Of a stretch of DNA of 64,000 bases, positions 1 to 64,000 are shown piece after piece. The stretch lies in contig CAWANH010000028.1 in assembly GCA_963783375.1 (NCBI GenBank), forward strand, positions 54,103 through 118,102, written 5' to 3'. Position 1 is the stretch's first letter. Each line of letters opens with the position of its first letter. Position numbers and translations under genes: made by a program. The notes below the pieces were generated by a model. That model had not been told where the DNA came from. It searched no databases and saw only the letters and a list, made by a program, of their open reading frames with translations. Source of the stretch: Candidatus Eiseniibacteriota bacterium (GTDB lineage: Bacteria > Eisenbacteria > RBG-16-71-46 > JABDJR01).

Positions 1-564
1 GAGATAGATGGAGCTGAAGACGAAGACCTTGCTTCCGTCGTTGGGGTTCACCCACACCTTCACGTCGGGATCGCCGTACACCGCGTCCCCCCCGCCGGCC
101 ACCGGGAGCTGTCCGCCGTAGGTGAAGGTCTGGCCGCCGTCGTGGGACCAGGCGAAACCGGTGACGCTGATGCCGCCGGGGTTCGAGAAACCGAGGGCGT
201 CGTTGAAGCCCACCACCACGGTGTCGCCGCTGGCCGCGATCGAGGTCTCGCTCTGAAAGCGCGCCACCCCGGGCGTCACGTCCACGTCGGCCCCCCCTAC
301 GTTCACCGGGGAGAGACCGATCTCCGGGCCGACGAGGACCTGGAGCGGCGTCGGCCGGGTGAGGCTCCGGATCCAGTCCGGCCGGGGGGTCCTCCCCATC
401 AGGAGCGCCCCCATGGCCGAAGGTTCGGGGCGCTCGCGGTTCGACTTGTCCGGAGCCACCGCGGTGGCGGGCAGGCTCAGGATCAGAACCAGGGCGAGGA
501 CGGAAGCGAGCACCGAGAATCGAAATCGAAGCTTCCTATTGAATCGGGGGGGATGCGGGGACAT
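1..564 (-). CDS. Secreted BNR/sialidase-superfamily-like protein, N-terminal part; gene runs off the left edge
   Basis: My own minus-strand translation from ATG (564-562) gives MSPHPPRFNRKLRFRFSVLASVLALVLILSLPATAVAP..., a signal peptide. It continues ...RFQSETSIAASGDTVVVGFND...GFAWSHDGGQTF... and stays open to position 1. It is absent from the ORF track because no stop lies in the window. It sits 40 nt downstream of the DUF1684 gene on the same strand. Confidence 0.5.
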   Translation of the reverse strand, partial: MSPHPPRFNRKLRFRFSVLASVLALVLILSLPATAVAPDKSNRERPEPSAMGALLMGRTPRPDWIRSLTRPTPLQVLVGPEIGLSPVNVGGADVDVTPGVARFQSETSIAASGDTVVVGFNDALGFSNPGGISVTGFAWSHDGGQTFTYGGQLPVAGGGDAVYGDPDVKVWVNPNDGSKVFVFSSIYL

Positions 565-604
565 GGGTGCGAGACCTCCTTCGGGGCCCGGCCGGGGCCG
601 GGTA

Positions 605-1654
605 TCACTTGCGTCGATGGGAGCCGGAGTACGCCTTCTCTCCCGCCCGAACCGGAACCGGCAGCACGTTTCCTTCGGGCGGGAGAGGGCAGGTGGTGTA
701 CGGGTTGAAAGCGCAGGGCGGGTTGTAGGCAGCGTTGAAGTCGAGCGAGACCCGGTCGTCGGGCCTTCGTTCGGCGGAAAGAAACCGTCCCCCGCCGTAG
801 GTCTCTCCGCCGCTGGTGGCGTCCTGGAAGATGAAGAAGAGGTCCCGGGGAGAGCCGGGGTCCTCGACGATCGGGTAGAGGGTGAGGGTCTTCCCGGCGA
901 GCCGGAACTTCACCGGCCCCGGGCAGTCGACGGAGTCGGTGACCCCGATGACGTCGTCGATCGCGATCTTCCGCGGGGTCGGATAGGGGTCGAGAACACC
1001 GGTGACCCGGTAGGCGGGATCGACGGGGTAGAAGTCCACCCCGGTGAAATCCCGAAGGATCGGAGAGCGGGGGTCGCGCATGCGGATGGCGGTCCGATCC
1101 CCCCGCCGGATGACCCAGAGCTTCACCCGCCCCACGCTGAGCCGGTCGGGAGCACCGGTATCGTCGGCGGCCAGGACGCGCTCGGTGACCGGCGCGCCAT
1201 CCAGAAGCACCGCGGCGCCCGGCGCGACCTTCACCGTCACTCTCGGTCCGTCGGGGCCCTTTTCCAGAACGAAGGTTCCGGCCTCGGCGGGCCCGACGCC
1301 TTCGGGAAGGGTGACCGGGTTCCCGGGATCGCTCCCGAACGCGTTCGGTCCCGGCTCCAGGAAAAAGAGCCCGGCCACGGCGAGCCAGCCCTCCGGAGAG
1401 CGAAGGCGCTCCTCCCGCCGGGCCCTGAGGACGGCCATGGAGTCGGCGTAGGTCGCTTCGGTCGCGGGCGTCTCCGCCCGGACCTCCGCTTCGCCCGCCG
1501 AGGCCTCGGCGCGGGGAGCGAGAGCCCTCAGGGACGCCGCCGCGGCCAGAACCCCCAGGAACCCGACCAGAAGGGCCCGTGGACGGAGTTTGCCCCAGGC
1601 AGGAGCGGACCGAGGGGGGGGGAACCGCAGGGTCATTGGTAAAGTATACCGCAT
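605..1654 (-). CDS. DUF1684 domain-containing protein, exported
   Basis: Track ORF 605..1654. Motifs GWLAVAGLFFL, FIFQDATSGGETYGGGRFL and DFNAAYNPPCAFNPYTTCPLPPEGN are characteristic of DUF1684. The N-terminal segment is hydrophobic. Confidence 0.85.
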   Translation of the reverse strand: MRYTLPMTLRFPPPRSAPAWGKLRPRALLVGFLGVLAAAASLRALAPRAEASAGEAEVRAETPATEATYADSMAVLRARREERLRSPEGWLAVAGLFFLEPGPNAFGSDPGNPVTLPEGVGPAEAGTFVLEKGPDGPRVTVKVAPGAAVLLDGAPVTERVLAADDTGAPDRLSVGRVKLWVIRRGDRTAIRMRDPRSPILRDFTGVDFYPVDPAYRVTGVLDPYPTPRKIAIDDVIGVTDSVDCPGPVKFRLAGKTLTLYPIVEDPGSPRDLFFIFQDATSGGETYGGGRFLSAERRPDDRVSLDFNAAYNPPCAFNPYTTCPLPPEGNVLPVPVRAGEKAYSGSHRRK

Positions 1655-1715
1655 GTGCCGCCCCGGGTCCCGCCGGGGTTATCCTCTGATGGGCTCGAAT
1701 CGGGAGGTAACTATC

Positions 1716-1988
1716 ATGGGCTGTGGTTGTCTGTTGCTCGTCGTGGGGATGGCGTTTCCCCGATTTACCATCCTCCTGCTCTGGATCTTCACCCATTGGT
1801 TCCGGGGGATGTTCGACAACTGGCTGATCCCCGTCCTGGGATTCCTGCTTCTTCCCTACACGTTTCTCTGGTACAGCGTCGTCCTGCACGTCTTCGGCGG
1901 GGTCTGGGGGTTCTGGCCGGTGCTCATCCTCATCGTGGCCGTGATTGCCGACCTCACCTCCTACGGCGGGGCTCGAAGGAAGCGGTGA
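1716..1988 (+). CDS. Small integral membrane protein (about 90 aa), unknown function
   Basis: Internal ATG at 1716 is preceded by GGGAGG (1702-1707). The product MGCGCLLLVVGMAFPRFTILLLWIF... has three hydrophobic helices. The longer track start at 1590 has no RBS and gives a non-protein-like N-terminus. Confidence 0.6.
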   Translation: MGCGCLLLVVGMAFPRFTILLLWIFTHWFRGMFDNWLIPVLGFLLLPYTFLWYSVVLHVFGGVWGFWPVLILIVAVIADLTSYGGARRKR

Positions 1989-2570
1989 TCCCCGCTCGTC
2001 GGGTGGGCCGACCCGCCGGGGGCGGGTCGCGCGCCCGGGTAGATGAACGGGCGCCGCCGGGCGGACCAAGGCCTCGGGTACCGGTGGTCGTTCCCCCGAA
2101 GGGCCCGCCTTGCGGTCCCTTCCGGCCTCCCGGTATCCCCTGAACCTCCTCCTTGTTCCCGGCGGCGCCCAAAATTCGGAACGCCACACTCCGATCGGCG
2201 CGCTGCGGACTCGGGTGCGGAGGAGGCCGCATCCCGAGAGCGTGGACTCCAGAGCCCGCGCCGTGACCGGGGCGGTCGTGATGAAGCCCTGAAGAACATG
2301 TCAATCTGATTGCGGCGGGTCAGGAGAATCCGAGGAGAACCTTGGCGAGCTGTCCGGGCACGTTCATTCAACCTCTCCGGCGGTGAGACGACTCCGTACC
2401 CCGGGGGGGAGCCGGGAGAACCCGCGGGTCACAGGTCGCACGCCACTGCTATTCTCCAAGCGGGGCTTTCTACTTCTACGCTCGAACCCGATGAAAATCA
2501 AGTCCCTTTTGAGCGCCCGAAGGGCCACCTTCTTTTCCGAACCGTCCGGTGTGCTACCTTTGTGCAACCT

Positions 2571-2972
2571 ATGAGCGATCGGGATCCTGATCTTCTCAGC
2601 CAGCGCCGGAAGGCGGAGTCGCTGGGCGTTCCCGGCACCCGCCGGCACATCTTCCTATGCTGCGACCAGACCGAGCCGAAGTGTTGCGAGCGCGAACGCT
2701 CCCTCGAGGCCTGGGCGTATCTGAAGAAGCGCCTCAAGGAGATGGGGCTCTCCGAGCAAGGCGGCATCTACCGGACCAAGGCCAACTGTCTGCGGATCTG
2801 CGAGGGAGGCCCCATCGCCCTGGTCTATCCCGAGGGCGCCTGGTACAACCACTGCGATCCTCCGGTTCTGGAACGGATCATTCAAGAGCACCTGATCGGT
2901 GGGCGGCCGGTGGAAGAGCACCTCATCATCCGGCACGCTCTCGATCCCGGCCCATCCCCCGATACGCCCTGA
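2571..2972 (+). CDS. Thioredoxin-like [2Fe-2S] ferredoxin family protein
   Basis: Starts at ATG 2571 (MSDRDPDLL...). Cys pattern [14 protein letters not shown] ... [22 protein letters not shown] is typical of sucrase/ferredoxin-like 2Fe-2S proteins. It ends 21 nt before the aconitase-family gene. Confidence 0.8.
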
Positions 2973-2993
2973 ACGGGCGCCAAGGAAGCGGAC

Positions 2994-5060
2994 ATGGAGT
3001 CCAAGACCCCTCCCAAACTCCCGGTCAACGTCGTCGAACCCGCCCGGCTGAAGCCCGGGGTCTCCCTGGAAGACATCCCCGATGCCCCCGGGGCGGGCTC
3101 GTCCCCCGCCGGCGGCGACCGGATCATCCGGGGCCACGCGCTCATCTTCTGGGACCCCGACCGGCCCGAGTCGAAGCTCGACGCCATCGACACCGATCAG
3201 ATCACCCCGGCCCGGGACTGCGTCTCCGAGAGCCTGGATTCCCTGGATGAAAAGTGGAAGGAGGGGGCGTTTCGCTACCTCATGCCCGACTTCCGGGAGC
3301 GGGTCCATCGCGGAGAGACCTTCGTGGTGGCCGGCGACCGGTTCGCGATCGGCTCCTCCCGGGAGATGAGTCCGGCCGGGCTCAAGGCGGTGGCCGAGGA
3401 GGTCGGTCTCTCCCTGGTGATCGTGTGCGGGAACAACATGGGGGACATCTTCCGCCGAAACGCGTTCAACCTGGGGCTCCAGGTAGTCCAGTCCCCGGAG
3501 GCGGTGGCCGACGCCCGGGACGGCGACACGTTCTCCTTCGACCCCGATACCCGGGTTCTCACCAACGAGACCCGGGAGCGGCAGTACCAGCCGCTCCCCC
3601 TCTCCCCCAAGGAAGACGAGATCCGCCGGACGGGGGGAATCTACGCGGTGGGCCGCCGGGAGTTCCGGGAGTCGGTGCGCAGGACCCCCCGGGTGGAATG
3701 GCCGGATCCGGCGACCGCGGACCGCCTCACCGCCACCGAGCAGATCGTCTGGGCCCATCGGGTGGACAAGGAGGCCGAGGTGAAGCCGGGAGCCACGGTC
3801 AGGGTCTACGCCGACCTCCTCCCCGCCTCGGACGGGACCGCCCCGTTCGCCATCCACACCTTCAACACCATCACCGGGGGCGACACGATCTACCCCCGAC
3901 GGATCGCGGTGGCCAACGACCACTTCGTCTTTACCGGCCGCGAAGCCGACGACCACCAGACCGCGATCGGCCGGGAGTTCGCCCTCCGGCAGGAGATCGG
4001 AAGACCCTTCTACGCCACCCCCGGTGATGGGATCTTCCACTTCTACTTCCCCGAGCAGGGCCTGGTGGCGCCGGGCCAGTTCATCCCGGGGGCCGACTCC
4101 CACAGCCGGGCCTATGGGGCCTACGGGGCGGTGGGGATCGGGGTCGGCTCGACCACCCTGGGCTTCGGCTGGTCGACGGGCTATATCTACTTCACCCCCG
4201 CCCGCGCGCGCCGGGTCACCTTCGTGGGCAGGCTTCATCCCTGGGTGAGCGGCAAGGACATCGTGCTCACTCTCCTTCAGCGGTGGGGAGCCCGCCAGTC
4301 GGAAGGCATGTCGGTGGAGTTCGTGGACCGGGATCGCCAGCTTCCCGTGGCCTACCGGAACACCATCTGCAACATGATGGCCGAGGGCGAGGCCCAGAAC
4401 GGCATCTTCCCCGCCGACGAGACCACCCTCGAGTGGTACCGGAAGAAGGGGATGACCGATCTCCCCTACCCGCCGGTCGTTCCGGGGAAGAACGCGGTGT
4501 ACGCGCTGGACGAGACCTTCGACCTGGCCGACGTCACGCCCATGATCGCCAAGCCCTTCAGCCCGGCCAACGCCTACCCGGCCGAGGAGGTCGCCCGGGA
4601 ACGGATCACCTTCGACAAGGCCTACATCGGCTCCTGCACCAATGGGAGCTACGACGATCTCCTTCAGGCCGCCCTGGTGGTGCGCGCGGCCCGGGCGGGC
4701 GGCCACCGGAGGGTGGAGCGGGACCTCGTCATCTTCCCCGGGTCGGGAGGAGTCAAGCGGGCCATCGAAAACCCCGACCCGAGGCTCGACGGCGAGTCCA
4801 TCGCCGACGTCTTCCGCTCGGTGGGGGGCCTCATCCGCGACTCCTGGTGCGGACCTTGCTTCGGCCAGGGTCCCGACGCCCTGAAACCCGGGGAGCGGGC
4901 CATCACCTCTTTCAACCGCAACTGGCAAAATCGGATGGGTTTGGGAGGAGAGGGCTACCTGGCCAGCCCGTCGGTGGTGGCCGCCTCGGCCCTGACCGGC
5001 TACATGGCGCCCCCCTCCGAACTGGATCTTCACTGGGACCCGCACGCCTTCGAGCCCTGA
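2994..5060 (+). CDS. Aconitase/3-isopropylmalate dehydratase family hydro-lyase, fused with the swivel (LeuD-like) domain N-terminal and the catalytic (LeuC-like) domain C-terminal
   Basis: RBS AAGGAAG lies before ATG 2994. The N-terminal part has IDTDQITPA and GDRFAIGSSREMSPAGL...GDIFRRNAFNLGL (small-subunit motifs). The C-terminal part has GADSHSRAYGA, YIGSCTNGSYDDL and SWCGPCFGQG (the three cluster Cys). Confidence 0.9.
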   Translation: MESKTPPKLPVNVVEPARLKPGVSLEDIPDAPGAGSSPAGGDRIIRGHALIFWDPDRPESKLDAIDTDQITPARDCVSESLDSLDEKWKEGAFRYLMPDFRERVHRGETFVVAGDRFAIGSSREMSPAGLKAVAEEVGLSLVIVCGNNMGDIFRRNAFNLGLQVVQSPEAVADARDGDTFSFDPDTRVLTNETRERQYQPLPLSPKEDEIRRTGGIYAVGRREFRESVRRTPRVEWPDPATADRLTATEQIVWAHRVDKEAEVKPGATVRVYADLLPASDGTAPFAIHTFNTITGGDTIYPRRIAVANDHFVFTGREADDHQTAIGREFALRQEIGRPFYATPGDGIFHFYFPEQGLVAPGQFIPGADSHSRAYGAYGAVGIGVGSTTLGFGWSTGYIYFTPARARRVTFVGRLHPWVSGKDIVLTLLQRWGARQSEGMSVEFVDRDRQLPVAYRNTICNMMAEGEAQNGIFPADETTLEWYRKKGMTDLPYPPVVPGKNAVYALDETFDLADVTPMIAKPFSPANAYPAEEVARERITFDKAYIGSCTNGSYDDLLQAALVVRAARAGGHRRVERDLVIFPGSGGVKRAIENPDPRLDGESIADVFRSVGGLIRDSWCGPCFGQGPDALKPGERAITSFNRNWQNRMGLGGEGYLASPSVVAASALTGYMAPPSELDLHWDPHAFEP

Positions 5061-5234
5061 CCGGGAACCGCCCCCCACCGGCCGATCCCCGCGCGAATCA
5101 CCGGCGGACTCCGGCCCCCCCACCGCATTTTCCCGTAGAATGGCTTGAACGCTTCGGGACTCCCCCTCGTCCAACCCTTTGCAAGCCCCTCGGTCCGTTT
5201 GTGTGCCCGCCTCCAACCCCGGGAAGGTATGCCC

Positions 5235-7898
5235 ATGCGACGGATCAAGCTGTGCCCGGCCCGCGTCCCCGGCCATCCGGCCCTCCTCGCCGTCCTGACC
5301 GCGGCGATCGTCGTCGGCCTCTGGGGGGCCGCCGCCGAGGCCGTCCAGGCCACCTTCGCCGGCTTCATCCCCCAGCCGGCCTCGGACGGTCCCGCCGCCC
5401 AGGCCAACGGGCGCCTATCCCCGATCCCCACCATCGCCGCCCACCGGCTCGACTCCGGCGAGGCGATCAAGGTGGACGGCCGCCTGGACGATGCGGGCTG
5501 GAAGCGCGCGGAGGCGGGCTCGGGGTTCACCGAATGGGAGCCCGACCGGGGGAAGATCCCCACCGAGGAGACGGTGTTCAAGGTGGCCTTCGACGAGTCC
5601 GCGGTCTACTTCGCGGTGGCCTGCCTGGAGGACGACCCGTCCAAGGTGTCCGCGGCCCTCTCCCGGCGCGACCAGATGACCAACACCGATCTGGTGAGCG
5701 TGTACATCGACCCCTATCACGACCGTTCCACCGGCTACAACTTCCGGGTGAATCCTCTGGGGGTACAGCAGGACGCCTACATGTTCGACGACGGAAACCG
5801 GGATGACGACTGGGACGCGGTCTGGCAGGCCGAGACCTACCGGGACGCCAGCGGGTGGTACGCCGAAATACGCATCCCCTTCTCCTCCATTCGCTACCGT
5901 CAGGGGCAGGGCACGTGGGGGCTCCAGGTCTATCGCTACATGCACGGGCGGGGGGAGGACACCGCCTGGATCACCTGGGACCGGGAGAAGAGCGGGTTCG
6001 TGAGCCGGTTCGGAAGCCTCACCGGCCTCCGGGGCATCCCCGCGCCGAGGCAGCTCGAGATCCTCCCCTACGTGGTGCAGCGGAGCACCGATCCTTCGGC
6101 CCCGGCCGGCGAGGACGGGATCGACAACTTCGAGAACTTCGGCGCCGACGTCAAGTACGGGGTGACGTCGGATCTCACCCTGAACGCCACCTTCCAGCCC
6201 GACTTCGGCCAGGTCGAGGCGGACCCCGCGGTCCTGAACCTCTCCCCCTTCGAGACCTTCTACGACGAGAAGCGCCCGTTCTTCATCGAGGGGAGCCGCT
6301 TCTTCCAGATGCCGAACTTCAACCTCTTCTACTCCCGGCGTATCGGGACCGGCGGCTCCAGCTCCCGCATCCGCTACGCAACCAAGGTCACCGGGAAGAC
6401 CACGAACGACCTGTCGCTGGCGTTTCTGGCCGCCTCGACCGACGTCACCGGGCACGGCCAGGCCCACAATTTCCTGAAGGGCGGGAACCAGGTCTCGCGG
6501 TACTTCGTGGGCCGGATGGGCCGCGAGTTCAAGCAGGGGAAGTACCGGTTCAACCTCATGCAGACCGCGGTTCTGAACTCCGCCGACCGGGCGACCTACG
6601 GCGACTTCGCCTCACGGGAGGCCTATACCAGCGGGGCCGATTTCGACCTCACCTTCCGCGACCGCAGGTACGAGATCCTGGGCTCCTTCGTGGGCTCGGC
6701 GGTGGATCCGGAGGCCCTTCCCTCTGACCCGGGCGTCGACGCCTCCCGCCGGTACGGAACCGGAGGGGAGCTGGACGTGGCCAAGCACGGGGGGACCTGG
6801 CAATGGAGCGCGTGGGGGCGATGGGAGAGCGACCGGCTGGAGCTCAACGACATCGGGTTCCTGAGCGCCCCCGACGAGATGAACACCGGGTTCTGGGTGG
6901 GGTACCGCTACAACCCCGACGGGAAGAGCGCGCGCCTGAATCAGGCCAATCTCAACTACAACTTCTACAAGAGCTGGCTCTACGGGGCGCGCACCGGCCG
7001 CGATCTGGCCGGCGGGGAACCGGTATGGTCCTACGGTCGCGGCCACCGGCAGTCCCTGGACACCAACATCAACGGGTGGGCCCAGTTCCGGAACTACCGG
7101 GAAGCCTGGTTCGGGGTGGAGCTGATGCCCGAGGGGACCCAGCGCTACGAGACCCGGAGCCGGGTGACCCTCGAGAACGGGGACGAGGTCTCGATCCCCG
7201 GCGGCGGCCCCCTCATGAGCGAGCCCACCACCTACGGCGGCTGGATCGGCGCCTCCACCGACACCCGCAAGGATCTGGTGCTGAACACGGAGTGGAGCCA
7301 CTATCGCGACGTCGCGCGAAACCATTCCACCCACGGGAGCCTCAGCCTCAGGTGGAACGAGTCGAGCGCGGTGAACCACGAGATCGGTCTGGGGGCGAGC
7401 TACCGGGTGGACGATACCCAGCATATCGGGAACTTCGAGAACCCCGGCGGGGGCATCGGCGGGGTGAGCTACGTGTTCGGGAAGATCCGGCAGAAAACGG
7501 TGGATCTCACCCTGCGCACCAACCTTCTCTTCAGCCGGAACCAATCCCTGGGGCTTTATGCCCAGCCCTACATCAGCGTGGGCAACTTCACCGACGCCAA
7601 GGAGCTGGCTCGTCCCGACTCCTACGACTTCCTTCCCTACGAACGGAACGGGCTCCGGGCGGCGGACTCGGACTTCATCTACACTTCGGTCAACGTGAAC
7701 GCGGTCTACCGGTGGGAGTATCGTTCGGGGAGCACCCTGTTCCTGGTCTGGACCCACAGCCGCTCCAGCTCGGAGGACCGAGGCTCCCACGCGGGCTCCC
7801 CGGGGTCCTTCCACAACGACCTCGGTACCGGCGCGCTCTTCCGGAACGAGCCCGAGAACACGGTCCTGGCCAAGGTTACCTACTGGATCCCCATCTAG
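5235..7898 (+). CDS. CBM9-like / DUF5916 family outer-membrane protein
   Basis: GGAAGG RBS, then ATG 5235 (ATG 5229 is too close to the RBS). A signal peptide is followed by IKVDGRLDDAGWKRAE...FTEWEPDRG...AVYFAVACLEDDP (carbohydrate-binding family 9-like), then a long beta-rich C-terminus ending in an aromatic residue pattern (VTYWIPI). Confidence 0.85.
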   Translation: MRRIKLCPARVPGHPALLAVLTAAIVVGLWGAAAEAVQATFAGFIPQPASDGPAAQANGRLSPIPTIAAHRLDSGEAIKVDGRLDDAGWKRAEAGSGFTEWEPDRGKIPTEETVFKVAFDESAVYFAVACLEDDPSKVSAALSRRDQMTNTDLVSVYIDPYHDRSTGYNFRVNPLGVQQDAYMFDDGNRDDDWDAVWQAETYRDASGWYAEIRIPFSSIRYRQGQGTWGLQVYRYMHGRGEDTAWITWDREKSGFVSRFGSLTGLRGIPAPRQLEILPYVVQRSTDPSAPAGEDGIDNFENFGADVKYGVTSDLTLNATFQPDFGQVEADPAVLNLSPFETFYDEKRPFFIEGSRFFQMPNFNLFYSRRIGTGGSSSRIRYATKVTGKTTNDLSLAFLAASTDVTGHGQAHNFLKGGNQVSRYFVGRMGREFKQGKYRFNLMQTAVLNSADRATYGDFASREAYTSGADFDLTFRDRRYEILGSFVGSAVDPEALPSDPGVDASRRYGTGGELDVAKHGGTWQWSAWGRWESDRLELNDIGFLSAPDEMNTGFWVGYRYNPDGKSARLNQANLNYNFYKSWLYGARTGRDLAGGEPVWSYGRGHRQSLDTNINGWAQFRNYREAWFGVELMPEGTQRYETRSRVTLENGDEVSIPGGGPLMSEPTTYGGWIGASTDTRKDLVLNTEWSHYRDVARNHSTHGSLSLRWNESSAVNHEIGLGASYRVDDTQHIGNFENPGGGIGGVSYVFGKIRQKTVDLTLRTNLLFSRNQSLGLYAQPYISVGNFTDAKELARPDSYDFLPYERNGLRAADSDFIYTSVNVNAVYRWEYRSGSTLFLVWTHSRSSSEDRGSHAGSPGSFHNDLGTGALFRNEPENTVLAKVTYWIPI

Positions 7899-8014
7899 CG
7901 GGGGTTCATGGGGTTGCGGGTTTTCGGGGGGAGAATGTGCTAGACTGCCCTTGCCTTTTGACCCGGTCTTCAACGGTCGGCCGCGGGTCGGCCTCCAATC
8001 CAGAGGAAAACCCG

Positions 8015-9226
8015 ATGACACGTATGAGAATGCTCCTGCCGCTCTTCGGGCTGGCCGTCGTGGCCGCCGCGATTCCCGCCGCGTCGAGCGCGGCGACCTC
8101 GAAGTACGCGAATTTCGACGAGGCCCTCGCCGCGGGGGGCGACCTGCAGAAACCCGTCCTGATCGACTTCTTCACCGAGTGGTGAGGCTCCTGTAAAGCG
8201 TTCGCCCGGGCGGCGGACTCCGACAGCAACATCCAGGATGCCTTGAGCGGGTTCGTGTTCCATCCCGTCGACGCCGAGAAGGGTGAGGGCGTGGAACTGG
8301 CCGAGAAGTACGGAATCATCGGCTACCCCACCTACGTCGTGGTCAACGCCGATGGAACCACCCTCGACCGGTGGGTCGGCTACGAGAAGAAGGCGTGGAT
8401 CGCCTCCGCGGACCAGGCCGTCGCCGATCCGACCACCATCGACGAGAAGATCGCGCGGTACCAGGCCCACCCCACCGCGGCCGACGCGGTCCGGCTCGCC
8501 GGCTACCACGACTCCAAGGGGGAGTATCCGGACGCGGTGAAGCTCTACCGCGCCGCCGCCCACCTCGATCCCTCCTCCGTCGACGCCTACCGGATGTCGA
8601 TCTTCAAGTCGACGTTCTACGGGGTGCGGGAGGAGAATTTCTCCGTGGACGACCTCCGGGCCGCGGGGGACGCGGTGTTCGCGGAGAAGGAGCCCAAGCC
8701 GGGGGACCTCCTCGACGTGGCGATGCTCATGGGTCTCGCCGCTTCGGGCTCCGATGGGAAGCTCGACCCCATTCCCTACGTGAAGCGGGCGATCGAGGAG
8801 ACGGATGGATCCACCGATCCCGGGGTGGTGAGAGCACGGACCCAACTTCTTCCCGACTACGCCCTCCACGTCCTGAAGGACTCAGAGAAGGCCGTGGCCT
8901 ACGAGAAGGCGTCCATGCCGGAGAAGTGGACGGAGGATCCGGGCCTGCTCAACGGCTTCGCCTGGTGGTGCTTCGAGAACATGGTGAATCTCGAGGAGGC
9001 GGAGAACCTGGCCCGGAAGGCGGTCGACCTGGCCGCTCCGGGCCGGGAGAAGGCGATGATCCTCGACACCCTGGCGGAGATCTGCAACGCCCGGGGCGAC
9101 TGCGATCAGGCGCTCTCGCTCAGCCGGCAGGCGTCCCAGGAAGACCCCAAGAGCAAGCACTATCCGGCCCAGATCGAACGCTTCCAGAAACTGTCCGAGC
9201 AGAAAGCGAACGGAGAGGGACGCTGA
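8015..9226 (+). CDS. Exported thioredoxin-fold (Thioredoxin_7-like) + TPR-like protein with in-frame UGA at 8183-8185; candidate selenoprotein (W-U-G-S-C)
   Basis: ATG 8015 has an AGAGGA RBS and a signal peptide (MTRMRMLLPLFGLAVVAAAIPAASSAA). The track ORFs ending at 8185 and starting at 8243 share one frame, separated only by TGA. The joined sequence reads LIDFFTEW-U-GSCKAF...VELAEKYGIIGYPTYVVVNADG. Confidence 0.7.
8200..8218 (+). promoter_or_regulatory. Candidate bacterial SECIS hairpin downstream of UGA 8183-8185
   Basis: 7-bp stem GTTCGCC / GGCGGAC (one G-U pair) with loop CGGGC (8207-8211). The stem starts 15 nt after the UGA. Confidence 0.4.
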
Positions 9227-9324
9227 TCGGGGTCTGATCCGCCCGGCCGCAGGCTTCAGCGTTTCGCGACGAGTTGAACGGTCCGCTCAGGCGGGCCGTT
9301 CCTCTGTTTACGGGACGCGCCGGG

Positions 9325-9489
9325 ATGGGGGAATATGTTGCGATGATTCTGGGGTTCATTCTCACCGGGGCCGCTCTCCTCCTGATGCTGGTCACCGCGT
9401 TCCTGCAGATTCGCCGGGTGGACCGGACCATCGAGCGCGTGGACCGGGAGCTGGCCAAACGCCCGCCGGACCCGGAGTCCGGCTCGTGA
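9325..9489 (+). CDS. Small single-pass membrane protein (54 aa) upstream of the permease
   Basis: Starts at ATG 9325 (MGEYVAMILGFILTGAALLLMLVTAFLQIRR...). Its stop TGA 9487-9489 overlaps the permease GTG start at 9486 (GTGA coupling). Confidence 0.45.
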   Translation: MGEYVAMILGFILTGAALLLMLVTAFLQIRRVDRTIERVDRELAKRPPDPESGS

Positions 9490-11777
9490 AGGATCGGCCG
9501 AACCTGGTGGTGGGCGAGACCCACCTGAGCCGGGACCTCAAAGAGTTCGACATCACCATGATCGGGGTGGGGGCGATGATCGGGGCGGGGATCTTCGTCC
9601 TGACCGGCTCGGCGGCGGGAACCGCGGGACCCGCCCTCCTGCTCGCCTTCGCCCTGAACGCGGTGGTCACGATCTTCACCGCCATGGTCTACGCGGAGTT
9701 GGGATCGGCCATCCCCGAGGCCGGCGGCGGCTACCTCTGGATCAAGGACTCCATGGGCAACTCCCAGGGGTTTCTGGCCGGCTGGATGTCCTGGTTCTCC
9801 CACGCGGTGGCCGGGGCCCTCTACGCCCTGGGCTTCGGCTCCTACTTCGCGCTCCTCCTCAAGGACCTGCACCTGACTTCGGCGGGGATCCCCCATCTCC
9901 TGATCGAGAAGGGTCTGGCGATCCTGGTCGTGGTGCTGTTCGTGGGCATCAATTTCCGGGGCACCTCCGAGACCGGGAAGGCGGGAAACATCGTCACCCT
10001 GGCCAAGCTCGGGGTCATCGGCCTCTTCGTCGCCGCCGGTCTCTGGGCCATGGCGACCCACCGGCACCTCGCCCATCACTTCGAGCCGTTCTTCCCCAAG
10101 GGGACGGGCTCGATCTTCCTGGCCATGGGATTCACCTACATCGCCTTCGAGGGCTACGAGATCATCGTCCAGGCCGGGGAGGAGGTGGAGAACCCGCGCC
10201 GGAGCATTCCCCGCGCCGTTTTCTGGTCGCTCATCATCGTGGCTCCGATCTACGTCCTGGTCGGGCTCACCGCGCTGGGGGCGATCCAGAGCACCATGCC
10301 GAGCTGGCAGTTCCTGGGCAAGTACAAGGAGCTGGGGCTGGTCGAGGCGGCCCGGCAGTTCATGCCCTTCGGCACCTACGTGCTCCTCGTCGGCGGCCTC
10401 CTCTCCACCGTCTCCGCGCTGAACGCCACCACCTATTCCTCGACACGGGTGGCGTTCGCCATGGGGCGGGACAAGGTGCTCCCCGCCTTCTTCGCCAAGG
10501 TCCATTCCCGGAACAAGACCCCCTACCTCGCGCTTCTGGTGACCTCGGTGATCATGCTCCTCATGGTCCTCCTCGTCCCCATCGACGACGTGGCCACCGC
10601 CGCCGACGTGATGTTCCTCCTCCTGTTCATCCAGGTGAACTACGCGGTGATCCGCATTCGCCGCGAGTTCGGGGACCGGCTGGAGTACGGCTACCTGGTG
10701 CCGTTCTACCCCTGGGTGCCGATCCTGGGCATGGGCTTCCAGGCGTTTCTCGCGGTGTATCTCTTCCGCTTCAGCCCCAAGGCGTGGTTTCTGGCCGCGG
10801 GCTGGATCGTGGCCGGGCTGGGGGTCTTCTTCGCCTACGTCCGGGGCCGCGTCGAGGAGGAGGACCGCCCCCGCATCGCCCGGAAGCGGGTGCATCGCGC
10901 CCCCGGGCTCTCCAAGCGGGAGCGGATCCTGGTGGCCATCGACGATCCCGAGCGTTCCCGGATCCAGATCAGGTTGGCCGCCGCCCTGGCCCGGGCCGAG
11001 GACGCGGAGGTGATGGCGGTGAACGTGGTGCAGGTTCCGCGGCAGACCCCGCTCCGGTCGGGGAAGCGGCTTCCCGTGGAGTCCGAGACGATGCTCGACG
11101 CCCTGGAGGACGTGGCCGAGAGCGAGAGCATCACGGTTCGCGCCTACGTGGCGGTGGGGCGTTCGGTCTCCGGGGTGCTCCGAGAGGCGGTGGAGGCCAC
11201 CGGGGCCCGGGCCCTCATCCTGGGGTGGCACGGGCAGGTCTACGAGCGGCGGATCAAGGGGAGCATCGCCGACGCCGTGCTTCGCGACTCGCCGGGAGAC
11301 GTCCTGATCGTGAAGGATCGCGGCCTCCCCGACCGGGTCGGACGGGTCACCCTGGCCATCGCCCCGGGGGCGCAGGAGAAGATCGCGCTGGCCACCGCCG
11401 CGTCCCTGGCCCGGGGACTTCGGAGCACGCTTCGTATCGTCTCCTTCCGCGGGGAGAACCCGCCGGAGAACCTGGAGGACTGGTTCGCGGGGATGCAGGG
11501 GCAGGCCCGGGAAGCGGGGATCGCCGCCGGGAATCTCGACGCCGAGATCCGGGGGTCCGAGAGCTTCATCGACGACCTGGTGGACGAGGCCGACGCCTCG
11601 GACGTGTTCGTGATGGGGGCGGCCCAGGACTGGGTGAGCCCCCGGCACCTCCTGGGGAAGATCCCCGACACCGTGGCCAACCGGTCGGAGAAGACGGTGG
11701 TGGTGGTGAAGCAGGAGGAGGCGCGGGTGATCTCGCTCACCCGGCGGGTCCTGCACCTCGTCCGCCGAAGGTACTGA
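9486..11777 (+). CDS. APC-superfamily amino acid permease fused to two C-terminal universal stress protein (Usp) domains
   Basis: Track ORF. The N-terminus ITMIGVGAMIGAGIFVLTGSAAG...YAELGSAIPEAGGGYLW is a permease signature, followed by about 12 TM helices. The C-terminus has ILVAIDDPERS... and VTLAIAPGAQ...DVFVMGAAQ (Usp-like repeats). Confidence 0.9.
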   Translation: MKDRPNLVVGETHLSRDLKEFDITMIGVGAMIGAGIFVLTGSAAGTAGPALLLAFALNAVVTIFTAMVYAELGSAIPEAGGGYLWIKDSMGNSQGFLAGWMSWFSHAVAGALYALGFGSYFALLLKDLHLTSAGIPHLLIEKGLAILVVVLFVGINFRGTSETGKAGNIVTLAKLGVIGLFVAAGLWAMATHRHLAHHFEPFFPKGTGSIFLAMGFTYIAFEGYEIIVQAGEEVENPRRSIPRAVFWSLIIVAPIYVLVGLTALGAIQSTMPSWQFLGKYKELGLVEAARQFMPFGTYVLLVGGLLSTVSALNATTYSSTRVAFAMGRDKVLPAFFAKVHSRNKTPYLALLVTSVIMLLMVLLVPIDDVATAADVMFLLLFIQVNYAVIRIRREFGDRLEYGYLVPFYPWVPILGMGFQAFLAVYLFRFSPKAWFLAAGWIVAGLGVFFAYVRGRVEEEDRPRIARKRVHRAPGLSKRERILVAIDDPERSRIQIRLAAALARAEDAEVMAVNVVQVPRQTPLRSGKRLPVESETMLDALEDVAESESITVRAYVAVGRSVSGVLREAVEATGARALILGWHGQVYERRIKGSIADAVLRDSPGDVLIVKDRGLPDRVGRVTLAIAPGAQEKIALATAASLARGLRSTLRIVSFRGENPPENLEDWFAGMQGQAREAGIAAGNLDAEIRGSESFIDDLVDEADASDVFVMGAAQDWVSPRHLLGKIPDTVANRSEKTVVVVKQEEARVISLTRRVLHLVRRRY

Positions 11778-11786
11778 CCGGTCCGC

Positions 11787-12332
11787 CTACCGGAGAAGCC
11801 CTTCTTTCCGGAAGTAGTCGGCGATCCGCGGATCGTCGAGGGGATCCACGGTCCCCGGGCCCGCCGGCGATCCAGGCGGATAGGCGGGAATGAAGAACAA
11901 CCGGTTGTGCTCGCGATCCAATGGGAAGAGCACGTCCAGCACCACGACGCCGGTGATCCCCAGGGACGAGGCCATCGACCAGAAGCGTCCGCGATAGATC
12001 TCCTCGCCCCCGATCCGGAACGAGAACTCCTTCTGGTACAGACCGCCCAGCTTGGGGATCGGGGGATCGAAGGACCGGTCGAAGTGGATGGTCGAGTTCC
12101 AGCGCCGGATGCCCTCGTCGTTCAGGACGAGCGAGTGGCGGTCGGCGTCGTAGCCCGCCAGGTCCCGATCGGAGAGGACGATGTCGCCGGTGTCCATCCG
12201 GACCAGGGCGAATCCCTCGCCGGGCCCGGGGGCCGGCCCCGAATCGCATCCGAGGGGCGCGGCGGCGAGGAGCGCGGTCGCGAACGCGGCGGCCAGACCG
12301 GGGAAGCCGCGGAGCCGGTTCCTGCCGTTCAT
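11787..12332 (-). CDS. Lipoprotein, unknown function
   Basis: Track ORF with a signal peptide and lipobox (LLAAAPLGC). Convergent with the permease, leaving a 9-nt gap. Confidence 0.65.
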   Translation of the reverse strand: MNGRNRLRGFPGLAAAFATALLAAAPLGCDSGPAPGPGEGFALVRMDTGDIVLSDRDLAGYDADRHSLVLNDEGIRRWNSTIHFDRSFDPPIPKLGGLYQKEFSFRIGGEEIYRGRFWSMASSLGITGVVVLDVLFPLDREHNRLFFIPAYPPGSPAGPGTVDPLDDPRIADYFRKEGLLR

Positions 12333-12348
12333 GGTTAATCTCCCAAGG

Positions 12349-13149
12349 CTACAGCGCCCAGCGCACCAGTATCCCCGAGAGCGCGGCCACCAGCATGCTG
12401 GCCAGGGTGCCGATCAGGTAGTACTCGGCGAAGCGGCGGCGCTCGAGATCCTTGAACCGGGCGATGGACTTGGCCGCGATCACCAGGCCCAGGGCCCCCC
12501 ACTGCCCGATGAGAACCAGGGTCAGGGCCAGGAGGCGCTCCAGGATCCCGATCATCCGGCCCATGGCCAGGGGGCGAAACCCGCGCGGACCCGCCGGCTC
12601 CCGGTCCAGCTCCCGCGGCACCCCTTCGAGGTGATAGCGGCGGAGGAGCCCGCCCACCAGCGCCGCCCCGCCGTTGCCGTTGAACGCGTAGGCGGCGGCG
12701 AGGGCGGCCAGGGTGGTGACGGTGGGGACCGACGCCGGGGGCAGGAAGAAGAAGGTGCGGGTGGCCGGCGCCGAGGCCTCGATGGCCGCGCACCACGCCC
12801 ACCAGGCCCCGAAGAGGACGGCGGTGTGCAGGGCCTGGTCCACCAGAAAATGGGCCAGGGCCCGGGGCCGACGGCGCTCCAGGATGATCTTCAGGTGGTC
12901 GATCAGGCCGTGGCAGACGCCGATTCCCAGCACCATGAGGACACCGAAATAGGAGAGCACCGGGAGAAGCACCGCGCCCTGAACCAGGGTCAGCATGAGC
13001 ACGTGCACCCACACCCAGGCCTGGTGCTCCCGTTTCCGCCGGACCATGGCCCCGGTCTGGAACAGGAAATCACCGAGCACGTGTCCGGTGAGGAGCAGGG
13101 CGAGCAGGAGCCCGCGGGCCCCCATGGCGTGGAGCAATCCGTCGTTCAT
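12349..13149 (-). CDS. DUF3307 family membrane protein
   Basis: Starts at ATG 13149 (MNDGLLHAMGARGLLLALLLTGHVLGDFLFQT...), overlapping the upstream stop (ATGA). It is multi-pass hydrophobic, and GDFLFQT plus HGLIDH fit DUF3307. Confidence 0.8.
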   Translation of the reverse strand: MNDGLLHAMGARGLLLALLLTGHVLGDFLFQTGAMVRRKREHQAWVWVHVLMLTLVQGAVLLPVLSYFGVLMVLGIGVCHGLIDHLKIILERRRPRALAHFLVDQALHTAVLFGAWWAWCAAIEASAPATRTFFFLPPASVPTVTTLAALAAAYAFNGNGGAALVGGLLRRYHLEGVPRELDREPAGPRGFRPLAMGRMIGILERLLALTLVLIGQWGALGLVIAAKSIARFKDLERRRFAEYYLIGTLASMLVAALSGILVRWAL

Positions 13150-13839
13150 GATTCCTCGTTGCGGGCGGGGGCGGGACGCGACCCGATCCCGGCCAGAAAT
13201 GCGGCCAGAGCCTGCTCGCCCTCGCGCACCGCGTCGAAGGCGGCCGCCTTGAGGCTCTCGCTCACCACCGAGGGGCTCACCCCGAAGGCCGCGGCCACCT
13301 CCTTCTGGAGCCGGGTCCGCGCGGCGGCGGCGTAGCCGGCCTGCTTTTCGGTCCACCGGGAGCGGAGAACCCCCAGAAGCCGGAAGAGGGCGGAGAGCAT
13401 CCGGTCCTCGGTTTCGCCGAACCCCCGGGCGACCGCCCAGACATCCCCGCGGGCGGCTTCGGCGAGGGCGGCGCGGGCGCGGTGGAAGGAAACCCCATCC
13501 ATCTCCGCCACCCGCTCCGAGGCCTCGGTGCTCAGTCCCCCCCAGCCCACACCGAACCGGATCCGGGCGGGGCGAAGCCCCTCATCGAGCAACGCCGTGG
13601 CCTCCACCACCGACTTCGGGCCGCCGGAAGAGCCCCTGGAGCTCGTCCCCCGCGGTCAGGGCCAGGGGGGCGACCAGGATCCCGGGACCCAAGGTCCGGT
13701 TGAGCTCGCCCAGAAGTCCCTTCAGCCGGCGCTGGAATCCGGCCCGATCCTCCAGCGCCCTCGAGGCCACGATGTCCCCGATCAGGGCCACGCCCCGGAA
13801 ACCGGACCTGGATTCACCTATTTCGCCGAACTTGATCAT
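13146..13839 (-). pseudogene. SatD-family protein split by a +1 frameshift near 13606-13680
   Basis: ORF 13582..13839 reads MIKFGE...VALIGDIVASRAL...LTAGDELQGLFRRPEV. ORF 13146..13610 reads VVEATALLDEGLRPARIRFGVGWGGLSTE...DGVSFHRARAAL.... Together they reconstitute one SatD-like protein of about 230 aa, but in two frames. Confidence 0.6.
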
Positions 13840-13939
13840 GATTCGGTAAATTACCCTGTTTCAAGTGGCGTGGCAAGGCCCTTTCTCGGGGGGGTCTATT
13901 TGCCAGTCACGGGCCGGCTCGGCACAATGGAAGTTCGCG

Positions 13940-15118
13940 ATGGACCGGTTCGAGACCTTCATCGGTAGGACAGACATGAACGCATTGTGGGAAAGCTGGC
14001 GGCCCCTTCTCACCGCTCTCGCCATTCTGATCACCGCGGGGATCGTGGGGCTGGTGGCCGACGTCGTCTTCTGGAAAATCGTGGCGCCGCTGGCCCGCCG
14101 CACCCGGTTCTCCTTCGACGACGCGCTGGTCCACCACGGCCGGAAGCCCACCCGGGTCATCATCCCGCTCCTGGCCATGCACGCGGTGCGCGCCGTCGCC
14201 GTCGAGCGGCTGGGACCGGGCGCCGCCTCGTTCGTGACCGGACTCCTCACCGTGGGGTTCATCGTGGCCATGGCCTGGCTCCTGATGGCCCTGGTCTCGG
14301 TGATCGAGGACGTGCTCCTGAGCGAGCACCAGCTGGACGTGGCCGACAACCTCACCGCGCGGAAGCTCTACACCCAGGTCGGGGTGTTGAAGCGGATCCT
14401 GAACGTGATCATCGTGATCCTGGCCGCGGCCACCATCCTCATGAGCTTCGACCGGTTCCGCCAGATCGGGACCGGGATCCTGGCCTCGGCGGGCCTGGCC
14501 GGGATCGTCATCGGCTTCGCGGCCCAGAAAACCCTGGGGAACCTGGTGGCCGGCTTCCAGATCGCCATCAGCCAACCGATCCGGATCGACGACGTGCTGA
14601 TCGTGGAGGGGGAGTGGGGACGGGTGGAGGAGATCACCCTCACCTACGTGGTGCTTCGGATCTGGGATCTCCGCCGGCTGATCATTCCGGTGAGCTACTT
14701 CCTCGACAAGCCGTTTCAGAACTGGACGCGGGTCTCCGCCGATCTTCTGGGCACGGTGTACCTGTACATGGACTACTCGATCCCGGTGGACGAGATCCGG
14801 AGCGCTCTCCACGAGGTGTTGGAAGGGTCCGACGACTGGGACCGGAAGGCCGAGGGCGTCCAGGTGACCGACGCCACCGACCGGGTGATGGCGGTGCGGG
14901 CGCTCATGAGCGCCGCCGACGCCTCGAAGCTCTGGAACCTGCGTTGCCTGGTGCGGGAGAAGCTCATCGAGTACATCCAGAGCCGCCATCCCGAAAGCCT
15001 CCCCCGCTTCCGGGCCGAACTGGACCGGCTTCCCGCTTCCGACGTCCCCGGGGACGGGCGGATCGGATCCGGGCCGGGCACGCCGGAGCCCGACCCGTCC
15101 CGCGCCGGATCCCGGTAA
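13940..15118 (+). CDS. Mechanosensitive ion channel (MscS family)
   Basis: Starts at ATG 13940. TM helices are followed by GLAGIVIGFAAQKTLGNLVAGFQIAISQPIRIDDVLIVEGEWGRVEEITLTYVVL, the MscS signature. Confidence 0.9.
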   Translation: MDRFETFIGRTDMNALWESWRPLLTALAILITAGIVGLVADVVFWKIVAPLARRTRFSFDDALVHHGRKPTRVIIPLLAMHAVRAVAVERLGPGAASFVTGLLTVGFIVAMAWLLMALVSVIEDVLLSEHQLDVADNLTARKLYTQVGVLKRILNVIIVILAAATILMSFDRFRQIGTGILASAGLAGIVIGFAAQKTLGNLVAGFQIAISQPIRIDDVLIVEGEWGRVEEITLTYVVLRIWDLRRLIIPVSYFLDKPFQNWTRVSADLLGTVYLYMDYSIPVDEIRSALHEVLEGSDDWDRKAEGVQVTDATDRVMAVRALMSAADASKLWNLRCLVREKLIEYIQSRHPESLPRFRAELDRLPASDVPGDGRIGSGPGTPEPDPSRAGSR

Positions 15119-15224
15119 CGCGGGACCCGCCGGCGGGCTCCATCCTTCACGGCCAACCCCTTCGGAGTTAGAGTCACCCGTCGTGTTGTGAGCGGATTCC
15201 TGGCCATGGGAGGAGGAAGGTGCT

Positions 15225-18200
15225 TTGACGATCGACCCCGCGAACGGGCAGCGGGACGATGAAGCGCAGGGATCCGGTCTCGCCGTGACCGGAGATCCTC
15301 CCTCGCGCGGGCACCGGCGCGGCCGTCGCAGGTGGCGGCGATTGGGGTGCCTGACGCTGCTCCTCGTGGTCCTGGTCGCCGCGATCGCGCTCGAGTCCCG
15401 CACCTCCGCCGTCCAATCCCGGGTCTTCACCCGCATCGACCGGAGCCTCGGATTCCGCATGGAACCCGGAGCGAGCGATTCGGTCTGGTTCCCGAGCGAG
15501 GGCCCCTACGACCAGCGACGGGGCTACACCCTGCTCCCCGAGGTCACCCGCACCCTCCTGAACGGGAGCTACCGGGTGGAGGCCCAGGCCCGCCTCTCCC
15601 CCGCCATGACCCGCCTCACCCACCTGGGCATCTACCCGATCTACCGCGAAGGAACCCAGGCCGGCCTCTTCCTCGAGGACCGGGACGGCGGGACGCTCTA
15701 TCGGGCGACCTATCCCCAGAGGGTCTACGCCGATTTCGATTCGATCCCCGCCCTGGTGGTGAGCACCCTCCTCTACATCGAGAACCGGGAGCTGTTGGAT
15801 CCGAAGCACGCGACCAGGAACCCCGCGGTGGAATGGGACCGGCTGGCCAAGGCGGTGGTCGATCTGGGAATCGGGGAGGTGCGGAAGGACCAGGGCCACC
15901 CGGGGGGAAGCACCCTGGCCACCCAGCTCGAGAAGTACCGCCACTCGCCGGAGGGACGGACCGGTTCCCCCAAGGAGAAGCTCCGGCAGATGATCGCGGC
16001 GAGCCTCCGGGCCTACCTCGGGGGGCGGAACACCATCCCCGCGCGAGAGAGGATCGTGAAGGACTACGTGAACTCGGTGCCCCTGGCCGCGGCGGTGGGG
16101 TTCGGCGAGGTGAACGGCCTGGGGGACGGGCTCTGGGCGTGGTACGACACCGAGTTCGCCGACGTGAACCGGATCCTCGGGTCCGGGGCGGATTCGGATC
16201 CGGCGAAGGCGGAGGCCTACAAGAAGGTGCTGAGCCTCTTCATCGCGCACCGCCGGCCGAGCGTGTACCTGGCCCGGAACCGGAAGTCGCTCCGGACCGA
16301 CACCGACAGCTACCTGCGTCTCCTGGCCCGGGCGGGAGTGATCTCCCCTGCGCTTCGGGACGCCGCCCTCCCCCTGCCGTTGGTCTTCCGCCGGACCCCC
16401 GCCGAATCCGTACGGCCGAGCTACATCGATCAGAAGGCGGCCAACGCGGTCCGGACCCGGCTCCTGAACCTCCTCGGACTGCACCAGCTCTACGTGCTGG
16501 ACCGGATCGACCTGAGCGCGGGCACCACCCTGGACGGACCGGTGGAGCGCCGGATCACCCATACCCTGGAACGGCTCGAGGATCCGGCCTTCACCGATTC
16601 CCTGGGACTCCGGGGCTACCGGCTCCTGGAGCGGGGGGACCCCTCGGGGGTGATCTACAGCTTCACCTTGTACGAGAGCACCCCGCGGGGAAACCTGCTC
16701 CGCGTCCAGGCCGACAACTACAACCAACCCCTCGACATCAACGAGGGGGGGCGCCTCGATCTGGGTTCGACCGCCAAGCTCCGCACCCTGGTCACCTATC
16801 TGCAGATCGTGGCCGGGCTTCACGATCGCTACGCCGGCCAAGCCCGCCCGGACCTGGCGAAAGCGCGCGCCGAGGCCTCGGACCCGATCAGCCGGTGGGC
16901 GCTCGATTGGCTGAGCGCCGCTCCCGACACCACACTGGCCCCGATGCTCCGGGCCGCGCTCGGACGGAGCTACTCCGCCAACCCGTCGGAGAAGTTCTTC
17001 ACCGGCGGCGGCCTTCACACCTTCAAGAACTTCAACGCCGACGACAACGGACGGGTGCTCACGGTGCAGGAGGGGCTCAGGAACTCGGTGAACCTGGTGT
17101 TCATCCGGCTGATGCGGGACGTGGCGCGCTACTACGCCACCAAGGTGCCGGGGTACGACTCGAAGCTCCTGGTGGAGATCGACCATCCGGGACGGAAGGA
17201 GCTTCTGGCCCGCTTCGCCGACCGGGAGGGAAAGGATTTCCTGCGCCAGTTCTGGCGGAAGTACCACGGGAAGGGACCGGGCGAGGCGACGGGGATCCTG
17301 GCCCGGGGGGTTCGCCCCACCCCGAGGAAACTCGCCGCGCTCTACCGGACGGTGCATCCCACCGCGCCGGCGGATTCCCTGGGGGCATTTCTCCGGAAGT
17401 GGATCCCATCGCGGCTGATCGGGGACCGCGACGTGGCGCGCCTGTACGAGGACTACGCGCCGGGGAAGTACAACCTCCAGGATCTGGGGGTGATCGTGGG
17501 GGTGCACCCTCTGGAGCTCTGGCTGGTGGGCCATCTCCAGGACCATCCGGCGCCGACCTGGGCAGAGACCTCCGACGCGGCGGCCGGAGCCCGCCAGGAA
17601 TCCTATCGGTGGCTCTTCTCCACCCGGAGCCTGGAGAAGCAGAACACGCGCATCCGTATCCTCCTGGAGATCGACGCCTTCCAGCTCATCCAGCGGGAGT
17701 GGCGGAAGCTGGGCTATCCCTTCGAGAACCTGACCCCGTCCTACGCCACCGCCATCGGCAGCTCGGGGGACCGGCCGGCCGCCCTGGCCGAGCTGGTGGG
17801 GATCCTGGTGAACGGCGGGGTACGGATGCCCCAGCAGCGCCTGGAGCACCTGCACTTCGCGGCGGGCACGCCGTTCGAGACGGTGTTCGACTACGGCGCG
17901 TCGACCGGAGAGCGGGTCATGGACCCCGAGGTCGCCGCCGCGGTCCGGGGCGCCCTCCGGGACGTGGTCCAGAACGGCACCGCCCGCCGCGCCAACGGCG
18001 TGTTCCGGACCGCGGACGGGCAGTTGCTTCCGATCGGCGGGAAGACGGGGACCGGCGACCACCGGTTCGAGACGTTCGGCCGGGGCGGACAGCTCCTGGA
18101 GTCGCGGGTGGTGAACCGCACCGCCACCTTCGTGTTCTTCATCGGCGACCGGTTCTACGGATCCATCTCGGCGTTCGTCCCCGGCCCCGAGGCCGCGCGA

Positions 18201-18644
18201 TACGCGTTCACCAGCGCCCTCCCGGTTCAGCTCCTGGCGGACCTGGCGCCGGACCTGATGCCGGCGCTCAGCCGGCCGGCCCCCGCCGGGCCGTGGCCGC
18301 CGGGGGGAGGAACGGCTTCCGGCAAGGCGAGTGCGGTTCATGGCGGTGCGTGGGTCGGGGGAAACTCATCCGGGGGCGCGTCTGCCGGAGCGCCCCCCGT
18401 TCACCCGGGTGCACTCGGTGAGCCTGAAGTTCACCCGGGTGCACCGGGTGAGCCTGAAGTTCACCCGGGTGAACCGGTCGCGGCCCCGATTTCCCCGGGG
18501 AAATCCTCCCCGCCGGCCGGCCCGGAGCCCCTGGACACGGCGCCGGACAGCGGCACGACTCAGGTATTGCAGGATTCGGAGGCCGTATTCGAGGCGGCGC
18601 CGGATACCGCTGCAGCGGACACGTCGGGGGCGCCGAGACGATGA
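15225..18644 (+). CDS. Large class A penicillin-binding-protein-like protein (GT51 transglycosylase + transpeptidase motifs) with a repetitive Pro-rich C-terminus
   Basis: TTG start at 15225, 7 nt after GGAGGAGGAAGG. GT51 motifs are LLYIENRELLD and GGSTLATQLEKY. Transpeptidase-type motifs are STAK (LGSTAKLR), SVN and KTGTG. There is one N-terminal TM helix. Confidence 0.85.
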   Translation: MTIDPANGQRDDEAQGSGLAVTGDPPSRGHRRGRRRWRRLGCLTLLLVVLVAAIALESRTSAVQSRVFTRIDRSLGFRMEPGASDSVWFPSEGPYDQRRGYTLLPEVTRTLLNGSYRVEAQARLSPAMTRLTHLGIYPIYREGTQAGLFLEDRDGGTLYRATYPQRVYADFDSIPALVVSTLLYIENRELLDPKHATRNPAVEWDRLAKAVVDLGIGEVRKDQGHPGGSTLATQLEKYRHSPEGRTGSPKEKLRQMIAASLRAYLGGRNTIPARERIVKDYVNSVPLAAAVGFGEVNGLGDGLWAWYDTEFADVNRILGSGADSDPAKAEAYKKVLSLFIAHRRPSVYLARNRKSLRTDTDSYLRLLARAGVISPALRDAALPLPLVFRRTPAESVRPSYIDQKAANAVRTRLLNLLGLHQLYVLDRIDLSAGTTLDGPVERRITHTLERLEDPAFTDSLGLRGYRLLERGDPSGVIYSFTLYESTPRGNLLRVQADNYNQPLDINEGGRLDLGSTAKLRTLVTYLQIVAGLHDRYAGQARPDLAKARAEASDPISRWALDWLSAAPDTTLAPMLRAALGRSYSANPSEKFFTGGGLHTFKNFNADDNGRVLTVQEGLRNSVNLVFIRLMRDVARYYATKVPGYDSKLLVEIDHPGRKELLARFADREGKDFLRQFWRKYHGKGPGEATGILARGVRPTPRKLAALYRTVHPTAPADSLGAFLRKWIPSRLIGDRDVARLYEDYAPGKYNLQDLGVIVGVHPLELWLVGHLQDHPAPTWAETSDAAAGARQESYRWLFSTRSLEKQNTRIRILLEIDAFQLIQREWRKLGYPFENLTPSYATAIGSSGDRPAALAELVGILVNGGVRMPQQRLEHLHFAAGTPFETVFDYGASTGERVMDPEVAAAVRGALRDVVQNGTARRANGVFRTADGQLLPIGGKTGTGDHRFETFGRGGQLLESRVVNRTATFVFFIGDRFYGSISAFVPGPEAARYAFTSALPVQLLADLAPDLMPALSRPAPAGPWPPGGGTASGKASAVHGGAWVGGNSSGGASAGAPPVHPGALGEPEVHPGAPGEPEVHPGEPVAAPISPGKSSPPAGPEPLDTAPDSGTTQVLQDSEAVFEAAPDTAAADTSGAPRR
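18399..18474 (+). repeat. 30-nt tandem repeat, about 2.5 copies, inside the PBP-like gene
   Basis: GTTCACCCGGGTGCAC(T/-)CGGTGAGCCTGAA occurs at 18399-18428 and 18429-18458, with a partial third copy. It encodes VHPGALGEPE / VHPGAPGEPE / VHPGEP. Confidence 0.85.
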
Positions 18645-18722
18645 CGTCGCCGTCTTTCTCCCTCGGGGCATCAGGGAAGGTTTCCTCACCGGTGGCGAGG
18701 GTGGGCCCGGCGCCCCCGCCGC

Positions 18723-19970
18723 TCATTCCCCGCCCGGCTCCCTCCGCCGCGTGATCACCACCGCGGTGGTGTCGTCCTCCCAGGGGCGGCCGCCGCCGAA
18801 CCGCGCCGCCTCGGTGAAGAGCGCGTCGAGGATCTCCGCCGCGGGGCGGTCGCGAAGCCGGACCAGGATCGCCTCGACCCCCGGATCGCCGAACATCTCC
18901 TCCCGCGCGTTCTCCCGCTCCAGCAAACCGTCGGTGACGATGACCAGGGAATCGCCGGGATCCATGCGGGCCCAGCTCCGGCGGAAGTACTGGTCCCGGA
19001 CCGGCCCCAGGATGGTGCCCCCGACCTCCAGGCGCCGCACTCCCCGGTCCCCGATCAGCCAGGGCGCGGGATGGCCGGCGTTCACGTAGACCAGGTCCCC
19101 GGTGGTTTCGAGATCGGCGTAGAAGAGGGAGACGAAACGGGACGACAACGCGCTTCGGCTGATCACCCGGTTCAGGCGCCGGATGATCTCCACGATCCGG
19201 AGGGCGCGCTCCGCCCCCATCCGGATCCCGGTCACCGTGTCCCGGGCCAGCAGCGCCGCGCCCAGCCCGTGGCCGCTGGCGTCGCCGACCGCCACCACCA
19301 GGGTGTCGGCCTCGGAGGAAATGAAATCGTAGAAGTCGCCGCCCACCTGTTCGGCGGGGCGCGACCGCGCCGCGATGTCGAATCCCCGAAAAGGCGGGGG
19401 CGACTCGGGGAGGAGCGCCTGCTGGATCTCCGCGGCCTGGGCTATGTCCATCTGCAGGCCCTCGACCGTCAACTGGAGGTTGAGGGCGTTCCGGATGGTC
19501 TGGAGGGCGAAGTCGAGATCGTCCCGCTGCCATCCCGGCCGGAGGCCGAACGCAAGCACCCGCCGGGGGACGCTGTCCACGCTGAAGGCGGCGGATTCCG
19601 GGCCGCCGAGGCGTCCTTCCAGCTCCGGGGACTGACCTTCCACCGTCTGGTCGAAGATGAAGACCCGGTGCTCGAGGACCTTCCCGAGCGGGCCGTATTC
19701 GGCGGGGAGGGTCAACCCCACCGAGTTCGGATCGCGGGACCCGATCCCGTGCACGAGCCGGAAGCCCCGATGGTCCTCCTCGTAGACGCGCCCGCTATCG
19801 ATCATGAGCTCGACGCCGAACCGGCTCACGATCTCGTCGACCAGCCACGGAAACCACTCCGGGTTGAGCGGCCCGCCGCGCCGCTCGTGGAGCAACAATT
19901 CCAGCTCGCGATAAAAATGCTTCGGTTGAAACACGCAACGTCTCCTGATGGGGATCAAACCTGACTTCAA
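18723..19970 (-). CDS. PP2C-family (SpoIIE/RsbU-like) serine phosphatase with an N-terminal sensory (GAF-like) region
   Basis: Track ORF. Motifs GGDFYDF, VAVGDASGHGLGAALLA, LFYADL...YVNAGHP and VIVTDGLLE are classic PP2C/SpoIIE signatures. Confidence 0.85.
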   Translation of the reverse strand: MKSGLIPIRRRCVFQPKHFYRELELLLHERRGGPLNPEWFPWLVDEIVSRFGVELMIDSGRVYEEDHRGFRLVHGIGSRDPNSVGLTLPAEYGPLGKVLEHRVFIFDQTVEGQSPELEGRLGGPESAAFSVDSVPRRVLAFGLRPGWQRDDLDFALQTIRNALNLQLTVEGLQMDIAQAAEIQQALLPESPPPFRGFDIAARSRPAEQVGGDFYDFISSEADTLVVAVGDASGHGLGAALLARDTVTGIRMGAERALRIVEIIRRLNRVISRSALSSRFVSLFYADLETTGDLVYVNAGHPAPWLIGDRGVRRLEVGGTILGPVRDQYFRRSWARMDPGDSLVIVTDGLLERENAREEMFGDPGVEAILVRLRDRPAAEILDALFTEAARFGGGRPWEDDTTAVVITRRREPGGE

Positions 19971-20174
19971 AGGGGATCAAAGGCGAAGGATTCTATCACG
20001 TTTGGCGAGCCGTCACGCGGGGCAGTCCACGGGGCCTCCGCGAATTCAGGGTTGGAGGAAGCGGTATCGATTCCGCCATCGTCTCCCTCAACCCCCGATA
20101 CAAACCATGGCCCGGCAACCCGTTCCGGCGCTCCGCCCTCCCCCGCGCTCCCTCGCTCTGCTATCCTTCCCGCC

Positions 20175-21548
20175 ATGAAACACGTCGCCCTTTTCCTGAC
20201 CCTGGCCCTGGTCCTGGCCGCCTGCGGGTCCGGCCCCCGGGAGAAGGCGCCCGCCTCCGGCGACGGCGCCCCCGCGGAAACCACGGCCAAGGCCGGAAAG
20301 CTGACCCTCCCCTTTCTGGCCGACGACTACGCCGGCGCCCTGAGCCAGGCCCGGGAGCGGAAGCTCCCCATCTTCATCGAGACCTGGGCTCCCTGGTGAC
20401 ACACCTGTCGCTCGATGAAGGCCTTCGTCTTTACCGATGAGGCCCTCGAGAGCGAAGCCGGGCGGTTCGTCTGGCTCGAGCTGAACACGGAACGCGCGGA
20501 GAACGCCCCGGTGGTGGCCGCCCTCCACGTCCAGGCCCTCCCTACCTATTACATCGTGGACCCGGAGAGCGAGCGCATCCTGGCCCGCCGGCTGGGCGGC
20601 GCCACCGTGGCCCAGCTCAAGGGCTTCCTGGACTCGGGCTACGACACCTTCGCCGGCACCGGACTCGCCCCCGCCGATCGCCACGTGGCGCGCGCCGAAT
20701 CGCTCTACGCCGCGGGGGACATGCCCGCCGCGATCGCCGCCTACCGCGTCGCCCTGGACGAGGGCGGCCCGGAATGGTCCGGCTATCCCATGACCATGGA
20801 AGCCCTCCTCTACGCGCTCCAGATGCACGAGGAGTTCGAGCCCGCGGCGATCCTCGCCCGGGAGAGCTATCCCCGCCTCCGCCGCACCGCCTCCGCGGCC
20901 AACGTGGCCGGGGTGGGGCTCGACAGCGCCCTGGAGCTGGCGTCCGACGACCCCGATCGGGCCGGGCTCATCCACGACCTCATGACCGACGCGGAGGAGG
21001 TCACCTCCGACCGCTCGATCCCCGTGGCCGCCGACGACCGGTCCTCGGTGTTCGGCTCGCTCATCTCGGCCCAGGAAAGCCTCGGGGATTCCGCGGCGGC
21101 GCGCGCGACCACCGAGGCCTGGGCGGAATTCCTGGAGGGCGAGGCGGCCCGGGCCCGGACCCCCGACGAACGCGCGGTGTTCGACTCCCACCGCCTGAGC
21201 GCCTACCTGGAGCTGGGCGAGCCCGAGCGAGCGATTCCCATGCTCCGGCGATCCGAGCGCGACCTCCCCGGCGACTACAACCCACCGGCCCGGCTCGCCG
21301 TCGCCTACCTCCGGATGGGCCGGCTCGACGACGCCCTGAGCGCCTCGGATCGCGCCCTGGCCAAGGCCTACGGGCCGCGAAAGCTCCGCATCCTCCTCAA
21401 CCGGGCGGACATCCTGGTCGCGAAAGAGGACCCGGCCGGGGCCCGCAGGACCCTGGAGGACGCCCTCGACCTGGCCCGGGGCATGCCGCCGGAGCAGCGA
21501 TCGAAGTCGATGATCGCCCGGATCGAAAAGCGCATCGCGGGGACATGA
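20175..21548 (+). CDS. Thioredoxin-fold + TPR-like lipoprotein with in-frame UGA at 20397-20399; candidate selenoprotein (W-U-H-T-C)
   Basis: ATG 20175 with a lipoprotein signal (LALVLAACGSG). Track ORFs ending at 20399 and starting at 20415 share one frame. The joined sequence reads [25 protein letters not shown]...VQALPTYYIVDPES, followed by a helical repeat region. Confidence 0.7.
20414..20429 (+). promoter_or_regulatory. Candidate bacterial SECIS hairpin downstream of UGA 20397-20399
   Basis: 6-bp stem GATGAA / TTCGTC (one G-U pair) with loop GGCC (20420-20423). The stem starts 15 nt after the UGA, the same spacing as at 8200. Confidence 0.4.
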
Positions 21549-23029
21549 CCTTGCCCGCCCCGCGCGCGCTTCGGCCGACGACCGTTCCCGGGGCGATCGC
21601 CGTCACCGCCCTCGCCCTCTTCGTCTTCGGGATCGCGCCGGCCCGCGCCGGCGGCATCGTCATCGACGGCCGGTTCGACGACTGGGCGGGGACCGCGCCC
21701 GCCTACGAACGCGCGCACGCGGAGACCCCGCCGGCGGGCGAACGGGCCGATGCGCGGACGGTGATCGAAGCGGTGTGGGTGTCATCCGACCGCGACCGCC
21801 TGGCCGTCCGCTTCCGGCTGAGCCGCGCGATCTCCCTCCAGAAGGACAACACTCTCGTCCTGGATCTGGACACCGATCTGTCCGGGTCGACCGGCTTTCT
21901 CCCCGATGGCGCCGACCTCCGCTGGACCTTCGCCGGGAGCGAGGGGCGGGCCGTCGTACTCGGGGTTCCGGTCCGGCTCACCCCCGCCGCGGTGGGCCTT
22001 CGCCAGGGACCCACCGTCACCTCCCGCGAGTTCGAGGTCTCCTTCGACCGGCGCGCCTCGGTGGCCGGGGCCCCGATCCTCGCCGGGGACTCGGTGACCG
22101 TGGTGTTGCGGGACCAGGGCCCTTCGCCGTTCTCGACCGGCAGGCTCACCGCCGCGCTCTCCGATCGCCTCCCCGAGGCCGGCCCGCCGCCCTCCTTCGC
22201 CCGCCGGGACCCCACCGACCTCCGTCTCCTCACCTACAACGTCCTCTTCGACGGCTGCTTCGACCGCCCCGAGCCCTTCCGGCGGATCCTCCGGGCCCTC
22301 GACCCCGACGTCGTCTGCTTCCAGGAGATCTACAACCACTCCCCCGAAGAGGTGCGGGAGTGGATGGAACAGACGCTACCCGGAATCCGGTGGATGATCG
22401 CGGGAGACGGCGGCCAGGGGATCGTGGCGAGCCGCTACCCGGTCCGGGACTCCGGACCCCTGGGGGCGAGGCGCCGGGGCGGCTGGGCGCGGATCGGGAC
22501 CCCCGAAGGCGACCTCCTGGTGGTCAATCCCCACCCCCCCTGCTGCAACGACGACGCCGGCCGGGAACGGGAGTTCGACGCCATGGCCGCCTGGATCCGG
22601 GACGGGCGCCGCGCCGGGCGCCTGTCCGCGAACATCCCCCTGGTGATCGCGGGGGACATGAACCTGGTCGGGGACGCCCGCCAGCTGGCCACCCTGCTCA
22701 CCGGGACCATCGTGGACACCGCGGCCTTCGGCCCGGGGGCCGCTCCCGACGGGGACGGAACCCCCCTCGAGGACGCCGTCCCCCTCCACCTCACCGGGCG
22801 CGAGTCCTATACCTGGCGAAACGACCGCGGGGCCTTCGCTCCCGGCCGGCTCGACTACATCGTCTTCTCGGACAGCGTGCTCGGGCTGGCCCGGTCGTTC
22901 GTGCTGTGGACCCCGGATCTTCCGCCCGCGTTTCTCGAGGCGTCCGGGCTCGAGCCCATGGACACCGCGATCGCCTCGGACCACCTGCCGGTGGTGGCCG
23001 ACTTCTACTTCCCCGGCTCCTCCCGCTGA
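21545..23029 (+). CDS. Exported endonuclease/exonuclease/phosphatase (EEP) family protein
   Basis: ATG 21545 overlaps the previous stop (ATGA). It has a signal/TM segment. The C-terminal half has LRLLTYNV, VVCFQEI, AGDMNLVGD and IASDHLPVVADF (EEP motifs). Confidence 0.85.
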   Translation: MTLPAPRALRPTTVPGAIAVTALALFVFGIAPARAGGIVIDGRFDDWAGTAPAYERAHAETPPAGERADARTVIEAVWVSSDRDRLAVRFRLSRAISLQKDNTLVLDLDTDLSGSTGFLPDGADLRWTFAGSEGRAVVLGVPVRLTPAAVGLRQGPTVTSREFEVSFDRRASVAGAPILAGDSVTVVLRDQGPSPFSTGRLTAALSDRLPEAGPPPSFARRDPTDLRLLTYNVLFDGCFDRPEPFRRILRALDPDVVCFQEIYNHSPEEVREWMEQTLPGIRWMIAGDGGQGIVASRYPVRDSGPLGARRRGGWARIGTPEGDLLVVNPHPPCCNDDAGREREFDAMAAWIRDGRRAGRLSANIPLVIAGDMNLVGDARQLATLLTGTIVDTAAFGPGAAPDGDGTPLEDAVPLHLTGRESYTWRNDRGAFAPGRLDYIVFSDSVLGLARSFVLWTPDLPPAFLEASGLEPMDTAIASDHLPVVADFYFPGSSR

Positions 23030-23670
23030 GCCAGGTTCACCAGCAGGAGGCGCAGGATCCGACGGGCGTCGTCCGGCCCCACCCGGTCCACCGCCTCGGC
23101 CAGGGCCCTTAGCGTCCGGGGATCCCGGTCCCCTTCCGGCTCCAACCCCGCCTCGGTTTGGAAGTCCCGGATCGCCCGGTCCGCGCCCTCATCCCACTCC
23201 CCGGTGCCGATGTCCGTCGGGTGGCCGAGCGCGGAGAGGACCGCCTTCAGGAGCACCCGCTCCTCGTAGCTGAACCGGTCCGCGTCGAACCGCGGGGAGG
23301 ACACGACGATCTGGGAAGGGTCGCGGACCTCGATCTGGGGTTTCCCCCGGTAGGTCTCGACGGTTCCGGTGACGCAGACTTCCCGCTGGGCGAACATCCG
23401 GTGGGGCGGGCTTTCGAACTTGCGGTTGTTGTCCCCCCAGATCACCACGGTGAACGTCTGGTCGGGATAGGGCCGGCCGAAGTTGAGGAAGGTGGGCTCC
23501 CCCTTCAGGCGGTCGAAATGAGCGGCCCCGGCCACCGTGCCGCAGACCGTGATCGCCTCGCCCACGTGCTTCGAGGCCTCGGCGGCGGGCACCGGCTCCG
23601 CGCCCCGGACCGGGCTGGCGAGGACGAGTAGGAGCGCGGCGGACAGCGAAACCCGGACGGATCGAAACAT
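23005..23670 (-). CDS. Exported OB-fold-like + peptidoglycan-binding-like domain protein
   Basis: Starts at ATG 23670 (MFRSVRVSLSAALLLVLASPVRG, a signal). ITVCGTVAGA...VCVTGTVETYRGKPQIEV is OB-like. The C-terminal GEWDEGADRAIRDFQTEAGLEPEGDRDPRTLRAL resembles PG_binding_1. Its 3' end overlaps the EEP gene by 25 nt (convergent). Confidence 0.65.
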   Translation of the reverse strand: MFRSVRVSLSAALLLVLASPVRGAEPVPAAEASKHVGEAITVCGTVAGAAHFDRLKGEPTFLNFGRPYPDQTFTVVIWGDNNRKFESPPHRMFAQREVCVTGTVETYRGKPQIEVRDPSQIVVSSPRFDADRFSYEERVLLKAVLSALGHPTDIGTGEWDEGADRAIRDFQTEAGLEPEGDRDPRTLRALAEAVDRVGPDDARRILRLLLVNLAQREEPGK

Positions 23671-23742
23671 CAGAACTCCTTCACCTCGGGCACTTGTCCC
23701 GGCGCCGATACCGTTCATATGGGCGGCCCCGCTCCGGTCCGG

Positions 23743-24360
23743 TCAGTTCATGGTCGCGGAGAAGCGCAGGGCCAGGCTCGTTCCGGTCCAGCTCGCGTCG
23801 ATCCCCTTCTCGGGGAAGGAGTGGTAGCCGAAAGCCAGCGCCACCCCGAGTCCCCAGGAGTCCCCCACCCACCACTCCTTGCCCAGCGACAGGTCGGTGA
23901 TGGGACCGTCATCGGTCTCTCCGCCCGGGCCGTTGGTCGGATCCACGGTCAGGGATCCCCAGCCTACCGAACCGGAGAGGTACACGTTGGCGGGCATGAA
24001 ATAGTAGGTGAGGCCCCCGGCGACCCCGGCCATGCTCACATCTCCGTTGAGTTGGCCCGAGCCGACCCCTTTCCACTCCACGTCGGGATCGCTGGCCACC
24101 CAGCTCAACAAGGTACCGTGAAGGGCGAGGTTCGGGGAGACCATCCCGCCGATGGCGATGTTCAGGTCGCCGGTGGGGCCGCTGACCTCGAAGCTGGCCC
24201 CCTGGTAGTCGATCGACGTCGTGGCGTAGCCCCCTCCGGCGGAGAGCCGGAGGAAGAAGCCGTCGTGGGTGCGGGGGGCGCCGGCGGCGGCCGCCGCCGA
24301 CCAGAGGACGCACAGGAGCACCACCGAGCCGATGATGAGCGCGAAGCGATGGACGGACAT
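23743..24360 (-). CDS. Small outer-membrane beta-barrel protein
   Basis: ATG 24360 follows a GAGGAGG RBS. A signal peptide is followed by alternating Gly/aromatic beta-strand patterns, and the C-terminus is LALRFSATMN. Confidence 0.7.
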   Translation of the reverse strand: MSVHRFALIIGSVVLLCVLWSAAAAAGAPRTHDGFFLRLSAGGGYATTSIDYQGASFEVSGPTGDLNIAIGGMVSPNLALHGTLLSWVASDPDVEWKGVGSGQLNGDVSMAGVAGGLTYYFMPANVYLSGSVGWGSLTVDPTNGPGGETDDGPITDLSLGKEWWVGDSWGLGVALAFGYHSFPEKGIDASWTGTSLALRFSATMN

Positions 24361-24592
24361 GGGTCGTTCCTCCTCATCGATGAAGTGCCGCATGGCTGGA
24401 CTCATCGGACAGGGAAGCGGCGCCGGACTGTCCCCGGGAAGAGCGGGCACGGGGGCGTGCCATCCCCATGCTTAAATCGAATCGGGAAGAAGTGCAATCC
24501 AATTCGGAGGCCCCTCACCAGGAAGGGATCGAGCCACCCGACGGTTGAAGCGGGGACGGTGGGGCCCGGGGCGCCGGCCCGCCCCGGGGGGC

Positions 24593-25456
24593 TCAGACCG
24601 CGGGAACCAGCGTCCCGTCCTCGATGAGCCCGGAGACCACGTCGGGGGCCTCCGACGCATCCGCCCCCAGCTTCGTGATCTCACCGACCAGGGCATCGAA
24701 ATCCCGGGGGGCACCGGCAAAGGCCAGGAACTCGTAGAGGCCCCGGGTGATCTCCGTGGCCCCGGCGGCGAACCGCACGCGGGGACCGTCGTCCCGGACG
24801 AGTTCCAGGAGAAGGAACTCGGGCCGCGCCGGGTCGAGCCGGGTACCCGGCATGGACGCCGGGGAATCGAGCACGGCGCGGGCCAGGTCCCCGGTGGAGC
24901 CGGCGAGCGCCACGTGGATCGCCTCGTGGAGGTCGGCGGTCCGGCGGGGAGCGGTGTGAAGCGCCTTGTCCGTGGAGAGCCGCCAGGCCGAGCCCTCCCC
25001 GGGGTCCTCCGGAGACGGCGGGGCGTCCCGGTGAAGCCGGACGATCGCCTGCTCCAGCCGGGCCAGCGCGGTCACCCTTCGATCGGGCACGCTTCCCGCG
25101 GCGGCCTGATCGGCCAGGTAATCCCCGAAGGCCAGGGCCATCGATCCCCGCTCCTGGACCGAAGCGTGGAAGGGGGCGGAGCCGAAGAAGGCGAGGAGCG
25201 GGCCGGGACCTTCGGCCGAGCGCACGGCCAGCGCCCCCGCGGCCGGGTACTGCTGGAGAAGAATGTTGAGCGAGCGCACCGGGCGCTCGGAGTCGACGCG
25301 CCAGGCGCGCGGATCCGGCCCGAGAAGCCACCCCCGCTCCTCGGCGGTGAGATCGATCCCCGCCAGCGCTCCGTCGGGATCCCCCAGCACCCGCCGGGCG
25401 AACCCCGGGTCGTAGAGCATCCGCACCATGACCCGCTGGAGCGCGACGTGGCTCAT
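24593..25456 (-). CDS. Partner protein of the MNIO gene (occupies the MbnC/TglI/DUF2063 position); family uncertain
   Basis: ATG 25456 overlaps the MNIO stop (ATGA). The N-terminus LQRVMVRMLYDPGFARRVLGDPDGALAGIDLTAEERGWLLGPD resembles LigA/NHLP-type helical domains. Gene order matches known MNIO-partner pairs. Confidence 0.65.
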   Translation of the reverse strand: MSHVALQRVMVRMLYDPGFARRVLGDPDGALAGIDLTAEERGWLLGPDPRAWRVDSERPVRSLNILLQQYPAAGALAVRSAEGPGPLLAFFGSAPFHASVQERGSMALAFGDYLADQAAAGSVPDRRVTALARLEQAIVRLHRDAPPSPEDPGEGSAWRLSTDKALHTAPRRTADLHEAIHVALAGSTGDLARAVLDSPASMPGTRLDPARPEFLLLELVRDDGPRVRFAAGATEITRGLYEFLAFAGAPRDFDALVGEITKLGADASEAPDVVSGLIEDGTLVPAV

Positions 25457-26340
25457 CCGGCCCCCGTTCCCAGGAGCGGTGATCCGGAGAGCACCGAGGC
25501 GATCCGCGCGAAGCCCGGAAGGGTCTCGGGAAGGGGGTTTCGCTCGCACTCGAACACCACCGCCCGGAGGTTCGGGCAGCGGGGCACCAGGTGTTCGAAG
25601 ATCCTCCAGGTCTCGGCCAGCACCTCGGGGGTGTGGTCGTCTTCCACGTACTCCCATCCGTCGTGGGACCGGCCGCTCCCCCCCGCCACGTGCATCTCCA
25701 CGATTCGCTCCATGGGAAACCCGTCCAGGCCGGTGAGCGGCGCGTGCCCGTGGCTCTTCTGGTAGATGGCCAGGTGGGCGCAGTCGAGGAGCATCCCGGT
25801 GTCGGCGCGCCCGATCGCCCGGGCGAAGAAGTCCAGGAGATGGAGGTTCCCCAGGAACACCGCCCCGGGCGGGTTTTCGGGGAACACCTCGTAGCCCACC
25901 GACTCGCGCAGCCGGATCACGCCCTCGGCGATCGCCTCCGCCGAGGCCTCGGAGAGGATCGGGGGAAGGAGCAGCATGTGCCCAGGCTCGCGCCCCCCGA
26001 AATGCCACATCCCGGCATCCCCGCAGAACCAGGCCGGCCGGAGGGCGGCGGCCAGGGAACGAACCTCGTCCAGCCAGGCCGGCTCGAAGTCCTCGGGATC
26101 GTCCAGGTTCAGGTCGAGGAAGTGGTAGGTGGCGGGAAGCCCCAGCCCGGCCCACTCCCGGGCGTGTCGATCGAGCCCGGAGAGCGTCTCCACCCCGACC
26201 TCCAGGAAGCCGGCGTAGGCCGGGTGGAGATGCCGAAGCTCGGGCACGTCGAGACCGCGGGGGGAATCTCCCGCCCCGTATTCGGTAGATACTCCAAGAC
26301 CCAACCGGGGAAGCGCCAGGACACGCTGACTGAAGTCCAT
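25453..26340 (-). CDS. DUF692 family protein (multinuclear non-heme iron oxidase, MNIO; MbnB/TglH/BufB-like), divergent member
   Basis: Track ORF. The layout is DUF692-like: LGLGVSTEY, FLEVGVE, YHFLDLNL, LLLPPILSE, FPENPPG, MLLDCAHLAIY, VEMHVAGG, EDDHTPEV, LRAVVFECE. Confidence 0.8.
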   Translation of the reverse strand: MDFSQRVLALPRLGLGVSTEYGAGDSPRGLDVPELRHLHPAYAGFLEVGVETLSGLDRHAREWAGLGLPATYHFLDLNLDDPEDFEPAWLDEVRSLAAALRPAWFCGDAGMWHFGGREPGHMLLLPPILSEASAEAIAEGVIRLRESVGYEVFPENPPGAVFLGNLHLLDFFARAIGRADTGMLLDCAHLAIYQKSHGHAPLTGLDGFPMERIVEMHVAGGSGRSHDGWEYVEDDHTPEVLAETWRIFEHLVPRCPNLRAVVFECERNPLPETLPGFARIASVLSGSPLLGTGAG

Positions 26341-26528
26341 ATCGAGAGTTTAGCAGCCTGATCCGCTTCCCATCGGGGCCGGGCCGATGCTAGGATCTTT
26401 GCAACCTCCCCTCGGTCCGATCCGTCGGACCCGATACCCCTCGTAGGCCGTCAACCCATGAACATCCTTGATCGCCCGGAGAGGGCCCCCAGGGCCTTCC
26501 GCCGCGGGCCTGTGTACATTCCGAAGCC

Positions 26529-27764
26529 GTGGCGGCTGGCGCTCGGCCTGGCCGTGGCCGGGCTGCTCTCCGTCGCCCCACCGGTCGGCTCCCCCGCCGG
26601 CGCGGCCCCCCTGTCTCTTCAGTCGGATGCCGCGGTTCCGTTTTCCCCGGGGTCGGGGACGTGGTGGACGCCATGACGGTGTCGCGGCTCGACGGATTCC
26701 TCCGGGATCTCTGCGGGGCCAACGAGGTCACGGTGGACGGGGGTCCGGTGGCTTTCTCCACCCGCTGGTCCCTGAGCACGGAGGGCGCCCAGGCCGGCCG
26801 GTACGTGGCCGACCGCCTCGCCGGGATGGGATACGAGGTGCGCACCGAGGCGTTTCCGGTGGGGAACAAGACCGGGCTGAACGTGGTGGCCCGCCTCCCC
26901 GGGCAGGTGACGCCGGACCGGGTCTACATTCTCGGCGCCCACCTGGATTCGATCTCGGAGCTTCCGACAACCCTGGCCCCGGGCGCCGAGGACAACGGGA
27001 GCGGCTCCGCCGGAGTTCTGACCGCGGCCGCCGCGCTCGCCGGCCGACGCTTCGAGTCGACCATCGAGTTGGTCCTCTTCTCCGGGGAGGAGCAGCTGGT
27101 CAAGGGAAGCTTCGCCTACGTGAAGAACGCCTTGGCCGGAGGCCGGGACATCCGAGGGGTGGTGATTTTCGACATGATCGCGTACTGGAAGGACCACTAC
27201 GGCCTGCTGATCAACGGGGAGACCCGCTACGGGGATCTCATGCAAAGCGCGGCCGACGCCGTGAACGCCTTCACGGATCTCTCCTGGGAGTTTTCCTACG
27301 ACGACCTCCTGAGCGACCACGTGCCCTTCATGGACGCGGGGATCCCCGCCCTGCTCCTGGCCGACCGGGACTTCCGGGCCTATCCCGCCTATCACCGATC
27401 CGACGACACCTACGAGAAAACCGACCCCGTGCTGGCCCTGAAGATCGCCCGGGCCGGGGCGGCGGTGATCGCCCAGGCCGCGGGGCCGATGGGGCCGGCG
27501 GTCGGGGTCCCTGAAGTCCCGTCCTCCCCGGCCCGTCTCCAGGTGGCTCCCAACCCGGCCCGGGCCGCGATCTCGGTCTCCGGCACCGATGGGAGCCCGG
27601 TGGAGGTCTACGACCTGGCCGGCCGGCTGGTCCGTCGACTCCCGGGGCGGGCGGCCGGCGTCCTTCGCTGGGATCTCACCGATGCCTCGGGCCGCCCGGT
27701 TCCCCCCGGGTCGTACTGGATCCGAAGCGGCCGGGCCACGGAACGGGTGGTGATTCTCCCCTGA
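26529..27764 (+). CDS. M28 family metallopeptidase with a C-terminal FlgD-Ig/T9SS-type sorting-like domain; N-terminus unresolved (see findings)
   Basis: M28 motifs ILGAHLDS, GAEDNGSGSAGVL, LFSGEEQ and SDHVPF. The C-terminus is LQVAPNPAR...VEVYDLAGRLVRRL...WDLTDASGRPVPPGSYW. The matching signal peptide lies in another frame (ORF 26458..26676). Confidence 0.85.
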   Translation: MAAGARPGRGRAALRRPTGRLPRRRGPPVSSVGCRGSVFPGVGDVVDAMTVSRLDGFLRDLCGANEVTVDGGPVAFSTRWSLSTEGAQAGRYVADRLAGMGYEVRTEAFPVGNKTGLNVVARLPGQVTPDRVYILGAHLDSISELPTTLAPGAEDNGSGSAGVLTAAAALAGRRFESTIELVLFSGEEQLVKGSFAYVKNALAGGRDIRGVVIFDMIAYWKDHYGLLINGETRYGDLMQSAADAVNAFTDLSWEFSYDDLLSDHVPFMDAGIPALLLADRDFRAYPAYHRSDDTYEKTDPVLALKIARAGAAVIAQAAGPMGPAVGVPEVPSSPARLQVAPNPARAAISVSGTDGSPVEVYDLAGRLVRRLPGRAAGVLRWDLTDASGRPVPPGSYWIRSGRATERVVILP

Positions 27765-27823
27765 CCGGGAATCCGCAGGCGACCCCCCGGGTAAATTCAA
27801 AGGAAGATGACTTTTTCAATCTC

Positions 27824-27852
27824 TTGACAAAGTTTATCTTCTAATTTAGGAT
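27824..27852 (+). promoter_or_regulatory. Sigma-70-like promoter candidate (TTGACA-N17-TAGGAT) in an AT-rich island
   Basis: TTGACA at 27824-27829, a 17-nt spacer, then TAGGAT at 27847-27852, about 84 nt upstream of ATG 27936. The local sequence is strikingly AT-rich for this genome. Confidence 0.4.
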
Positions 27853-27935
27853 TGGATCCCATTCTGGCGATGGGGTTATCCCAGCTACTTCTTTCTGCTG
27901 CTTGAGGGATCCAGGATCTCTCTGCGAGGTGCATC

Positions 27936-28646
27936 ATGAGGCGTTGGCTATTGTCCCTGGGGGTCTTTGCTCTCCTTCTGCCGTCCCTGGCCCTGGCCGT
28001 TCCTGTCCCGGGCACGTACACGTCCACCGATCTGGGGGGAAACCTCCTTACCGGCCGGGCCTCCACCTGGCGCTCGGGCATCAACTCGGGCCTTCCGCAC
28101 GTGCTTCACGCCGAGTCCTGGGACGGAAGCGCTCTGGGCAACCAGTGGGAGGTGAGCTGCCCGACCGAAAACGCCGCTTTCCTCGTCCAGGACAACCGGG
28201 TGGGCGGGGTGGGGACCATCGTCTACACCTCGACCTTCACCGGAGGGACCTTCACCTTCCTTCCCGGCGCGTGGCCCTGGGGCGACGGCTCGGGGACCTT
28301 GGGCACCACCACCCTCATCACCACCGTGCAGTACGTGCTGATCAGCGGGGTGAGCACGCCGGTGGCCGCGGTGGTGAACGGCAACACCAGCGGCCAGTTC
28401 ACCGACGGCTGCTACCTGACCTTCGCCATCGGAAACGGGTCCGGGGTGGGCGAGACGACGAGCGAGAACCTCGCCGTCACCAAGCCCGCCGACTACCCGA
28501 CCTTCCTCGACGGCTCCTGCGGACCGGCGCCGGCCAACCAGCAGTTCGGAAGCTGGGGCACGGTGATCACGATCACCATGCGGATCGACTGTCCGGTTCC
28601 CACCAAGCCGTCCACCTGGGGCCGGATCAAGGCCACCTACAACTAG
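27936..28646 (+). CDS. Secreted protein, unknown function
   Basis: Track ORF with a signal peptide (MRRWLLSLGVFALLLPSLALA). The body is Gly/Thr-rich and beta-type with 4 Cys. The C-terminus is PTKPSTWGRIKATYN. Confidence 0.75.
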   Translation: MRRWLLSLGVFALLLPSLALAVPVPGTYTSTDLGGNLLTGRASTWRSGINSGLPHVLHAESWDGSALGNQWEVSCPTENAAFLVQDNRVGGVGTIVYTSTFTGGTFTFLPGAWPWGDGSGTLGTTTLITTVQYVLISGVSTPVAAVVNGNTSGQFTDGCYLTFAIGNGSGVGETTSENLAVTKPADYPTFLDGSCGPAPANQQFGSWGTVITITMRIDCPVPTKPSTWGRIKATYN

Positions 28647-28770
28647 ACTGCTTTCTTCGAACGACTTCCAAAGCGGCCGTCGGGGTTTCCCGGCGGCCGC
28701 TCTTGGTATCCGGCGTCCGCTCTGCCATGCTTCCTGGGTCCCGTGCGCTCCCTCCCGAGGAGGATCCGAA

Positions 28771-29502
28771 ATGAACCGTTTCCCGACCGTCGTCCTCGTG
28801 ACCGGCGCCCTCCTGGCTCTCGTCCCGGGGGCCGCGACGCCCACCCCGCACCCGGTTCCCGGTGAGACACCCGGGGTCGCCGCCCCGGAAAGCGGGACCG
28901 CCGCCCCCGCCGACACCTTCCGGTTCGCCGGGGACATCCGCCGCTTCGAAGGGGCGGACCGGGCGAGCGCGCCTCCCGCCCACCCCGTCCTCTTCGTGGG
29001 CAGTTCCTCGATCCGCATGTGGTCGGGCCTGGCCGAGGACTTCCCCGGCGTTCCGGTCCTCAACCGGGGCTTCGGGGGCTCGGAGACCGAGGACGTCCTC
29101 CGCTACGCCGACCGGATCGTCTTTCCCTATCATCCCCGGCTCATCTTCCTCTACGAGGGGGACAACGATCTGGCCGCGGGAAAGAGCCCGGACCGGGTCT
29201 TCGCCGACCTCGACTCCCTGGTCACCCTCATCCACCGGCGACTCCCCGGGACCCCGGTGGCCTTCATCTCGATCAAGCCCAGCCTGGCCCGGCGGAACCT
29301 CCTGGAGGCGATGCAGGAGGTGAACGCCCGCATGCGCGCCCGGGCCGCCGCGGACCCCGGGCTCGACTACGTGGACGTGATGACCCCCATGCTCGACGGG
29401 CGCGGCGAGCCGCGGCCGGAGATCTTCCTGCCCGACGGGCTCCACCTGAACGCGGCGGGGTACGCGATCTGGGTCCATGCGGTGGCCCCGCTTCTCGAGT
29501 GA
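28771..29502 (+). CDS. SGNH/GDSL-family hydrolase, exported
   Basis: Signal peptide. Block motifs are LFVGSSSI (Ser nucleophile), GFGGS, YEGDNDL and LPDGLHLN (Asp-x-x-His). Confidence 0.85.
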   Translation: MNRFPTVVLVTGALLALVPGAATPTPHPVPGETPGVAAPESGTAAPADTFRFAGDIRRFEGADRASAPPAHPVLFVGSSSIRMWSGLAEDFPGVPVLNRGFGGSETEDVLRYADRIVFPYHPRLIFLYEGDNDLAAGKSPDRVFADLDSLVTLIHRRLPGTPVAFISIKPSLARRNLLEAMQEVNARMRARAAADPGLDYVDVMTPMLDGRGEPRPEIFLPDGLHLNAAGYAIWVHAVAPLLE

Positions 29503-29632
29503 CGGCGGCGGACCCTGCGGGGCGTCCGCACCGCCCCGGCCTCGGCGCGGCGCGCACCGCGGCCGGGACGGAGCGCGCCGTCCCAGAACGCCCTTGGGGG
29601 GACCGGCCCGGCAGTGTAGAATCCGGGGCCTC

Positions 29633-30619
29633 ATGACACGCGTATTCAGCGGAATCCAGCCCACCGGATCGCTTCATCTCGGAAACTACCTGGGGGCCAT
29701 CAAGAACTGGGTGGCGCTCCAGGACCGGGACGACTTCGAGCGCATCTACTGCGTGGTGGACTACCACGCCATCACCGTCGAGTACGACGCCGGGCACCTG
29801 GCGGAGCGGACCCTGGGGATGGTCCGGGACCTCCTGGCCTGCGGTCTCGACCCCGAGCGGAGCGCCATCTTCGCCCAGTCCCAGGTTCCCGAGCACACCG
29901 AGCTGGCCTGGATCTTTCAGGCCACCTCCACGTCCTACGGGGAACTCCAGCGGATGACCCAGTTCAAGTCGAAGACCGACCAGCAGGACTTCGTCACCGC
30001 CGGGCTCTTCACCTATCCGGTGCTCCAGGCCGCGGACATCCTGCTCTACGACGCCGCCCGGGTCCCGGTGGGCGAGGACCAGGTGCAGCACCTGGAGCTG
30101 TCGCGGGAGATCGGCCGGCGGTTCAACCAGCGGTTCGGCGAGACCTTCCCCGAGGTCCTGCCGCTCCTCACCAGCGCCCCCCGCATCCTGAGCTTCCGCG
30201 ACCCGACCCAGAAGATGTCCAAGAGCGCGGGGGAGGGCCACTACCTGGCCCTGGACGGGACCGAGGACGAGGCACGCGGGATGATCAAGCGCGCGGTCAC
30301 CGACACCGGCCCGGCGGAAGCGGGGGTCATGAGCCCGGGAGTTCAGAACCTCTTCACCGTCCTCCGGGAACTGGGGCGAACCGAGGACCACGACCGGCTC
30401 ATGGCCGACTACAAGGCGGGAAGCCTCCGTTACGTGGATCTCAAGGGCGCGGTCTCGGATGCGGTGTGGGAGACGGCGTCCGCCATCCAGGCCCGGATGA
30501 AGGAGTTCCCCTCCGAGGTGGTGCGGGAGGTGATCCGGGAGGGGGCCGAGCGGGTCAGGCCGATAGCCAGGGCCAAGATCGCCGAAGTCCGGAAGCGGGT
30601 CGGCCTGCTCGAATTATAG
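29633..30619 (+). CDS. trpS: Tryptophan--tRNA ligase
   Basis: Starts at ATG 29633 (MTRVFSGIQPTGSLHLGNYLGAIKNW...). HIGH-type (TGSLHLGN) and KMSKS motifs are present. About 328 aa. Confidence 0.95.
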   Translation: MTRVFSGIQPTGSLHLGNYLGAIKNWVALQDRDDFERIYCVVDYHAITVEYDAGHLAERTLGMVRDLLACGLDPERSAIFAQSQVPEHTELAWIFQATSTSYGELQRMTQFKSKTDQQDFVTAGLFTYPVLQAADILLYDAARVPVGEDQVQHLELSREIGRRFNQRFGETFPEVLPLLTSAPRILSFRDPTQKMSKSAGEGHYLALDGTEDEARGMIKRAVTDTGPAEAGVMSPGVQNLFTVLRELGRTEDHDRLMADYKAGSLRYVDLKGAVSDAVWETASAIQARMKEFPSEVVREVIREGAERVRPIARAKIAEVRKRVGLLEL

Positions 30620-30990
30620 CGGGCCGCGCGCGGTCGGCCTGAAGCCCGGACGGATTCCATCGGCACGGGGACAAGAAACCGGAGGGGGAACCTCCAGGTC
30701 CCCCCTCCAGACCACTCGATCGTTCCTTGCATCGCACTCTGATTGTCTCTCAACCATCGAGCGTTCTCAGTCAAGTCGCGGAGCGACTCTTGGACCTCGG
30801 TGAATTGGAGCATCGCTCCCCGGTGAGAACCGTCGACCCGCCGGTCCGGTGACCCTGAACCACCCGACCCCTGAGGATCGCTCTCTCGATAGACTCGAGA
30901 CTACGCATCGGGGGGCAATCGGGGAATCGGCTCACCCCTCAATATTAGATAAGATTTTTCCCTATGGTTGCAGGACACTTCCCCACCGGA

Positions 30991-31680
30991 TCAGCGGTCC
31001 TCGAGCACCCACTGGACCGCCCGATAGACCAACTCGTTGCCGTTTTTGAGGTTGAGCTTGGTCTTGATCTTCTGCCGGTGGGCGTCGACGGTCTTGACGC
31101 TCAGATGGAGGTCCTGAGCGATCTCCCGGCTGGTCTTCCCCCCCCCGATGAGCTCGAAGATCTCGAGCTCCCGGTTGGTGAGCTGCTCCACCAGGGGACC
31201 GCTGGACGGCGTCCCGAAGTTGGAAATCGAAGAGAGCACGCGCTCCATGCCTCCTTCGCTCAGCCGGATCTTCCCCTGGAGGACGGTGCGGATCGCGGCC
31301 AGGATCTGCTCGCCCCCCTCGGACTTGCAGACGTATCCGGAGGCCCCCGCCCGAAGGCTGCGTTCGGCGTACAGCCCTTCGGCGTGCATGGAACAGACGA
31401 GCACCCGGCAGGACGGACGTTCCTGCCGGATCATGCGGATGAGATCCAATCCGGACATGTCGTCCAGGGAGATGTCCACCAGGGCCAGATCGGGTTCGAG
31501 CTCCTCCAGCATCTGAATGGCCTGGGACGCTTTGCCCGCCTCCCCACAGACCTCCAAATCGCTCTCCCGGCTGATGAGCTCGACCAGGCCCGTCCGCACC
31601 ACCGGGTGATCATCGACGATCAGGACCCGTCGGGGACGGTCGACCGGATCTCCCATTCGGGAACGGGGCATCTTGTTCAT
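30991..31680 (-). CDS. NarL/FixJ-family response regulator (REC + LuxR-type HTH)
   Basis: ATG 31680 overlaps the kinase stop (ATGA). REC motifs are VLIVDDHPVVR and DLALVDISLDDMSG. The HTH is LTNRELEIFELIGGGKTSREIAQDLHLSVKTVDAHR. Confidence 0.9.
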   Translation of the reverse strand: MNKMPRSRMGDPVDRPRRVLIVDDHPVVRTGLVELISRESDLEVCGEAGKASQAIQMLEELEPDLALVDISLDDMSGLDLIRMIRQERPSCRVLVCSMHAEGLYAERSLRAGASGYVCKSEGGEQILAAIRTVLQGKIRLSEGGMERVLSSISNFGTPSSGPLVEQLTNRELEIFELIGGGKTSREIAQDLHLSVKTVDAHRQKIKTKLNLKNGNELVYRAVQWVLEDR

Positions 31681-34600
31681 GCGGCGGCTCCCCCTCTCAA
31701 AGCACATCTGACGATGAGCCCGCCTCCGGGGGCGGATTCGAAGGTCAATGAGCCGCCGATCAGACCGGAGCGGTAACGCATGATCCTGATGCCCAGGCCC
31801 CTGGTCTCATCCGGCACCTCGAACTTCCCCGCACCGTCGTCGCGGACCTCCAGGACCAGATCGATTCCCTCGGCGGCCAGGGAGACCACGATCTCCGGCG
31901 CGCCGGAGTGCTTGACGGCGTTGTAGAGCGCTTCCTGCGCGATATAGAACAGATGCGTCGCGGTGAAGTTGTCCTCCACCAGAACCGGCCGGGCGCACTC
32001 GAACCGGCAATTACTCCGGAAACTGCTGCGTAGCCGGGAAACGAGGTCATCCAGGGCGCTCATGAGGCCGGCGGCGTCGACCTCGACCGGCATGAGTCCC
32101 CGCGCCAGGTCGTGGACCTGCTGTTTGGCCTCGGTGAGACTGGCCGCCAGGCGCTGAGCCAGCACGGCCTCCGGTGGCAGGGCCTCCTTGATCCTCCGAT
32201 GCAGGGTCTCGGCCAGGAGAGCCGCGCCCACGATCTGCTGGGCCAGGGTATCGTGGAGTTCCTGGCCGAGCCTGCGATGTTCCTCCACCACCAGGTCGGC
32301 GGTCTGCCGCTCCAGCTCCTCCCGCTCGAGCTCTTTCCGCACCACCACCCGGCCGAGTTGGGTGCCGCACAGGGACGCGGTGTCGAGGAGAAGGGCGTCG
32401 GGTTCGGAGTCCCCGCGACTCAGGAACTTCAAGACCCCCACCCTCCGCCTACCGACCACGATGGGAACGGTGACCGCGCCTCGGATCCCCGCCCGGCGAA
32501 GCACGTCGGCCGGATACGTGGAAATCGCATCGAGGTCGGTGGTCCAGGTCGGACGCACCTCCTCCATCTCCTCCCCCAACGGCCCCCTATCCTTCCCCTT
32601 CCGGGGCTTGCGGGCCGCCGCGTGCATCTTCAAGGATTCCAATTCGGGCTCGCCGAACCACCACGCCCCGGAATCCTCGAGGACCAGCGGGTCCTTCATC
32701 GAGTGGAGGTAGGCGTGACCCACCGGCCAGTCGAACCCGGCGCACATCTCCTTCAGTACGGCCGGGAATGCTTTCTGGATCGAATCGGCCTGGTTGGCGA
32801 TCACCGCGATCCGGCCCAGGAGTTCCAGGTAATGGGTGCGTTCGTGAACCCTGGCATCGAGCTGTTCGTTCAGGGTCCGAAGGGCTTCTTCGGCCGCCTT
32901 GAGCTCGGTCATCTCGATGAAGGCGACGACCACGCCGTCGACCCGGTCCCCGCTGATCCGATAGGGAAGGACGCGGCGAATGTACCAACGACCATCCTCG
33001 CAGCGGATCTGGGATTCCAGCTGGACCCGGGTCTCCATGACCCGTCTCGCGTCCGCTTCCATGTTCGCACCGGCCGCCGGAAGGGAAAGCTCCCGGATGG
33101 AACGGTGGAAATCGAGGGGCCGCAGGTGTAGGAATTCGCCCGCCGATTCGGTGAACCACTTGATGCACAAGGAGGGATCGAGAAAGACGGTGGGGATTCC
33201 GCTGCTGCTGATGAGGTTGGCCAGGTCGTTGTTGGCGGTCTCCAGGGCCACCACCTTCTCCTGGAGCTTCGAGTTGACGGCGGCCAGCTCGTCGATCAGC
33301 GACTGCAACTCCTCACCGGAGGTCTCCAGCTCCTCGTTGGTGGACTGGAGATCCTCGTTCATCGAGGTCATCTCCTCGTTGGCGGTCCGGAGTTCCTCGT
33401 TCGAGGTCTCGAGTTCCTCGACGCTGATCTGGAGTTCCGATCTGGCCTCGCGGAGCTGTTCCTCGAGGTGGTCGATTATGGCGATCTCGCCGGGGTCCGG
33501 GTCCATGGCGGGCAACGCGGCAATTCCCGCGGGCACCACTTCGCTGAAGGACACAAGGAGAAGTCCCTCGACCGAATTGGGAAGGGTCAACGGATCCACA
33601 ACGATCCGGAAGGCGTGCCCGCCGCCCTGGCCGGGAACCTCGAACGGGCCTCTGGCTATCGGCTTCCCGGTGCGCCTTGCCTTCAGGAGGGTCGCTCGAA
33701 GCTTGGGGTGAGTGGTCAACGGAGTCCAGGCGAACAGGTCGGTGGTCATCGCCCCTCGGGGGGGGGTCAGGTACGGGCTGGCGGCGCCGAAGGAGAAGAG
33801 GATCTCATCCCGGCCGTTCACCACCACGGACGGCGGAGCGAACCGGTTCAGGACCAGCTTCTTGATCGCCTCGACGAAGATGTCGTGATCGCGGCCCCTC
33901 AGCCCGTTGCGCAGCTGGCTTCGGGGGATCGGCGGTTTGGAAAAGCTTCGGAAATCCACATGACTCAGCCGGGTGGTCCCCACTTTCCGAAAGATCCGGT
34001 ACCGCTTGGACAGCGGTTCGAACAGAGCCTCTCCCGTACTCGTGGTTTCGGCGTTCCCCAGGAAGAGGCAACCACCGGGCGAGAGGGAGTAGTGGAAGAG
34101 CCGAAGCAGCCGTTCCTGCGCCTCGGGCACCAGGTAAATGAGGAAGTTCCGGCAGGAAACCAGGTCCATGCGGGAAAACGGGGGATCGGAAAGGAGGTTC
34201 TGCTCCGCGAACACCACCTTCTCCCGAACCTCCCTCTTGATCCGGAAGCCTCCGTCGAACCTCGTGAACGAGCGGCTTCGGCGCGCGGGACTCACTTCAG
34301 CGGCTCTCACGACCGGATAGGTCCCGGGACGGGCGACGGCAAGCGCGTCCGCATCGACGTCCGAGGCGAAGATCTGGATGTCACATGGTGATTGGGCTTC
34401 CTTCCTCGCCTCCAGGAGGAGGATCGCCATGGTGTACGCCTCTTCCCCGGTGGCGCAGCCGGGGACCCAGACCCGCACCGTCTCCCCCTCCCCCCTCTCG
34501 CGCGCCAGGGGTAGGAGCACGTCCTGCTTCAAGGTCTTCCACGCCTCGGCGTCTCGAAAGAAACGGGTCACGCTGATCAGGAGGTCCCGGGCCAATGCGC

Positions 34601-35465
34601 TTCTCTCGGCCGGCTTGTCGGAAAGGAGGCGGACGTAGGCTTCAAGGCTATCGAGCTGGTGGAGGCCCATCCGGCGATGAATCCTGCGGAAAAGAGTGCT
34701 CCTCTTGTAGGCGCCGAAGTCGTAGTGGCTGCCGGTGTTCAGGACGTCCAGCACCGACTGCACACCCGAGGTGGCCTCGGGCCGGTCCAGGTCGAACGGT
34801 TCCTCGCCGCGGACGTAGGTGTGCCCGAGGTAGCGCAGAAGGTGCGCGGGCATGGCCTCCACGTCCAGAATCCTGTCCACCAGTCCGGTGGCCATCGCGG
34901 CCCGGGGCATGCCGTCGTAGGCCGCCTTTTCCGGGTCCTGGACCAGAACCAATCCCCCCTGGGCCTTCACGTCCCGGAGACCGCCGGTGCCGTCAGCGCC
35001 CGTTCCGGACAGGATCACCGCCACCGCCTTCTCCCCGACCGCGGCGGCCATGGAGCGGAAGAAGTAGTCGATGGGATGGCGGGCCTCCATCCGGTCCTTG
35101 GGCTTCCGGATGTGAAACCGGCCTTTCTTCAACGAGAGGAGCCGTCCCGGCGGGGCGACGTAGACCCGATCGGCCGCCGGAGTCTCGCCCTCCTCAACCT
35201 GGCCCACGTGCATATCGGTTCGGCGGCCGAGGATCGAGGCAATCATGCTGTCCCGATCGGGGTCGAGATGCTGAATGACCACGAAGGCGGCGCCGGACTG
35301 GGACGAAAGCGAGGAGAAGAACTTCTGGAGCTGTTCGAGGCCCCCGGCCGATGCACCCAGGGCGACGATCGGAACGACGGAATCCCCACGGTCCGTGCGC
35401 GACGCCGGCGCGGACTTGGGGGACCTGTCTGCTTTCGAACCGAGGCGGGTTTGCTGTTCTACCAT
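31677..35465 (-). CDS. Multidomain sensor: CheB-type methylesterase + CheR-type methyltransferase + coiled coil + PAS + GAF + HisKA_3/HATPase histidine kinase
   Basis: Track ORF of 1262 aa. CheB-like: VALGASAGGLEQL, VILSGTGADGT. CheR-like: TRFFRD, VWVPGCATGEEAYTMAILL. A Glu/Leu-rich coiled coil, a PAS-like and a GAF-like region follow. ELHDTLAQQIVGAAL is a HisKA_3 H-box, and the HATPase is at the C-terminus. Confidence 0.9.
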   Translation of the reverse strand: MVEQQTRLGSKADRSPKSAPASRTDRGDSVVPIVALGASAGGLEQLQKFFSSLSSQSGAAFVVIQHLDPDRDSMIASILGRRTDMHVGQVEEGETPAADRVYVAPPGRLLSLKKGRFHIRKPKDRMEARHPIDYFFRSMAAAVGEKAVAVILSGTGADGTGGLRDVKAQGGLVLVQDPEKAAYDGMPRAAMATGLVDRILDVEAMPAHLLRYLGHTYVRGEEPFDLDRPEATSGVQSVLDVLNTGSHYDFGAYKRSTLFRRIHRRMGLHQLDSLEAYVRLLSDKPAERSALARDLLISVTRFFRDAEAWKTLKQDVLLPLARERGEGETVRVWVPGCATGEEAYTMAILLLEARKEAQSPCDIQIFASDVDADALAVARPGTYPVVRAAEVSPARRSRSFTRFDGGFRIKREVREKVVFAEQNLLSDPPFSRMDLVSCRNFLIYLVPEAQERLLRLFHYSLSPGGCLFLGNAETTSTGEALFEPLSKRYRIFRKVGTTRLSHVDFRSFSKPPIPRSQLRNGLRGRDHDIFVEAIKKLVLNRFAPPSVVVNGRDEILFSFGAASPYLTPPRGAMTTDLFAWTPLTTHPKLRATLLKARRTGKPIARGPFEVPGQGGGHAFRIVVDPLTLPNSVEGLLLVSFSEVVPAGIAALPAMDPDPGEIAIIDHLEEQLREARSELQISVEELETSNEELRTANEEMTSMNEDLQSTNEELETSGEELQSLIDELAAVNSKLQEKVVALETANNDLANLISSSGIPTVFLDPSLCIKWFTESAGEFLHLRPLDFHRSIRELSLPAAGANMEADARRVMETRVQLESQIRCEDGRWYIRRVLPYRISGDRVDGVVVAFIEMTELKAAEEALRTLNEQLDARVHERTHYLELLGRIAVIANQADSIQKAFPAVLKEMCAGFDWPVGHAYLHSMKDPLVLEDSGAWWFGEPELESLKMHAAARKPRKGKDRGPLGEEMEEVRPTWTTDLDAISTYPADVLRRAGIRGAVTVPIVVGRRRVGVLKFLSRGDSEPDALLLDTASLCGTQLGRVVVRKELEREELERQTADLVVEEHRRLGQELHDTLAQQIVGAALLAETLHRRIKEALPPEAVLAQRLAASLTEAKQQVHDLARGLMPVEVDAAGLMSALDDLVSRLRSSFRSNCRFECARPVLVEDNFTATHLFYIAQEALYNAVKHSGAPEIVVSLAAEGIDLVLEVRDDGAGKFEVPDETRGLGIRIMRYRSGLIGGSLTFESAPGGGLIVRCALRGGAAA

Positions 35466-35728
35466 GTAGGCTACCCGGATCTTCCGTGTGCTCAGGTTTC
35501 AGGACCGATGAGCGCCCATCGCCAAGCTGAGACAGCGCCGGGTGACCAGGGGGCGGCGGTTCATCGGGGGGTGAAACCGTCCGGATTCGTCACCCCCGAC
35601 TCGTACCAAGATACATCAAATGCAAGACAATTCGAAGCGGCAATGTTCCGATAGGGAAACAGCGGGGGCCGAATCCGGGGCGGGGTGCCGGAAGGACAAC
35701 GAAGAGACGTGGTTGCCCGGCAACCGCT

Positions 35729-36751
35729 CTACCCCCCGGCGGCCACCCCGGGTTGCGCCCGCACCTCGGACCGGGGTTCGGCGACCCCTTCCCCGATGAG
35801 CGCCTCCGGCTCGACCAGGTCCCGCGGGAAGGCGGGCTCCTTCCCCAGCCGGTCGAGGCTCCGCACGACCCACTCCGGACGTCCCCAATCGCTCCAGCTC
35901 AGGCCCTCGAGACTGAACACCCCCAGGGCTTCCGGCGCCCGCTCCAGGACGTCGGTGCAAAAATTGGACGGAGCGGCCCGCCGGTAGACCCGGGCCAGGG
36001 CGGCTTCCTCCCGGAAGGTGCCCGCGGCGCGGGTGAGGTCCTCGAGGAGCGGCATGGCCCCGCGGAGAAACCGCCGTCCCAGATCCCAGTACGTCTCGAG
36101 ACGGGCGGTGAGGATGAGCGTGTTCCAGAGCGCGCCCCGGGCCAGGAGCCCGCGCGCCTCGGGCCGGTCCGGCTTCTCCCGGAAGGCGCCCACCGAGCGA
36201 AAGCGCAGCCCGTCCCCGGCCCGGGATACGTCGATCCCGGGAAGGATCCAGCCGAACTCGGTCTCGGGACGGTCGGCGGGGGCACCGGCGATCAGGACCC
36301 GGTCGGGCCGCCGGCGGGCCGCGGCGACGGCCCGCCGCATCAGGTCGGCGAACTGCGCCTCGGGGTGGACGAAGTGGTCCGAGGGATAGAGGGTCACCAC
36401 CGCCTCGGGATCCCGGGCCCGGATGAGGCTCAAGGCGGCATAGATCCCCAGCGAGGTGCCCCGGTCCACGGGCTGGGGAAGCAGGATGCCGGAGCCGCGG
36501 GCCTGGAACTGGTCGAGCGCCTCGGGAAGATGATGCCGGGCGATCACCGTGACCCGGCGCTCGGCCGCCGAGAGGGCGTCCGCGCGATCCAGGGTGTGTT
36601 GAAACATGGACCGTGATCCGGTGAAGCGACAATACTGTTTCGGGACCGGGCGCCCCATCCAGCGGAGCACCAGGGGCCTCATCCGCTTGCCCTCGCCGCC
36701 GGCGAGGACGATCGACCAGGCTCCGCCGGGTGAACCGGTCCCTGAATCCAT
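35729..36751 (-). CDS. Sugar-phosphate nucleotidyltransferase (mannose-1-phosphate guanylyltransferase-like)
   Basis: WSIVLAGGEGKRMRPL is the N-terminal NTP-transferase G-loop, with PSDHFV. About 340 aa. Confidence 0.85.
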   Translation of the reverse strand: MDSGTGSPGGAWSIVLAGGEGKRMRPLVLRWMGRPVPKQYCRFTGSRSMFQHTLDRADALSAAERRVTVIARHHLPEALDQFQARGSGILLPQPVDRGTSLGIYAALSLIRARDPEAVVTLYPSDHFVHPEAQFADLMRRAVAAARRRPDRVLIAGAPADRPETEFGWILPGIDVSRAGDGLRFRSVGAFREKPDRPEARGLLARGALWNTLILTARLETYWDLGRRFLRGAMPLLEDLTRAAGTFREEAALARVYRRAAPSNFCTDVLERAPEALGVFSLEGLSWSDWGRPEWVVRSLDRLGKEPAFPRDLVEPEALIGEGVAEPRSEVRAQPGVAAGG

Positions 36752-37141
36752 GCCGCACCTCCTCCTCGGGCGGACCGCCGTCCCGAGCGCGCAATGATTT
36801 GTTCAATCGAAGGAGATGAACCCATGACGGGGCGACGGCCGGGGAGGTTTGTCGCCCACCAGCAACGATACCGCTGCGGAGCCCCGGGGTTTCCCGAATA
36901 GTTGTCCACGGCGTCGATTGTCACGTGCCCGTGCGCCTTCGCGGGAGACGGCCGCTTGCCAGGCGGCGCACCGGGGCCTCGTCAGGCGAAGCGGACACCG
37001 GGAGCACGACCGGCCAGGTGGGAAGTCCGCCGAAATGCCCCCCCCCCTTGGACTTCGGCCCGGAGCCCGCCGGCCCGGTCTCCCCCCGGCCGCCGGTCCG
37101 GTTATCCTGTCCCCCGGGGACCGGTGCCTCCGATTCGGGAT

Positions 37142-37168
37142 TGAACGCCCGCGCCCCGCGAAGCGTCT
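37142..37168 (+). promoter_or_regulatory. ECF-type promoter candidate (TGAAC-N17-CGTCT) upstream of the ECF sigma gene
   Basis: TGAAC at 37142-37146 and CGTCT at 37164-37168, 52 nt before ATG 37220. This resembles GGAAC/CGT-type autoregulated ECF promoters. Confidence 0.3.
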
Positions 37169-37219
37169 TAACCCATGAGACGAGTAGGATCTCCTCAGGG
37201 GGGAGGCAGGTTGGATCCG

Positions 37220-37801
37220 ATGAGCGACGCCGAGCTGGTGGCCTTGAGTCAACAGGGTAACCTGCAGGCTTTCAACGATTTGGCCCACAGGTGGGACGGG
37301 AGCCTCTTCCGCTTCGCGCGACGGTCCCTGGGCGACGACGAGGAGGCGCGGGACGTCTGCCAGGAGGCGCTCACCAAGGCCTACCTGAACATCGGGCGCC
37401 TCCGCGATCCGGCCAAGTTCAAGTCCTGGGTGCACCACATCGCCATGAACCTCTGCCGGGACCGGTTCCGCTCCCCCCGGCACCGGGCGGTGAAGGCCGG
37501 CTACGAGGAGGGCGAGGCGGGGGAGATGCAGATGGTGGAGGCCATGGGGCACGCGCAGACCGGGGAGCGGGAGGAACGGCGGGTGCTCATGGGCCGGCTC
37601 CTGGAGGGGGTGATGGAGCGGCTCCCCGAGGAGCAGAAGACGGCCATCCTCCTCCGGGAGTACCAGGGGTTCACCTCCGAGGAGATCGGAGAGATCACCG
37701 GCGTCCCGGCCACCACCGTCCGGACCCGGATCTTCTACGGACTGAAGACGTTGCGAAAGGCCCTCAACGAACGGGGCATCACCTCCCTGGAGGGGCGGTG
37801 A
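37220..37801 (+). CDS. ECF-subfamily RNA polymerase sigma-70 factor
   Basis: Starts at ATG 37220 (MSDAELVALSQQGNLQAFNDL...). Region 2 is DVCQEALTKAY. Region 4 is LPEEQKTAILLREYQGFTSEEIGEITGVPATTVRTRIFYGLKTLR. Confidence 0.9.
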   Translation: MSDAELVALSQQGNLQAFNDLAHRWDGSLFRFARRSLGDDEEARDVCQEALTKAYLNIGRLRDPAKFKSWVHHIAMNLCRDRFRSPRHRAVKAGYEEGEAGEMQMVEAMGHAQTGEREERRVLMGRLLEGVMERLPEEQKTAILLREYQGFTSEEIGEITGVPATTVRTRIFYGLKTLRKALNERGITSLEGR

Positions 37802-37811
37802 GGAGGTCGGA

Positions 37812-38669
37812 ATGATGAGCGAACAAGGACTCGATCCCCGCATTCAGAAGCTCATGGCTTCACTCTACGGCGAGCTCACCGAGGAGGAGGAGCGCGAGTT
37901 CCAGGCGGTCCTGGCCGGGGACGAGGCGTTGCGCGCGGAGTGGGACGAGCTTCACGCCGCCCGCGCCTTCCTCAAGGAGTGGGATGCGGCGGAGCCGGAC
38001 CGGAGCTTCGTGTTCGTGGAGCCCGCCGGAACCCCGGTGTCCGCCCCTCGAGGCGGCGGCAGCTGGACCGGGTTGCGGCGACGGCTGGCGGGCCTCTTTC
38101 CTCCCCCGGCTTGGGGATTCGCCGGGGCCACCGCGGCCCTGGTGGTGCTGATCTTCGCCGGCTTCCGGGTGGACCGGGTGGAGAACGGCCTGGCCTTCCG
38201 ATTTGGATCCCCGACCGAGGTGTCGCGAACGGCGGAGATGGGATCGCCGGGCGGTACCCTCTCCGCTCCCGGAGACCCCACCGCGTACCCCAGGGTGGTG
38301 AGCCCCACCGGCGTGGGAGCCATCCCCGCCGCGGCGGCGGGGGGATACGTCACCCAGGATCAGCTCAACACCTACAACGCCCGGGTCCTGACCACCGTGT
38401 CCTCGCTCCTCGAGAACTTCGAGCAGAAGCGGAACGGCGAGCTGGCCTACGTGCTCCAGAGCTTCTACCAGGACCTCTCCAGCCGGCAGCTTCAGACCTA
38501 CGACGAGCTTCGCGGCCAGATCCAAGGGGTCGGGCTGGGACTCATGGCCGAGCAGACCAAGGCGAACGCCCGCCTGGAAAGCTTGGTCGGCCGCACCGAG
38601 GCACCGCAAACCGTGCCCGTGAGTCAAAGTCCCGAAAACAGTCAGAGAGGTGGAAACGAAGATGAGTAG
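37812..38669 (+). CDS. Anti-sigma factor (single TM), cognate to the ECF sigma
   Basis: AGGAGG RBS, with ATG 37812 lying 10 nt after the sigma stop. It has an N-terminal helical anti-sigma-like segment, a TM helix (GFAGATAALVVLIFAGF) and an extracytoplasmic C-terminus. Confidence 0.75.
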   Translation: MMSEQGLDPRIQKLMASLYGELTEEEEREFQAVLAGDEALRAEWDELHAARAFLKEWDAAEPDRSFVFVEPAGTPVSAPRGGGSWTGLRRRLAGLFPPPAWGFAGATAALVVLIFAGFRVDRVENGLAFRFGSPTEVSRTAEMGSPGGTLSAPGDPTAYPRVVSPTGVGAIPAAAAGGYVTQDQLNTYNARVLTTVSSLLENFEQKRNGELAYVLQSFYQDLSSRQLQTYDELRGQIQGVGLGLMAEQTKANARLESLVGRTEAPQTVPVSQSPENSQRGGNEDE

Positions 38670-39351
38670 CGAACTTACCCGCGAGGGAACGCTCCGGGCC
38701 GCGGTTCTCCCGGTGCTGATCGCAACCTTTTTGGGTCTCGGCGCGTCGTATGTGGAGGGGGCCGAATCGCCGATTCCCGACCGGCTCAAGCGTCAGGTCG
38801 GGGTGATGGAGAAGATCCTGGACGAGGTCCTGGTGGACAGCCCCAACCTCCTGGTCTACTCCCAGGCCGCCGCTCGCGGCGTGTATCTGAAGGAGTTCGG
38901 CGTGGTCTTCACCCTGGAGGCCTCCCTGGTCGAGAAGGGCAAGAAGGGGCAGAACTGGATCTTCGGCGGCTACAGCGTCAAGGAAGAGAACGGAAAGATC
39001 GTGGTCGAGCCGCCCTCCGACGACAAGGACAAGGACGGGGATGACGCAAAGAACCTCGTCCTCAACCTGAGGGACCTCCAGGAGAAGCAGACAAAGCGCG
39101 ACAAGGACCTATACGAGCAGGGAAAGTCCGAGCTGGTGAACTGCCTCGTGGACTACGGGGAGACCCTGACCGCTCTCGACGACGGGCAGTATGTGGCGGT
39201 GGCCGCGTTCCTCAAGGACAGCGATTACTTCCTGGACAACCGGATCTCGCGGTTGGTGCTCAAGGCCAAGATGAGCGATCTCAGGGCCTACGGCGCCAAG
39301 CGCATCTCGCGGGAAGAAATGGAATCGCGGTTGGTCGAAGAGGAGTACTGA
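38662..39351 (+). CDS. Exported protein, unknown function, ECF operon member
   Basis: ATG 38662 overlaps the anti-sigma stop. It has a signal/TM segment (AAVLPVLIATFLGLGASYVEG) and a Lys/Asp/Glu-rich body. Confidence 0.65.
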   Translation: MSSELTREGTLRAAVLPVLIATFLGLGASYVEGAESPIPDRLKRQVGVMEKILDEVLVDSPNLLVYSQAAARGVYLKEFGVVFTLEASLVEKGKKGQNWIFGGYSVKEENGKIVVEPPSDDKDKDGDDAKNLVLNLRDLQEKQTKRDKDLYEQGKSELVNCLVDYGETLTALDDGQYVAVAAFLKDSDYFLDNRISRLVLKAKMSDLRAYGAKRISREEMESRLVEEEY

Positions 39352-39411
39352 CCGCGGGCCGGAGCGGCCCGCTCGGGTGTCGAATCCAGATGGGCTTTGG
39401 GGGGGCGTTCG

Positions 39412-39810
39412 ATGTTGCAAGGCACGCGGCGCATCGCCGCGGCGACTGTCCTGGCCTCGGTCCTGGTCCTCCTCTGGACCTCGGCCGAGGCCCGGACGCA
39501 GCCCGCGGATCTATCCCGAGAATCCCTCTTTCCCTTTACGATCCTCGCCCTTCCCGGGGACCCCTTCGCTCACGCCCAGCCCGTTCTCGGCCACGACGCA
39601 GCCGATGAAGCCGCCCCCGCCGCCTCCCGGGGCCGGTTCCGCGCTCCCGCCCCCGATTCCACCGAAGGGGCGCCGGAAGCCGGTAGCTCCGGCACGGGAC
39701 ACACCACCGCCCGGCCGGCCGCCGGCTGGACGGGCGCGCTCGATCCCATCCTCTCCAAATCCCCCCGGTCATTCCTGTTCCCCTTCGGAGCCCCGCCGGA
39801 CGCCGGTTGA
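39412..39810 (+). CDS. Small exported Pro/Ala-rich protein, unknown function
   Basis: Starts at ATG 39412 (MLQGTRRIAAATVLASVLVLLWTSAEA, a signal). The composition is low-complexity, so coding status is less certain. Confidence 0.45.
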   Translation: MLQGTRRIAAATVLASVLVLLWTSAEARTQPADLSRESLFPFTILALPGDPFAHAQPVLGHDAADEAAPAASRGRFRAPAPDSTEGAPEAGSSGTGHTTARPAAGWTGALDPILSKSPRSFLFPFGAPPDAG

Positions 39811-40065
39811 AAGTCTGTTTCCCCCTTCCTGAATCAAGGCGTCGCGAGTCCTTCCTGAACGATTGAGCGACGCCTGGCGCGCAACCAAGCGACGGGGCCT
39901 CGGGTCAAACGGCGTGTGGGCCGGGAGCCGATTCGGCGCCCGTCATCGTGAAACCCGGGCCACCTCTCCCCCGTAGGTGAAGGCACGGGGGGGTCGACTT
40001 CCACATCGGCCGGCGACGGCCGCCGTGCTCCCCAACGAAACCGCCCTCTCGAGAGGAAGAGAATC

Positions 40066-41262
40066 ATGAAGCTCAAGAGCCGTCGGTTCGCCATTCTGGC
40101 CCTCGCCGCCGTCGTTCTCCTCGGCGGCGCATTCGTCGTCGCCCAGCGCATGAACGGGAAGACCGATGTGGCCCTGGCCGCGACCGATTCCACCGCGGTC
40201 GCGGATGCGGGGAAGAAGGACAAGAAGGGCGACAAGAAGGACGAGGAGAAGCCGGTTCCGGTGGAGACGGTGCTGACCACGGCACGGGACCTTCCCTCCA
40301 CCTTCAGCGCCACCGGATCCCTGGAGGCGCGGCGCCAGGTCGACATCGTCTCCAAGGCCCAGGGGCAGCTGGTGAAGCTGAACGTCGAGGAGGGCGACCG
40401 GGTTGCCGCCGGGCAGGTCCTTCTCGAACTGGATCATCGCGAGGAGGAGATCCGCCTCAAGGAATCCGCGGTCCAGGCGGAGACGGCGCGCCGGGAGATG
40501 GAGCGCCTGCAGGGGCTCCGCGACCGGGGACTGGGCTCCGATCGCGACTTCGAGCAGGCCCAGAAGAACGCCGAGGTGGCCCGCTTCGAGAGCGAGCTGG
40601 CCCAGGTGGACCTCGACAACAAGATCGTGAAGGCCCCGTTCTCCGGGCTCGTGAGCACCCGGTCGGTCCAGCTCGGGCAGACCGTGAACCCGGGGGAGAA
40701 GCTGGTCGGCCTGGCCGACGTCTCGCCCATGGAGATCAAGCTCTACCTCCCCGAGCAGGTGGTTCGGAAGCTCGGAACCGATCAGCCGGTGGAGATCCGT
40801 CCCGACGTGGCCCCCGACCAGGTTCTGACCGGGGACGTGGAGCGGATCGCCCCCACCGTCGACCCCTCCACCTCGACGGTGAAGGTGACGCTCAAGGTCC
40901 GGGAATCGGGGGGGACGGCCCGGGTCGGGAGCTTCGTGCGCGCCCGGATCACCACCGACGTCCACCGCGGCGCGGCATCGGTGCCCAAGAAGGCCCTGGT
41001 TCCCGAGGCGGGCGCGACCTATCTCTTCGTGGCCGAGGCCGACACCGTGCGCAAGGTCCCGGTGACCACCGGCTACGCCGACGATGAGTTCGTGGAGATC
41101 ACCGGCGGGGTGGACCTTGGAGACCGTGTGGTGACGGTGGGCCAGGGCGGGCTCCGCCAGGGAAGCAGGATCCGCGACCTCGCGAACGAACCCGAGCGGG
41201 CCAAGTCCGGGACCGGCAAGACCGAGCCCAAGGTGGACACCGCCCGGGCGGAGAACCGCTGA
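40066..41262 (+). CDS. RND efflux membrane fusion protein (periplasmic adaptor, HlyD/AcrA-like)
   Basis: Track ORF. It has a signal/TM segment, a lipoyl-like part (VKLNVEEGDRVAAGQVLLELD), a coiled-coil hairpin, and beta-barrel/MPD parts. Confidence 0.9.
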   Translation: MKLKSRRFAILALAAVVLLGGAFVVAQRMNGKTDVALAATDSTAVADAGKKDKKGDKKDEEKPVPVETVLTTARDLPSTFSATGSLEARRQVDIVSKAQGQLVKLNVEEGDRVAAGQVLLELDHREEEIRLKESAVQAETARREMERLQGLRDRGLGSDRDFEQAQKNAEVARFESELAQVDLDNKIVKAPFSGLVSTRSVQLGQTVNPGEKLVGLADVSPMEIKLYLPEQVVRKLGTDQPVEIRPDVAPDQVLTGDVERIAPTVDPSTSTVKVTLKVRESGGTARVGSFVRARITTDVHRGAASVPKKALVPEAGATYLFVAEADTVRKVPVTTGYADDEFVEITGGVDLGDRVVTVGQGGLRQGSRIRDLANEPERAKSGTGKTEPKVDTARAENR

Positions 41263-41264
41263 CC

Positions 41265-44200
41265 GTGCGCCCCCTCATCCAATACGCGGTCGAGCACCGG
41301 GTGACCATGCTGATGGTCACCGCGGCCGCGGTGCTCTTCGGGGTGGTGTCGTTGGGGCGGCTCCCGGTGCAGCTGCTCCCCGACATCAGCTATCCCACCC
41401 TCACCGTGCAGACCGAGTTTCCGGACTCCGCCCCCAGCGAGGTGGAGAACCTCATCACCCGTCCCCTGGAAGAGGCGGCGGGCGTGGTGCCGGGGCTCCG
41501 GCGTCTGAGCTCCACCAGCGAAGCCGGGGTGAGCGAGATCCGGCTGGAGTTCGGGTGGGGCACCGACATGGACTTCGCCGCGCTCGACGTGCGGGAGAAG
41601 CTCGACCTGGTGAATCTCCCCGACGAGGCCAAGACCCCGGCATTGCTTCGCTACGACCCCGCCCTGGACCCGGTGGTGCGGCTGGGGATCTCCGGCGGGG
41701 AGAATCCCATTCAGCTCCGCTACCTGGCCGAGCAGGTGGTGAAGAAGGAGCTGGAGTCGATGGGGGGCGTGGCCGCGGCCAAGGTGGTGGGCGGGCTCAC
41801 CGAAGAGATCCACGTGGACGTGGACGAGCACCGGTTGGCCGCCCTGGGACTTCCCATCAGCTCGGTCACCCAGGTGGTGGGATCGGAGAACGTGAACGCG
41901 GCCGGAGGGCGCCTTCGCGACCGTGACGCCGAGTACCTGATCCGCACCCTCAACCAGTACACCGGGGTGGAGGACATCGGGCAGACGGTGGTGCAGCGGG
42001 ACCGCGACCGCACGGTGAAGCTGTCCGACGTGGCCCAGGTGACCCGGGCCTACAAGGAACGCGAGATCGTGAGCCGCATCGACGGGAAGCCCGCGGTGGA
42101 GGTGGCGGTCTACAAGGAGGGGGACGCCAACATCGTGGATGTGGCCCGGCGGGTGCGGAACCGCGTCCCGGGTCTCCAGAAGATGCTCCCGGCGGGAACG
42201 CGGGTGCAGGTCCTCTCCGACCAGTCCACCTTCATCCGGGCCGCGGTGAACCAGGTCCGGTCCAACGCGCTGGTAGGGGGGTTGCTGGCCATTCTGGTCC
42301 TCCTGGCCTTCCTCCGCGACGTGCGGAGCACCGCGATCATCGCCCTGGCCATCCCGGCTTCCATCGTCACGACCTTCGTGCTCATGTACCGCCAGGGGAT
42401 CACCCTCAACGTCATGAGCCTGGGCGGGCTGGCGCTGGGGGTGGGCATGCTGGTGGACAACTCCATCGTGGTGTTGGAGAGCATCGTTCGCCATCGCCGC
42501 CTGGGCGGGAAGGATCGCGCGACCGCGGTGATCGACGGCACCGAGGAGGTGGGGCAGGCCATCACCGCCTCCACCCTCACCTCGATCGCCGTCTTCCTCC
42601 CCATCCTCTTCGTGCAAGGGGTGGCCCGTCAGATCTTCAAGGACCAGGCCCTGACCGTGACCTACGCCCTTCTGGTGAGCCTGGTGGTGGCGTTGACCCT
42701 TACCCCCATGCTGGCCGCCCTCGGGCGGGAGGGACGGAGCGGCCGGCCGTGGTGGAAGCGATTCGGCGGGAGCTCCCCCGCGAGCGACGGCGGCGAATCC
42801 ACTCCGGCGGGCCACGCGGCTCCGGCCCGGCCGGAGGCCGCCCCGGGTCGCGCCATGATCGCGCTCCGCTCCGGCTATCGCCGGGTGATCGAGGGGGCCC
42901 TGGACCATCGGGGACTGGTGGTGGCCTCGGTGGCCGCGCTCTTCGTGCTCTCGGTCCTGGGCGCCCGGCGGCTGGGCAGCGACCTCATCCCCCCCCTCTC
43001 CCAGGGAGAGCTTCGATTCGACGTCGAGCTCCCCGAGGGGACGCCGATCGAGCACACCGACCAGGTGGTCGGGCGGCTGGAGGACGCCCTGCGGGACGTT
43101 CCCCAGGTGGAAACGGTGTACAGCAACGTAGGGGTGGACGCGGGCGACGACGGCTCGCTCCGGAGCAAGAAGGAGAACCACGCCGAGCTGAACGTCCGGT
43201 TGGAGAGCGGGGCGGGAAGAGCCGGCGAGGCCGTCGCCCTGGAGGCCATCCGGGCCGAGTTCGCCCGGTTCCCCCACCTCACCGGCACCCTGCGCGACCA
43301 GACCGCTTTCAGCTTCAAGACCCCGGTGGAGGTGGAGATCTACGGCTACAACCTGGCCGATCTCGCCCAGGTCTCGGACCGGGTGGAGGAGGTGCTCCGG
43401 GGCATCCACGGCCTCCGGGACGTCACCACGTCGATGGAGCCCGGAAGCCCCGAGGTGGAGATCCGCTTCGACCGCGACAAGCTCAAGATGGCCGGCCTCG
43501 GGCTCCGGGAGGCCAGCGAGGCCCTCCGCACCAAGGTCCTGGGCAAGGTGGCGACCGATTTCAAGGAGCGAGACCGCCAGATCGACGTGCTGGTACGCAG
43601 CGCCGACGCCCGCGATCTTTCCTTCGACGAGCTCAACACCATGGTGGTGGGCGAGCGCAACGACCTTCCGGTCCGCCTCGCGTCGGTGGCCGCGGTGGCG
43701 GTGGAGCGCGGGCCGGCCCGCATCCAGCGCATCTCCCAGTCCCGGGCGGCCACGGTGAGCGCCAACCTCGAGGGCCGGGACCTGGGCGGGGTGAGCGGAG
43801 AGATCGAGAACGCGCTGGCCGCGATCCCCCTTCCCACCGACGTCACCCTCCAGCTCGCCGGACAGAACGAGGAGATGCAACAGAGCCTGCGGAGCCTGGT
43901 CTTCGCCGCCGCCCTGGCCATCTTCCTGGTCTACCTGGTCATGGCCAGCCAGTTCGAATCGCTCCTGAACCCGTTCCTCATCCTGTTCACCATGCCCATG
44001 GCGCTGATCGGGGTGGTGGCCGGTCTCACCCTGACCCAAACCGCGGTGAGCGTGGTGGTGATGATCGGGGCGATCATGCTGGCGGGGATCGTGGTGAACA
44101 ACGGCATCGTGCTCATGGATCTCATCAGCCAGCTCCGCCGCCGGGGCCTCGGCGTGCGGGCGGCGATCCTGGAGGCGGGCGAGGTGCGCCTCCGCCCCAT

Positions 44201-44384
44201 CCTCATGACCACCACCACCACCGTGCTCGGACTTCTTCCCCTGGCCCTGGGGAAGGGCGACGGGGGCGAGATCATGGCTCCCCTGGCGGTCACGGTGATC
44301 GGGGGGCTCCTCATGTCCACCCTCCTCACCCTGGTGGTGATCCCCGTCCTCTACAGTCTCGTTCACCGGGAAGCCCGGAGCTAG
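41265..44384 (+). CDS. RND family efflux permease (AcrB/MdtB-like), first of two
   Basis: GTG 41265 lies 2 nt after the MFP stop. The product is 1039 aa with a 12-TM AcrB architecture, including AIPASIVTTF, GLALGVGMLVDNSIVVLE and GAIMLAGIVVNNGIVL. Confidence 0.95.
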   Translation: MRPLIQYAVEHRVTMLMVTAAAVLFGVVSLGRLPVQLLPDISYPTLTVQTEFPDSAPSEVENLITRPLEEAAGVVPGLRRLSSTSEAGVSEIRLEFGWGTDMDFAALDVREKLDLVNLPDEAKTPALLRYDPALDPVVRLGISGGENPIQLRYLAEQVVKKELESMGGVAAAKVVGGLTEEIHVDVDEHRLAALGLPISSVTQVVGSENVNAAGGRLRDRDAEYLIRTLNQYTGVEDIGQTVVQRDRDRTVKLSDVAQVTRAYKEREIVSRIDGKPAVEVAVYKEGDANIVDVARRVRNRVPGLQKMLPAGTRVQVLSDQSTFIRAAVNQVRSNALVGGLLAILVLLAFLRDVRSTAIIALAIPASIVTTFVLMYRQGITLNVMSLGGLALGVGMLVDNSIVVLESIVRHRRLGGKDRATAVIDGTEEVGQAITASTLTSIAVFLPILFVQGVARQIFKDQALTVTYALLVSLVVALTLTPMLAALGREGRSGRPWWKRFGGSSPASDGGESTPAGHAAPARPEAAPGRAMIALRSGYRRVIEGALDHRGLVVASVAALFVLSVLGARRLGSDLIPPLSQGELRFDVELPEGTPIEHTDQVVGRLEDALRDVPQVETVYSNVGVDAGDDGSLRSKKENHAELNVRLESGAGRAGEAVALEAIRAEFARFPHLTGTLRDQTAFSFKTPVEVEIYGYNLADLAQVSDRVEEVLRGIHGLRDVTTSMEPGSPEVEIRFDRDKLKMAGLGLREASEALRTKVLGKVATDFKERDRQIDVLVRSADARDLSFDELNTMVVGERNDLPVRLASVAAVAVERGPARIQRISQSRAATVSANLEGRDLGGVSGEIENALAAIPLPTDVTLQLAGQNEEMQQSLRSLVFAAALAIFLVYLVMASQFESLLNPFLILFTMPMALIGVVAGLTLTQTAVSVVVMIGAIMLAGIVVNNGIVLMDLISQLRRRGLGVRAAILEAGEVRLRPILMTTTTTVLGLLPLALGKGDGGEIMAPLAVTVIGGLLMSTLLTLVVIPVLYSLVHREARS

Positions 44385-44387
44385 CTC

Positions 44388-47300
44388 ATGTGGCTCACCC
44401 GCCTGGCCGTCCGCCGCCCGGTCACCGTGGTCATGGTGCTGGTGTCGGTGCTCGTCCTGGGGGCGATCAGCCTCCGACGGGTCCCCCTGAACTTCCTTCC
44501 CAACGCGGAGCTCCCGTTCATCGGGGTGCTGATCCCCTACCCCAACGGCGTTCCCGGCCAGGTGGAAAAGGAGATCGCCCGCCCGGTGGAGGAGGTCCTG
44601 GCCACCATGGGCGGGGTCAAGGAAGTCTTCAGCCAGAGCGACGGCGAGCAGTGCTTCGTGGGGGTGGAGTTCAGCTGGGGACGCGACGTGAATCTCCTCC
44701 GGCTGGAGGTGAAGGAGAAGCTGGATCAGATCCGGCCGGACCTTCCCGCCGACGTCCGCGACATCATGCTCTTCACCTTCAACACCAACGACATCCCCAT
44801 CGTGGAAGGACGGATCAGCGCCAAGGACCACGACCTCTCCGGGAGCTACGACCTGATCGAGCACCGGATCGTGAACCGCCTCCAGCGGGTACCGGGGGTG
44901 GGACGGGTGGGGCTGGACGGGGTGGAGCCGGCCGACGTCTCGGTGTATCTGAAGCTCGACCGGATCAAGAAGCACCGGATCGACGTGGGGAGGCTCTTCG
45001 ATCAGCTCTCGGTCAGCAACTTCAACCTGAGCGTCGGACACGTGACCAAGGACGGTCTCCGGTACAACCTGCGTTCGGTCGGTTCGCTGGAGAGCCTGGA
45101 GGATCTGCGGAACCTCCCGGTGGACGACCGGGGGCTCAGGCTCCGGGACATCGCGGACGTGGTCTACGCCGAGCCCGCCCTCACCTACGGCCGCTTCCTC
45201 AACCGGGAGCCCGCGGTGGCCTTCTACATCCAGAAGGCGAGCGGGGCCAACACGGTGGAGGTGGTGAAGCGCATCAAGCAGGAGCTGGGCCGGATCAACC
45301 AGGATCCGGCCCTGGAGGGGATCGACGTCCTTCTCTTCTTCGACCAGGGAGAGCAGATCACCAACAGCCTGAACGGGCTCCTCCTCTCCGGTCTCATCGG
45401 CGGGGTGCTTGCCGTCCTGGTGCTCTACTTCTTCCTGCTCCGGATCGGCACCACCCTCATCGTGTCCCTGGCCATCCCCATCTCCATCATCGGGACCGCC
45501 TGCTTCCTCTACCTCACCGGGCGGAGCCTGAACGTGCTCTCCATGATGGGGCTCATGCTCGGAGTGGGCATGCTCATCGACAACGCGGTGGTGGTGCTGG
45601 AATCCATCTACCGGCGGATGGGCATGGGCGAGGACCCGGTCTCGGCCACGCTGAACGGCACCCGCGACGTGGGGAAGCCGGTGGTCTCGGCCACCCTGAC
45701 CTCGATCATCGTGTTCGCCCCGGTGATCTTCGGGGCCAAGAACGAGCTCACCACCTGGCTGGCCGAGGTCGGGGTGACCATCACCGTCACCCTGCTCCTC
45801 TCCCTGCTGGTGAGCCTCACCCTGATCCCCCTCCTCACCACGCATATCCTGAAGGGGGGAGCCCGGTCGGTGGCCCGGAACCCCCTGGTCGACCGCTGGA
45901 CCGCGGGCTACGAGAAGGTCCTCCGCTGGAGCGCGGTGCGCCACCCCTGGATCACCGGCGTCCCCATCGCCCTGGGGGTGCTGCTCCTCACCGCGGGGCT
46001 GGTCGCGGCCACCAAGTTCAAGCCCGATCCCATGGGTGAACGGGGGCTTCGACAGGAATACCTCCAGGTGACCTACGACTTCAGCGACAACCTGAACTAC
46101 CACCGCACCAAGGAGTACGTGGAAACCGTCCAGGACTCCCTGTGGAAGGTGAAGGACGACCTCGGCGTCAAGTACGTGTACTGCTTCTACCAGGACAACG
46201 CGGCGATCACCCGGCTCTACTTCGAGGACACGGCGCTCTCCGAGAAGCGGCTGAAGGATCTCCGGAAGCGGGTGCGGGCCGCGCTTCCCACCCTGGCCGG
46301 GGTCACCTACCGGCTGGGGGACGACGAGGGCAAGGGCTCGGGAGCCAAGCAATTCAGCGTCACGGTCTACGGCGAGGACTCCGAGGAGCTGAACGTCATG
46401 GCCTCGGAGGTGAAGCGCCGCCTGGCCATGGTCACCGACGTCCACGACGTCTCCACCGACGTCGAGCGCGGGGCGGAGGAGGTCCAGGTCCAGATCGACC
46501 CGGTCCGGGCCCGCCGCCTGGGACTGTCCCCCGGAGACGTGGCCCAGGTGATGGCGGTCACTTTCCGCGGCGTCCAGCTCCCGCGGGTCCGCGCCGAGAA
46601 CCGCGAGATCGATCTCTGGGTCTCGCTGGATCCCGCCGATCGCACCAGTATCGAGAATCTGAAGGGGCTCATGGTGGGCGAGGTCGGGGGCAGGGAGATC
46701 ACCCTCGACCAGGTGGCGTCGACGGCCATGGGGCGGGCCGCGGACCGCATCACCCGGCACAATCGGAAGACCTCGGTGGAGATCCGCGGAAGCTACGACG
46801 GGGACGAGTTCGACGCGGTCCTGAAAGAGGTTCGCGCTACCATGGAAACCGTCCACTTCCCTCCCGGCTACGGCTGGAACTTCGGGAGCCGGATCGTGGA
46901 GGCCCGGGAACAACAGGGGCAGATGGGGATCAACGTGCTCCTGGCGCTCCTCTGCGTCTACATGGTGATGGCCAGCCTCTTCGAGTCCCTGGTCCACCCG
47001 GCCACGGTGATGTTCTGCATTCCGTTCGCCAGCCTGGGGGTGATCTGGTTCATGATCGCCACCAACACCCCGTTCAACCTCATGGCCATGATCGGCATGG
47101 TGATCCTGGTGGGGGTGGTGGTGAACAACGGCATCGTGCTGGTGGCGCACATCAACCAGCTCCGGCGCGAGGGGTGCTCGCTGGACGAGGCCCTGGTGCG
47201 GGGCGGCCGGGAGCGGTTCCGGCCGATCATGATGACCGCCACCACCACCGTCCTCGGCCTCATTCCCCTGGCCCTGGGGGGAAGCCACGTGGGGGACCTC

Positions 47301-47513
47301 GATCTCTATCCCATGGCCCGGGCGCTGATCGGCGGTCTCACCAGCTCGACCCTTCTCACCCTGATCATGCTCCCGGTGTACTATCAGCTCACCGAGCGGA
47401 TGCGGGCGCGCCTGGTCCGGCTCTTCCCAGGCCTCGCCCATCTCGCCTCGCGGGTCCGCGCGCGGGTGCGACGCCGCCCGGCCGGAGCGGTCCTGCCCGA
47501 TGCGACGCAGTAG
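44388..47513 (+). CDS. RND family efflux permease (AcrB/MdtC-like), second of two
   Basis: ATG 44388 lies 3 nt after the previous stop. The product is 1041 aa and paralogous to the upstream pump, with GLMLGVGMLIDNAVVVLE and GMVILVGVVVNNGIVL. Confidence 0.95.
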   Translation: MWLTRLAVRRPVTVVMVLVSVLVLGAISLRRVPLNFLPNAELPFIGVLIPYPNGVPGQVEKEIARPVEEVLATMGGVKEVFSQSDGEQCFVGVEFSWGRDVNLLRLEVKEKLDQIRPDLPADVRDIMLFTFNTNDIPIVEGRISAKDHDLSGSYDLIEHRIVNRLQRVPGVGRVGLDGVEPADVSVYLKLDRIKKHRIDVGRLFDQLSVSNFNLSVGHVTKDGLRYNLRSVGSLESLEDLRNLPVDDRGLRLRDIADVVYAEPALTYGRFLNREPAVAFYIQKASGANTVEVVKRIKQELGRINQDPALEGIDVLLFFDQGEQITNSLNGLLLSGLIGGVLAVLVLYFFLLRIGTTLIVSLAIPISIIGTACFLYLTGRSLNVLSMMGLMLGVGMLIDNAVVVLESIYRRMGMGEDPVSATLNGTRDVGKPVVSATLTSIIVFAPVIFGAKNELTTWLAEVGVTITVTLLLSLLVSLTLIPLLTTHILKGGARSVARNPLVDRWTAGYEKVLRWSAVRHPWITGVPIALGVLLLTAGLVAATKFKPDPMGERGLRQEYLQVTYDFSDNLNYHRTKEYVETVQDSLWKVKDDLGVKYVYCFYQDNAAITRLYFEDTALSEKRLKDLRKRVRAALPTLAGVTYRLGDDEGKGSGAKQFSVTVYGEDSEELNVMASEVKRRLAMVTDVHDVSTDVERGAEEVQVQIDPVRARRLGLSPGDVAQVMAVTFRGVQLPRVRAENREIDLWVSLDPADRTSIENLKGLMVGEVGGREITLDQVASTAMGRAADRITRHNRKTSVEIRGSYDGDEFDAVLKEVRATMETVHFPPGYGWNFGSRIVEAREQQGQMGINVLLALLCVYMVMASLFESLVHPATVMFCIPFASLGVIWFMIATNTPFNLMAMIGMVILVGVVVNNGIVLVAHINQLRREGCSLDEALVRGGRERFRPIMMTATTTVLGLIPLALGGSHVGDLDLYPMARALIGGLTSSTLLTLIMLPVYYQLTERMRARLVRLFPGLAHLASRVRARVRRRPAGAVLPDATQ

Positions 47514-47569
47514 CACGTCGCGCCACCGGAACCTTGAAGCCATTCGACCCGACCCGGGGGAGTAGGAAC

Positions 47570-48799
47570 ATGAAACACCTCAACGCTCTCGCCCTTCCCG
47601 TCCTTCTCGGCGCGCTCGGCGTCTTCGGCGGCCTCGCGCTTGCCGCCCCCGCCGCCCATGCCGGCGGCGGCGCGCTCTACGGCACCGTGACCACCCAGGC
47701 CGGGGACACCCACACCGGGGAAATCCGCTGGGACAAGAACGAGAACTACTGGGATGACTACCTGGACGCACGGAAGAACGACGAGGTGGAAGTGGCGGAG
47801 GAAGGGGGGCTCGATCTCCGGATTTTCGGGCTCCAGGTGGTGAAGACCAGTCATCACGGCCGGGACCACGTCCGTAGCCAGTTCAGCATCCCCATGGGTC
47901 ACATCCTTTCCATCGAGGCCGGCCATGGGGATCTGACCCGGATCACCCTCAAGAACGGGGAAACGGTGGAGGTTCGGAACACCGGGGACCTGGGCGGGAA
48001 CATGCGGGGGATCACGGTGACCGGCGTCTCGGGGGAGACGACCGAGCTGGCCTGGAAGGACCTCGACCGGGTGGAGTTCGCTCCCAACCCCGGTCCCGCC
48101 GCCGACCAGGCGCGCCTGTGGGGAACGGTGGAAACCGCGGCGGGCACGTTCACCGGCGCCGTGGTCTGGGACCGGGACGAGGCCGAGGTCTCGGACATCC
48201 TGGACGGCGACCAGGACGGGATGCGGCGGAAGGTTCCGTTCGGGGAGATCGCGAGCGTCGAGCCCATGGGAAAGAGCCGGGCCAAGGTGACGCTCCATTC
48301 GGGGAAGGTGATGGTTCTTTCCGGGACCAACGACGTGAACTCGGAGAATCGCGGGATCGAGGTGACCCTGGAGGGGCTGGGCAAGGTGGAGGTCGGATGG
48401 TCGGAGCTTCACCGGGTGAGCTTCACGCCGGCTCCCCCCTCCCGGGGGTACGAGGCCTTCGACGGGGGCGGCCCCATCCGCGGGACGGTGATCACCCGCG
48501 GCGGAGAGGAGCTTCAGGGCGAGGTGATCTGGGACCGCGACGAAGCGCGGACCTGGGAGTCGCTGGACGGGGAGATGCGCGGGGTGAAATTCCAGATCCT
48601 CTTCGGGAACATCGCGCGCATCGATCGCCAGTCCGAGGCCTCGGCCAAGGTGACCATGCGGGACGGGTTGAGCTTCGAGCTCTCGGGCTCCAACGACGTC
48701 AACGACAAGAACAAGGGGATCGAAGTGGTCGCCCCCGACGGGACGAGCACCGAAGTGCCCTGGGAGGACCTGGTCTCGGTGGACTTCACCGCGAGCTGA
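47570..48799 (+). CDS. Secreted protein built from three tandem repeats of about 125 aa; unknown family
   Basis: GGGGGAG RBS, then ATG 47570 and a signal peptide. Each repeat starts L(Y/W)GTV.T..G...TG.(I/V).WD and ends G..V.W..L..V.F. Confidence 0.8.
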   Translation: MKHLNALALPVLLGALGVFGGLALAAPAAHAGGGALYGTVTTQAGDTHTGEIRWDKNENYWDDYLDARKNDEVEVAEEGGLDLRIFGLQVVKTSHHGRDHVRSQFSIPMGHILSIEAGHGDLTRITLKNGETVEVRNTGDLGGNMRGITVTGVSGETTELAWKDLDRVEFAPNPGPAADQARLWGTVETAAGTFTGAVVWDRDEAEVSDILDGDQDGMRRKVPFGEIASVEPMGKSRAKVTLHSGKVMVLSGTNDVNSENRGIEVTLEGLGKVEVGWSELHRVSFTPAPPSRGYEAFDGGGPIRGTVITRGGEELQGEVIWDRDEARTWESLDGEMRGVKFQILFGNIARIDRQSEASAKVTMRDGLSFELSGSNDVNDKNKGIEVVAPDGTSTEVPWEDLVSVDFTAS

Positions 48800-48854
48800 G
48801 GGCTTCGGTAGTCATGCTCCGACTCGGCCGGGGGGATCCTCGCCGCGACGGGTT

Positions 48855-49538
48855 TCAAACCGGTCGATGCGGCGGCGAGTCCCGCCCGTCCTCGCCGTTC
48901 ACCACCAGCCGCCAGCGATCGAAGGGCAGAGCCTCGAGCCGTCCGGCGAGACCCGCGCGCACCACCAGCCCCCGGATCTCCTCCGGGGTGTAGGCGCGCT
49001 CCACGCTCACCGGACCGTCGTAGCGGGCCAGCCGGCTTCGGGTGAAGAGCCGGGTCACGAGGAAAACCATCCACCAGAGCCGTCGTCGCCGCGCCAGGTC
49101 CACCACCACCACCGTCCGGCCGACCCGGGCCATCTCGGTCAGGACCCCGAGGATCTCCTCTTCGCGGAGATGGTGGAGAAAGAGGTGGCAGCAGACGGTG
49201 TCGAAGGCGCGGTCGGGGAAGGGGAGCGCCGAGGCCTCGGCGCGGACGCGCACCACCGCCGGGGACAAGCGGCCGGCCGCTTCGAGCGCGCGGGCGCTTC
49301 GGTCCACCCCCACCGCCCAGCGGGCCCGGCCCCGTTCGAGCAGATAGGCCGGGATGTCCGCGCCGCCGGCGGCCACGTCGAGCACCCGCCCGGGACGGAC
49401 CGCCGCGGCCAGGAACCGGCGGCTGAGGCTCCAGCGGTTGATACGGGCCAGGAACCGGAACGCGCGCTCCACCTCCGGCCCCGGTTGCCCGGGGTCGTCC
49501 ATGATTTCCGGGCGGTCCCGGCGCCGGCTCCAGTCCAC
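48855..49538 (-). CDS. Class I SAM-dependent methyltransferase
   Basis: GTG start at 49538, 2 nt after the upstream stop (alternative ATG at 49503). VLDVAAGGADI is motif I, with DTVCCHLFLHHL. Confidence 0.85.
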   Translation of the reverse strand: MDWSRRRDRPEIMDDPGQPGPEVERAFRFLARINRWSLSRRFLAAAVRPGRVLDVAAGGADIPAYLLERGRARWAVGVDRSARALEAAGRLSPAVVRVRAEASALPFPDRAFDTVCCHLFLHHLREEEILGVLTEMARVGRTVVVVDLARRRRLWWMVFLVTRLFTRSRLARYDGPVSVERAYTPEEIRGLVVRAGLAGRLEALPFDRWRLVVNGEDGRDSPPHRPV

Positions 49539-49540
49539 GG

Positions 49541-50623
49541 TCAGGGCACCGCGCGGAGGAGAAACCCGACCGGGGAGCGGCCGGGATCGAGGCCGGTCGC
49601 CGCCCGCACCAGCGGGACCAGGGCCTGCGGCCGCCGTAGAAGCCGCCGGGCCAGGGCGGGGTGGGCCGAAGCCCCAGCCAGCCACCGCGTCACCCGCTCC
49701 AGGGGCCGGCGAAACGCGCGGGCGCGCGCTTCGAATTCGGCTTCGTGTCCCCGACCTCCCAGCACCCGCTCCACGGTCTCCGCGGCCATCTCCGCGGTGG
49801 CCAGGGCGACGGAGATCCCCTGGCCGCTCACCGGATCGATCCGCCCCGCCGCGTCTCCGATGAGGACCCAACCCGGTCCGGACCAGGCGCGCGCACGGGT
49901 GGCAAGAGGCGCGGCGGCGAGGACCGGCCCGGCCGCGACCACGGCCACCGTCCGATGCGGAAGGACCTCGCGCAAGAACGGGATCACCGCGTCGGGGCGT
50001 GGGGCGGCGCGCCGGTCGAGGAGGAGCGCGACCAAGGTGAGCCCCCGATCCACCGGAGTCAGGTAGACCTCGCCCCCGGGAATGAGAGCCACCTCCACCG
50101 TCCCGGGTTCCGCGTCGAAGCCGGTGAGATGCGTGGAGAGGCCCACCCGGCCCGGCGGGGCGTCCACCCGGATCCCGAAAGAGCGATGAAAGACCGAGGT
50201 CGGTCCGTCCGCCCCGATCAGGAACCGTCCCTCGAAGGTCCCCCGGTCGGTGTGGACGCGGCCCGGCTCCACCCGGTGGACGCCGGCGCGGACCACCCGC
50301 GCGCCGGAGCCTTCCGCGTGGCGAATCAGGGCGTGGTCCAGGTGGAGGCGCCGGACCGCGAGACCGCTTCCTTCCGGAAACGGCAGGAATGCGGTTTCAC
50401 CGTCCACGCGAAAGCGGAGACCGCGCACCGAACGGGCTTCGGGAAGGGCCACGCCGATCCGGTCGAGCACGGCCTTTCCGTGGGGGAGGATGCCTTCCCC
50501 GCAGGCCTTTTCCCGGGGAAAGCGGTCCCGGTCCAGGACAAGCACCGAGAAGCCGCGGCGGGCCAGGAACGAGGCGGCGGCGGAACCCGCCGGACCTCCA
50601 CCGACACAGATGACGTCGAACAT
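49541..50623 (-). CDS. FAD-dependent oxidoreductase (geranylgeranyl reductase family)
   Basis: Starts at ATG 50623 (MFDVICVGGGPAGSAAASFLARRGFSVLVLDR, a Rossmann GxGxxG). IGADG and GDAAGRIDPVSGQGI are also present. Confidence 0.9.
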   Translation of the reverse strand: MFDVICVGGGPAGSAAASFLARRGFSVLVLDRDRFPREKACGEGILPHGKAVLDRIGVALPEARSVRGLRFRVDGETAFLPFPEGSGLAVRRLHLDHALIRHAEGSGARVVRAGVHRVEPGRVHTDRGTFEGRFLIGADGPTSVFHRSFGIRVDAPPGRVGLSTHLTGFDAEPGTVEVALIPGGEVYLTPVDRGLTLVALLLDRRAAPRPDAVIPFLREVLPHRTVAVVAAGPVLAAAPLATRARAWSGPGWVLIGDAAGRIDPVSGQGISVALATAEMAAETVERVLGGRGHEAEFEARARAFRRPLERVTRWLAGASAHPALARRLLRRPQALVPLVRAATGLDPGRSPVGFLLRAVP

Positions 50624-50769
50624 GGGCACATCATACCCCGGAGGGTGCGAGCCGGGCGGCGGCGGGCGCGGGGAGGGTGGCGCGGCTCCGGCGTGGCCGC
50701 GGATCCGGGGGGCTGGTACTCTCGATCCATCACTTCGCCGGCCAACCACCTCGAATGGAGACCGATCCC

Positions 50770-51479
50770 ATGCCTACCTTACCCGACTCCGGCCGGCGCG
50801 ACGGGCGATCTTCCCCCTGGCGGTTCTGGCGGCGGCAGCGTTGCCGATCCGGGCGGCGGTCTCGCCCGCGGGGGCCGGGCCGCCGGCAGTTCCGGCCGCG
50901 GTCCCGGCCGGGGTGGACACTTCCGGCCTGGCCGGCGGGCGTTACGGCGTGATGGAGACCCTCCTCGAGAAGACGATCTTCAAGGTGGACGTCCTCACCC
51001 TGACGCTCCGGGTGGATCCGGCGACCGCATCGCGTCTGGGGGAACTCGTCACCGGAGCCGGTCCCCGGTCGGCCCGGGAGGATTCCGCGGTGGCCGCGAT
51101 CCTGCGCGCGCCGGACGTCCTGGCCGAGATCCGGTTCAAGCGCACGGTGAGCCTCGGCCAGTTCCTGGGCGGCGTGCGCGACGATATGAAGAAGGCCCTG
51201 GCCGCCGGCATCATCAGCCGGGGCCGATTCGAGGCGGTGAGCGACTCCCTCCCGGTTTGGTTTTCCTTTCTCGGCGACCGGAAGGCCCGGGAAGGCGACA
51301 CGGTCTTCTACCGGATGGACCCGGACTCCATGCGCACGGTGTATGTCGGGCGGGACGGTGAGGTGCTGCTCGATCTTCTCCAGCCCGATCCGCGGGCTCG
51401 CCTGGGGGTCCTGGGGAGCTATCTCGCCCCGGGTTCGGATTTCCGGGACGGGCTTCTGCGGAGCCTGTTCGGCGGCTGA
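50770..51479 (+). CDS. Exported hypothetical protein; start unresolved (probable 1-nt indel in C-run 50813-50817)
   Basis: The coding frame (…AIFPLAVLAAAALPIRAAVS… to stop 51479) has no plausible start after the divergent gene. ATG 50770 in the adjacent frame would give MPTLPDSGRRDGRSSP + LAVLAAAAL..., a proper signal peptide, if one C is missing. Confidence 0.55.
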
Positions 51480-52109
51480 GGCCGTCGCCGACGCGGCACT
51501 CGAATGGCAGTAAATTGCATGTCGGCCCCTCCCTGCCACCGCGATACGAACCCACAAAACAAGTAATTTTGTTTGTATATTGAGGTACCCGGGTACACCA
51601 AACGTGCAGTATTTCGCCACGCGGAGGTCTTCCTGGGGCCGTCGCGGGGTTCGGTCCTGTCCCCCCGTTCTGGACTCCGGCAGCCCGGCCCGGAAGGAGC
51701 GGACACCTGCCCCGATCCGACGAAGTGGTCTCTCAGCACGAAATGGCTGTGAACGGCGGGCGAGGTGCACCGCGTGCGGCCGCCGGGGCCGGCCATGCCC
51801 CTGAGCGAGGCGCGAATCTGAAGGCGCGATGGGTGCGAAGCGGGTCCCATCGCGTATGAAGAGCAAGCGAGGAAACGTCCGGTGGACGTTTCGAGCGAGC
51901 GCTGAGCGCCGAGACGAAGGGGCACCGGCCCCGAGGCCGCGCCCCGCAGACCCGCGACGATCCGGGCCGGGCCGGAGCGCCGAGGCGCGCGGGCCCAGCG
52001 CGCGGGCGCCGAGGCGAGCGGGCGCCGCCGCCCGACAACGCCGCCCCCGGCGCCGCGATTCACCCGGGTGAACTCCCCGGCCCCGCGCACCACCCGCGTC
52101 GCCTCGAAT

Positions 52110-52142
52110 GGGTGAGCTTCCCGACCCGCCCGAAGCCCTTTT
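52110..52142 (+). terminator. Intrinsic-terminator-like hairpin with a T-run
   Basis: GCTTC (52116-52120) pairs with GAAGC (52132-52136) around an 11-nt loop. The stem is extended by GG/CC across a TGA bulge and followed by TTTT (52139-52142). Confidence 0.35.
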
Positions 52143-52210
52143 GAAAAATCCCCCCCGGTTGGGTTAGACTGCGGGCTCCAGCCCAAAGCACCGACCAAAA
52201 CTGAAGGCCC

Positions 52211-52993
52211 ATGCCCCTCTACGACCCACAGCGCGTTCGTCCTCGCGCGGTCGCGATCCTGCGTGCCGCCGCGGTCTTCTTTCTGTTCGTCCATCCGCTC
52301 TTCGAGCTGGCGTCCTCGACCGACGCCCGGGCGGGGAGCCTCCGGGGCTCCCTGGCCTCGGTGCGGCGGCAGGACCGGGAAGCCGATCTCAACGACTTCA
52401 CCCGCCTTCGCACGCCGGCCCAGGTGAAGAAGTTCCTGAAGCTGGGGCTGTTGGTTCCGGTTCCCGGAAACGCCGACTACGACCTGGACCGCGAAGTCTC
52501 CTTCCCGGTGGCCCGGCCGGAGGTGAAGCTCTTCGTGGAGCGGCTGGCCCGCCAGTACCACGCCGCCACCGGGGAGAAGCTCGTGGTCACGAGCCTCACC
52601 CGCCCGATCTCCGACCAGCCCATGAACGCGTCGGATCTGTCGGTGCATCCGGCCGGGATGGCGGTGGACTTCCATCGGAGCTCGAGCCGCGCCTCCCGCC
52701 GGTGGCTGGAGCGGGTGCTCCTCTCCCTGGAGGATCGCGGGGTGCTCGAGGCCACCCGCGAACGCCATCCTCCCCATTACCACGTGGCGGTGTTCCCCAA
52801 GCTCTACGCCGCCTACGTGGCACGGATCGCCGGCGGACCCGACACCGTCACCCACCGGGTCCGACGCGGCGAGAGTCTCTGGCAGATCGCGCGGCGCTAC
52901 GGCAGCACGGTCCGGGAGATCCAGACGGCCAACGGAATGGACACCGCGGACATCCGCCCGGGGATGAAGCTCACCATCCCCCAGCTCCGGTAG
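52211..52993 (+). CDS. DUF5715-like (M15-type peptidase fold) + C-terminal LysM domain protein
   Basis: Track ORF with an N-terminal TM/signal segment. The C-terminal THRVRRGESLWQIARRYGSTVREIQTANGMDTADIRPGMKLTIP is a LysM repeat. Confidence 0.8.
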   Translation: MPLYDPQRVRPRAVAILRAAAVFFLFVHPLFELASSTDARAGSLRGSLASVRRQDREADLNDFTRLRTPAQVKKFLKLGLLVPVPGNADYDLDREVSFPVARPEVKLFVERLARQYHAATGEKLVVTSLTRPISDQPMNASDLSVHPAGMAVDFHRSSSRASRRWLERVLLSLEDRGVLEATRERHPPHYHVAVFPKLYAAYVARIAGGPDTVTHRVRRGESLWQIARRYGSTVREIQTANGMDTADIRPGMKLTIPQLR

Positions 52994-53175
52994 GGACCCG
53001 GCCGCTCCGCGTCCCGGTCTCCCCGCCGCGACCCGCCCCGTAGGCGCCCCCCGAATCTCGGCCCGGCGCGTAAACGGCTATACTTCCCCCACGGGCCGTC
53101 CCGCGGCGAGACGCCGCCGGTCCGTCCGGGGCGGCACCGGGGTCGCGCCCGAACCTCATGCGTGAAGGAGCGGTC

Positions 53176-53460
53176 ATGGTCAGCGCCATCGTCCTTTTGA
53201 GCCTCGAACGGGACAGGATCAACGAAGTGGCCGGGAAGCTGGTGGACCAGGAGGGGATCACCGAGGTGTACTCGGTGGCCGGGCAATACGACCTGGTGGC
53301 CATGGTGCGTGCCCGGGACAACGATGCCCTCGCCGACCTCATCACCGGCCACCTGCTCCAGGTGGAGGGCATCCTTCGCTCCGAGACCCTCATCGCCTTC
53401 CGCGTCTACTCCCGGTTCGACCTGGAACGGATGTTCTCCATCGGCATGGAGCCCGAGTGA
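53176..53460 (+). CDS. Stand-alone Lrp/AsnC-type ligand-binding (RAM) domain protein
   Basis: GAAGGAG RBS, then ATG 53176. MVSAIVLLSLERDRINEVAGKLVDQEGITEVYSVAGQYDLVAMVRARD fits the AsnC_trans_reg fold. Confidence 0.7.
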   Translation: MVSAIVLLSLERDRINEVAGKLVDQEGITEVYSVAGQYDLVAMVRARDNDALADLITGHLLQVEGILRSETLIAFRVYSRFDLERMFSIGMEPE

Positions 53461-54389
53461 TCGGACGCCCCATCGCGCACGCGCTGATCCTGTTTCTGGC
53501 CATGGCGGCGACCGTGTCCTGCACCGGAAAGGGCGGCGGTTCCGCGCCCGCCCCCGCTCCTTCGCCCGCCTCCTCCGAGGCCTCGGCGGACGCGCGGTGG
53601 GGCCCCGGGCACGCCCGGGCGCGCCTGATCGCCGACCCCGCCGCCGTCGCCCCCGGCGAGAGCCTCGTCGTGGGGGTGAGCTTCGACATCCAGCCCGGCT
53701 GGCATCTCTACTGGAGCGGCGCCAACGACACCGGGTATCCGATCCAGGTGCGGCCGGAGCTCCCGGCGGACTGGAGCGCGGGGGATCTTCTCTGGCCGGC
53801 CCCCGAGCGCCTGGTCTCACCGGGAAACATCCTCGACCACGTCTACACCGACCGGGTCACCCTGCTGCTCCCGGTCCGGACGGCGTCCTCGGAGACCGAT
53901 TCAGTGACCGTGAAGGCCCGGCTCGAATGGTTGGCCTGCCGGGAGGTGTGCCTCCCCGGAAGCGCCGAGGTTGCGCTCACCCTCGCGGTGCGGGCGAGAG
54001 GCGCGTCCTCCGGTCAAGGGAGCGACGCCCCGCTCCTCGCAAGCAAGGCCCCTCCCGATTCCGACGCCGCGGCCCGCTTCGAAGAGACCCGGGAACGCCT
54101 CCCCCTCCCCCTGAGCGCCTCACGAACCCCGGTGGAGGCGCGCCTGGAGAACGGGGCGGCGGTCGTCGTCGTCCCGGGGGCGGCGCGACTCGTCTTCTTT
54201 CCCGGCACGGATTGCGCCCGGCTGGCCAACCCGATCCGGGATGCGGCCGCCGACGGCAACCGGCTGCGCCTGATCCTGGCCCCCGAAGCCGGATCATCGC
54301 CCCGGGTGACCGGCGTCCTGGAGGTCCGCCGTCCCGGCGCGGACCCCGCGTTCTACACCCTCAGCATTCCACCCCCCGCGGGCAGCTGA
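53457..54389 (+). CDS. DsbD N-terminal-domain-like (ScsB/DsbD-alpha-like) thiol-disulfide protein, lipoprotein
   Basis: GTG 53457 overlaps the previous stop. It has a lipobox (ATVSC). Motifs FDIQPGWHLYW, ARLEWLACREVCLPG fit the DsbD-N family. Confidence 0.75.
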   Translation: MIGRPIAHALILFLAMAATVSCTGKGGGSAPAPAPSPASSEASADARWGPGHARARLIADPAAVAPGESLVVGVSFDIQPGWHLYWSGANDTGYPIQVRPELPADWSAGDLLWPAPERLVSPGNILDHVYTDRVTLLLPVRTASSETDSVTVKARLEWLACREVCLPGSAEVALTLAVRARGASSGQGSDAPLLASKAPPDSDAAARFEETRERLPLPLSASRTPVEARLENGAAVVVVPGAARLVFFPGTDCARLANPIRDAAADGNRLRLILAPEAGSSPRVTGVLEVRRPGADPAFYTLSIPPPAGS

Positions 54390-54415
54390 TTTCCCGCGGC
54401 ATCGAAGGAGCCACC

Positions 54416-55126
54416 ATGTCGAGCACCCATCGCATCCGCATCCTTGCCGCCTGCGCCGGCCTCACCGTCTTCACCCTGATTTCCGGATGCACCGGGAACC
54501 AAGCCGCCGGGGACCGGAGCGCCGGGGCGGGAGAAACCGCGGCAAACCCGGAGACCGCCGTCGCGGCCTCGGATACTCCGCTCCAGGTCGCCCAGGTCGG
54601 AAAGCCCGCTCCCGACTTCACCCTCACCGACACCGAGGGGAAGACCCACCGGCTGAGCGACTACACCGCCCAGGGAAAGGTCGTGGTACTGGAGTGGTTC
54701 AACCCCGACTGCCCCTTCGTGCAGAAGCAGCACAAGCGGACCCACAACATGATCGAGACCCAGGCCATGGCCGCGAAGATGAGCGTGGTCTGGCTGGCGG
54801 TGAACTCCAACGCGCCCGGGAAGCAGGGATCGGGGTTGGAGCGGAACCGGAAGGCTAAGGACGAATACGAGATGGACTATCCCATCCTCATGGACGAGGA
54901 CGGACGGGTGGGGCGGCTCTACCGGGCCAAGACCACGCCCCAGATGTTCCTGATCGACGCCGAGGGGATCCTCCTCTACGACGGGGCCATCGACAACGAT
55001 CCGAGCCCGGACAAGCTGGGAACGGTGAACTACGTGAAGCAGGCGCTCACCGAGCACGCGGCGGGAAAGGCGGTCAGCGAGGCCGAGACCAAGTCCTACG
55101 GGTGCAGCGTGAAGTACGCGAGCTAG
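54416..55126 (+). CDS. Redoxin/thioredoxin-fold lipoprotein (TlpA/AhpC-TSA-like)
   Basis: GAAGGAG RBS, then ATG 54416 and a lipobox (LISGC). APDFTLTDTEGKTHRLSDY..KVVVLEWFNPDCPFV and TPQMFLID are present. Confidence 0.85.
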   Translation: MSSTHRIRILAACAGLTVFTLISGCTGNQAAGDRSAGAGETAANPETAVAASDTPLQVAQVGKPAPDFTLTDTEGKTHRLSDYTAQGKVVVLEWFNPDCPFVQKQHKRTHNMIETQAMAAKMSVVWLAVNSNAPGKQGSGLERNRKAKDEYEMDYPILMDEDGRVGRLYRAKTTPQMFLIDAEGILLYDGAIDNDPSPDKLGTVNYVKQALTEHAAGKAVSEAETKSYGCSVKYAS

Positions 55127-55231
55127 CCCGGTAGGACCGCCGGACGGCCCCTGGCCTCCGCGTCATGGGCCGGAGTTCTCCGAAGTAACCGCGGGATCCG
55201 CGTCGCCACCCGAACGACCCCGCGCCACCCG

Positions 55232-56714
55232 CTACCGCAGCGCGGTCGCGGTCTCCCGGAGGAGCGCCCAGGTGAGGGCGACGTCCTCGGGGGTGGTGCG
55301 GAGGTTCCCCACCGCGAGCCGGAGGCCGAACCGGCCCCGGACCACCACGTGGGAGAGAAACGCCTGCCCGGAGGCGTTCACCGCCTCCAGGAGGGCCCGG
55401 TTGTGGGCCTCGATCGCCGGCTCTTCCGGGATGAGGTCCCCGGGGCCGGCATCCTCCGCGCGGGCCGGGGTGACCACGGCCGGGGGGATGTGGCGGAAGA
55501 GCACGGTGCTCATGGGGGCGGGGGCCAGCCGCTCCCAGTCCGAGGCCTCGTCCACCCACCCGGCGAAGGTCTGCGCCATCTCCACCGCGGCGCGGATCCG
55601 CTCCGCGACGCCCTCGGTCCCGAAGGTCCGAAGCACCATCCAGAGCTTGAGCGCCCGGAATCGCCGCCCCAGGGCCGGCCCGTAGTCCATGAGGTTCCGG
55701 GCCGTGCCCTGTTCGGGGGTCATGAGATAGGGCGGCACCAGGGAGAAGGCCTCGCGGATCACCTCGGGGCGCCGGCAGTAGAGCGCGCTGAGATCGATCG
55801 GCACGAAGAGCCACTTGTGGGGGTTCACCACGAAGCTGTCGGCGCGGTCGCATCCCTCCAGTACCCAGCGGTACTCGGGAACCGCCGCCATGGCTCCGCC
55901 GTAGGCCCCGTCCACGTGGAGCCAGATCCCCTCGCGCTGGCAAAGGTCGGCGATGGCGGGGATGGGGTCGATGCTGGTGGTGCTGGTGGTGCCCACCGTG
56001 GCCGAGACCGCCATCGGAACCCAACCGGCGCGGCGGTCCTCGGCCACCGCCCGGGTGAGCGCCGCCACGTCCATCCGGAACTCCGGGTCGGTGGGGATCC
56101 TCCGCACCCCGTCCTGGCCGAGCCCCAGGGTGAGGGCCGCCTTCTCCACCGAGCTGTGGGCCTCCTCGCTGGTGTAGAGCCGGAGCCGGGGGCCGCCGGC
56201 CAGCCCGCGCTCCCGCACCGCACCTCCGGTCGCGGCCTGGCGCGCCGCGGCGAGAGCCACCAGGGTGGAAACGCTCGCGGTGTCGTTGATGTGCCCGTCG
56301 AAGGTGTCGGGGAGCCCCAGCATCCGGCGAAGCCAGCCCAGGGCGGTCACTTCAAGTTCGGTGGCCGCGGGGGAGGTCCGCCAGAGCATGGCGTTGACGT
56401 TCAGGGCGGCGGTGAGCGCCTCTCCGAGAATCCCGGGCGCGCTTCCGGTGATCGAGAAGTAGGCGAAGAACCGAGGGTGGTTCCAGTGGGTGATGCCGGG
56501 AACCAGGATCTCCCGGAAGTCGCGGAGGGTCTCGTCCGAGGGGGACGGGACGGGCCGGAGGCTCCGCGGGAAGGGCCGCGGCGATCTCCCCGGGTCGGGT
56601 GCGGGCCAGGACCGGGTAGTCCCGGATGCGCTCCAGGTAGTCGGCGATCCAGTCCACCACCTCACGGCCGTGGCGGCGAAACTCCTCGGGACTCAGATCG
56701 CCCTGGCTCTCCAT
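55232..56714 (-). pseudogene. Pyridoxal-dependent (group II, aromatic-L-amino-acid-type) decarboxylase, split by a frameshift at G-run 56540-56544
   Basis: The N-terminal 50-odd codons, with a GGAGGAG RBS and ATG 56714 (MESQGDLSPEEFRRHGREVVDWIADYLERIRDYPV...), are in one frame. The remainder (…DETLRDFREILVPGITHWNHPRFFAYF…NPHKW…) is in the frame of ORF 55232..56665. Confidence 0.8.
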
Positions 56715-56977
56715 GCCGCTTCTCCTCCGGGGGTTCGGGCCGCGCCGGCCCGCCCCTCTTCCCGGGCTAATTCATTCCGGGATAGCCGTTTAGAATCGAC
56801 CAAGACCATTCAAGACCCGCTCCCCCGTCCCGTCAACCACAAACCCCGGGGCATGCGGCGGTCTTGCCCCCGAATCCCGCGATCCGTAGACTCTATGGGT
56901 TGTCCCTTAAACTGTGAGAGTTTGGGCGTGATGGCGCCCCATTATCCTCCTTTGGCTCACCCTGGAAGGACCACGCG

Positions 56978-59659
56978 ATGGCAGTGCATGACTTCGATCC
57001 CCCCGAGGGGCTGGATCTCGAGCAGCTCGAGATCGAGGAGTGGCTGGACTCCCTGGACTACGTGATCAAGACCGGGGGGGCGGAACGGGTCCAGAAGCTC
57101 CTCCGCCGGCTCCAGCACCGGGCGGCGGAGTTCGGCATCTCCCTCCCCTTCACCGCCAACACCCCCTACATCAACACGATCCCGCGGACCCACCAGCCGC
57201 GCTTCCCCGGAAACCGGGAGATCGAGCGGCGGATCAAGAGCATCATCCGCTGGAACGCCATGGCCATGGTGGTGCGGGCCAACCGGGAGTCGAGCGGGAT
57301 CGGCGGGCACATCTCCACCTACGCCTCGGCGGCCACGCTCATCGAGGTGGGGTTCAACCACTTCTTCCGGGGGAAGGACGACCCCTCGGGCGGCGACCAG
57401 GTTTACTTCCAGGGGCACGCCTCGCCGGGGATCTACGCCCGGGCGTTCCTGGAGGGGCGCCTCACCGAGGCCCAGCTCCAGAACTTCCGCCGGGAGCTCA
57501 AGCCCGGGGGCGGGCTCTCCTCCTATCCCCACCCCTGGCTCATGCCCAGCTTCTGGGAGTTCCCCACCGTCTCCATGGGGCTCGCCCCCATCACCGCCAT
57601 CTACCAGGCCCGGTTCAACCGGTACCTGGAGGACCGGGGGCTCCTGGAGCACTCGGGAAAGGTGTGGGCCTTCCTGGGGGACGGGGAGCTGGACGAGCCC
57701 GAGGCCCTGGGCGCGATCAGCCTGGCCTCCCGGGAGAAGCTCGACAACCTGATCTTCGTGGTGAACTGCAACCTCCAGCGGCTGGACGGACCGGTCCGCG
57801 GGAACGGCAAGATCATCCAGGAGCTGGAAGCCACCTTCCGCGGCACCGGCTGGAACGTGCTCAAGGTCATCTGGGGGGCGGACTGGGACCTGCTGCTTCA
57901 GAACGACCCGGACGGGATCCTGGTCCAGCGGATGGAAGAGGCGGTGGACGGCGACTACCAGAAGTACAGCGTGGAATCCGGCGCCTACATCCGCGATCAC
58001 TTCTTCGGCCGGGACCCCCGGCTGTCGAAGCTGGTCGAGCACCTCACCGACGAGGAGATCCGGAAGCTCCGCCGCGGCGGCCACGACCCGGAAAAGGTCT
58101 ACGCGGCCTACAAGGCCGCCTTCGACCACAAGGGCCAGCCCACGGTGATCCTGGCCAAGACCATCAAGGGGTACGGTCTGGGCGAGGCGGGCGAGGGGAA
58201 GAACATCACCCATCAGCAGAAGAAGCTGAACGAGGTCGAGGTGCGGGAGTTCCGTTCCCGCTTCGGCATCCCCATCTCCGACGACGAGGTGGGGGCGGCT
58301 CCCTTCTACCGCCCGTCGGAGGACAGCCCGGAGATGCGCTACCTCCACGACCGGCGGAAGAAGCTGGGGGGGTACCTTCCCGAGCGGCGCGTGCGCGCTC
58401 CCAAGGGGGAGGCGGTTCCCTCGGAGCTCTTCAAGGAGTTCCTCGAGGGCTCGGAGGACCGGGAAGCGGCCACCACCATGGTGTTCGTGCGCATCCTGGC
58501 CAAGCTCCTGCGCGACAAGTCGATCGGTAAGTACATCGTCCCCATCGTCCCCGACGAGGCCCGCACCTTCGGCATGGAGGCGCTCTTCCGCCAGGTCGGG
58601 ATCTACTCCCACGTCGGGCAGAAGTACGAACCGGTGGACCGCGAGACCCTCCTCTACTACAAGGAGGCCACCGACGGTCAGATCCTGGAGGAGGGAATCA
58701 CCGAGGCCGGCTCCATGGCCTCGTTCGTGGCCGCCGGCACCGCCTACGCCACCCACGGGGTCAACACCATCCCCATCTTCCTCTTCTATTCCATGTTCGG
58801 CTTCCAGCGGATCGGCGACCTCGTCTGGCTGGCCAACGACATCCGCTGCCGGGGATTCCTGATCGGGGCCACCGCCGGACGGACCACCCTGGCCGGCGAA
58901 GGGCTTCAGCACCAGGACGGCCAGAGCCACCTTCTCGCCTACCCGAGCCCCAACGTGCGGGCCTACGACCCCGCCTTCGCCTACGAGATCGCGGTGCTGG
59001 TGGAGGAGGGGATCCGGGAGATGGTCGAGGAGCAGAAGCCGGTCATCTACTACCTCACGGTGGAGAACGAGCCCTATCCCATGCCCACCATGCCCGAGGG
59101 CGTGAAGGAGGGGATCCTCCGCGGGCTCTACCGGTTCAAGCCCTCCACCCGGAAGGGGAAGAAGAAGCGGGTCCAGCTCCTGGGGAGCGGGGCCATCATG
59201 CGGGAGACCCTGAAGGCCCAGGAGATGCTGGAGTCCCGATACGGGGTGACCGCCGACGTGTGGAGCGTCACCAGCTACAAGGAGCTCTTCACCGACGCCC
59301 TGGAGGCCGAGCGCTGGAACCTGCTCCATCCCGGCGAGCCGCCGCGCGTGCCCTACGTGCGGGAGGTTCTCGGCGACAAGCCGGGGGCGGTGGTGGCGGC
59401 CTCGGACTACACCAAGGCCCTCCCGGAGTCGGTGGGCAAGTGGATCCCCGAGCCCTTCCTGGCCCTGGGGACCGACGGTTTCGGGCGGAGCGAGGACCGG
59501 GCGTCGCTCCGCGAGTTCTTCGAGGTGGACGCGCGGTTCATAACCCTGGCCGCGTTGACCGCGCTCTGCCGGACCGGCGCGGTGGAATCCGCGGCGGTGG
59601 TCCAGGCGGTCAAGGATCTGGGTATCGACCCCGAAAAGGCCAACCCCATGATTTCGTAG
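56978..59659 (+). CDS. aceE: Pyruvate dehydrogenase E1 component, homodimeric type
   Basis: 893 aa. Motifs EWLDSLDYV, RWNAMAMVVRAN, GGHISTYASAATL and FLGDGELDEPE are typical of AceE. Confidence 0.95.
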   Translation: MAVHDFDPPEGLDLEQLEIEEWLDSLDYVIKTGGAERVQKLLRRLQHRAAEFGISLPFTANTPYINTIPRTHQPRFPGNREIERRIKSIIRWNAMAMVVRANRESSGIGGHISTYASAATLIEVGFNHFFRGKDDPSGGDQVYFQGHASPGIYARAFLEGRLTEAQLQNFRRELKPGGGLSSYPHPWLMPSFWEFPTVSMGLAPITAIYQARFNRYLEDRGLLEHSGKVWAFLGDGELDEPEALGAISLASREKLDNLIFVVNCNLQRLDGPVRGNGKIIQELEATFRGTGWNVLKVIWGADWDLLLQNDPDGILVQRMEEAVDGDYQKYSVESGAYIRDHFFGRDPRLSKLVEHLTDEEIRKLRRGGHDPEKVYAAYKAAFDHKGQPTVILAKTIKGYGLGEAGEGKNITHQQKKLNEVEVREFRSRFGIPISDDEVGAAPFYRPSEDSPEMRYLHDRRKKLGGYLPERRVRAPKGEAVPSELFKEFLEGSEDREAATTMVFVRILAKLLRDKSIGKYIVPIVPDEARTFGMEALFRQVGIYSHVGQKYEPVDRETLLYYKEATDGQILEEGITEAGSMASFVAAGTAYATHGVNTIPIFLFYSMFGFQRIGDLVWLANDIRCRGFLIGATAGRTTLAGEGLQHQDGQSHLLAYPSPNVRAYDPAFAYEIAVLVEEGIREMVEEQKPVIYYLTVENEPYPMPTMPEGVKEGILRGLYRFKPSTRKGKKKRVQLLGSGAIMRETLKAQEMLESRYGVTADVWSVTSYKELFTDALEAERWNLLHPGEPPRVPYVREVLGDKPGAVVAASDYTKALPESVGKWIPEPFLALGTDGFGRSEDRASLREFFEVDARFITLAALTALCRTGAVESAAVVQAVKDLGIDPEKANPMIS

Positions 59660-59798
59660 AGGGCGGGCTGGCGCGCGCGGGCAGTCCGCGGGCGCGGGCG
59701 ACGGCCGGGAGGAAACGCGATCCCGGGACGACCTGCCGAAAGCAACGACGCCGGGCGTCCCTCGGGACGCGACTCCGAACGCGGAAGGAACGTGAAGC

Positions 59799-61277
59799 AT
59801 GGTCAAGGAAATGAAGCTCCCCGAGCTGGGGGAGAACATCGAGTCCGCCCAGGTTCTCTCGGTCCTCGTCTCTCCGGGGGACACCGTGGAGAAGGATCAG
59901 GCGGTGATCGAGCTGGAGACGGACAAGGCCACCGCCGAGGTCCCCTCCGAGGTGTCGGGGGTGGTGAAGGAAGTCCGGATCAAGGAGGGGGACGAGATCA
60001 AGGTCGGCCAGATCATCCTCACCGTCGAGGAGAACGGGGCCGGACCGGCGGAGACGCCGGCGGAAGCGTCGGCCGGGGCCTCGAAGCCGGCGCCGGCGAA
60101 GAAGGCGAAGGCGGCGGAGGCCGCCGAAGCGCCCGGGGAAGCTCCGGCCGCGCGGGAAGAGGCCGCGCCGGATCGCGCGGTGGCCGCGCCCGGAGCCGGG
60201 AAGAGCGCCCCGGAGCGGAAGGAGGCCGCGCCCCGCGAGACCCCTCCCGCGCGCGGTGAGGTCGTCGCGTTCCCGGGGGGAGCGCGGGAGGAGGGCGAGG
60301 GGCGGACCGGGGTCCGGGGATCCTCGGCCCCGGCCGAGATCGGACGGGTGGCCCCCGCCGCGCCCTCGGTCCGGCGGTTGGCCCGGGAGCTGGGGGTCGA
60401 CGTGGAGGAGGTGCCCGGCACCGGTCCCGGCGGCCGGATCTCCCAGGACGACGTGAAGGCATACGTCCGCTACCTGGTGTCGGCCGCCGGGCGGCAGAAC
60501 GGCGGCGGTCCGGCCGTCGCGGGCGGGGCGGGCTTCGCCACCCCCGAGCTTCCCGACTTCAGTCCCTGGGGCGAGGTCGAGCGGGAGCCGGCCACCAAGC
60601 TCCGCCGGCTGACCGGCGAGGCGATGTCCGTCTCCTGGCGCACCATCCCTCACGTCACCCAGTTCGACCGGGCCGACATCACCGAGCTCGAGGCCTGGCG
60701 GAAGCGCCGCGCCGCGGGGGGCGAGGACGCGACCAGGATCACGGTCACCGCGGTGGCGGTCAAGGTGGCGGCGGCGGCGCTTCGACGCTTCCCCCGGTTC
60801 AACGCCAGCTACGACGACCGCGAACACGAGATCGTGCTCAAGAAGTACGTGAACGTGGGGGTGGCGGTGGACACCGACCGCGGGCTCCTGGTTCCGGTGA
60901 TCCGCGACGCCGACCGGAAGGGCATCCTGGCCATCGCGGCGGAGCTCGCCGAGCTGGCGGAAAAGGCGCGGACCAGGAAGATCTCCGCCGAGGAACTCCA
61001 GGGGGCCAACTTCAACATCTCGAATCTCGGCGGGCTCGGAACCACCAACTTCTCCCCCATCGTGAACTGGCCCCAGGTCGCGGTGCTGGGGATGGGACGG
61101 GCGACCCGCGAGGCGGTGTACCGGGACTCCGCGGCCACGACGCCCGAGCCCCGGCTCATCCTCCCCCTGGGCGTCTCCTACGACCACCGGGTAATCGACG
61201 GCGCCGACGCCGCCCGGTTCCTCCGCTGGTTCGCCGAGGCCCTGGAACAACCCCTGCTTCTCGCCCTGGAAGGCTGA
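59799..61277 (+). CDS. aceF: Dihydrolipoamide acetyltransferase (E2) of a 2-oxoacid dehydrogenase complex
   Basis: A single lipoyl domain (VIELETDKATAEVPSEVSGVV), an Ala/Pro linker, a PSBD (APSVRRLARELGVDVEEVPGTGPGGRI) and a catalytic domain (DHRVIDGA). Confidence 0.95.
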   Translation: MVKEMKLPELGENIESAQVLSVLVSPGDTVEKDQAVIELETDKATAEVPSEVSGVVKEVRIKEGDEIKVGQIILTVEENGAGPAETPAEASAGASKPAPAKKAKAAEAAEAPGEAPAAREEAAPDRAVAAPGAGKSAPERKEAAPRETPPARGEVVAFPGGAREEGEGRTGVRGSSAPAEIGRVAPAAPSVRRLARELGVDVEEVPGTGPGGRISQDDVKAYVRYLVSAAGRQNGGGPAVAGGAGFATPELPDFSPWGEVEREPATKLRRLTGEAMSVSWRTIPHVTQFDRADITELEAWRKRRAAGGEDATRITVTAVAVKVAAAALRRFPRFNASYDDREHEIVLKKYVNVGVAVDTDRGLLVPVIRDADRKGILAIAAELAELAEKARTRKISAEELQGANFNISNLGGLGTTNFSPIVNWPQVAVLGMGRATREAVYRDSAATTPEPRLILPLGVSYDHRVIDGADAARFLRWFAEALEQPLLLALEG

Positions 61278-61281
61278 ACCG

Positions 61282-62697
61282 ATGCCCGACACCCAGATGA
61301 CCCGGGTCGCGGTGCTCGGGGGAGGACCGGGGGGCTACGCCGCCGCCTTCCTCGCCGCCGACCTGGGAATGGAAACCGTGCTGATCGACCCGGAAGCCAA
61401 CCCGGGCGGGGTGTGTCTCTACCGCGGATGCATCCCCTCCAAGGCGCTTCTCCACGTGGCCAAGGTCATCCACGAGTCGCGGGCCGCCGCGGACTGGGGG
61501 GTGACGTTCGAGGAGCCGCAGATCGACCTCGATCGGGTTCGCGCCTGGAAGAGCGAGGTGGTCGAGAAGCTCACCGGGGGCCTCGGGCAGCTCGCGCGGA
61601 AGCGCAACGTCACCTACATCCGGGGGACGGGCCGGTTCGAGAACCCCCGGAGCCTCCAGGTGGAGACCGAGGTGGGCACGGTGCGGGTGGGGTTCCGGGA
61701 CGCGGTGGTGTCCACCGGGTCGCGCCCCGCCGAACTCCCCTTCGCCCCGAAGAGCGGACGCATCATGGACTCCACCGCGGCCCTGGATCTCCCCGACGTT
61801 CCCGAGCGGCTCCTGGTGGTGGGAGGCGGCTACATCGGCCTGGAGATGGGCTCGGTCTACGCCGCGCTCGGCAGCAAGGTGACGGTGGTGGAGATGATGG
61901 GGAGCCTCCTCCCCGGGGTGGATGCGGACCTGGTGCGGCCCCTGGCCCGGCGGGTCGAGACCGATTTCGAGGCCGTCCACCTGGGGACGCGCATCGTCTC
62001 CATGGAGGAGACCGCTTCCGGGGTGGCGGTGGTCCTGGACGGAGCGGTGGAGGAGAAACGCCAGACCTTCGACCGGGTGCTGGTCTCGGTGGGGCGGAAG
62101 CCGAACTCGTCGAAGCTTGGCCTGGAGGGGACCGCGGTCCGGGTGGACGAGCAGGGCTTCATCCGGGTGAACGGCCAGCGCCGCACCCACGAGCCCTCGA
62201 TCTACGCCATCGGCGACGTGGCCGGCCAGCCCATGCTGGCCCACAAGGCGTCCCACGAGGGGAAGACCGCGGTCGAGGCCATCGCCGGCCACAAGGCGGT
62301 CTACGAGCCCGCCGCCGTCCCCGCGGTGGTGTTCACCGATCCCGAGGTGGCGTGGTGCGGGCTCACCGAGACCGAGGCCAAGGCCCGCGGGATCCCGATC
62401 GAGGTCGGGCGCTTCCCCTGGGGGGCTTCCGGCCGCGCGCTCACCCTGGGCCGCGCCGACGGGCTCACCAAGGTGCTGGTGGAGCCGGGTTCCGGGCGCG
62501 TGCTCGGGGTGGGGATCGTCGGCCCCGGCGCGGGAGAGCTGATCGCCGAGGGAGTCCTGGCGGTGGAGATGGCCGCCACCGCGCGGGACCTGGACCTCAC
62601 CATCCACCCCCACCCCACCCTCTCCGAGACCATGATGGAAGCCGCGGCCACCATCTTCGGCACCGCCACCGACGTGTACAAACCAAGGCGAAAGTAG
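61282..62697 (+). CDS. lpdA: Dihydrolipoyl dehydrogenase (E3)
   Basis: VAVLGGGPGGYAAA, the redox disulfide GGVCLYRGCIPSK, a second Rossmann VVGGGYIGLE, and the C-terminal HPHPTLSE. Confidence 0.95.
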   Translation: MPDTQMTRVAVLGGGPGGYAAAFLAADLGMETVLIDPEANPGGVCLYRGCIPSKALLHVAKVIHESRAAADWGVTFEEPQIDLDRVRAWKSEVVEKLTGGLGQLARKRNVTYIRGTGRFENPRSLQVETEVGTVRVGFRDAVVSTGSRPAELPFAPKSGRIMDSTAALDLPDVPERLLVVGGGYIGLEMGSVYAALGSKVTVVEMMGSLLPGVDADLVRPLARRVETDFEAVHLGTRIVSMEETASGVAVVLDGAVEEKRQTFDRVLVSVGRKPNSSKLGLEGTAVRVDEQGFIRVNGQRRTHEPSIYAIGDVAGQPMLAHKASHEGKTAVEAIAGHKAVYEPAAVPAVVFTDPEVAWCGLTETEAKARGIPIEVGRFPWGASGRALTLGRADGLTKVLVEPGSGRVLGVGIVGPGAGELIAEGVLAVEMAATARDLDLTIHPHPTLSETMMEAAATIFGTATDVYKPRRK

Positions 62698-62826
62698 GCG
62701 GATTGAGGGGCGGGCTCCGGCTCCCCCCTGGTCGCAAGTCCATCCCCCGCGTGAACCGGGCCCTCCGCGCGTATACAATGGCTCGTCCCCCGGGTCCGCT
62801 CGCTCATCGGGGAGGAGTTCATCACG

Positions 62827-64000
62827 GTGTCGTTCCATCCAGGTTTGAAACGGTCTCCGGCCTCGCGGGGTATCTCGGGTCGATTTCGCGGCGTGGCGAG
62901 GGGGGCTGCGGCGGCCGCCCTCGCGTGCCTAGCGCTTTCCGGCGCGATCACATCCGGCGAGGATCGCGAAACGGGGCCGGCCTCCACCACCCTGCCCGCC
63001 GACAGCCTCACCGCCCGCTATCGCGAGGCCTCGGAGCGGTTGATCGCCGCGGCCCGGACGTCCTCCGACGCCTACGAGAACCTGGCCGTCCTCACCGACG
63101 AAATCGGGAACCGCCTCTCCGGTTCCGTGGGCATGAGCCGGGCCATCGACTGGGCCCAGGACCTCATGCGGCGGGAGGGGTTCGCCAACGTCCACGCGGA
63201 GTCCGTGATGGTGCCGGTCTGGGTGCGCGGGGAGGAGAGCGCGGAGATCGTCGCCCCGGTCCACCGCCGGCTCAGCATCCTGGGTCTGGGGCGAAGCGTG
63301 GGAACGCCCCCCGAAGGCGTCACCGCCGAGGTGCGGGTGGTGAGCACCTTCGCCGAGCTGGACTCCCTCGGCGCGGAGGCCGGGGGAAAGATCATCCTCT
63401 TCGACGCGCCCTTCGTGGACTACGAGACCACCGTGGCCTACCGGGTCCACGGCGCGTCCCGGGCGGCCCGGCTCGGCGCGGTGGCGACGCTGGTGCGCTC
63501 GATCACCCCGGCCAGCCTCGACACCCCTCACACCGGGACCCTCTTCTATGCCGGCGACGCCCCGCGCATCCCCGCCGCGGCGGTGACCCTGGAGGACGCC
63601 CAGCTCATCCATCGCATGGTCGCGCGGGGCGACACGGTGCGGGTGCATCTGACCATGGAGGCGCACACCCTCCCCGATGCGCCCTCGGCCAACGTGGTGG
63701 GGGAGATTCCGGGACACGAGCGGCCGGAGGAGATCGTGCTCCTGGGCTCGCACCTCGACTCCTGGGACGTGGGCCAGGGCGCGCAGGACGACGGGTCGGG
63801 ATGCCTGGCGGTGATCGAGGCCGCGCACCTGATCGGCAAGCTGGACCTCGGGCCCCGTCGGACGGTGCGGGTGGTGCTGTTCGTGAACGAGGAGGACGGC
63901 CTTCGCGGCGGGCTCGGGTACCGCGACCGCCATGCCGCCGAGCTCGAGCGTCACGTGGCGGCGATCGAGTCCGACCTGGGAAACGGCCCCCTTCAGGGGT
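62827..64000 (+). CDS. M28 family peptidase (carboxypeptidase Q-like, PA-domain containing), partial; runs off the right edge
   Basis: My own translation starts at GTG 62827, 9 nt after GGAGGAG. It has a signal-like segment, then ...AYENLAVLTDEIGNRLSGS..., HLDSWDVGQGAQDDGSGCLAVIEAA, VLFVNEEDGLRGG. There is no stop in the window. Confidence 0.8.
   Translation, partial: MSFHPGLKRSPASRGISGRFRGVARGAAAAALACLALSGAITSGEDRETGPASTTLPADSLTARYREASERLIAAARTSSDAYENLAVLTDEIGNRLSGSVGMSRAIDWAQDLMRREGFANVHAESVMVPVWVRGEESAEIVAPVHRRLSILGLGRSVGTPPEGVTAEVRVVSTFAELDSLGAEAGGKIILFDAPFVDYETTVAYRVHGASRAARLGAVATLVRSITPASLDTPHTGTLFYAGDAPRIPAAAVTLEDAQLIHRMVARGDTVRVHLTMEAHTLPDAPSANVVGEIPGHERPEEIVLLGSHLDSWDVGQGAQDDGSGCLAVIEAAHLIGKLDLGPRRTVRVVLFVNEEDGLRGGLGYRDRHAAELERHVAAIESDLGNGPLQG

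Follow-up and report, generated by a model that had tools for sequence, protein, structure and literature searches.

At positions 8015-9226 of the stretch of DNA analysed here (64,000 nucleotides, hereafter the window), one reading frame runs from an ATG at 8015 to a TGA at 9224-9226. Read directly, it has a lone internal stop, the TGA at 8183-8185, just as an earlier note on this DNA had claimed in describing two same-frame open reading frames parted only by that codon. The joined translation around the UGA reads ...KPVLIDFFTEW-U-GSCKAFARAADSD..., and third-position G+C is high on both sides of it. The following features, all on the forward strand, are discussed below.

8002-8007, forward strand: Shine-Dalgarno-like AGAGGA, read directly, 7 nt before the ATG at 8015
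8015-9226, forward strand: full coding sequence of the proposed selenoprotein, 403 codons when Sec57 is counted, the true stop being TGA 9224-9226
8015-8095, forward strand: predicted Sec-type signal peptide, about residues 1-27, its cleavage site inferred, not computed
8102-8404, forward strand: domain of thioredoxin fold, residues 30-130, its nearest relatives being the DsbD gamma-domain and PDI-type domains
8183-8185, forward strand: putative Sec codon UGA, residue 57, at the N-terminal nucleophile position of the redox motif
8183-8194, forward strand: redox motif U-G-S-C, from the translation and the alignment of homologues
8200-8218, forward strand: candidate bacterial SECIS hairpin, stem 8200-8206/8212-8218 (7 bp), apical loop 8207-8211 (CGGGC)
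8432-9199, forward strand: all-alpha TPR-like superhelical domain, residues ~140-395, from Pfam TPR_14 and TPR_12 and the model of homologue P0004
9276-9311, forward strand: intrinsic-terminator-like hairpin with a T-rich tail, an 11-pair stem 50 nt past the stop codon

The ribosome-binding site that had been ascribed to the upstream piece is thus present, and the AGAGGA is conserved in the orthologues L004 and L005. The terminator-like hairpin is weak evidence, because chance alone would give 0.8 such sites and one was found. The joined window protein can be aligned over its whole length with full-length Cys homologues of 390-400 aa. The same TGA at 8183-8185 is found in three independent assemblies (ERZ25039549, SRR28003197 and ERR11523667), and it is therefore not the error of a single assembly.

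In the window, TGA is the stop codon of 20 out of 35 likely genes, and some of these have Pfam domains that reach to within a few residues of it. TGA is therefore an ordinary stop here, which bears out the view that the recoding is local and does not reflect an alternative genetic code. A six-frame scan of the window found 23 places where an in-frame TGA has high third-position G+C on both sides. The context W-U-x-x-C occurs at only two of them, namely 8183 and 20397.

We now turn to the protein. Its N-terminus, MTRMRMLLPLFGLAVVAAAIPAASSAATS, has a basic region followed by a hydrophobic core, the charge and hydrophobicity pattern of a signal peptide, and the signal peptide previously assigned to the upstream piece is thus also predicted here. 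Among 103 N-termini of TGA forms, a strongly hydrophobic 11-residue stretch is present in 96%, and K or R occurs within the first 10 residues in 91%. When the stop is replaced by Cys, residues 30-130 exceed the cut-offs of three Pfam models, Thioredoxin (PF00085, 46.5 bits, cut-off 23.5), Thioredoxin_7 (PF13899, 45.7 bits, cut-off 27) and Thioredoxin_2 (PF13098, 42.5 bits, cut-off 27). The resolving Cys of the redox motif is invariant, in 118/118 TGA forms and 25/25 Cys forms. Downstream of the thioredoxin domain TPR_14 is over threshold, and this part of the protein contains two invariant motifs, A-W-W-C-F-E-N (with Cys319 at 8969-8971) and L-D-T-x-A-E-I-C-N.

The structure was considered through the AlphaFold model of a Cys homologue, P0004, which is 52% identical to the window protein. 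The model has a mean pLDDT of 93.4, with low confidence in the signal-peptide region, and shows a thioredoxin fold followed by a TPR fold. The redox motif sits between a strand (48-53) and a helix (58-69), so that the domain, besides exceeding curated thresholds, has a CxxC-type motif at the N-terminal end of helix 1. For the TPR part, the Foldseek matches are the superhelices of consensus TPR, OGT and LGN.

The central observation concerns the codon itself. In 166 related loci, drawn according to their MAG labels from Eisenbacteria, Zixibacteria, Krumholzibacteria, Gemmatimonadota, Ignavibacteria and Acidobacteriota, the aligned codon is TGA in 136 and TGC or TGT in 27. The full-length homologues have W-C-G-P-C, and the first Cys of this motif aligns to the UGA at 8183-8185, where the earlier note had placed the first Cys of a thioredoxin CxxC. 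The TGA forms span 37-88% protein identity to the window protein and come from several phyla; in them the protein is conserved on both sides of the UGA, upstream as signal peptide and strand and downstream as the thioredoxin and TPR parts. Genomes with the TGA form include GCA_964424285.1, CP070813.1, OZ244210.1, CAVYIE01 and CAVXKA01, and the chromosomes OZ244990.1 and OZ245046.1 have the Cys form. At least 13 changes between the Sec and Cys states are needed on a neighbour-joining tree, and the two are therefore interleaved. A rough tree has Sec as its inferred root state, and Sec is also the commoner state in the sampled loci.

The second line of evidence is an RNA hairpin located 14 nt after the UGA, as counted to its stem, or 21 nt as counted to its loop. 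In 116 distinct TGA-form sequences, 96.7% of the cells of the 7-bp helix are paired, compared to 88.8% in shuffles and 35-52% when the partner strand is slid. Double-change cells number 58 where 15.4 are expected, a value as high being reached in 0/500 shuffles, and compensatory changes are seen at four pairs (CG/UA, GC/AU, GC/UA/CG). The same helix is predicted de novo by RNAalifold. The family loop of 5 nt has the form C-G-[U/G]-G-[A/C], with an invariant G at loop positions 2 and 4. In the same columns of 25 Cys forms only 52.6% of the cells are paired, which is no better than shuffles; the exception is L038, a Cys form that keeps the hairpin and is 82% identical to a TGA form. A search after the UGA for a SECIS element, suggested by the earlier note, thus leads to a conserved and covarying SECIS-type hairpin in the TGA forms only.

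The hairpin also leaves its mark on the coding sequence. At codons +6 to +10 the third-codon-position entropy falls to 0.17-0.80 bits, a drop seen in TGA forms only, and in these forms alone the choice of residues is narrowed as well; the conservation of the hairpin sequence therefore fixes the protein residues F-A-R-[E/A]-[A/V]. In the orthologue L005 (77% identical), about 42 nt after the TGA are unchanged save the first, with substitutions in both flanks.

[quoted passage not shown] The window hairpin lies within every one of them, with 7 bp, a 5-nt loop, 21 nt and an MFE of -10.9 kcal/mol; the optional N1-N2 closing pair in the published model's commonest loop pattern is not matched by this loop. 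It is important to point out that the window hairpin taken alone is no stabler than shuffled G+C-rich sequence (z -0.5; z -0.16), and that folds of 8183-8250 and 8160-8290 (69% G+C) are likewise indistinguishable from shuffles. The case for a SECIS therefore rests on comparative evidence and not on thermodynamics. Rfam gives no family at gathering thresholds over the whole window; over 8100-8320, with E up to 10 allowed, it yields no SECIS family but only two chance matches on the opposite strand. A covariance model built here, R1, has its sole window match at 8174-8233 (69.3 bits, next best 10.5), which shows uniqueness and not independent support, because the window sequence is in the model.

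The window contains a second, distantly related Trx-TPR gene, at 20175-21548, with the same W-U-x-x-C recoding (UGA at 20397), and this recoding is conserved in homologues at 53-72% identity. A hairpin search there gave two competing helices and no covariation (four sequences only). The gene scores 4.8 bits with R1, and its putative SECIS differs from that at 8200-8218.

We also looked for the machinery that Sec decoding would use. Searches of the 64-kb window and of some 1.4 Mb of flanks fetched from relatives showed neither tRNA-Sec nor selA, selB or selD: ARAGORN found no tRNA in the window and no tRNA-Sec in any of the 166 loci, Pfam found no Sec machinery in 30 window genes, and tblastn with E. 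coli SelA, SelB and SelD gave no match to the window or the 166 loci. A match to SepSecS at 55232-56665 is only PLP-fold similarity inside a Pyridoxal_deC decarboxylase. For the genes at the two ends of the window (605-1654 and 61282-62697), a look-up gave no database entry with exactly the same product. Neighbouring genes are conserved only as lineage-restricted synteny, in at most 17 of 78 loci, and no DsbD/CcdA-type partner stood out among the neighbours in these 78 loci.

Taken as a whole, we consider it very likely that 8015-9226 is one gene for an exported 403-residue selenoprotein, in which UGA 8183 is read as Sec57 by means of the SECIS at 8200-8218. Translation would start at ATG 8015. 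It would not terminate at UGA 8183, since the hairpin in the mRNA would act as a bacterial SECIS and recruit SelB-GTP-Sec-tRNA(Sec), which would insert selenocysteine at residue 57. The signal peptide would then route the chain via the Sec translocon to the periplasm, where its U-G-S-C redox centre would sit in a thioredoxin domain of DsbD-gamma/PDI-like type, linked to a TPR superhelix some 250 residues long. The protein is most likely a thiol-disulfide (selenenylsulfide) oxidoreductase whose TPR domain would hold client proteins, and it may be the envelope counterpart of the cytoplasmic Trx-TPR chaperedoxin CnoX/YbbN.

Several other explanations were weighed against this one. The UGA could be recoded outside the SelB/Sec pathway, through near-cognate or suppressor-tRNA read-through (Trp, Cys or Gly), with the hairpin as a general stimulator. 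Such a scenario would be in line with the lack of visible Sec machinery in the window and in the relatives' fetched flanks, and of an Rfam SECIS family matching the hairpin. However, recoding always falls on the catalytic Cys position of CxxC, the classic Cys/Sec pair, the hairpin geometry and the G-[U/G] loop fit the bSECIS consensus, and most other genes in the window are closed by TGA. We consequently find this read-through very improbable, and the in-frame UGA almost certainly encodes selenocysteine. That the TGA is instead a sequencing or assembly error for a real TGC or TGT, or the mark of a pseudogene, is scarcely credible. It is true that TGA is one base from either Cys codon, and the naming of the source contig suggests a long-read assembly. 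On the other hand, the same codon recurs in the three assemblies and, over several phyla, in 136 loci, the sequence on either side of it keeps its coding conservation, and it co-occurs with a hairpin specific to TGA forms. At the level of the family, this explanation is already excluded.

Another option is that there are two genes, a secreted 56-residue peptide that ends at TGA 8183 and an independent TPR protein that starts from GTG 8255. The public gene calls do split the sequence in this way in every TGA-form locus inspected, as had been anticipated for gene callers in the earlier note, and JGI calls the downstream piece a 'TPR repeat protein'. The note had also stated that the downstream piece would need a TTG start, which does not hold, the gene callers using GTG 8255 (323 aa) and not TTG 8243. 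It was right, on the other hand, that the downstream piece alone would be a thioredoxin fold lacking its active site: that piece would begin past the active-site helix, without helix 1. In every one of 103 distinct loci of the TGA form, the upstream piece consists of a signal peptide of the same kind followed by the first thioredoxin strand, about 56 residues in all; its median length is 56 residues in TGA forms and 55 in Cys forms, and the two halves never occur independently in these loci. Furthermore, conservation at the protein level extends through the 23 codons from the TGA to GTG 8255, which carry the thioredoxin domain on, and the Cys forms are single genes of identical layout. The two-gene arrangement is accordingly very unlikely, and we return to the single selenoprotein gene for the comparison with known systems.

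New thioredoxin-like selenoprotein families are reported regularly. For the Trx-TPR family, we found no model or entry in Pfam, NCBIfam, Rfam or the 2026 inventory of prokaryotic selenoproteins (PMC13188914); no NCBIfam selenoprotein model reaches its cut-off on the window protein, and the words 'TPR' and 'tetratricopeptide' are absent from the text of the inventory. NCBIfam, Rfam and the inventory are in accord with the earlier suggestion that no selenoprotein family combining signal peptide, thioredoxin and TPR has been described. The catalogued UxxC selenoproteins of thioredoxin fold are thioredoxin (PF00085) and a 'thiol:disulfide interchange protein' family (PF13098) (PMC13188914), and the window protein is over threshold on both of these domains. 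It resembles them in having Sec for the N-terminal nucleophilic Cys of CxxC in a thioredoxin fold, an in-frame UGA directly followed by a bSECIS hairpin, and many Cys homologues. It differs, to the extent that descriptions set the families apart, in its predicted signal peptide and its C-terminal TPR superhelix of ~250 residues with the AWWCFEN and LDTxAEICN motifs. The inventory also lists a 'UGSC-containing protein' family, NF041046 (PMC13188914); despite the U-G-S-C motif, NCBIfam gave no match to it at E up to 0.01. With the consensus bSECIS (bSECISearch, Zhang and Gladyshev, summarised in PMC13188914) the family hairpin shares its form, a stem-loop inside the coding sequence directly downstream of the UGA, whereas it differs in being very compact and in having a sequence that is unusually well conserved between phyla. 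On these sequence comparisons, this is a new selenoprotein family of a familiar kind, the decoding of which would be conventional.

In overall architecture, the closest known protein is CnoX/YbbN (E. coli YbbN, PDB 3QOU), which likewise has a thioredoxin fold at its N-terminus and a TPR domain at its C-terminus, and whose COG name, 'thioredoxin-like negative regulator of GroEL', is the JGI label on Cys-form members of the family. 3QOU is the only PDB match to the full architecture (Foldseek, rank 5, E 3e-5), but the superposition is poor, with a TM-score of 0.22-0.30 and an rmsd of 22 Å, and YbbN is missing from the 60 best PDB sequence matches listed. CnoX is cytoplasmic, whereas the window family has a predicted signal peptide. 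We did not assign the family to the CnoX/YbbN chaperedoxins, with which it has the Trx-TPR fusion in common and neither the cytoplasmic location nor specific YbbN similarity. CnoX is not known to be a selenoprotein.

For the thioredoxin domain, the best PDB profile matches are 2kuc ('putative disulphide-isomerase', E 2.8e-22) and DsbD-gamma (E ~1e-15), and Foldseek gives target-normalised TM-scores of 0.66-0.71 against DsbD-gamma at 32-34% identity. DsbD-gamma and 2KUC are periplasmic redox domains, as the window domain would be. Unlike DsbD, the family has no membrane or alpha domain, and its motif is W-U-G-S-C (W-C-G-P-C in the Cys forms). Membership of DsbD was rejected as well: NF001419 scores 48.3 bits against a cut-off of 330, over the profile's C-terminal domain only, and the model contains no membrane domain.

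Since gene callers end the reading frame at the Sec codon, about half of the closest database relatives are stored in N-terminally truncated form, under the names 'TPR repeat' or 'hypothetical' protein. For hundreds of genes, public data consequently show neither the redox domain nor the signal peptide nor the selenium dependence, and a family profile together with the SECIS model R1 would mend such annotations. The family is also a clean natural example of an RNA structure that constrains the protein sequence overlapping it. It would add little-known phyla of soil and sediment (Eisenbacteria, Zixibacteria and Krumholzibacteria) to those that use selenium, and it suggests that a redox or chaperone function in the envelope is selenium-dependent. 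In a wider reading, to which we give about even chances, this would be a large uncatalogued family of exported Trx-TPR selenoproteins, with Sec as the commoner and root-inferred state in several mostly uncultured phyla of the FCB group and a compact SECIS dictating part of the active-site helix. Considered alongside the second Trx-TPR family of this genome, which is recoded independently, it would then point to an unrecognised selenium-dependent 'periplasmic chaperedoxin' system that protects or folds envelope proteins.

The product of the first gene is a single, continuous and conserved protein, in which a signal-peptide-like N-terminus is followed by a thioredoxin domain and a TPR domain. 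Its frame runs from ATG 8015 to TGA 9224-9226, and the only internal stop is TGA 8183-8185, in the context ...KPVLIDFFTEW-U-GSCKAFARAADSD.... The N-terminus, MTRMRMLLPLFGLAVVAAAIPAASSAATS, has the appearance of a signal peptide, and the upstream piece has its own ribosome-binding site, both as proposed in the earlier note. The features referred to below are the following:

8002-8007 (+), Shine-Dalgarno-like AGAGGA, read in the sequence 5' of ATG 8015
8200-8206 with 8212-8218 (+), SECIS-type hairpin, loop CGGGC, MFE -10.9 kcal/mol
20175-21548 (+), second exported Trx-TPR selenoprotein candidate, Sec codon 20397-20399, from W-U-x-x-C context, domains and homologues
55232-56665 (-), pyridoxal-dependent decarboxylase (PF00282, 306 bits)

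A homology search, with Cys substituted for the internal stop in the query, shows that the relatives are bimodal in length. The full-length ones have ca 390-400 aa and a called thioredoxin domain; about half of the top matches are shorter (320-335 aa), align to the last 80% of the query only, lack a thioredoxin call and carry the JGI name 'TPR repeat protein'. The window locus has a database entry of the short kind (P0001, 323 aa, on a 2,386,780-bp ENA contig), and two independent Logan assemblies contain identical copies. In orthologues that are 88% and 77% identical, the gene calls are again a 56-aa ORF and, after it, one of 323 aa, which is the splitting by gene callers that had been foreseen. 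DNA alignment shows that the TGA is kept in both, and in the 77%-identical locus (L005) some 42 nt after it are unchanged apart from the first nucleotide, with substitutions in both flanks. The W-C-G-P-C of full-length homologues aligns with W-U-G-S-C of the window protein, so that the UGA indeed falls on the first Cys of the thioredoxin motif.

A further 160 loci from species-representative genomes and metagenomes were then added, giving a census of 166. At the aligned position of the first Cys, 136 of these have TGA, 27 have TGC/TGT and 3 could not be assigned. The MAGs that carry TGA forms are labelled Eisenbacteria, Zixibacteria, Krumholzibacteria, Gemmatimonadota, Ignavibacteria and Acidobacteriota. 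When the downstream domains are placed on a neighbour-joining tree, at least 13 Sec/Cys state changes are required, and the two states are thus interleaved, as in other selenoprotein families. The upstream piece has a median length of 56 residues in TGA forms versus 55 in Cys forms, and in 96% of 103 different TGA forms it resembles a signal peptide. In the gap-free alignment of TGA forms anchored on the UGA (A3, 116 distinct sequences), the Trp before Sec is replaced in a minority (D-T-U, D-Y-U, E-F-U, E-H-U, V-L-U; examples are L040, L049, L055, L123, L142 and L164), which means that the W of W-U-x-x-C is not obligatory in this family.

The UGA at the catalytic Cys position is conserved across phyla together with a covarying SECIS-type hairpin that is specific to the UGA forms. 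In A3, the common helix begins 14 nt 3' of the UGA and is capped by a 5-nt loop, C-G-[U/G]-G-[A/C], in which both G are invariant; RNAalifold gives exactly the same helix without a hint. The helix cells are paired in 96.7% of cases, compared to 88.8% in column shuffles, none of 500 of which reached the observed value. Shifting the 3' partner by 1-3 columns lowers the pairing to 35-52%. Compensatory double changes are found at 4 of the 7 pairs: the loop-closing CG becomes UA in 24 sequences, and GC to AU (6 sequences) and CG to UA (3) are also seen; the basal pair varies between GC, UA and CG. [quoted passage not shown] The window hairpin, with a spacing of 21 nt, lies within each of these published limits. 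Its single-sequence stability is not above that of shuffled G+C-rich sequence, and no Rfam family matches the window or the hairpin region.

In the Cys forms (n=25), on the other hand, pairing in the same columns is only 52.6%, which is not above the level of shuffles. Third-codon-position entropy at codons +6 to +10 is 0.17-0.80 bits in TGA forms versus 0.53-1.79 in Cys forms, and these residues are fixed as F-A-R-[E/A]-[A/V] in TGA forms only; outside these codons no difference between the two groups is seen. The sole Cys form that keeps the hairpin is a TGC form from the Zixibacteria MAG JAAYTW010000262.1 (L038:2717-2760, TTTGCCCGTGAGGCAAA). At 82% identity to the TGA form L041, it has the look of a Sec-to-Cys replacement so recent that the RNA element has not yet decayed.

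A six-frame scan of the window (69% G+C) for in-frame TGA codons finds 23 with high third-position G+C on either side. Only two of them, 8183 and 20397, have a W-U-x-x-C context. TGA terminates 20 of the 35 likely window genes, in several of which a Pfam domain finishes a few residues before the stop. TGA thus serves as a normal stop codon in this genome, and recoding is confined to particular sites, as the earlier note had argued. In the second gene, a lipoprotein-type signal (LVLAAC) is combined with the motif W-A-P-W-U-H-T-C and with Thioredoxin_7 and TPR domains; this gene is only distantly related to the first (20% identity, restricted to the Trx domain). The databases contain over 3,000 relatives of it, either full-length (435-495 aa) or truncated (375-395 aa), its TGA is kept in homologues at 53-72% identity, and its candidate SECIS region differs from the hairpin of the first gene. 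That two genes of one genome are recoded independently lends additional support to Sec decoding by the source organism.

No tRNA-Sec, selA, selB or selD was found in the 64-kb window or the fetched flanks of relatives. The gene at 55232-56665 was considered as SepSecS and rejected, its weak Pfam match (26.6 bits) being shared PLP-fold similarity. Elsewhere in the window, a gene for an MbnB/TglH/ChrH-family RiPP precursor-modifying enzyme at 25453-26340 (-) (PF05114, E 3e-20) suggests that a locus for a peptide natural product may lie close by. A LuxR-type response regulator (30991-31707, -) adjoins a 1,262-residue hybrid of CheB methylesterase, CheR methyltransferase, PAS, GAF and HisKA_3 histidine kinase (31677-35465, -).

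With Cys for the stop, residues 30-130 of the first product score above threshold with three Pfam models (Thioredoxin, Thioredoxin_7 and Thioredoxin_2), and TPR models match further downstream. In the AlphaFold model of a 52%-identical Cys homologue (P0004, mean pLDDT 93.4), the N-terminal 30 residues are disordered, residues 35-137 form a thioredoxin fold and residues 142-395 an all-helical superhelix. According to Foldseek, the N-terminal part resembles DsbD-gamma (target-normalised TM-score 0.66-0.71, 32-34% identity) and the C-terminal part the consensus TPR, OGT and LGN superhelices; for the Trx domain, a PDB sequence profile search agrees (2KUC, PDI domains, DsbD-gamma). E. coli YbbN/CnoX (3QOU, E 3e-5) alone matches over the full architecture, with a poor superposition. 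The TPR domain has invariant motifs of its own, A-W-W-C-F-E-N and L-D-T-x-A-E-I-C-N, while E-I-C-N-x-x-x-x-C is widely conserved. Its conserved cysteines are Cys319 (8969-8971), Cys357 (9083-9085) and Cys363 (9101-9103) in the window; their presence in an exported TPR domain suggests that they form a structural disulfide or a metal site, or take part in a redox relay with the U-x-x-C centre. Gene neighbourhoods are conserved within lineages only, and no obvious redox partner was seen in them.

Selenoproteins of the UxxC thioredoxin-fold type are well known as a class. The earlier note did not recognise signal peptide, thioredoxin and TPR as a described selenoprotein architecture, and the sources consulted bear this out. 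The 2026 inventory of prokaryotic selenoprotein families includes Trx (PF00085), a 'thiol:disulfide interchange protein' family (PF13098), a Trx7/PDZ family (CxxU), a UGSC-containing family (NF041046) and many others, with no mention of TPR anywhere (PMC13188914). No family of exported Trx-TPR selenoproteins is mentioned in the papers on BSepDB and deep-Sep, and a full-text literature search for a selenoprotein combining the three elements gave nothing relevant. The first product reaches no model of NCBIfam release 20, the best match being the DsbD C-terminal domain (48 bits against a cut-off of 330); assignment to the UGSC-containing family was rejected, as there is no NF041046 match. On this absence we rate the first gene's family as probably a new selenoprotein family of a known class, with standard decoding.

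By analogy with the established bacterial Sec pathway, the hairpin would be bound by SelB-GTP-Sec-tRNA(Sec), which would deliver Sec at UGA 8183. The product would be exported and act as a thiol-disulfide (selenenylsulfide) oxidoreductase, with the TPR domain as a possible client binder; we propose it as a putative envelope analogue of the Trx-TPR chaperedoxin CnoX. Public entries truncated at Sec include P0001-P0003, P0009-P0011, P0054 and similar ones for this family, and P0121-P0126 and similar ones for that of the second gene, all named 'TPR repeat protein' or 'hypothetical protein'. Because gene calls are cut systematically at the Sec codon, the databases hold both families without their redox domain and signal peptide.

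Follow-up and report, generated by a model that had tools for sequence, protein, structure and literature searches.

The window, a 64-kb stretch of DNA, contains at 20175-21548 a gene with an in-frame TGA at 20397-20399 that probably encodes an exported selenoprotein. The features of the locus, and a second gene discussed below, are as follows.

20175-21548, plus strand: probable selenoprotein gene, complete, 457 codons including Sec74 (frame reading, Pfam, continuous Cys-type homologues)
20175-20225, plus strand: signal peptide with lipobox L-A-A-C (Cys17), read from the sequence
20322-20564, plus strand: Thioredoxin_7 domain, residues 50-130 (Pfam)
20397-20399, plus strand: UGA, candidate Sec codon (U74), putative attacking residue in the redox motif U-H-T-C (codon comparison over 164 loci)
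20404-20457, plus strand: SECIS candidate, a long hairpin at nt 8-61, numbered from the U that opens the UGA (folding, conservation, recoding test)
20406-20408, plus strand: Cys77, putative resolving residue of U-x-x-C (invariant in alignments)
20414-20429, plus strand: alternative mini-hairpin GAUGAA-GGCC-UUCGUC, loop GGCC at 20420-20423 (fits the published SECIS model)
20667-21545, plus strand: TPR-like superhelix made up of about nine helical hairpins (Pfam TPR, AF2 model, Foldseek)
21545-23029, plus strand: exported EEP (Exo_endo_phos) gene, its start overlapping the stop of 20175-21548 in ATGA (Pfam)
8015-9226, plus strand: second, separate thioredoxin-TPR candidate selenoprotein gene, UGA at 8183-8185 (W-U-G-S-C)

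The frame that opens at ATG 20175 runs through TGA 20397-20399 to the TGA at 21546-21548, and the motif at the internal TGA reads WAPW-U-HTC. Gene callers split the gene into ORFs 20175-20399 and 20415-21548. An earlier note on this DNA had joined ORFs 20175-20396 and 20400-21548 into one frame across the TGA, and had proposed that the UGA replaces the first Cys of a W-C-x-x-C motif. The single frame was confirmed by translation and by the continuity of the Cys homologues, and the replacement has strong comparative support (WAPW-U-HTC versus WAPW-C-HTC). Since GC3 is 0.93 over the 60 codons 5′ of the TGA and 0.88 on the 3′ side, both sides look coding.

The codon at this position was compared over 164 related loci, drawn from both genomes and metagenomes: TGA was found in 148, TGC in 14, TGT in 2, and TAA or TAG in none. 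With the same codon in 148 of 164 loci, the TGA at 20397-20399 is far beyond chance. Among 80 species-representative genomes, 73 have TGA and 7 have TGC or TGT; the 80 JGI metagenome loci, which were found with the Cys-form alignment as seed, give 71 and 9. The carriers are soil bacteria of Candidatus Eisenbacteria, Krumholzibacteriia and Thermoanaerobaculia/Acidobacteriota. The UGA form, the putative Sec state, accounts for about 90% of the genome and metagenome loci and for about 44% of 116 informative representatives at 50% identity, and at least 24 switches between Sec and Cys were counted among 188 sequences. The family of gene 20175-21548 therefore shows the Sec/Cys pairs by which bacterial selenoprotein genes are recognized, together with conservation of the UGA in the orthologues of other organisms, flanked by coding sequence on both sides.

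A search of the homologues for a genuine gene boundary, as suggested in the earlier note, revealed none: the Cys types run uninterrupted through the UGA point as WAPWCHTC, and the alignment shows identical spacing. The matches listed in the protein search fall into two length classes, one of 377-395 aa, in which every start is the Met five codons past the UGA, and one of 435-495 aa, which carries WAPWCHTC. This Met is invariant and must be a structural residue, as it is present in the Cys forms too. No indels between the UGA and the downstream Met were detected in any locus compared. Upstream, the 30 codons 5′ of the UGA show coding periodicity, with entropies of 0.68, 0.41 and 1.04 at the three codon positions (135 distinct UGA forms), and the peptide that precedes the UGA, LPFIADDYxxALAxARxxxxPIFxExWAPW, is conserved. 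After the UGA the third-position entropy is 0.68, lower than the 1.04 before it. Protein sequence is thus conserved, under purifying selection, on either side of the codon. All the public entries retrieved for UGA forms begin at the downstream Met and none contains U; they are annotated as truncated "TPR repeat protein" or "hypothetical protein", and none of the database entries retrieved annotates the family as a selenoprotein.

Downstream of the UGA lies a long hairpin. As folded in the window itself, it comprises pairs 20408-20455 with the apical loop UUUACC at 20430-20435, and has an MFE of -26.3 kcal/mol (shuffle z -4.2). It was found in 72/72 UGA forms, where its cells are 82% paired versus 33-52% with the partners slid, and GC/CG compensations in both directions were mapped to pairs 9-60, 18-53 and 27-45. 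Because the register of the lower stem differs between clades in these 72 sequences, an RNAalifold consensus was unsuitable, and explicit pair counting and recoding tests were used in its place. Under synonymous recoding, the UGA forms (n = 119) gave an MFE of -30.2 versus -23.1 for the recoded sequences (z -2.06), and the Cys forms (n = 13) -23.4 versus -22.2 (z -0.37). The difference between UGA and Cys forms has a Mann-Whitney p of 1.8e-7; p-values are optimistic here, due to the phylogenetic relatedness of the sequences. The long hairpin is selected beyond coding constraints in the UGA forms only. It is also partly due to a conserved V-F-T-D encoded in GC-rich codons, the recoded controls still reaching about -23 kcal/mol.

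The published bacterial SECIS model sets the distance from UGA to apical loop at 16-37 nt, with an MFE of -7.5 kcal/mol or below, and requires a G among that loop's first two nucleotides (PMC13188914). The long hairpin agrees with the model in position and stability (loop about 30 nt past the UGA, MFE -26 to -30 kcal/mol), but its apical loop, UUCAC[G/C], has no G among its first two. The mini-hairpin has its GGCC loop 20 nt past the UGA (nt 24-27 from the U) and passes the loop rule in 45/72 UGA forms. The two structures are mutually exclusive, and the mini-hairpin is not diagnostic, as several Cys forms encode it as well. Rfam scans of the UGA regions of this gene and of gene 8015-9226 matched no SECIS family.

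The N-terminus, MKHVALFLTLALVLAAC, bears the lipobox LAAC, with the Cys codon at 20223-20225, and so ends its signal peptide in the bacterial lipoprotein pattern [LVI][ASTVI][GAS]C at L-A-A-C17. Signal peptides are found throughout the family, mostly of the ordinary signal-peptidase-I type. The export signal with lipobox described in the earlier note is thus real in the window, with the restriction that the lipobox is confined to the window's clade (the window and loci L001, L003, L004, L006 and L010). The thioredoxin fold and long helical repeat region, also proposed there, were borne out by Pfam, which matched the joined product to Thioredoxin_7 (40.2 bits, cut-off 27) and Thioredoxin (26.5 bits, cut-off 23.5), as well as to TPR_12 and TPR_16. 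The product thus carries the thioredoxin-family profile of a thiol-disulfide oxidoreductase. The closest solved domains in a profile search are 2KUC (E 2e-16) and the C-terminal domain of DsbD (E 3e-11). The AF2 model of the Cys homologue P0012 (pLDDT 92.8) has CHTC, placed via alignment numbering as Cys63-Cys66, in the loop that leads into helix 65-74; A-L-P-T-Y forms the cis-Pro loop, and its Pro123 (20541-20543) is invariant in the alignment. The protein thus combines a cis-Pro loop with a CxxC-type motif where helix 1 begins. The TPR region contains the family-specific invariant motifs DDRS, FDSHRLSAY, DYNPPARLA, AYGPRK and QRS. Foldseek against the PDB returned only generic TPR superhelices (LGN, CTPR, OGT), without a functional lead.

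Gene 8015-9226 reads FTEW*GSC. Like gene 20175-21548, it combines a signal peptide, a thioredoxin fold with W-U-x-x-C, a C-terminal TPR region and Sec/Cys pairs, and its Sec/Cys behaviour is repeated in orthologues at 55% and 47% identity. Unlike gene 20175-21548, it has the motif U-G-S-C, lacks a lipobox, and is followed by a shorter, different hairpin, GUUCGCC-CGGGC-GGCGGAC, which starts at about nt 18 counted from the U and whose loop is CGGGC. This hairpin is compatible with the published SECIS model (PMC13188914). Over 79 residues of the thioredoxin domain the two products are 20% identical (E 7e-8). To call them paralogous, as had been done, is an overstatement: they belong to two separate, distantly related families, each with its own Sec/Cys pairs, which sit on the same contigs in relatives.

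The ATGA overlap at 21545-21548 with the next gene is real, and that gene is Exo_endo_phos by Pfam. The redox/hydrolase pair that had been read from this arrangement did not hold up when co-occurrence was checked in relatives. The EEP gene follows only in the window and in a 95%-identical relative (L004), and does not qualify as a conserved partner. Across 80 loci, each neighbour family recurs in 12 at most, and a conserved operon partner was rejected on this count.

The search for Sec machinery covered the window and related loci. Neither ARAGORN nor Rfam found a tRNA or other RNA family in the 64-kb window, and ARAGORN found no tRNA-Sec in 60 related loci. The 97-nt "tRNA-Arg" that it called in one of the loci (L044) was treated as a false positive, since Rfam does not support it and its fold is no more stable than that of shuffled sequence. 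Tblastn with E. coli SelA, SelB and SelD gave no match in the window and 83 loci, and Pfam found neither sel genes nor DsbD/CcdA among about 33 window genes. In all, selA, selB, selD and tRNA-Sec are absent from the window and from related loci totalling about 1 Mb. A scan of all the loci for additional in-frame TGA redox motifs yielded noise only.

Taken together, these data favor, with a probability of about 0.88, the reading of 20175-21548 as one gene for an exported thioredoxin-TPR selenoprotein, its UGA at 20397-20399 read as Sec under the direction of a SECIS element. Against this reading stand the absence of Sec machinery from the window and the related loci covered, the departure of the long hairpin's loop from the SECIS model, and the share of that hairpin which the coding sequence itself explains.

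An improbable alternative is that the UGA is recoded to something other than Sec, either to Cys, brought in by a tRNA-Sec-like tRNA-Cys(UCA) in a SECIS/SelB-like manner, or through allo-tRNA suppression as reported from Acidobacteria. The conserved UGA, the hairpin and the Cys homologues would fit Cys insertion just as they fit Sec insertion, and both allo-tRNAs and selC* systems are known from related soil and anaerobic lineages. The selC*/selB* systems were described by Mukai et al. (PMC5389517), with selC* known from Firmicutes, Thermodesulfobacteria, Nitrospirae and Proteobacteria; however, the selC* hosts with an available genome also had the full selA/selB/selC/selD set (PMC5389517). Moreover, TGC is one mutation away and has been reached repeatedly, as the switches counted above attest, and keeping UGA and its costly hairpin across about 90% of lineages just to insert Cys would bring no evident gain over TGC.

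Very improbable is the reading of the UGA as a true stop, which would leave a secreted lipopeptide of 73 residues and, beginning at ATG 20415, a cytoplasmic TPR protein of its own. Public annotation handles the locus in this way, its entries for UGA forms beginning at the invariant Met and lacking U, and the failure to see Sec machinery in the window and related loci would agree with it. However, such a split would separate strand 1 of the thioredoxin fold from the active-site helix, while the Cys forms are continuous with the same spacing. An ordinary terminator would not be expected to be TGA in 148/148 cases and never TAA or TAG. The stretch up to the Met is free of indels in every locus. 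That Met is structural, and the hairpin is selected only when the UGA is present.

The remaining two alternatives carry next to no weight. TGA is one base away from TGC and TGT, and could thus be a sequencing or assembly error, or the mark of a pseudogene; this reading is already refuted by the comparative sequence data, since 148 independent loci, obtained in many projects with many technologies and assemblies, share the TGA, the sequence to either side of it is under purifying selection, and an identical fragment product of the sister gene 8015 was recovered from three other assemblies or sequencing runs. We thus agree with the earlier judgement that sequencing error is very unlikely. A reassigned code with UGA as sense Trp or Gly (codes 4 or 25) is likewise refuted by the stop codons in use: most high-GC3 genes of the window, 20175-21548 included, end in UGA as their ordinary stop, and therefore the code is not reassigned; furthermore, just two in-frame TGAs in a redox context occur in the 64 kb (20397-20399 and 8183-8185), both at the first Cys of a CxxC, and the homologues of gene 20175-21548 have Cys at this position, not Trp or Gly.

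Under the preferred selenoprotein reading, the ribosome would read UGA 20397-20399 as Sec, guided by the mRNA hairpin a few nucleotides downstream, a putative bacterial-type SECIS inside the coding sequence. We infer that the host organism decodes Sec, with SelA, SelB, SelC and SelD probably encoded elsewhere in its genome. The mature protein, predicted to be a lipoprotein in the host organism, would present a DsbD-gamma-like thioredoxin domain with the active site U-H-T-C, in which Sec would be the nucleophile in place of the first Cys and Cys77 would resolve. It is probably a thiol-disulfide (selenenylsulfide) oxidoreductase acting outside the cytoplasm. As for redox direction and electron donor, a membrane electron carrier of the DsbD/CcdA type would probably keep it reduced, and the superhelix of about nine TPR repeats would most likely hold the substrate or a partner.

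The family is best read as a previously unlisted UxxC selenoprotein family of extracytoplasmic thiol-disulfide oxidoreductases. It is absent from the list of 119 families in PMC13188914 (2026), a comparison that excludes the groundwater-MAG deep-Sep survey of Deng et al. cited in that paper. None of the NCBIfam models, the curated selenoprotein ones included, reaches its cut-off on the 20175 product; TsoB (NF045694), for example, scores 24.4 bits against a cut-off of 805. In the open literature we found no published record of Sec use in Candidatus Eiseniibacteriota (Eisenbacteria), Krumholzibacteriia or Thermoanaerobaculia. A broader proposal, to which we give somewhat less than even odds, is that this is a widespread unlisted family with Sec in the majority, and that these three groups are routine Sec users with at least two exported "periplasmic seleno-chaperedoxins" and a SECIS unlike the standard bacterial one. 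Current annotation drops the catalytic thioredoxin half and hides the selenium dependence, so recognition of the family would correct the entries. The prokaryotic selenoproteome would gain one family, or two counting gene 8015, and the family would be a pointer to selenium use among soil phyla that are abundant and uncultured, and would serve as a simple marker of Sec decoding in their MAGs. A reductase domain outside the cytoplasm joined to a large peptide-binding scaffold would be a concrete candidate for envelope protein repair, and the repeated Sec/Cys switches may provide a natural experiment on when Sec repays its cost.

Several known systems resemble the family. The UxxC thioredoxin and thiol:disulfide interchange selenoproteins (Table 1 of PMC13188914, rows PF00085 and PF13098) have in common with it the thioredoxin fold, Sec for the first Cys of CxxC, Sec/Cys pairs, and a SECIS, a candidate one in the case of 20175, within the coding sequence just past the UGA. 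The 20175 family differs in the fusion of a Thioredoxin_7 (DsbD-gamma-like) domain to a TPR superhelix about 300 residues long, in its export signal, and in having UGA forms as the majority state. The Trx7/PDZ selenoprotein (NF041199; PMC13188914) similarly has a Thioredoxin_7-type domain fused with a module that binds proteins, and Sec within its redox motif, but shows CxxU and PDZ rather than UxxC and TPR repeats; NF041199 is not among the NCBIfam matches of the 20175 product. The closest solved thioredoxin domains, the DsbD gamma domain and the putative disulphide isomerase 2KUC, are periplasmic reductant carriers. Compared with DsbD, the 20175 protein has neither the membrane nor the N-terminal domain, has U/C-H-T-C as its active site and adds the TPR part. 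Membership in DsbD was rejected, as only the gamma-like domain is shared and the NCBIfam DsbD model gives 31.8 bits against a cut-off of 330. Finally, CnoX/YbbN (E. coli b0492) also has an N-terminal thioredoxin fold and C-terminal TPR repeats, but it is cytoplasmic with a much shorter TPR part, while the 20175 protein is exported. Membership in CnoX was rejected too, the hhalign probability being 40% over 63 columns of the thioredoxin domain only and the family having signal peptides; the resemblance is an analogy of design. The label given to the Cys forms at JGI is "thioredoxin-like negative regulator of GroEL".

A single frame runs from ATG 20175 through TGA 20397-20399 to the stop TGA at 21546-21548, and its translation contains MKHVALFLTLALVLAAC. 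This translation, together with a GC3 of 0.93 immediately upstream and 0.88 immediately downstream of the internal TGA, confirms the proposal of the earlier note that 20175-20396 and 20400-21548 belong to one frame. With the stop replaced by C, the product matched Thioredoxin_7 in Pfam (40.2 bits, cut-off 27), as well as Thioredoxin, TPR_12 and TPR_16. When the joined sequence was compared with 5.8 billion proteins, the homologues fell into two length classes. The shorter class (377-395 aa, 82% query coverage) starts without exception at the Met five codons 3' of the TGA, while the longer class (435-495 aa) includes the thioredoxin part and aligns WAPWCHTCRSM with WAPW-TGA-HTCRSM of the window. 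The contigs of two short-form homologues (72% and 82% identity), whose gene neighbourhoods differ, likewise have the TGA in frame and share the peptide encoded 5' of it. A gene boundary at this position had been named as one of the findings that would count against a selenoprotein; the long Cys forms are continuous here, and, judging from these homologues, TGA 20397-20399 is not a gene boundary.

The codon at this position (the proposed Sec74) was read in the best 80 of the 536 relatives found when one genome of each GTDB species was scanned, and was TGA in 73, TGC in 6 and TGT in 1. The carriers belong to Candidatus Eisenbacteria (phylum Eiseniibacteriota), Krumholzibacteriia, Thermoanaerobaculia and other Acidobacteriota, and Vicinamibacteria, with identities to the window protein as low as 47%; the closest relative (locus L004) is 95% identical, followed by an Eisenbacteria MAG at ~70%, from which the window can probably be assigned to this phylum. 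JGI metagenomes were scanned independently, starting from an alignment made up solely of Cys forms, and still showed TGA in 71/80 loci. Pooling all 164 loci examined gave 148 TGA, 14 TGC and 2 TGT, with no TAA or TAG, a selectivity that is not expected of an ordinary terminator. Across 135 distinct sequences, the 30 codons 5' of the UGA vary with the periodicity of coding DNA (entropy 0.68, 0.41 and 1.04 at the first, second and third codon positions), and their consensus peptide is LPFIADDYPRALAEARARKVPIFIEAWAPW. The family comprises 296 clusters at E <= 1e-30. Among its best 149 representatives (50% identity), 51 start exactly at the post-UGA Met and 65 have an N-terminal domain with CHTC, CHSC or CHAC. 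No letter U was found in the database sequences of the family, and this systematic mis-annotation is one of its notable traits.

Neither sel genes nor a tRNA-Sec were found in the 64-kb window or the related loci examined. Insertion of Cys at the UGA by a selC*-like tRNA has a precedent (PMC5389517) and is unlikely here. A reassigned genetic code is excluded, since most genes of the window end in TGA. At L044, a related locus, ARAGORN called a 97-nt tRNA-Arg(CCG) at 4703-4799 (- strand), 1.3 kb 5' of the family gene. Rfam gave no tRNA match for it, and its folding is no stronger than that of shuffled sequence; in DNA this rich in GC, the call is probably spurious. The gene at 55232-56665 (- strand) encodes a PLP-dependent decarboxylase (Pyridoxal_deC, E 3e-91), whose weak secondary SepSecS match (E 3e-6) reflects generic fold-type-I similarity and not Sec machinery.

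The window sequence folds, from 11 nt 3' of the UGA, into a hairpin with an energy of -26.3 kcal/mol (z -4.2 vs dinucleotide shuffles). An extended hairpin at about nt 8-61 from the UGA, with its apical loop near nt 34-39, is present in all 72 distinct genome UGA forms. No RNAalifold consensus was obtained on the UGA forms because the lower-stem register differs among clades, and covariation was counted explicitly over a 22-pair structure. Paired cells reached 82%, vs 33-52% with partners slid, and both-side changes were seen in 24 cells vs 13.3 +/- 2.6 in shuffles, with GC<->CG exchanges at pairs 9-60 (8 sequences), 18-53 (9) and 27-45. Since the region encodes nearly invariant residues, each sequence was also set against synonymous versions of itself, generated according to its own codon frequencies.

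Observed and recoded folding energies after the Sec74 codon
UGA forms, n = 119: observed MFE -30.2, recoded -23.1, z -2.06
Cys forms, n = 13: observed MFE -23.4, recoded -22.2, z -0.37

The two groups differ with a Mann-Whitney p of 1.8e-7, a value that is optimistic because the sequences share ancestry; the genome and metagenome sets were concordant when run apart. Third-codon-position entropy falls clearly, from 1.04 in the 90 nt before the UGA to 0.68 in the 90 nt that follow it (alignment A2, columns 1-72 corresponding to window 20397-20468), which is consistent with an RNA-level constraint on top of coding. The bacterial SECIS model has a loop of 3-9 nt with G in its first two positions, a stem of 4-16 bp, a spacing of 16-37 nt and an MFE <= -7.5 (PMC13188914). 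The long hairpin agrees with all of these rules except the loop G. A mini-hairpin, GAUGAR-GGCC-UUCGUC (loop nt 24-27), agrees with all of them in 45/72 forms; its sequence is present in Cys forms too, and the two structures are mutually exclusive. Covariation favours the long hairpin, and both are candidates for SelB binding.

Sec and Cys forms are intermixed in a neighbour-joining tree of 188 members, with at least 24 state changes. As for whether Sec use is ancestral, a question raised by the earlier note, Fitch parsimony with midpoint rooting places Sec at the root; on this tree, built from simple distances with no bootstrap, ancestral Sec is weakly suggested.

Redox-motif in-frame TGAs number two in the 64 kb, 20397-20399 and 8183-8185, the latter in gene 8015-9226. 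The two genes had been considered paralogous. They share the UGA pattern, but identity is 20%, over the thioredoxin domain only, and by sequence comparison 8015-9226 is a separate family. About half of its database homologues are post-UGA fragments (313-342 aa, vs 385-418 aa for the Cys forms), and orthologues at 55% and 47% identity also carry the in-frame TGA, at W-U-G-S/P-C (W-U-G-S-C in the window). A small hairpin with loop CGGGC, from ~nt 18 counted from the U, follows UGA 8183-8185 and fits the standard SECIS model. Both families are co-located on the same contigs in relatives. Three further assemblies or sequencing runs contain a fragment product identical to that of 8015-9226. At locus L169 (ENA ERZ25039549 contig_24514, 2,386,780 bp), an identical product has the same flanking genes, and this contig is probably an independent assembly of the same organism or of one nearly identical to it.

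The commonest selenoproteins have Sec in place of the first Cys in the CxxC of a thioredoxin fold; the family of 20175-21548 is notable for its abundance, exported TPR architecture and carrier lineages. The 119 prokaryotic selenoprotein families inventoried in 2026 include no Thioredoxin_7+TPR UxxC entry, no NCBIfam model reached its cut-off on the product, and no paper tying Eisenbacteria or Thermoanaerobaculia to selenocysteine was found in the open literature. The lipobox, thioredoxin fold and helical repeats described previously are all present in the window protein; an N-terminal signal peptide occurs in every family member, the lipobox (LAAC or LVAC) only in the window's clade. Profile searches with the thioredoxin domain gave 2KUC, a putative disulphide isomerase, as the closest match (E 2e-16), and also the DsbD C-terminal domain (E 3e-11); the cis-Pro of A-L-P-T is invariant in the alignment. 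The AlphaFold model of the Cys-type homologue P0012 (pLDDT 92.8, pTM 0.88) has a thioredoxin fold followed by ~nine helical hairpins; Foldseek returned generic TPR superhelices only. The TPR part contains invariant family-specific motifs (DDRS, FDSHRLSAY, DYNPPARLA, AYGPRK and QRS), which suggests a specific binding site and not a bare scaffold. The chaperedoxin CnoX/YbbN has the same two-module design; however, its profile aligns with part of the thioredoxin domain only (40% probability) and the present protein is exported, making CnoX/YbbN an analogue and the family no member of it. Sec74 would attack extracytoplasmic substrate disulfides or sulfenates selected by the TPR groove, the selenenylsulfide would be resolved by Cys77, and a DsbD/CcdA-type carrier would re-reduce the protein.

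The surroundings of 20175-21548 are ordinary chromosomal genes: aconitase, amino-acid permease, MscS, class A PBP, SpoIIE-type phosphatase, M28 peptidase, GDSL lipase, aminoacyl-tRNA synthetase, RND efflux and pyruvate dehydrogenase. The ATG of the downstream Exo_endo_phos (Pfam) gene, 21545-23029, overlaps the stop as ATGA, as had been noted. The redox/hydrolase pair proposed on that basis is unsupported, since this gene follows only in the window and L004, and in a clustering of neighbours across 80 loci each family was limited to 12 loci at most. The product of 21545-23029 is exported, and its N-terminal region, of ~230 residues, is without a match in Pfam. At the related locus L003, an M28 peptidase gene directly follows the selenoprotein gene, an arrangement that gives the block 21545-26340 the appearance of a lineage-specific insertion. 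Within it, 25453-26340 (- strand) is an MbnB/TglH/ChrH-family gene (Pfam E 3e-20), a RiPP precursor-modifying enzyme, which adjoins small unannotated ORFs and may mark a peptide-modification cluster.
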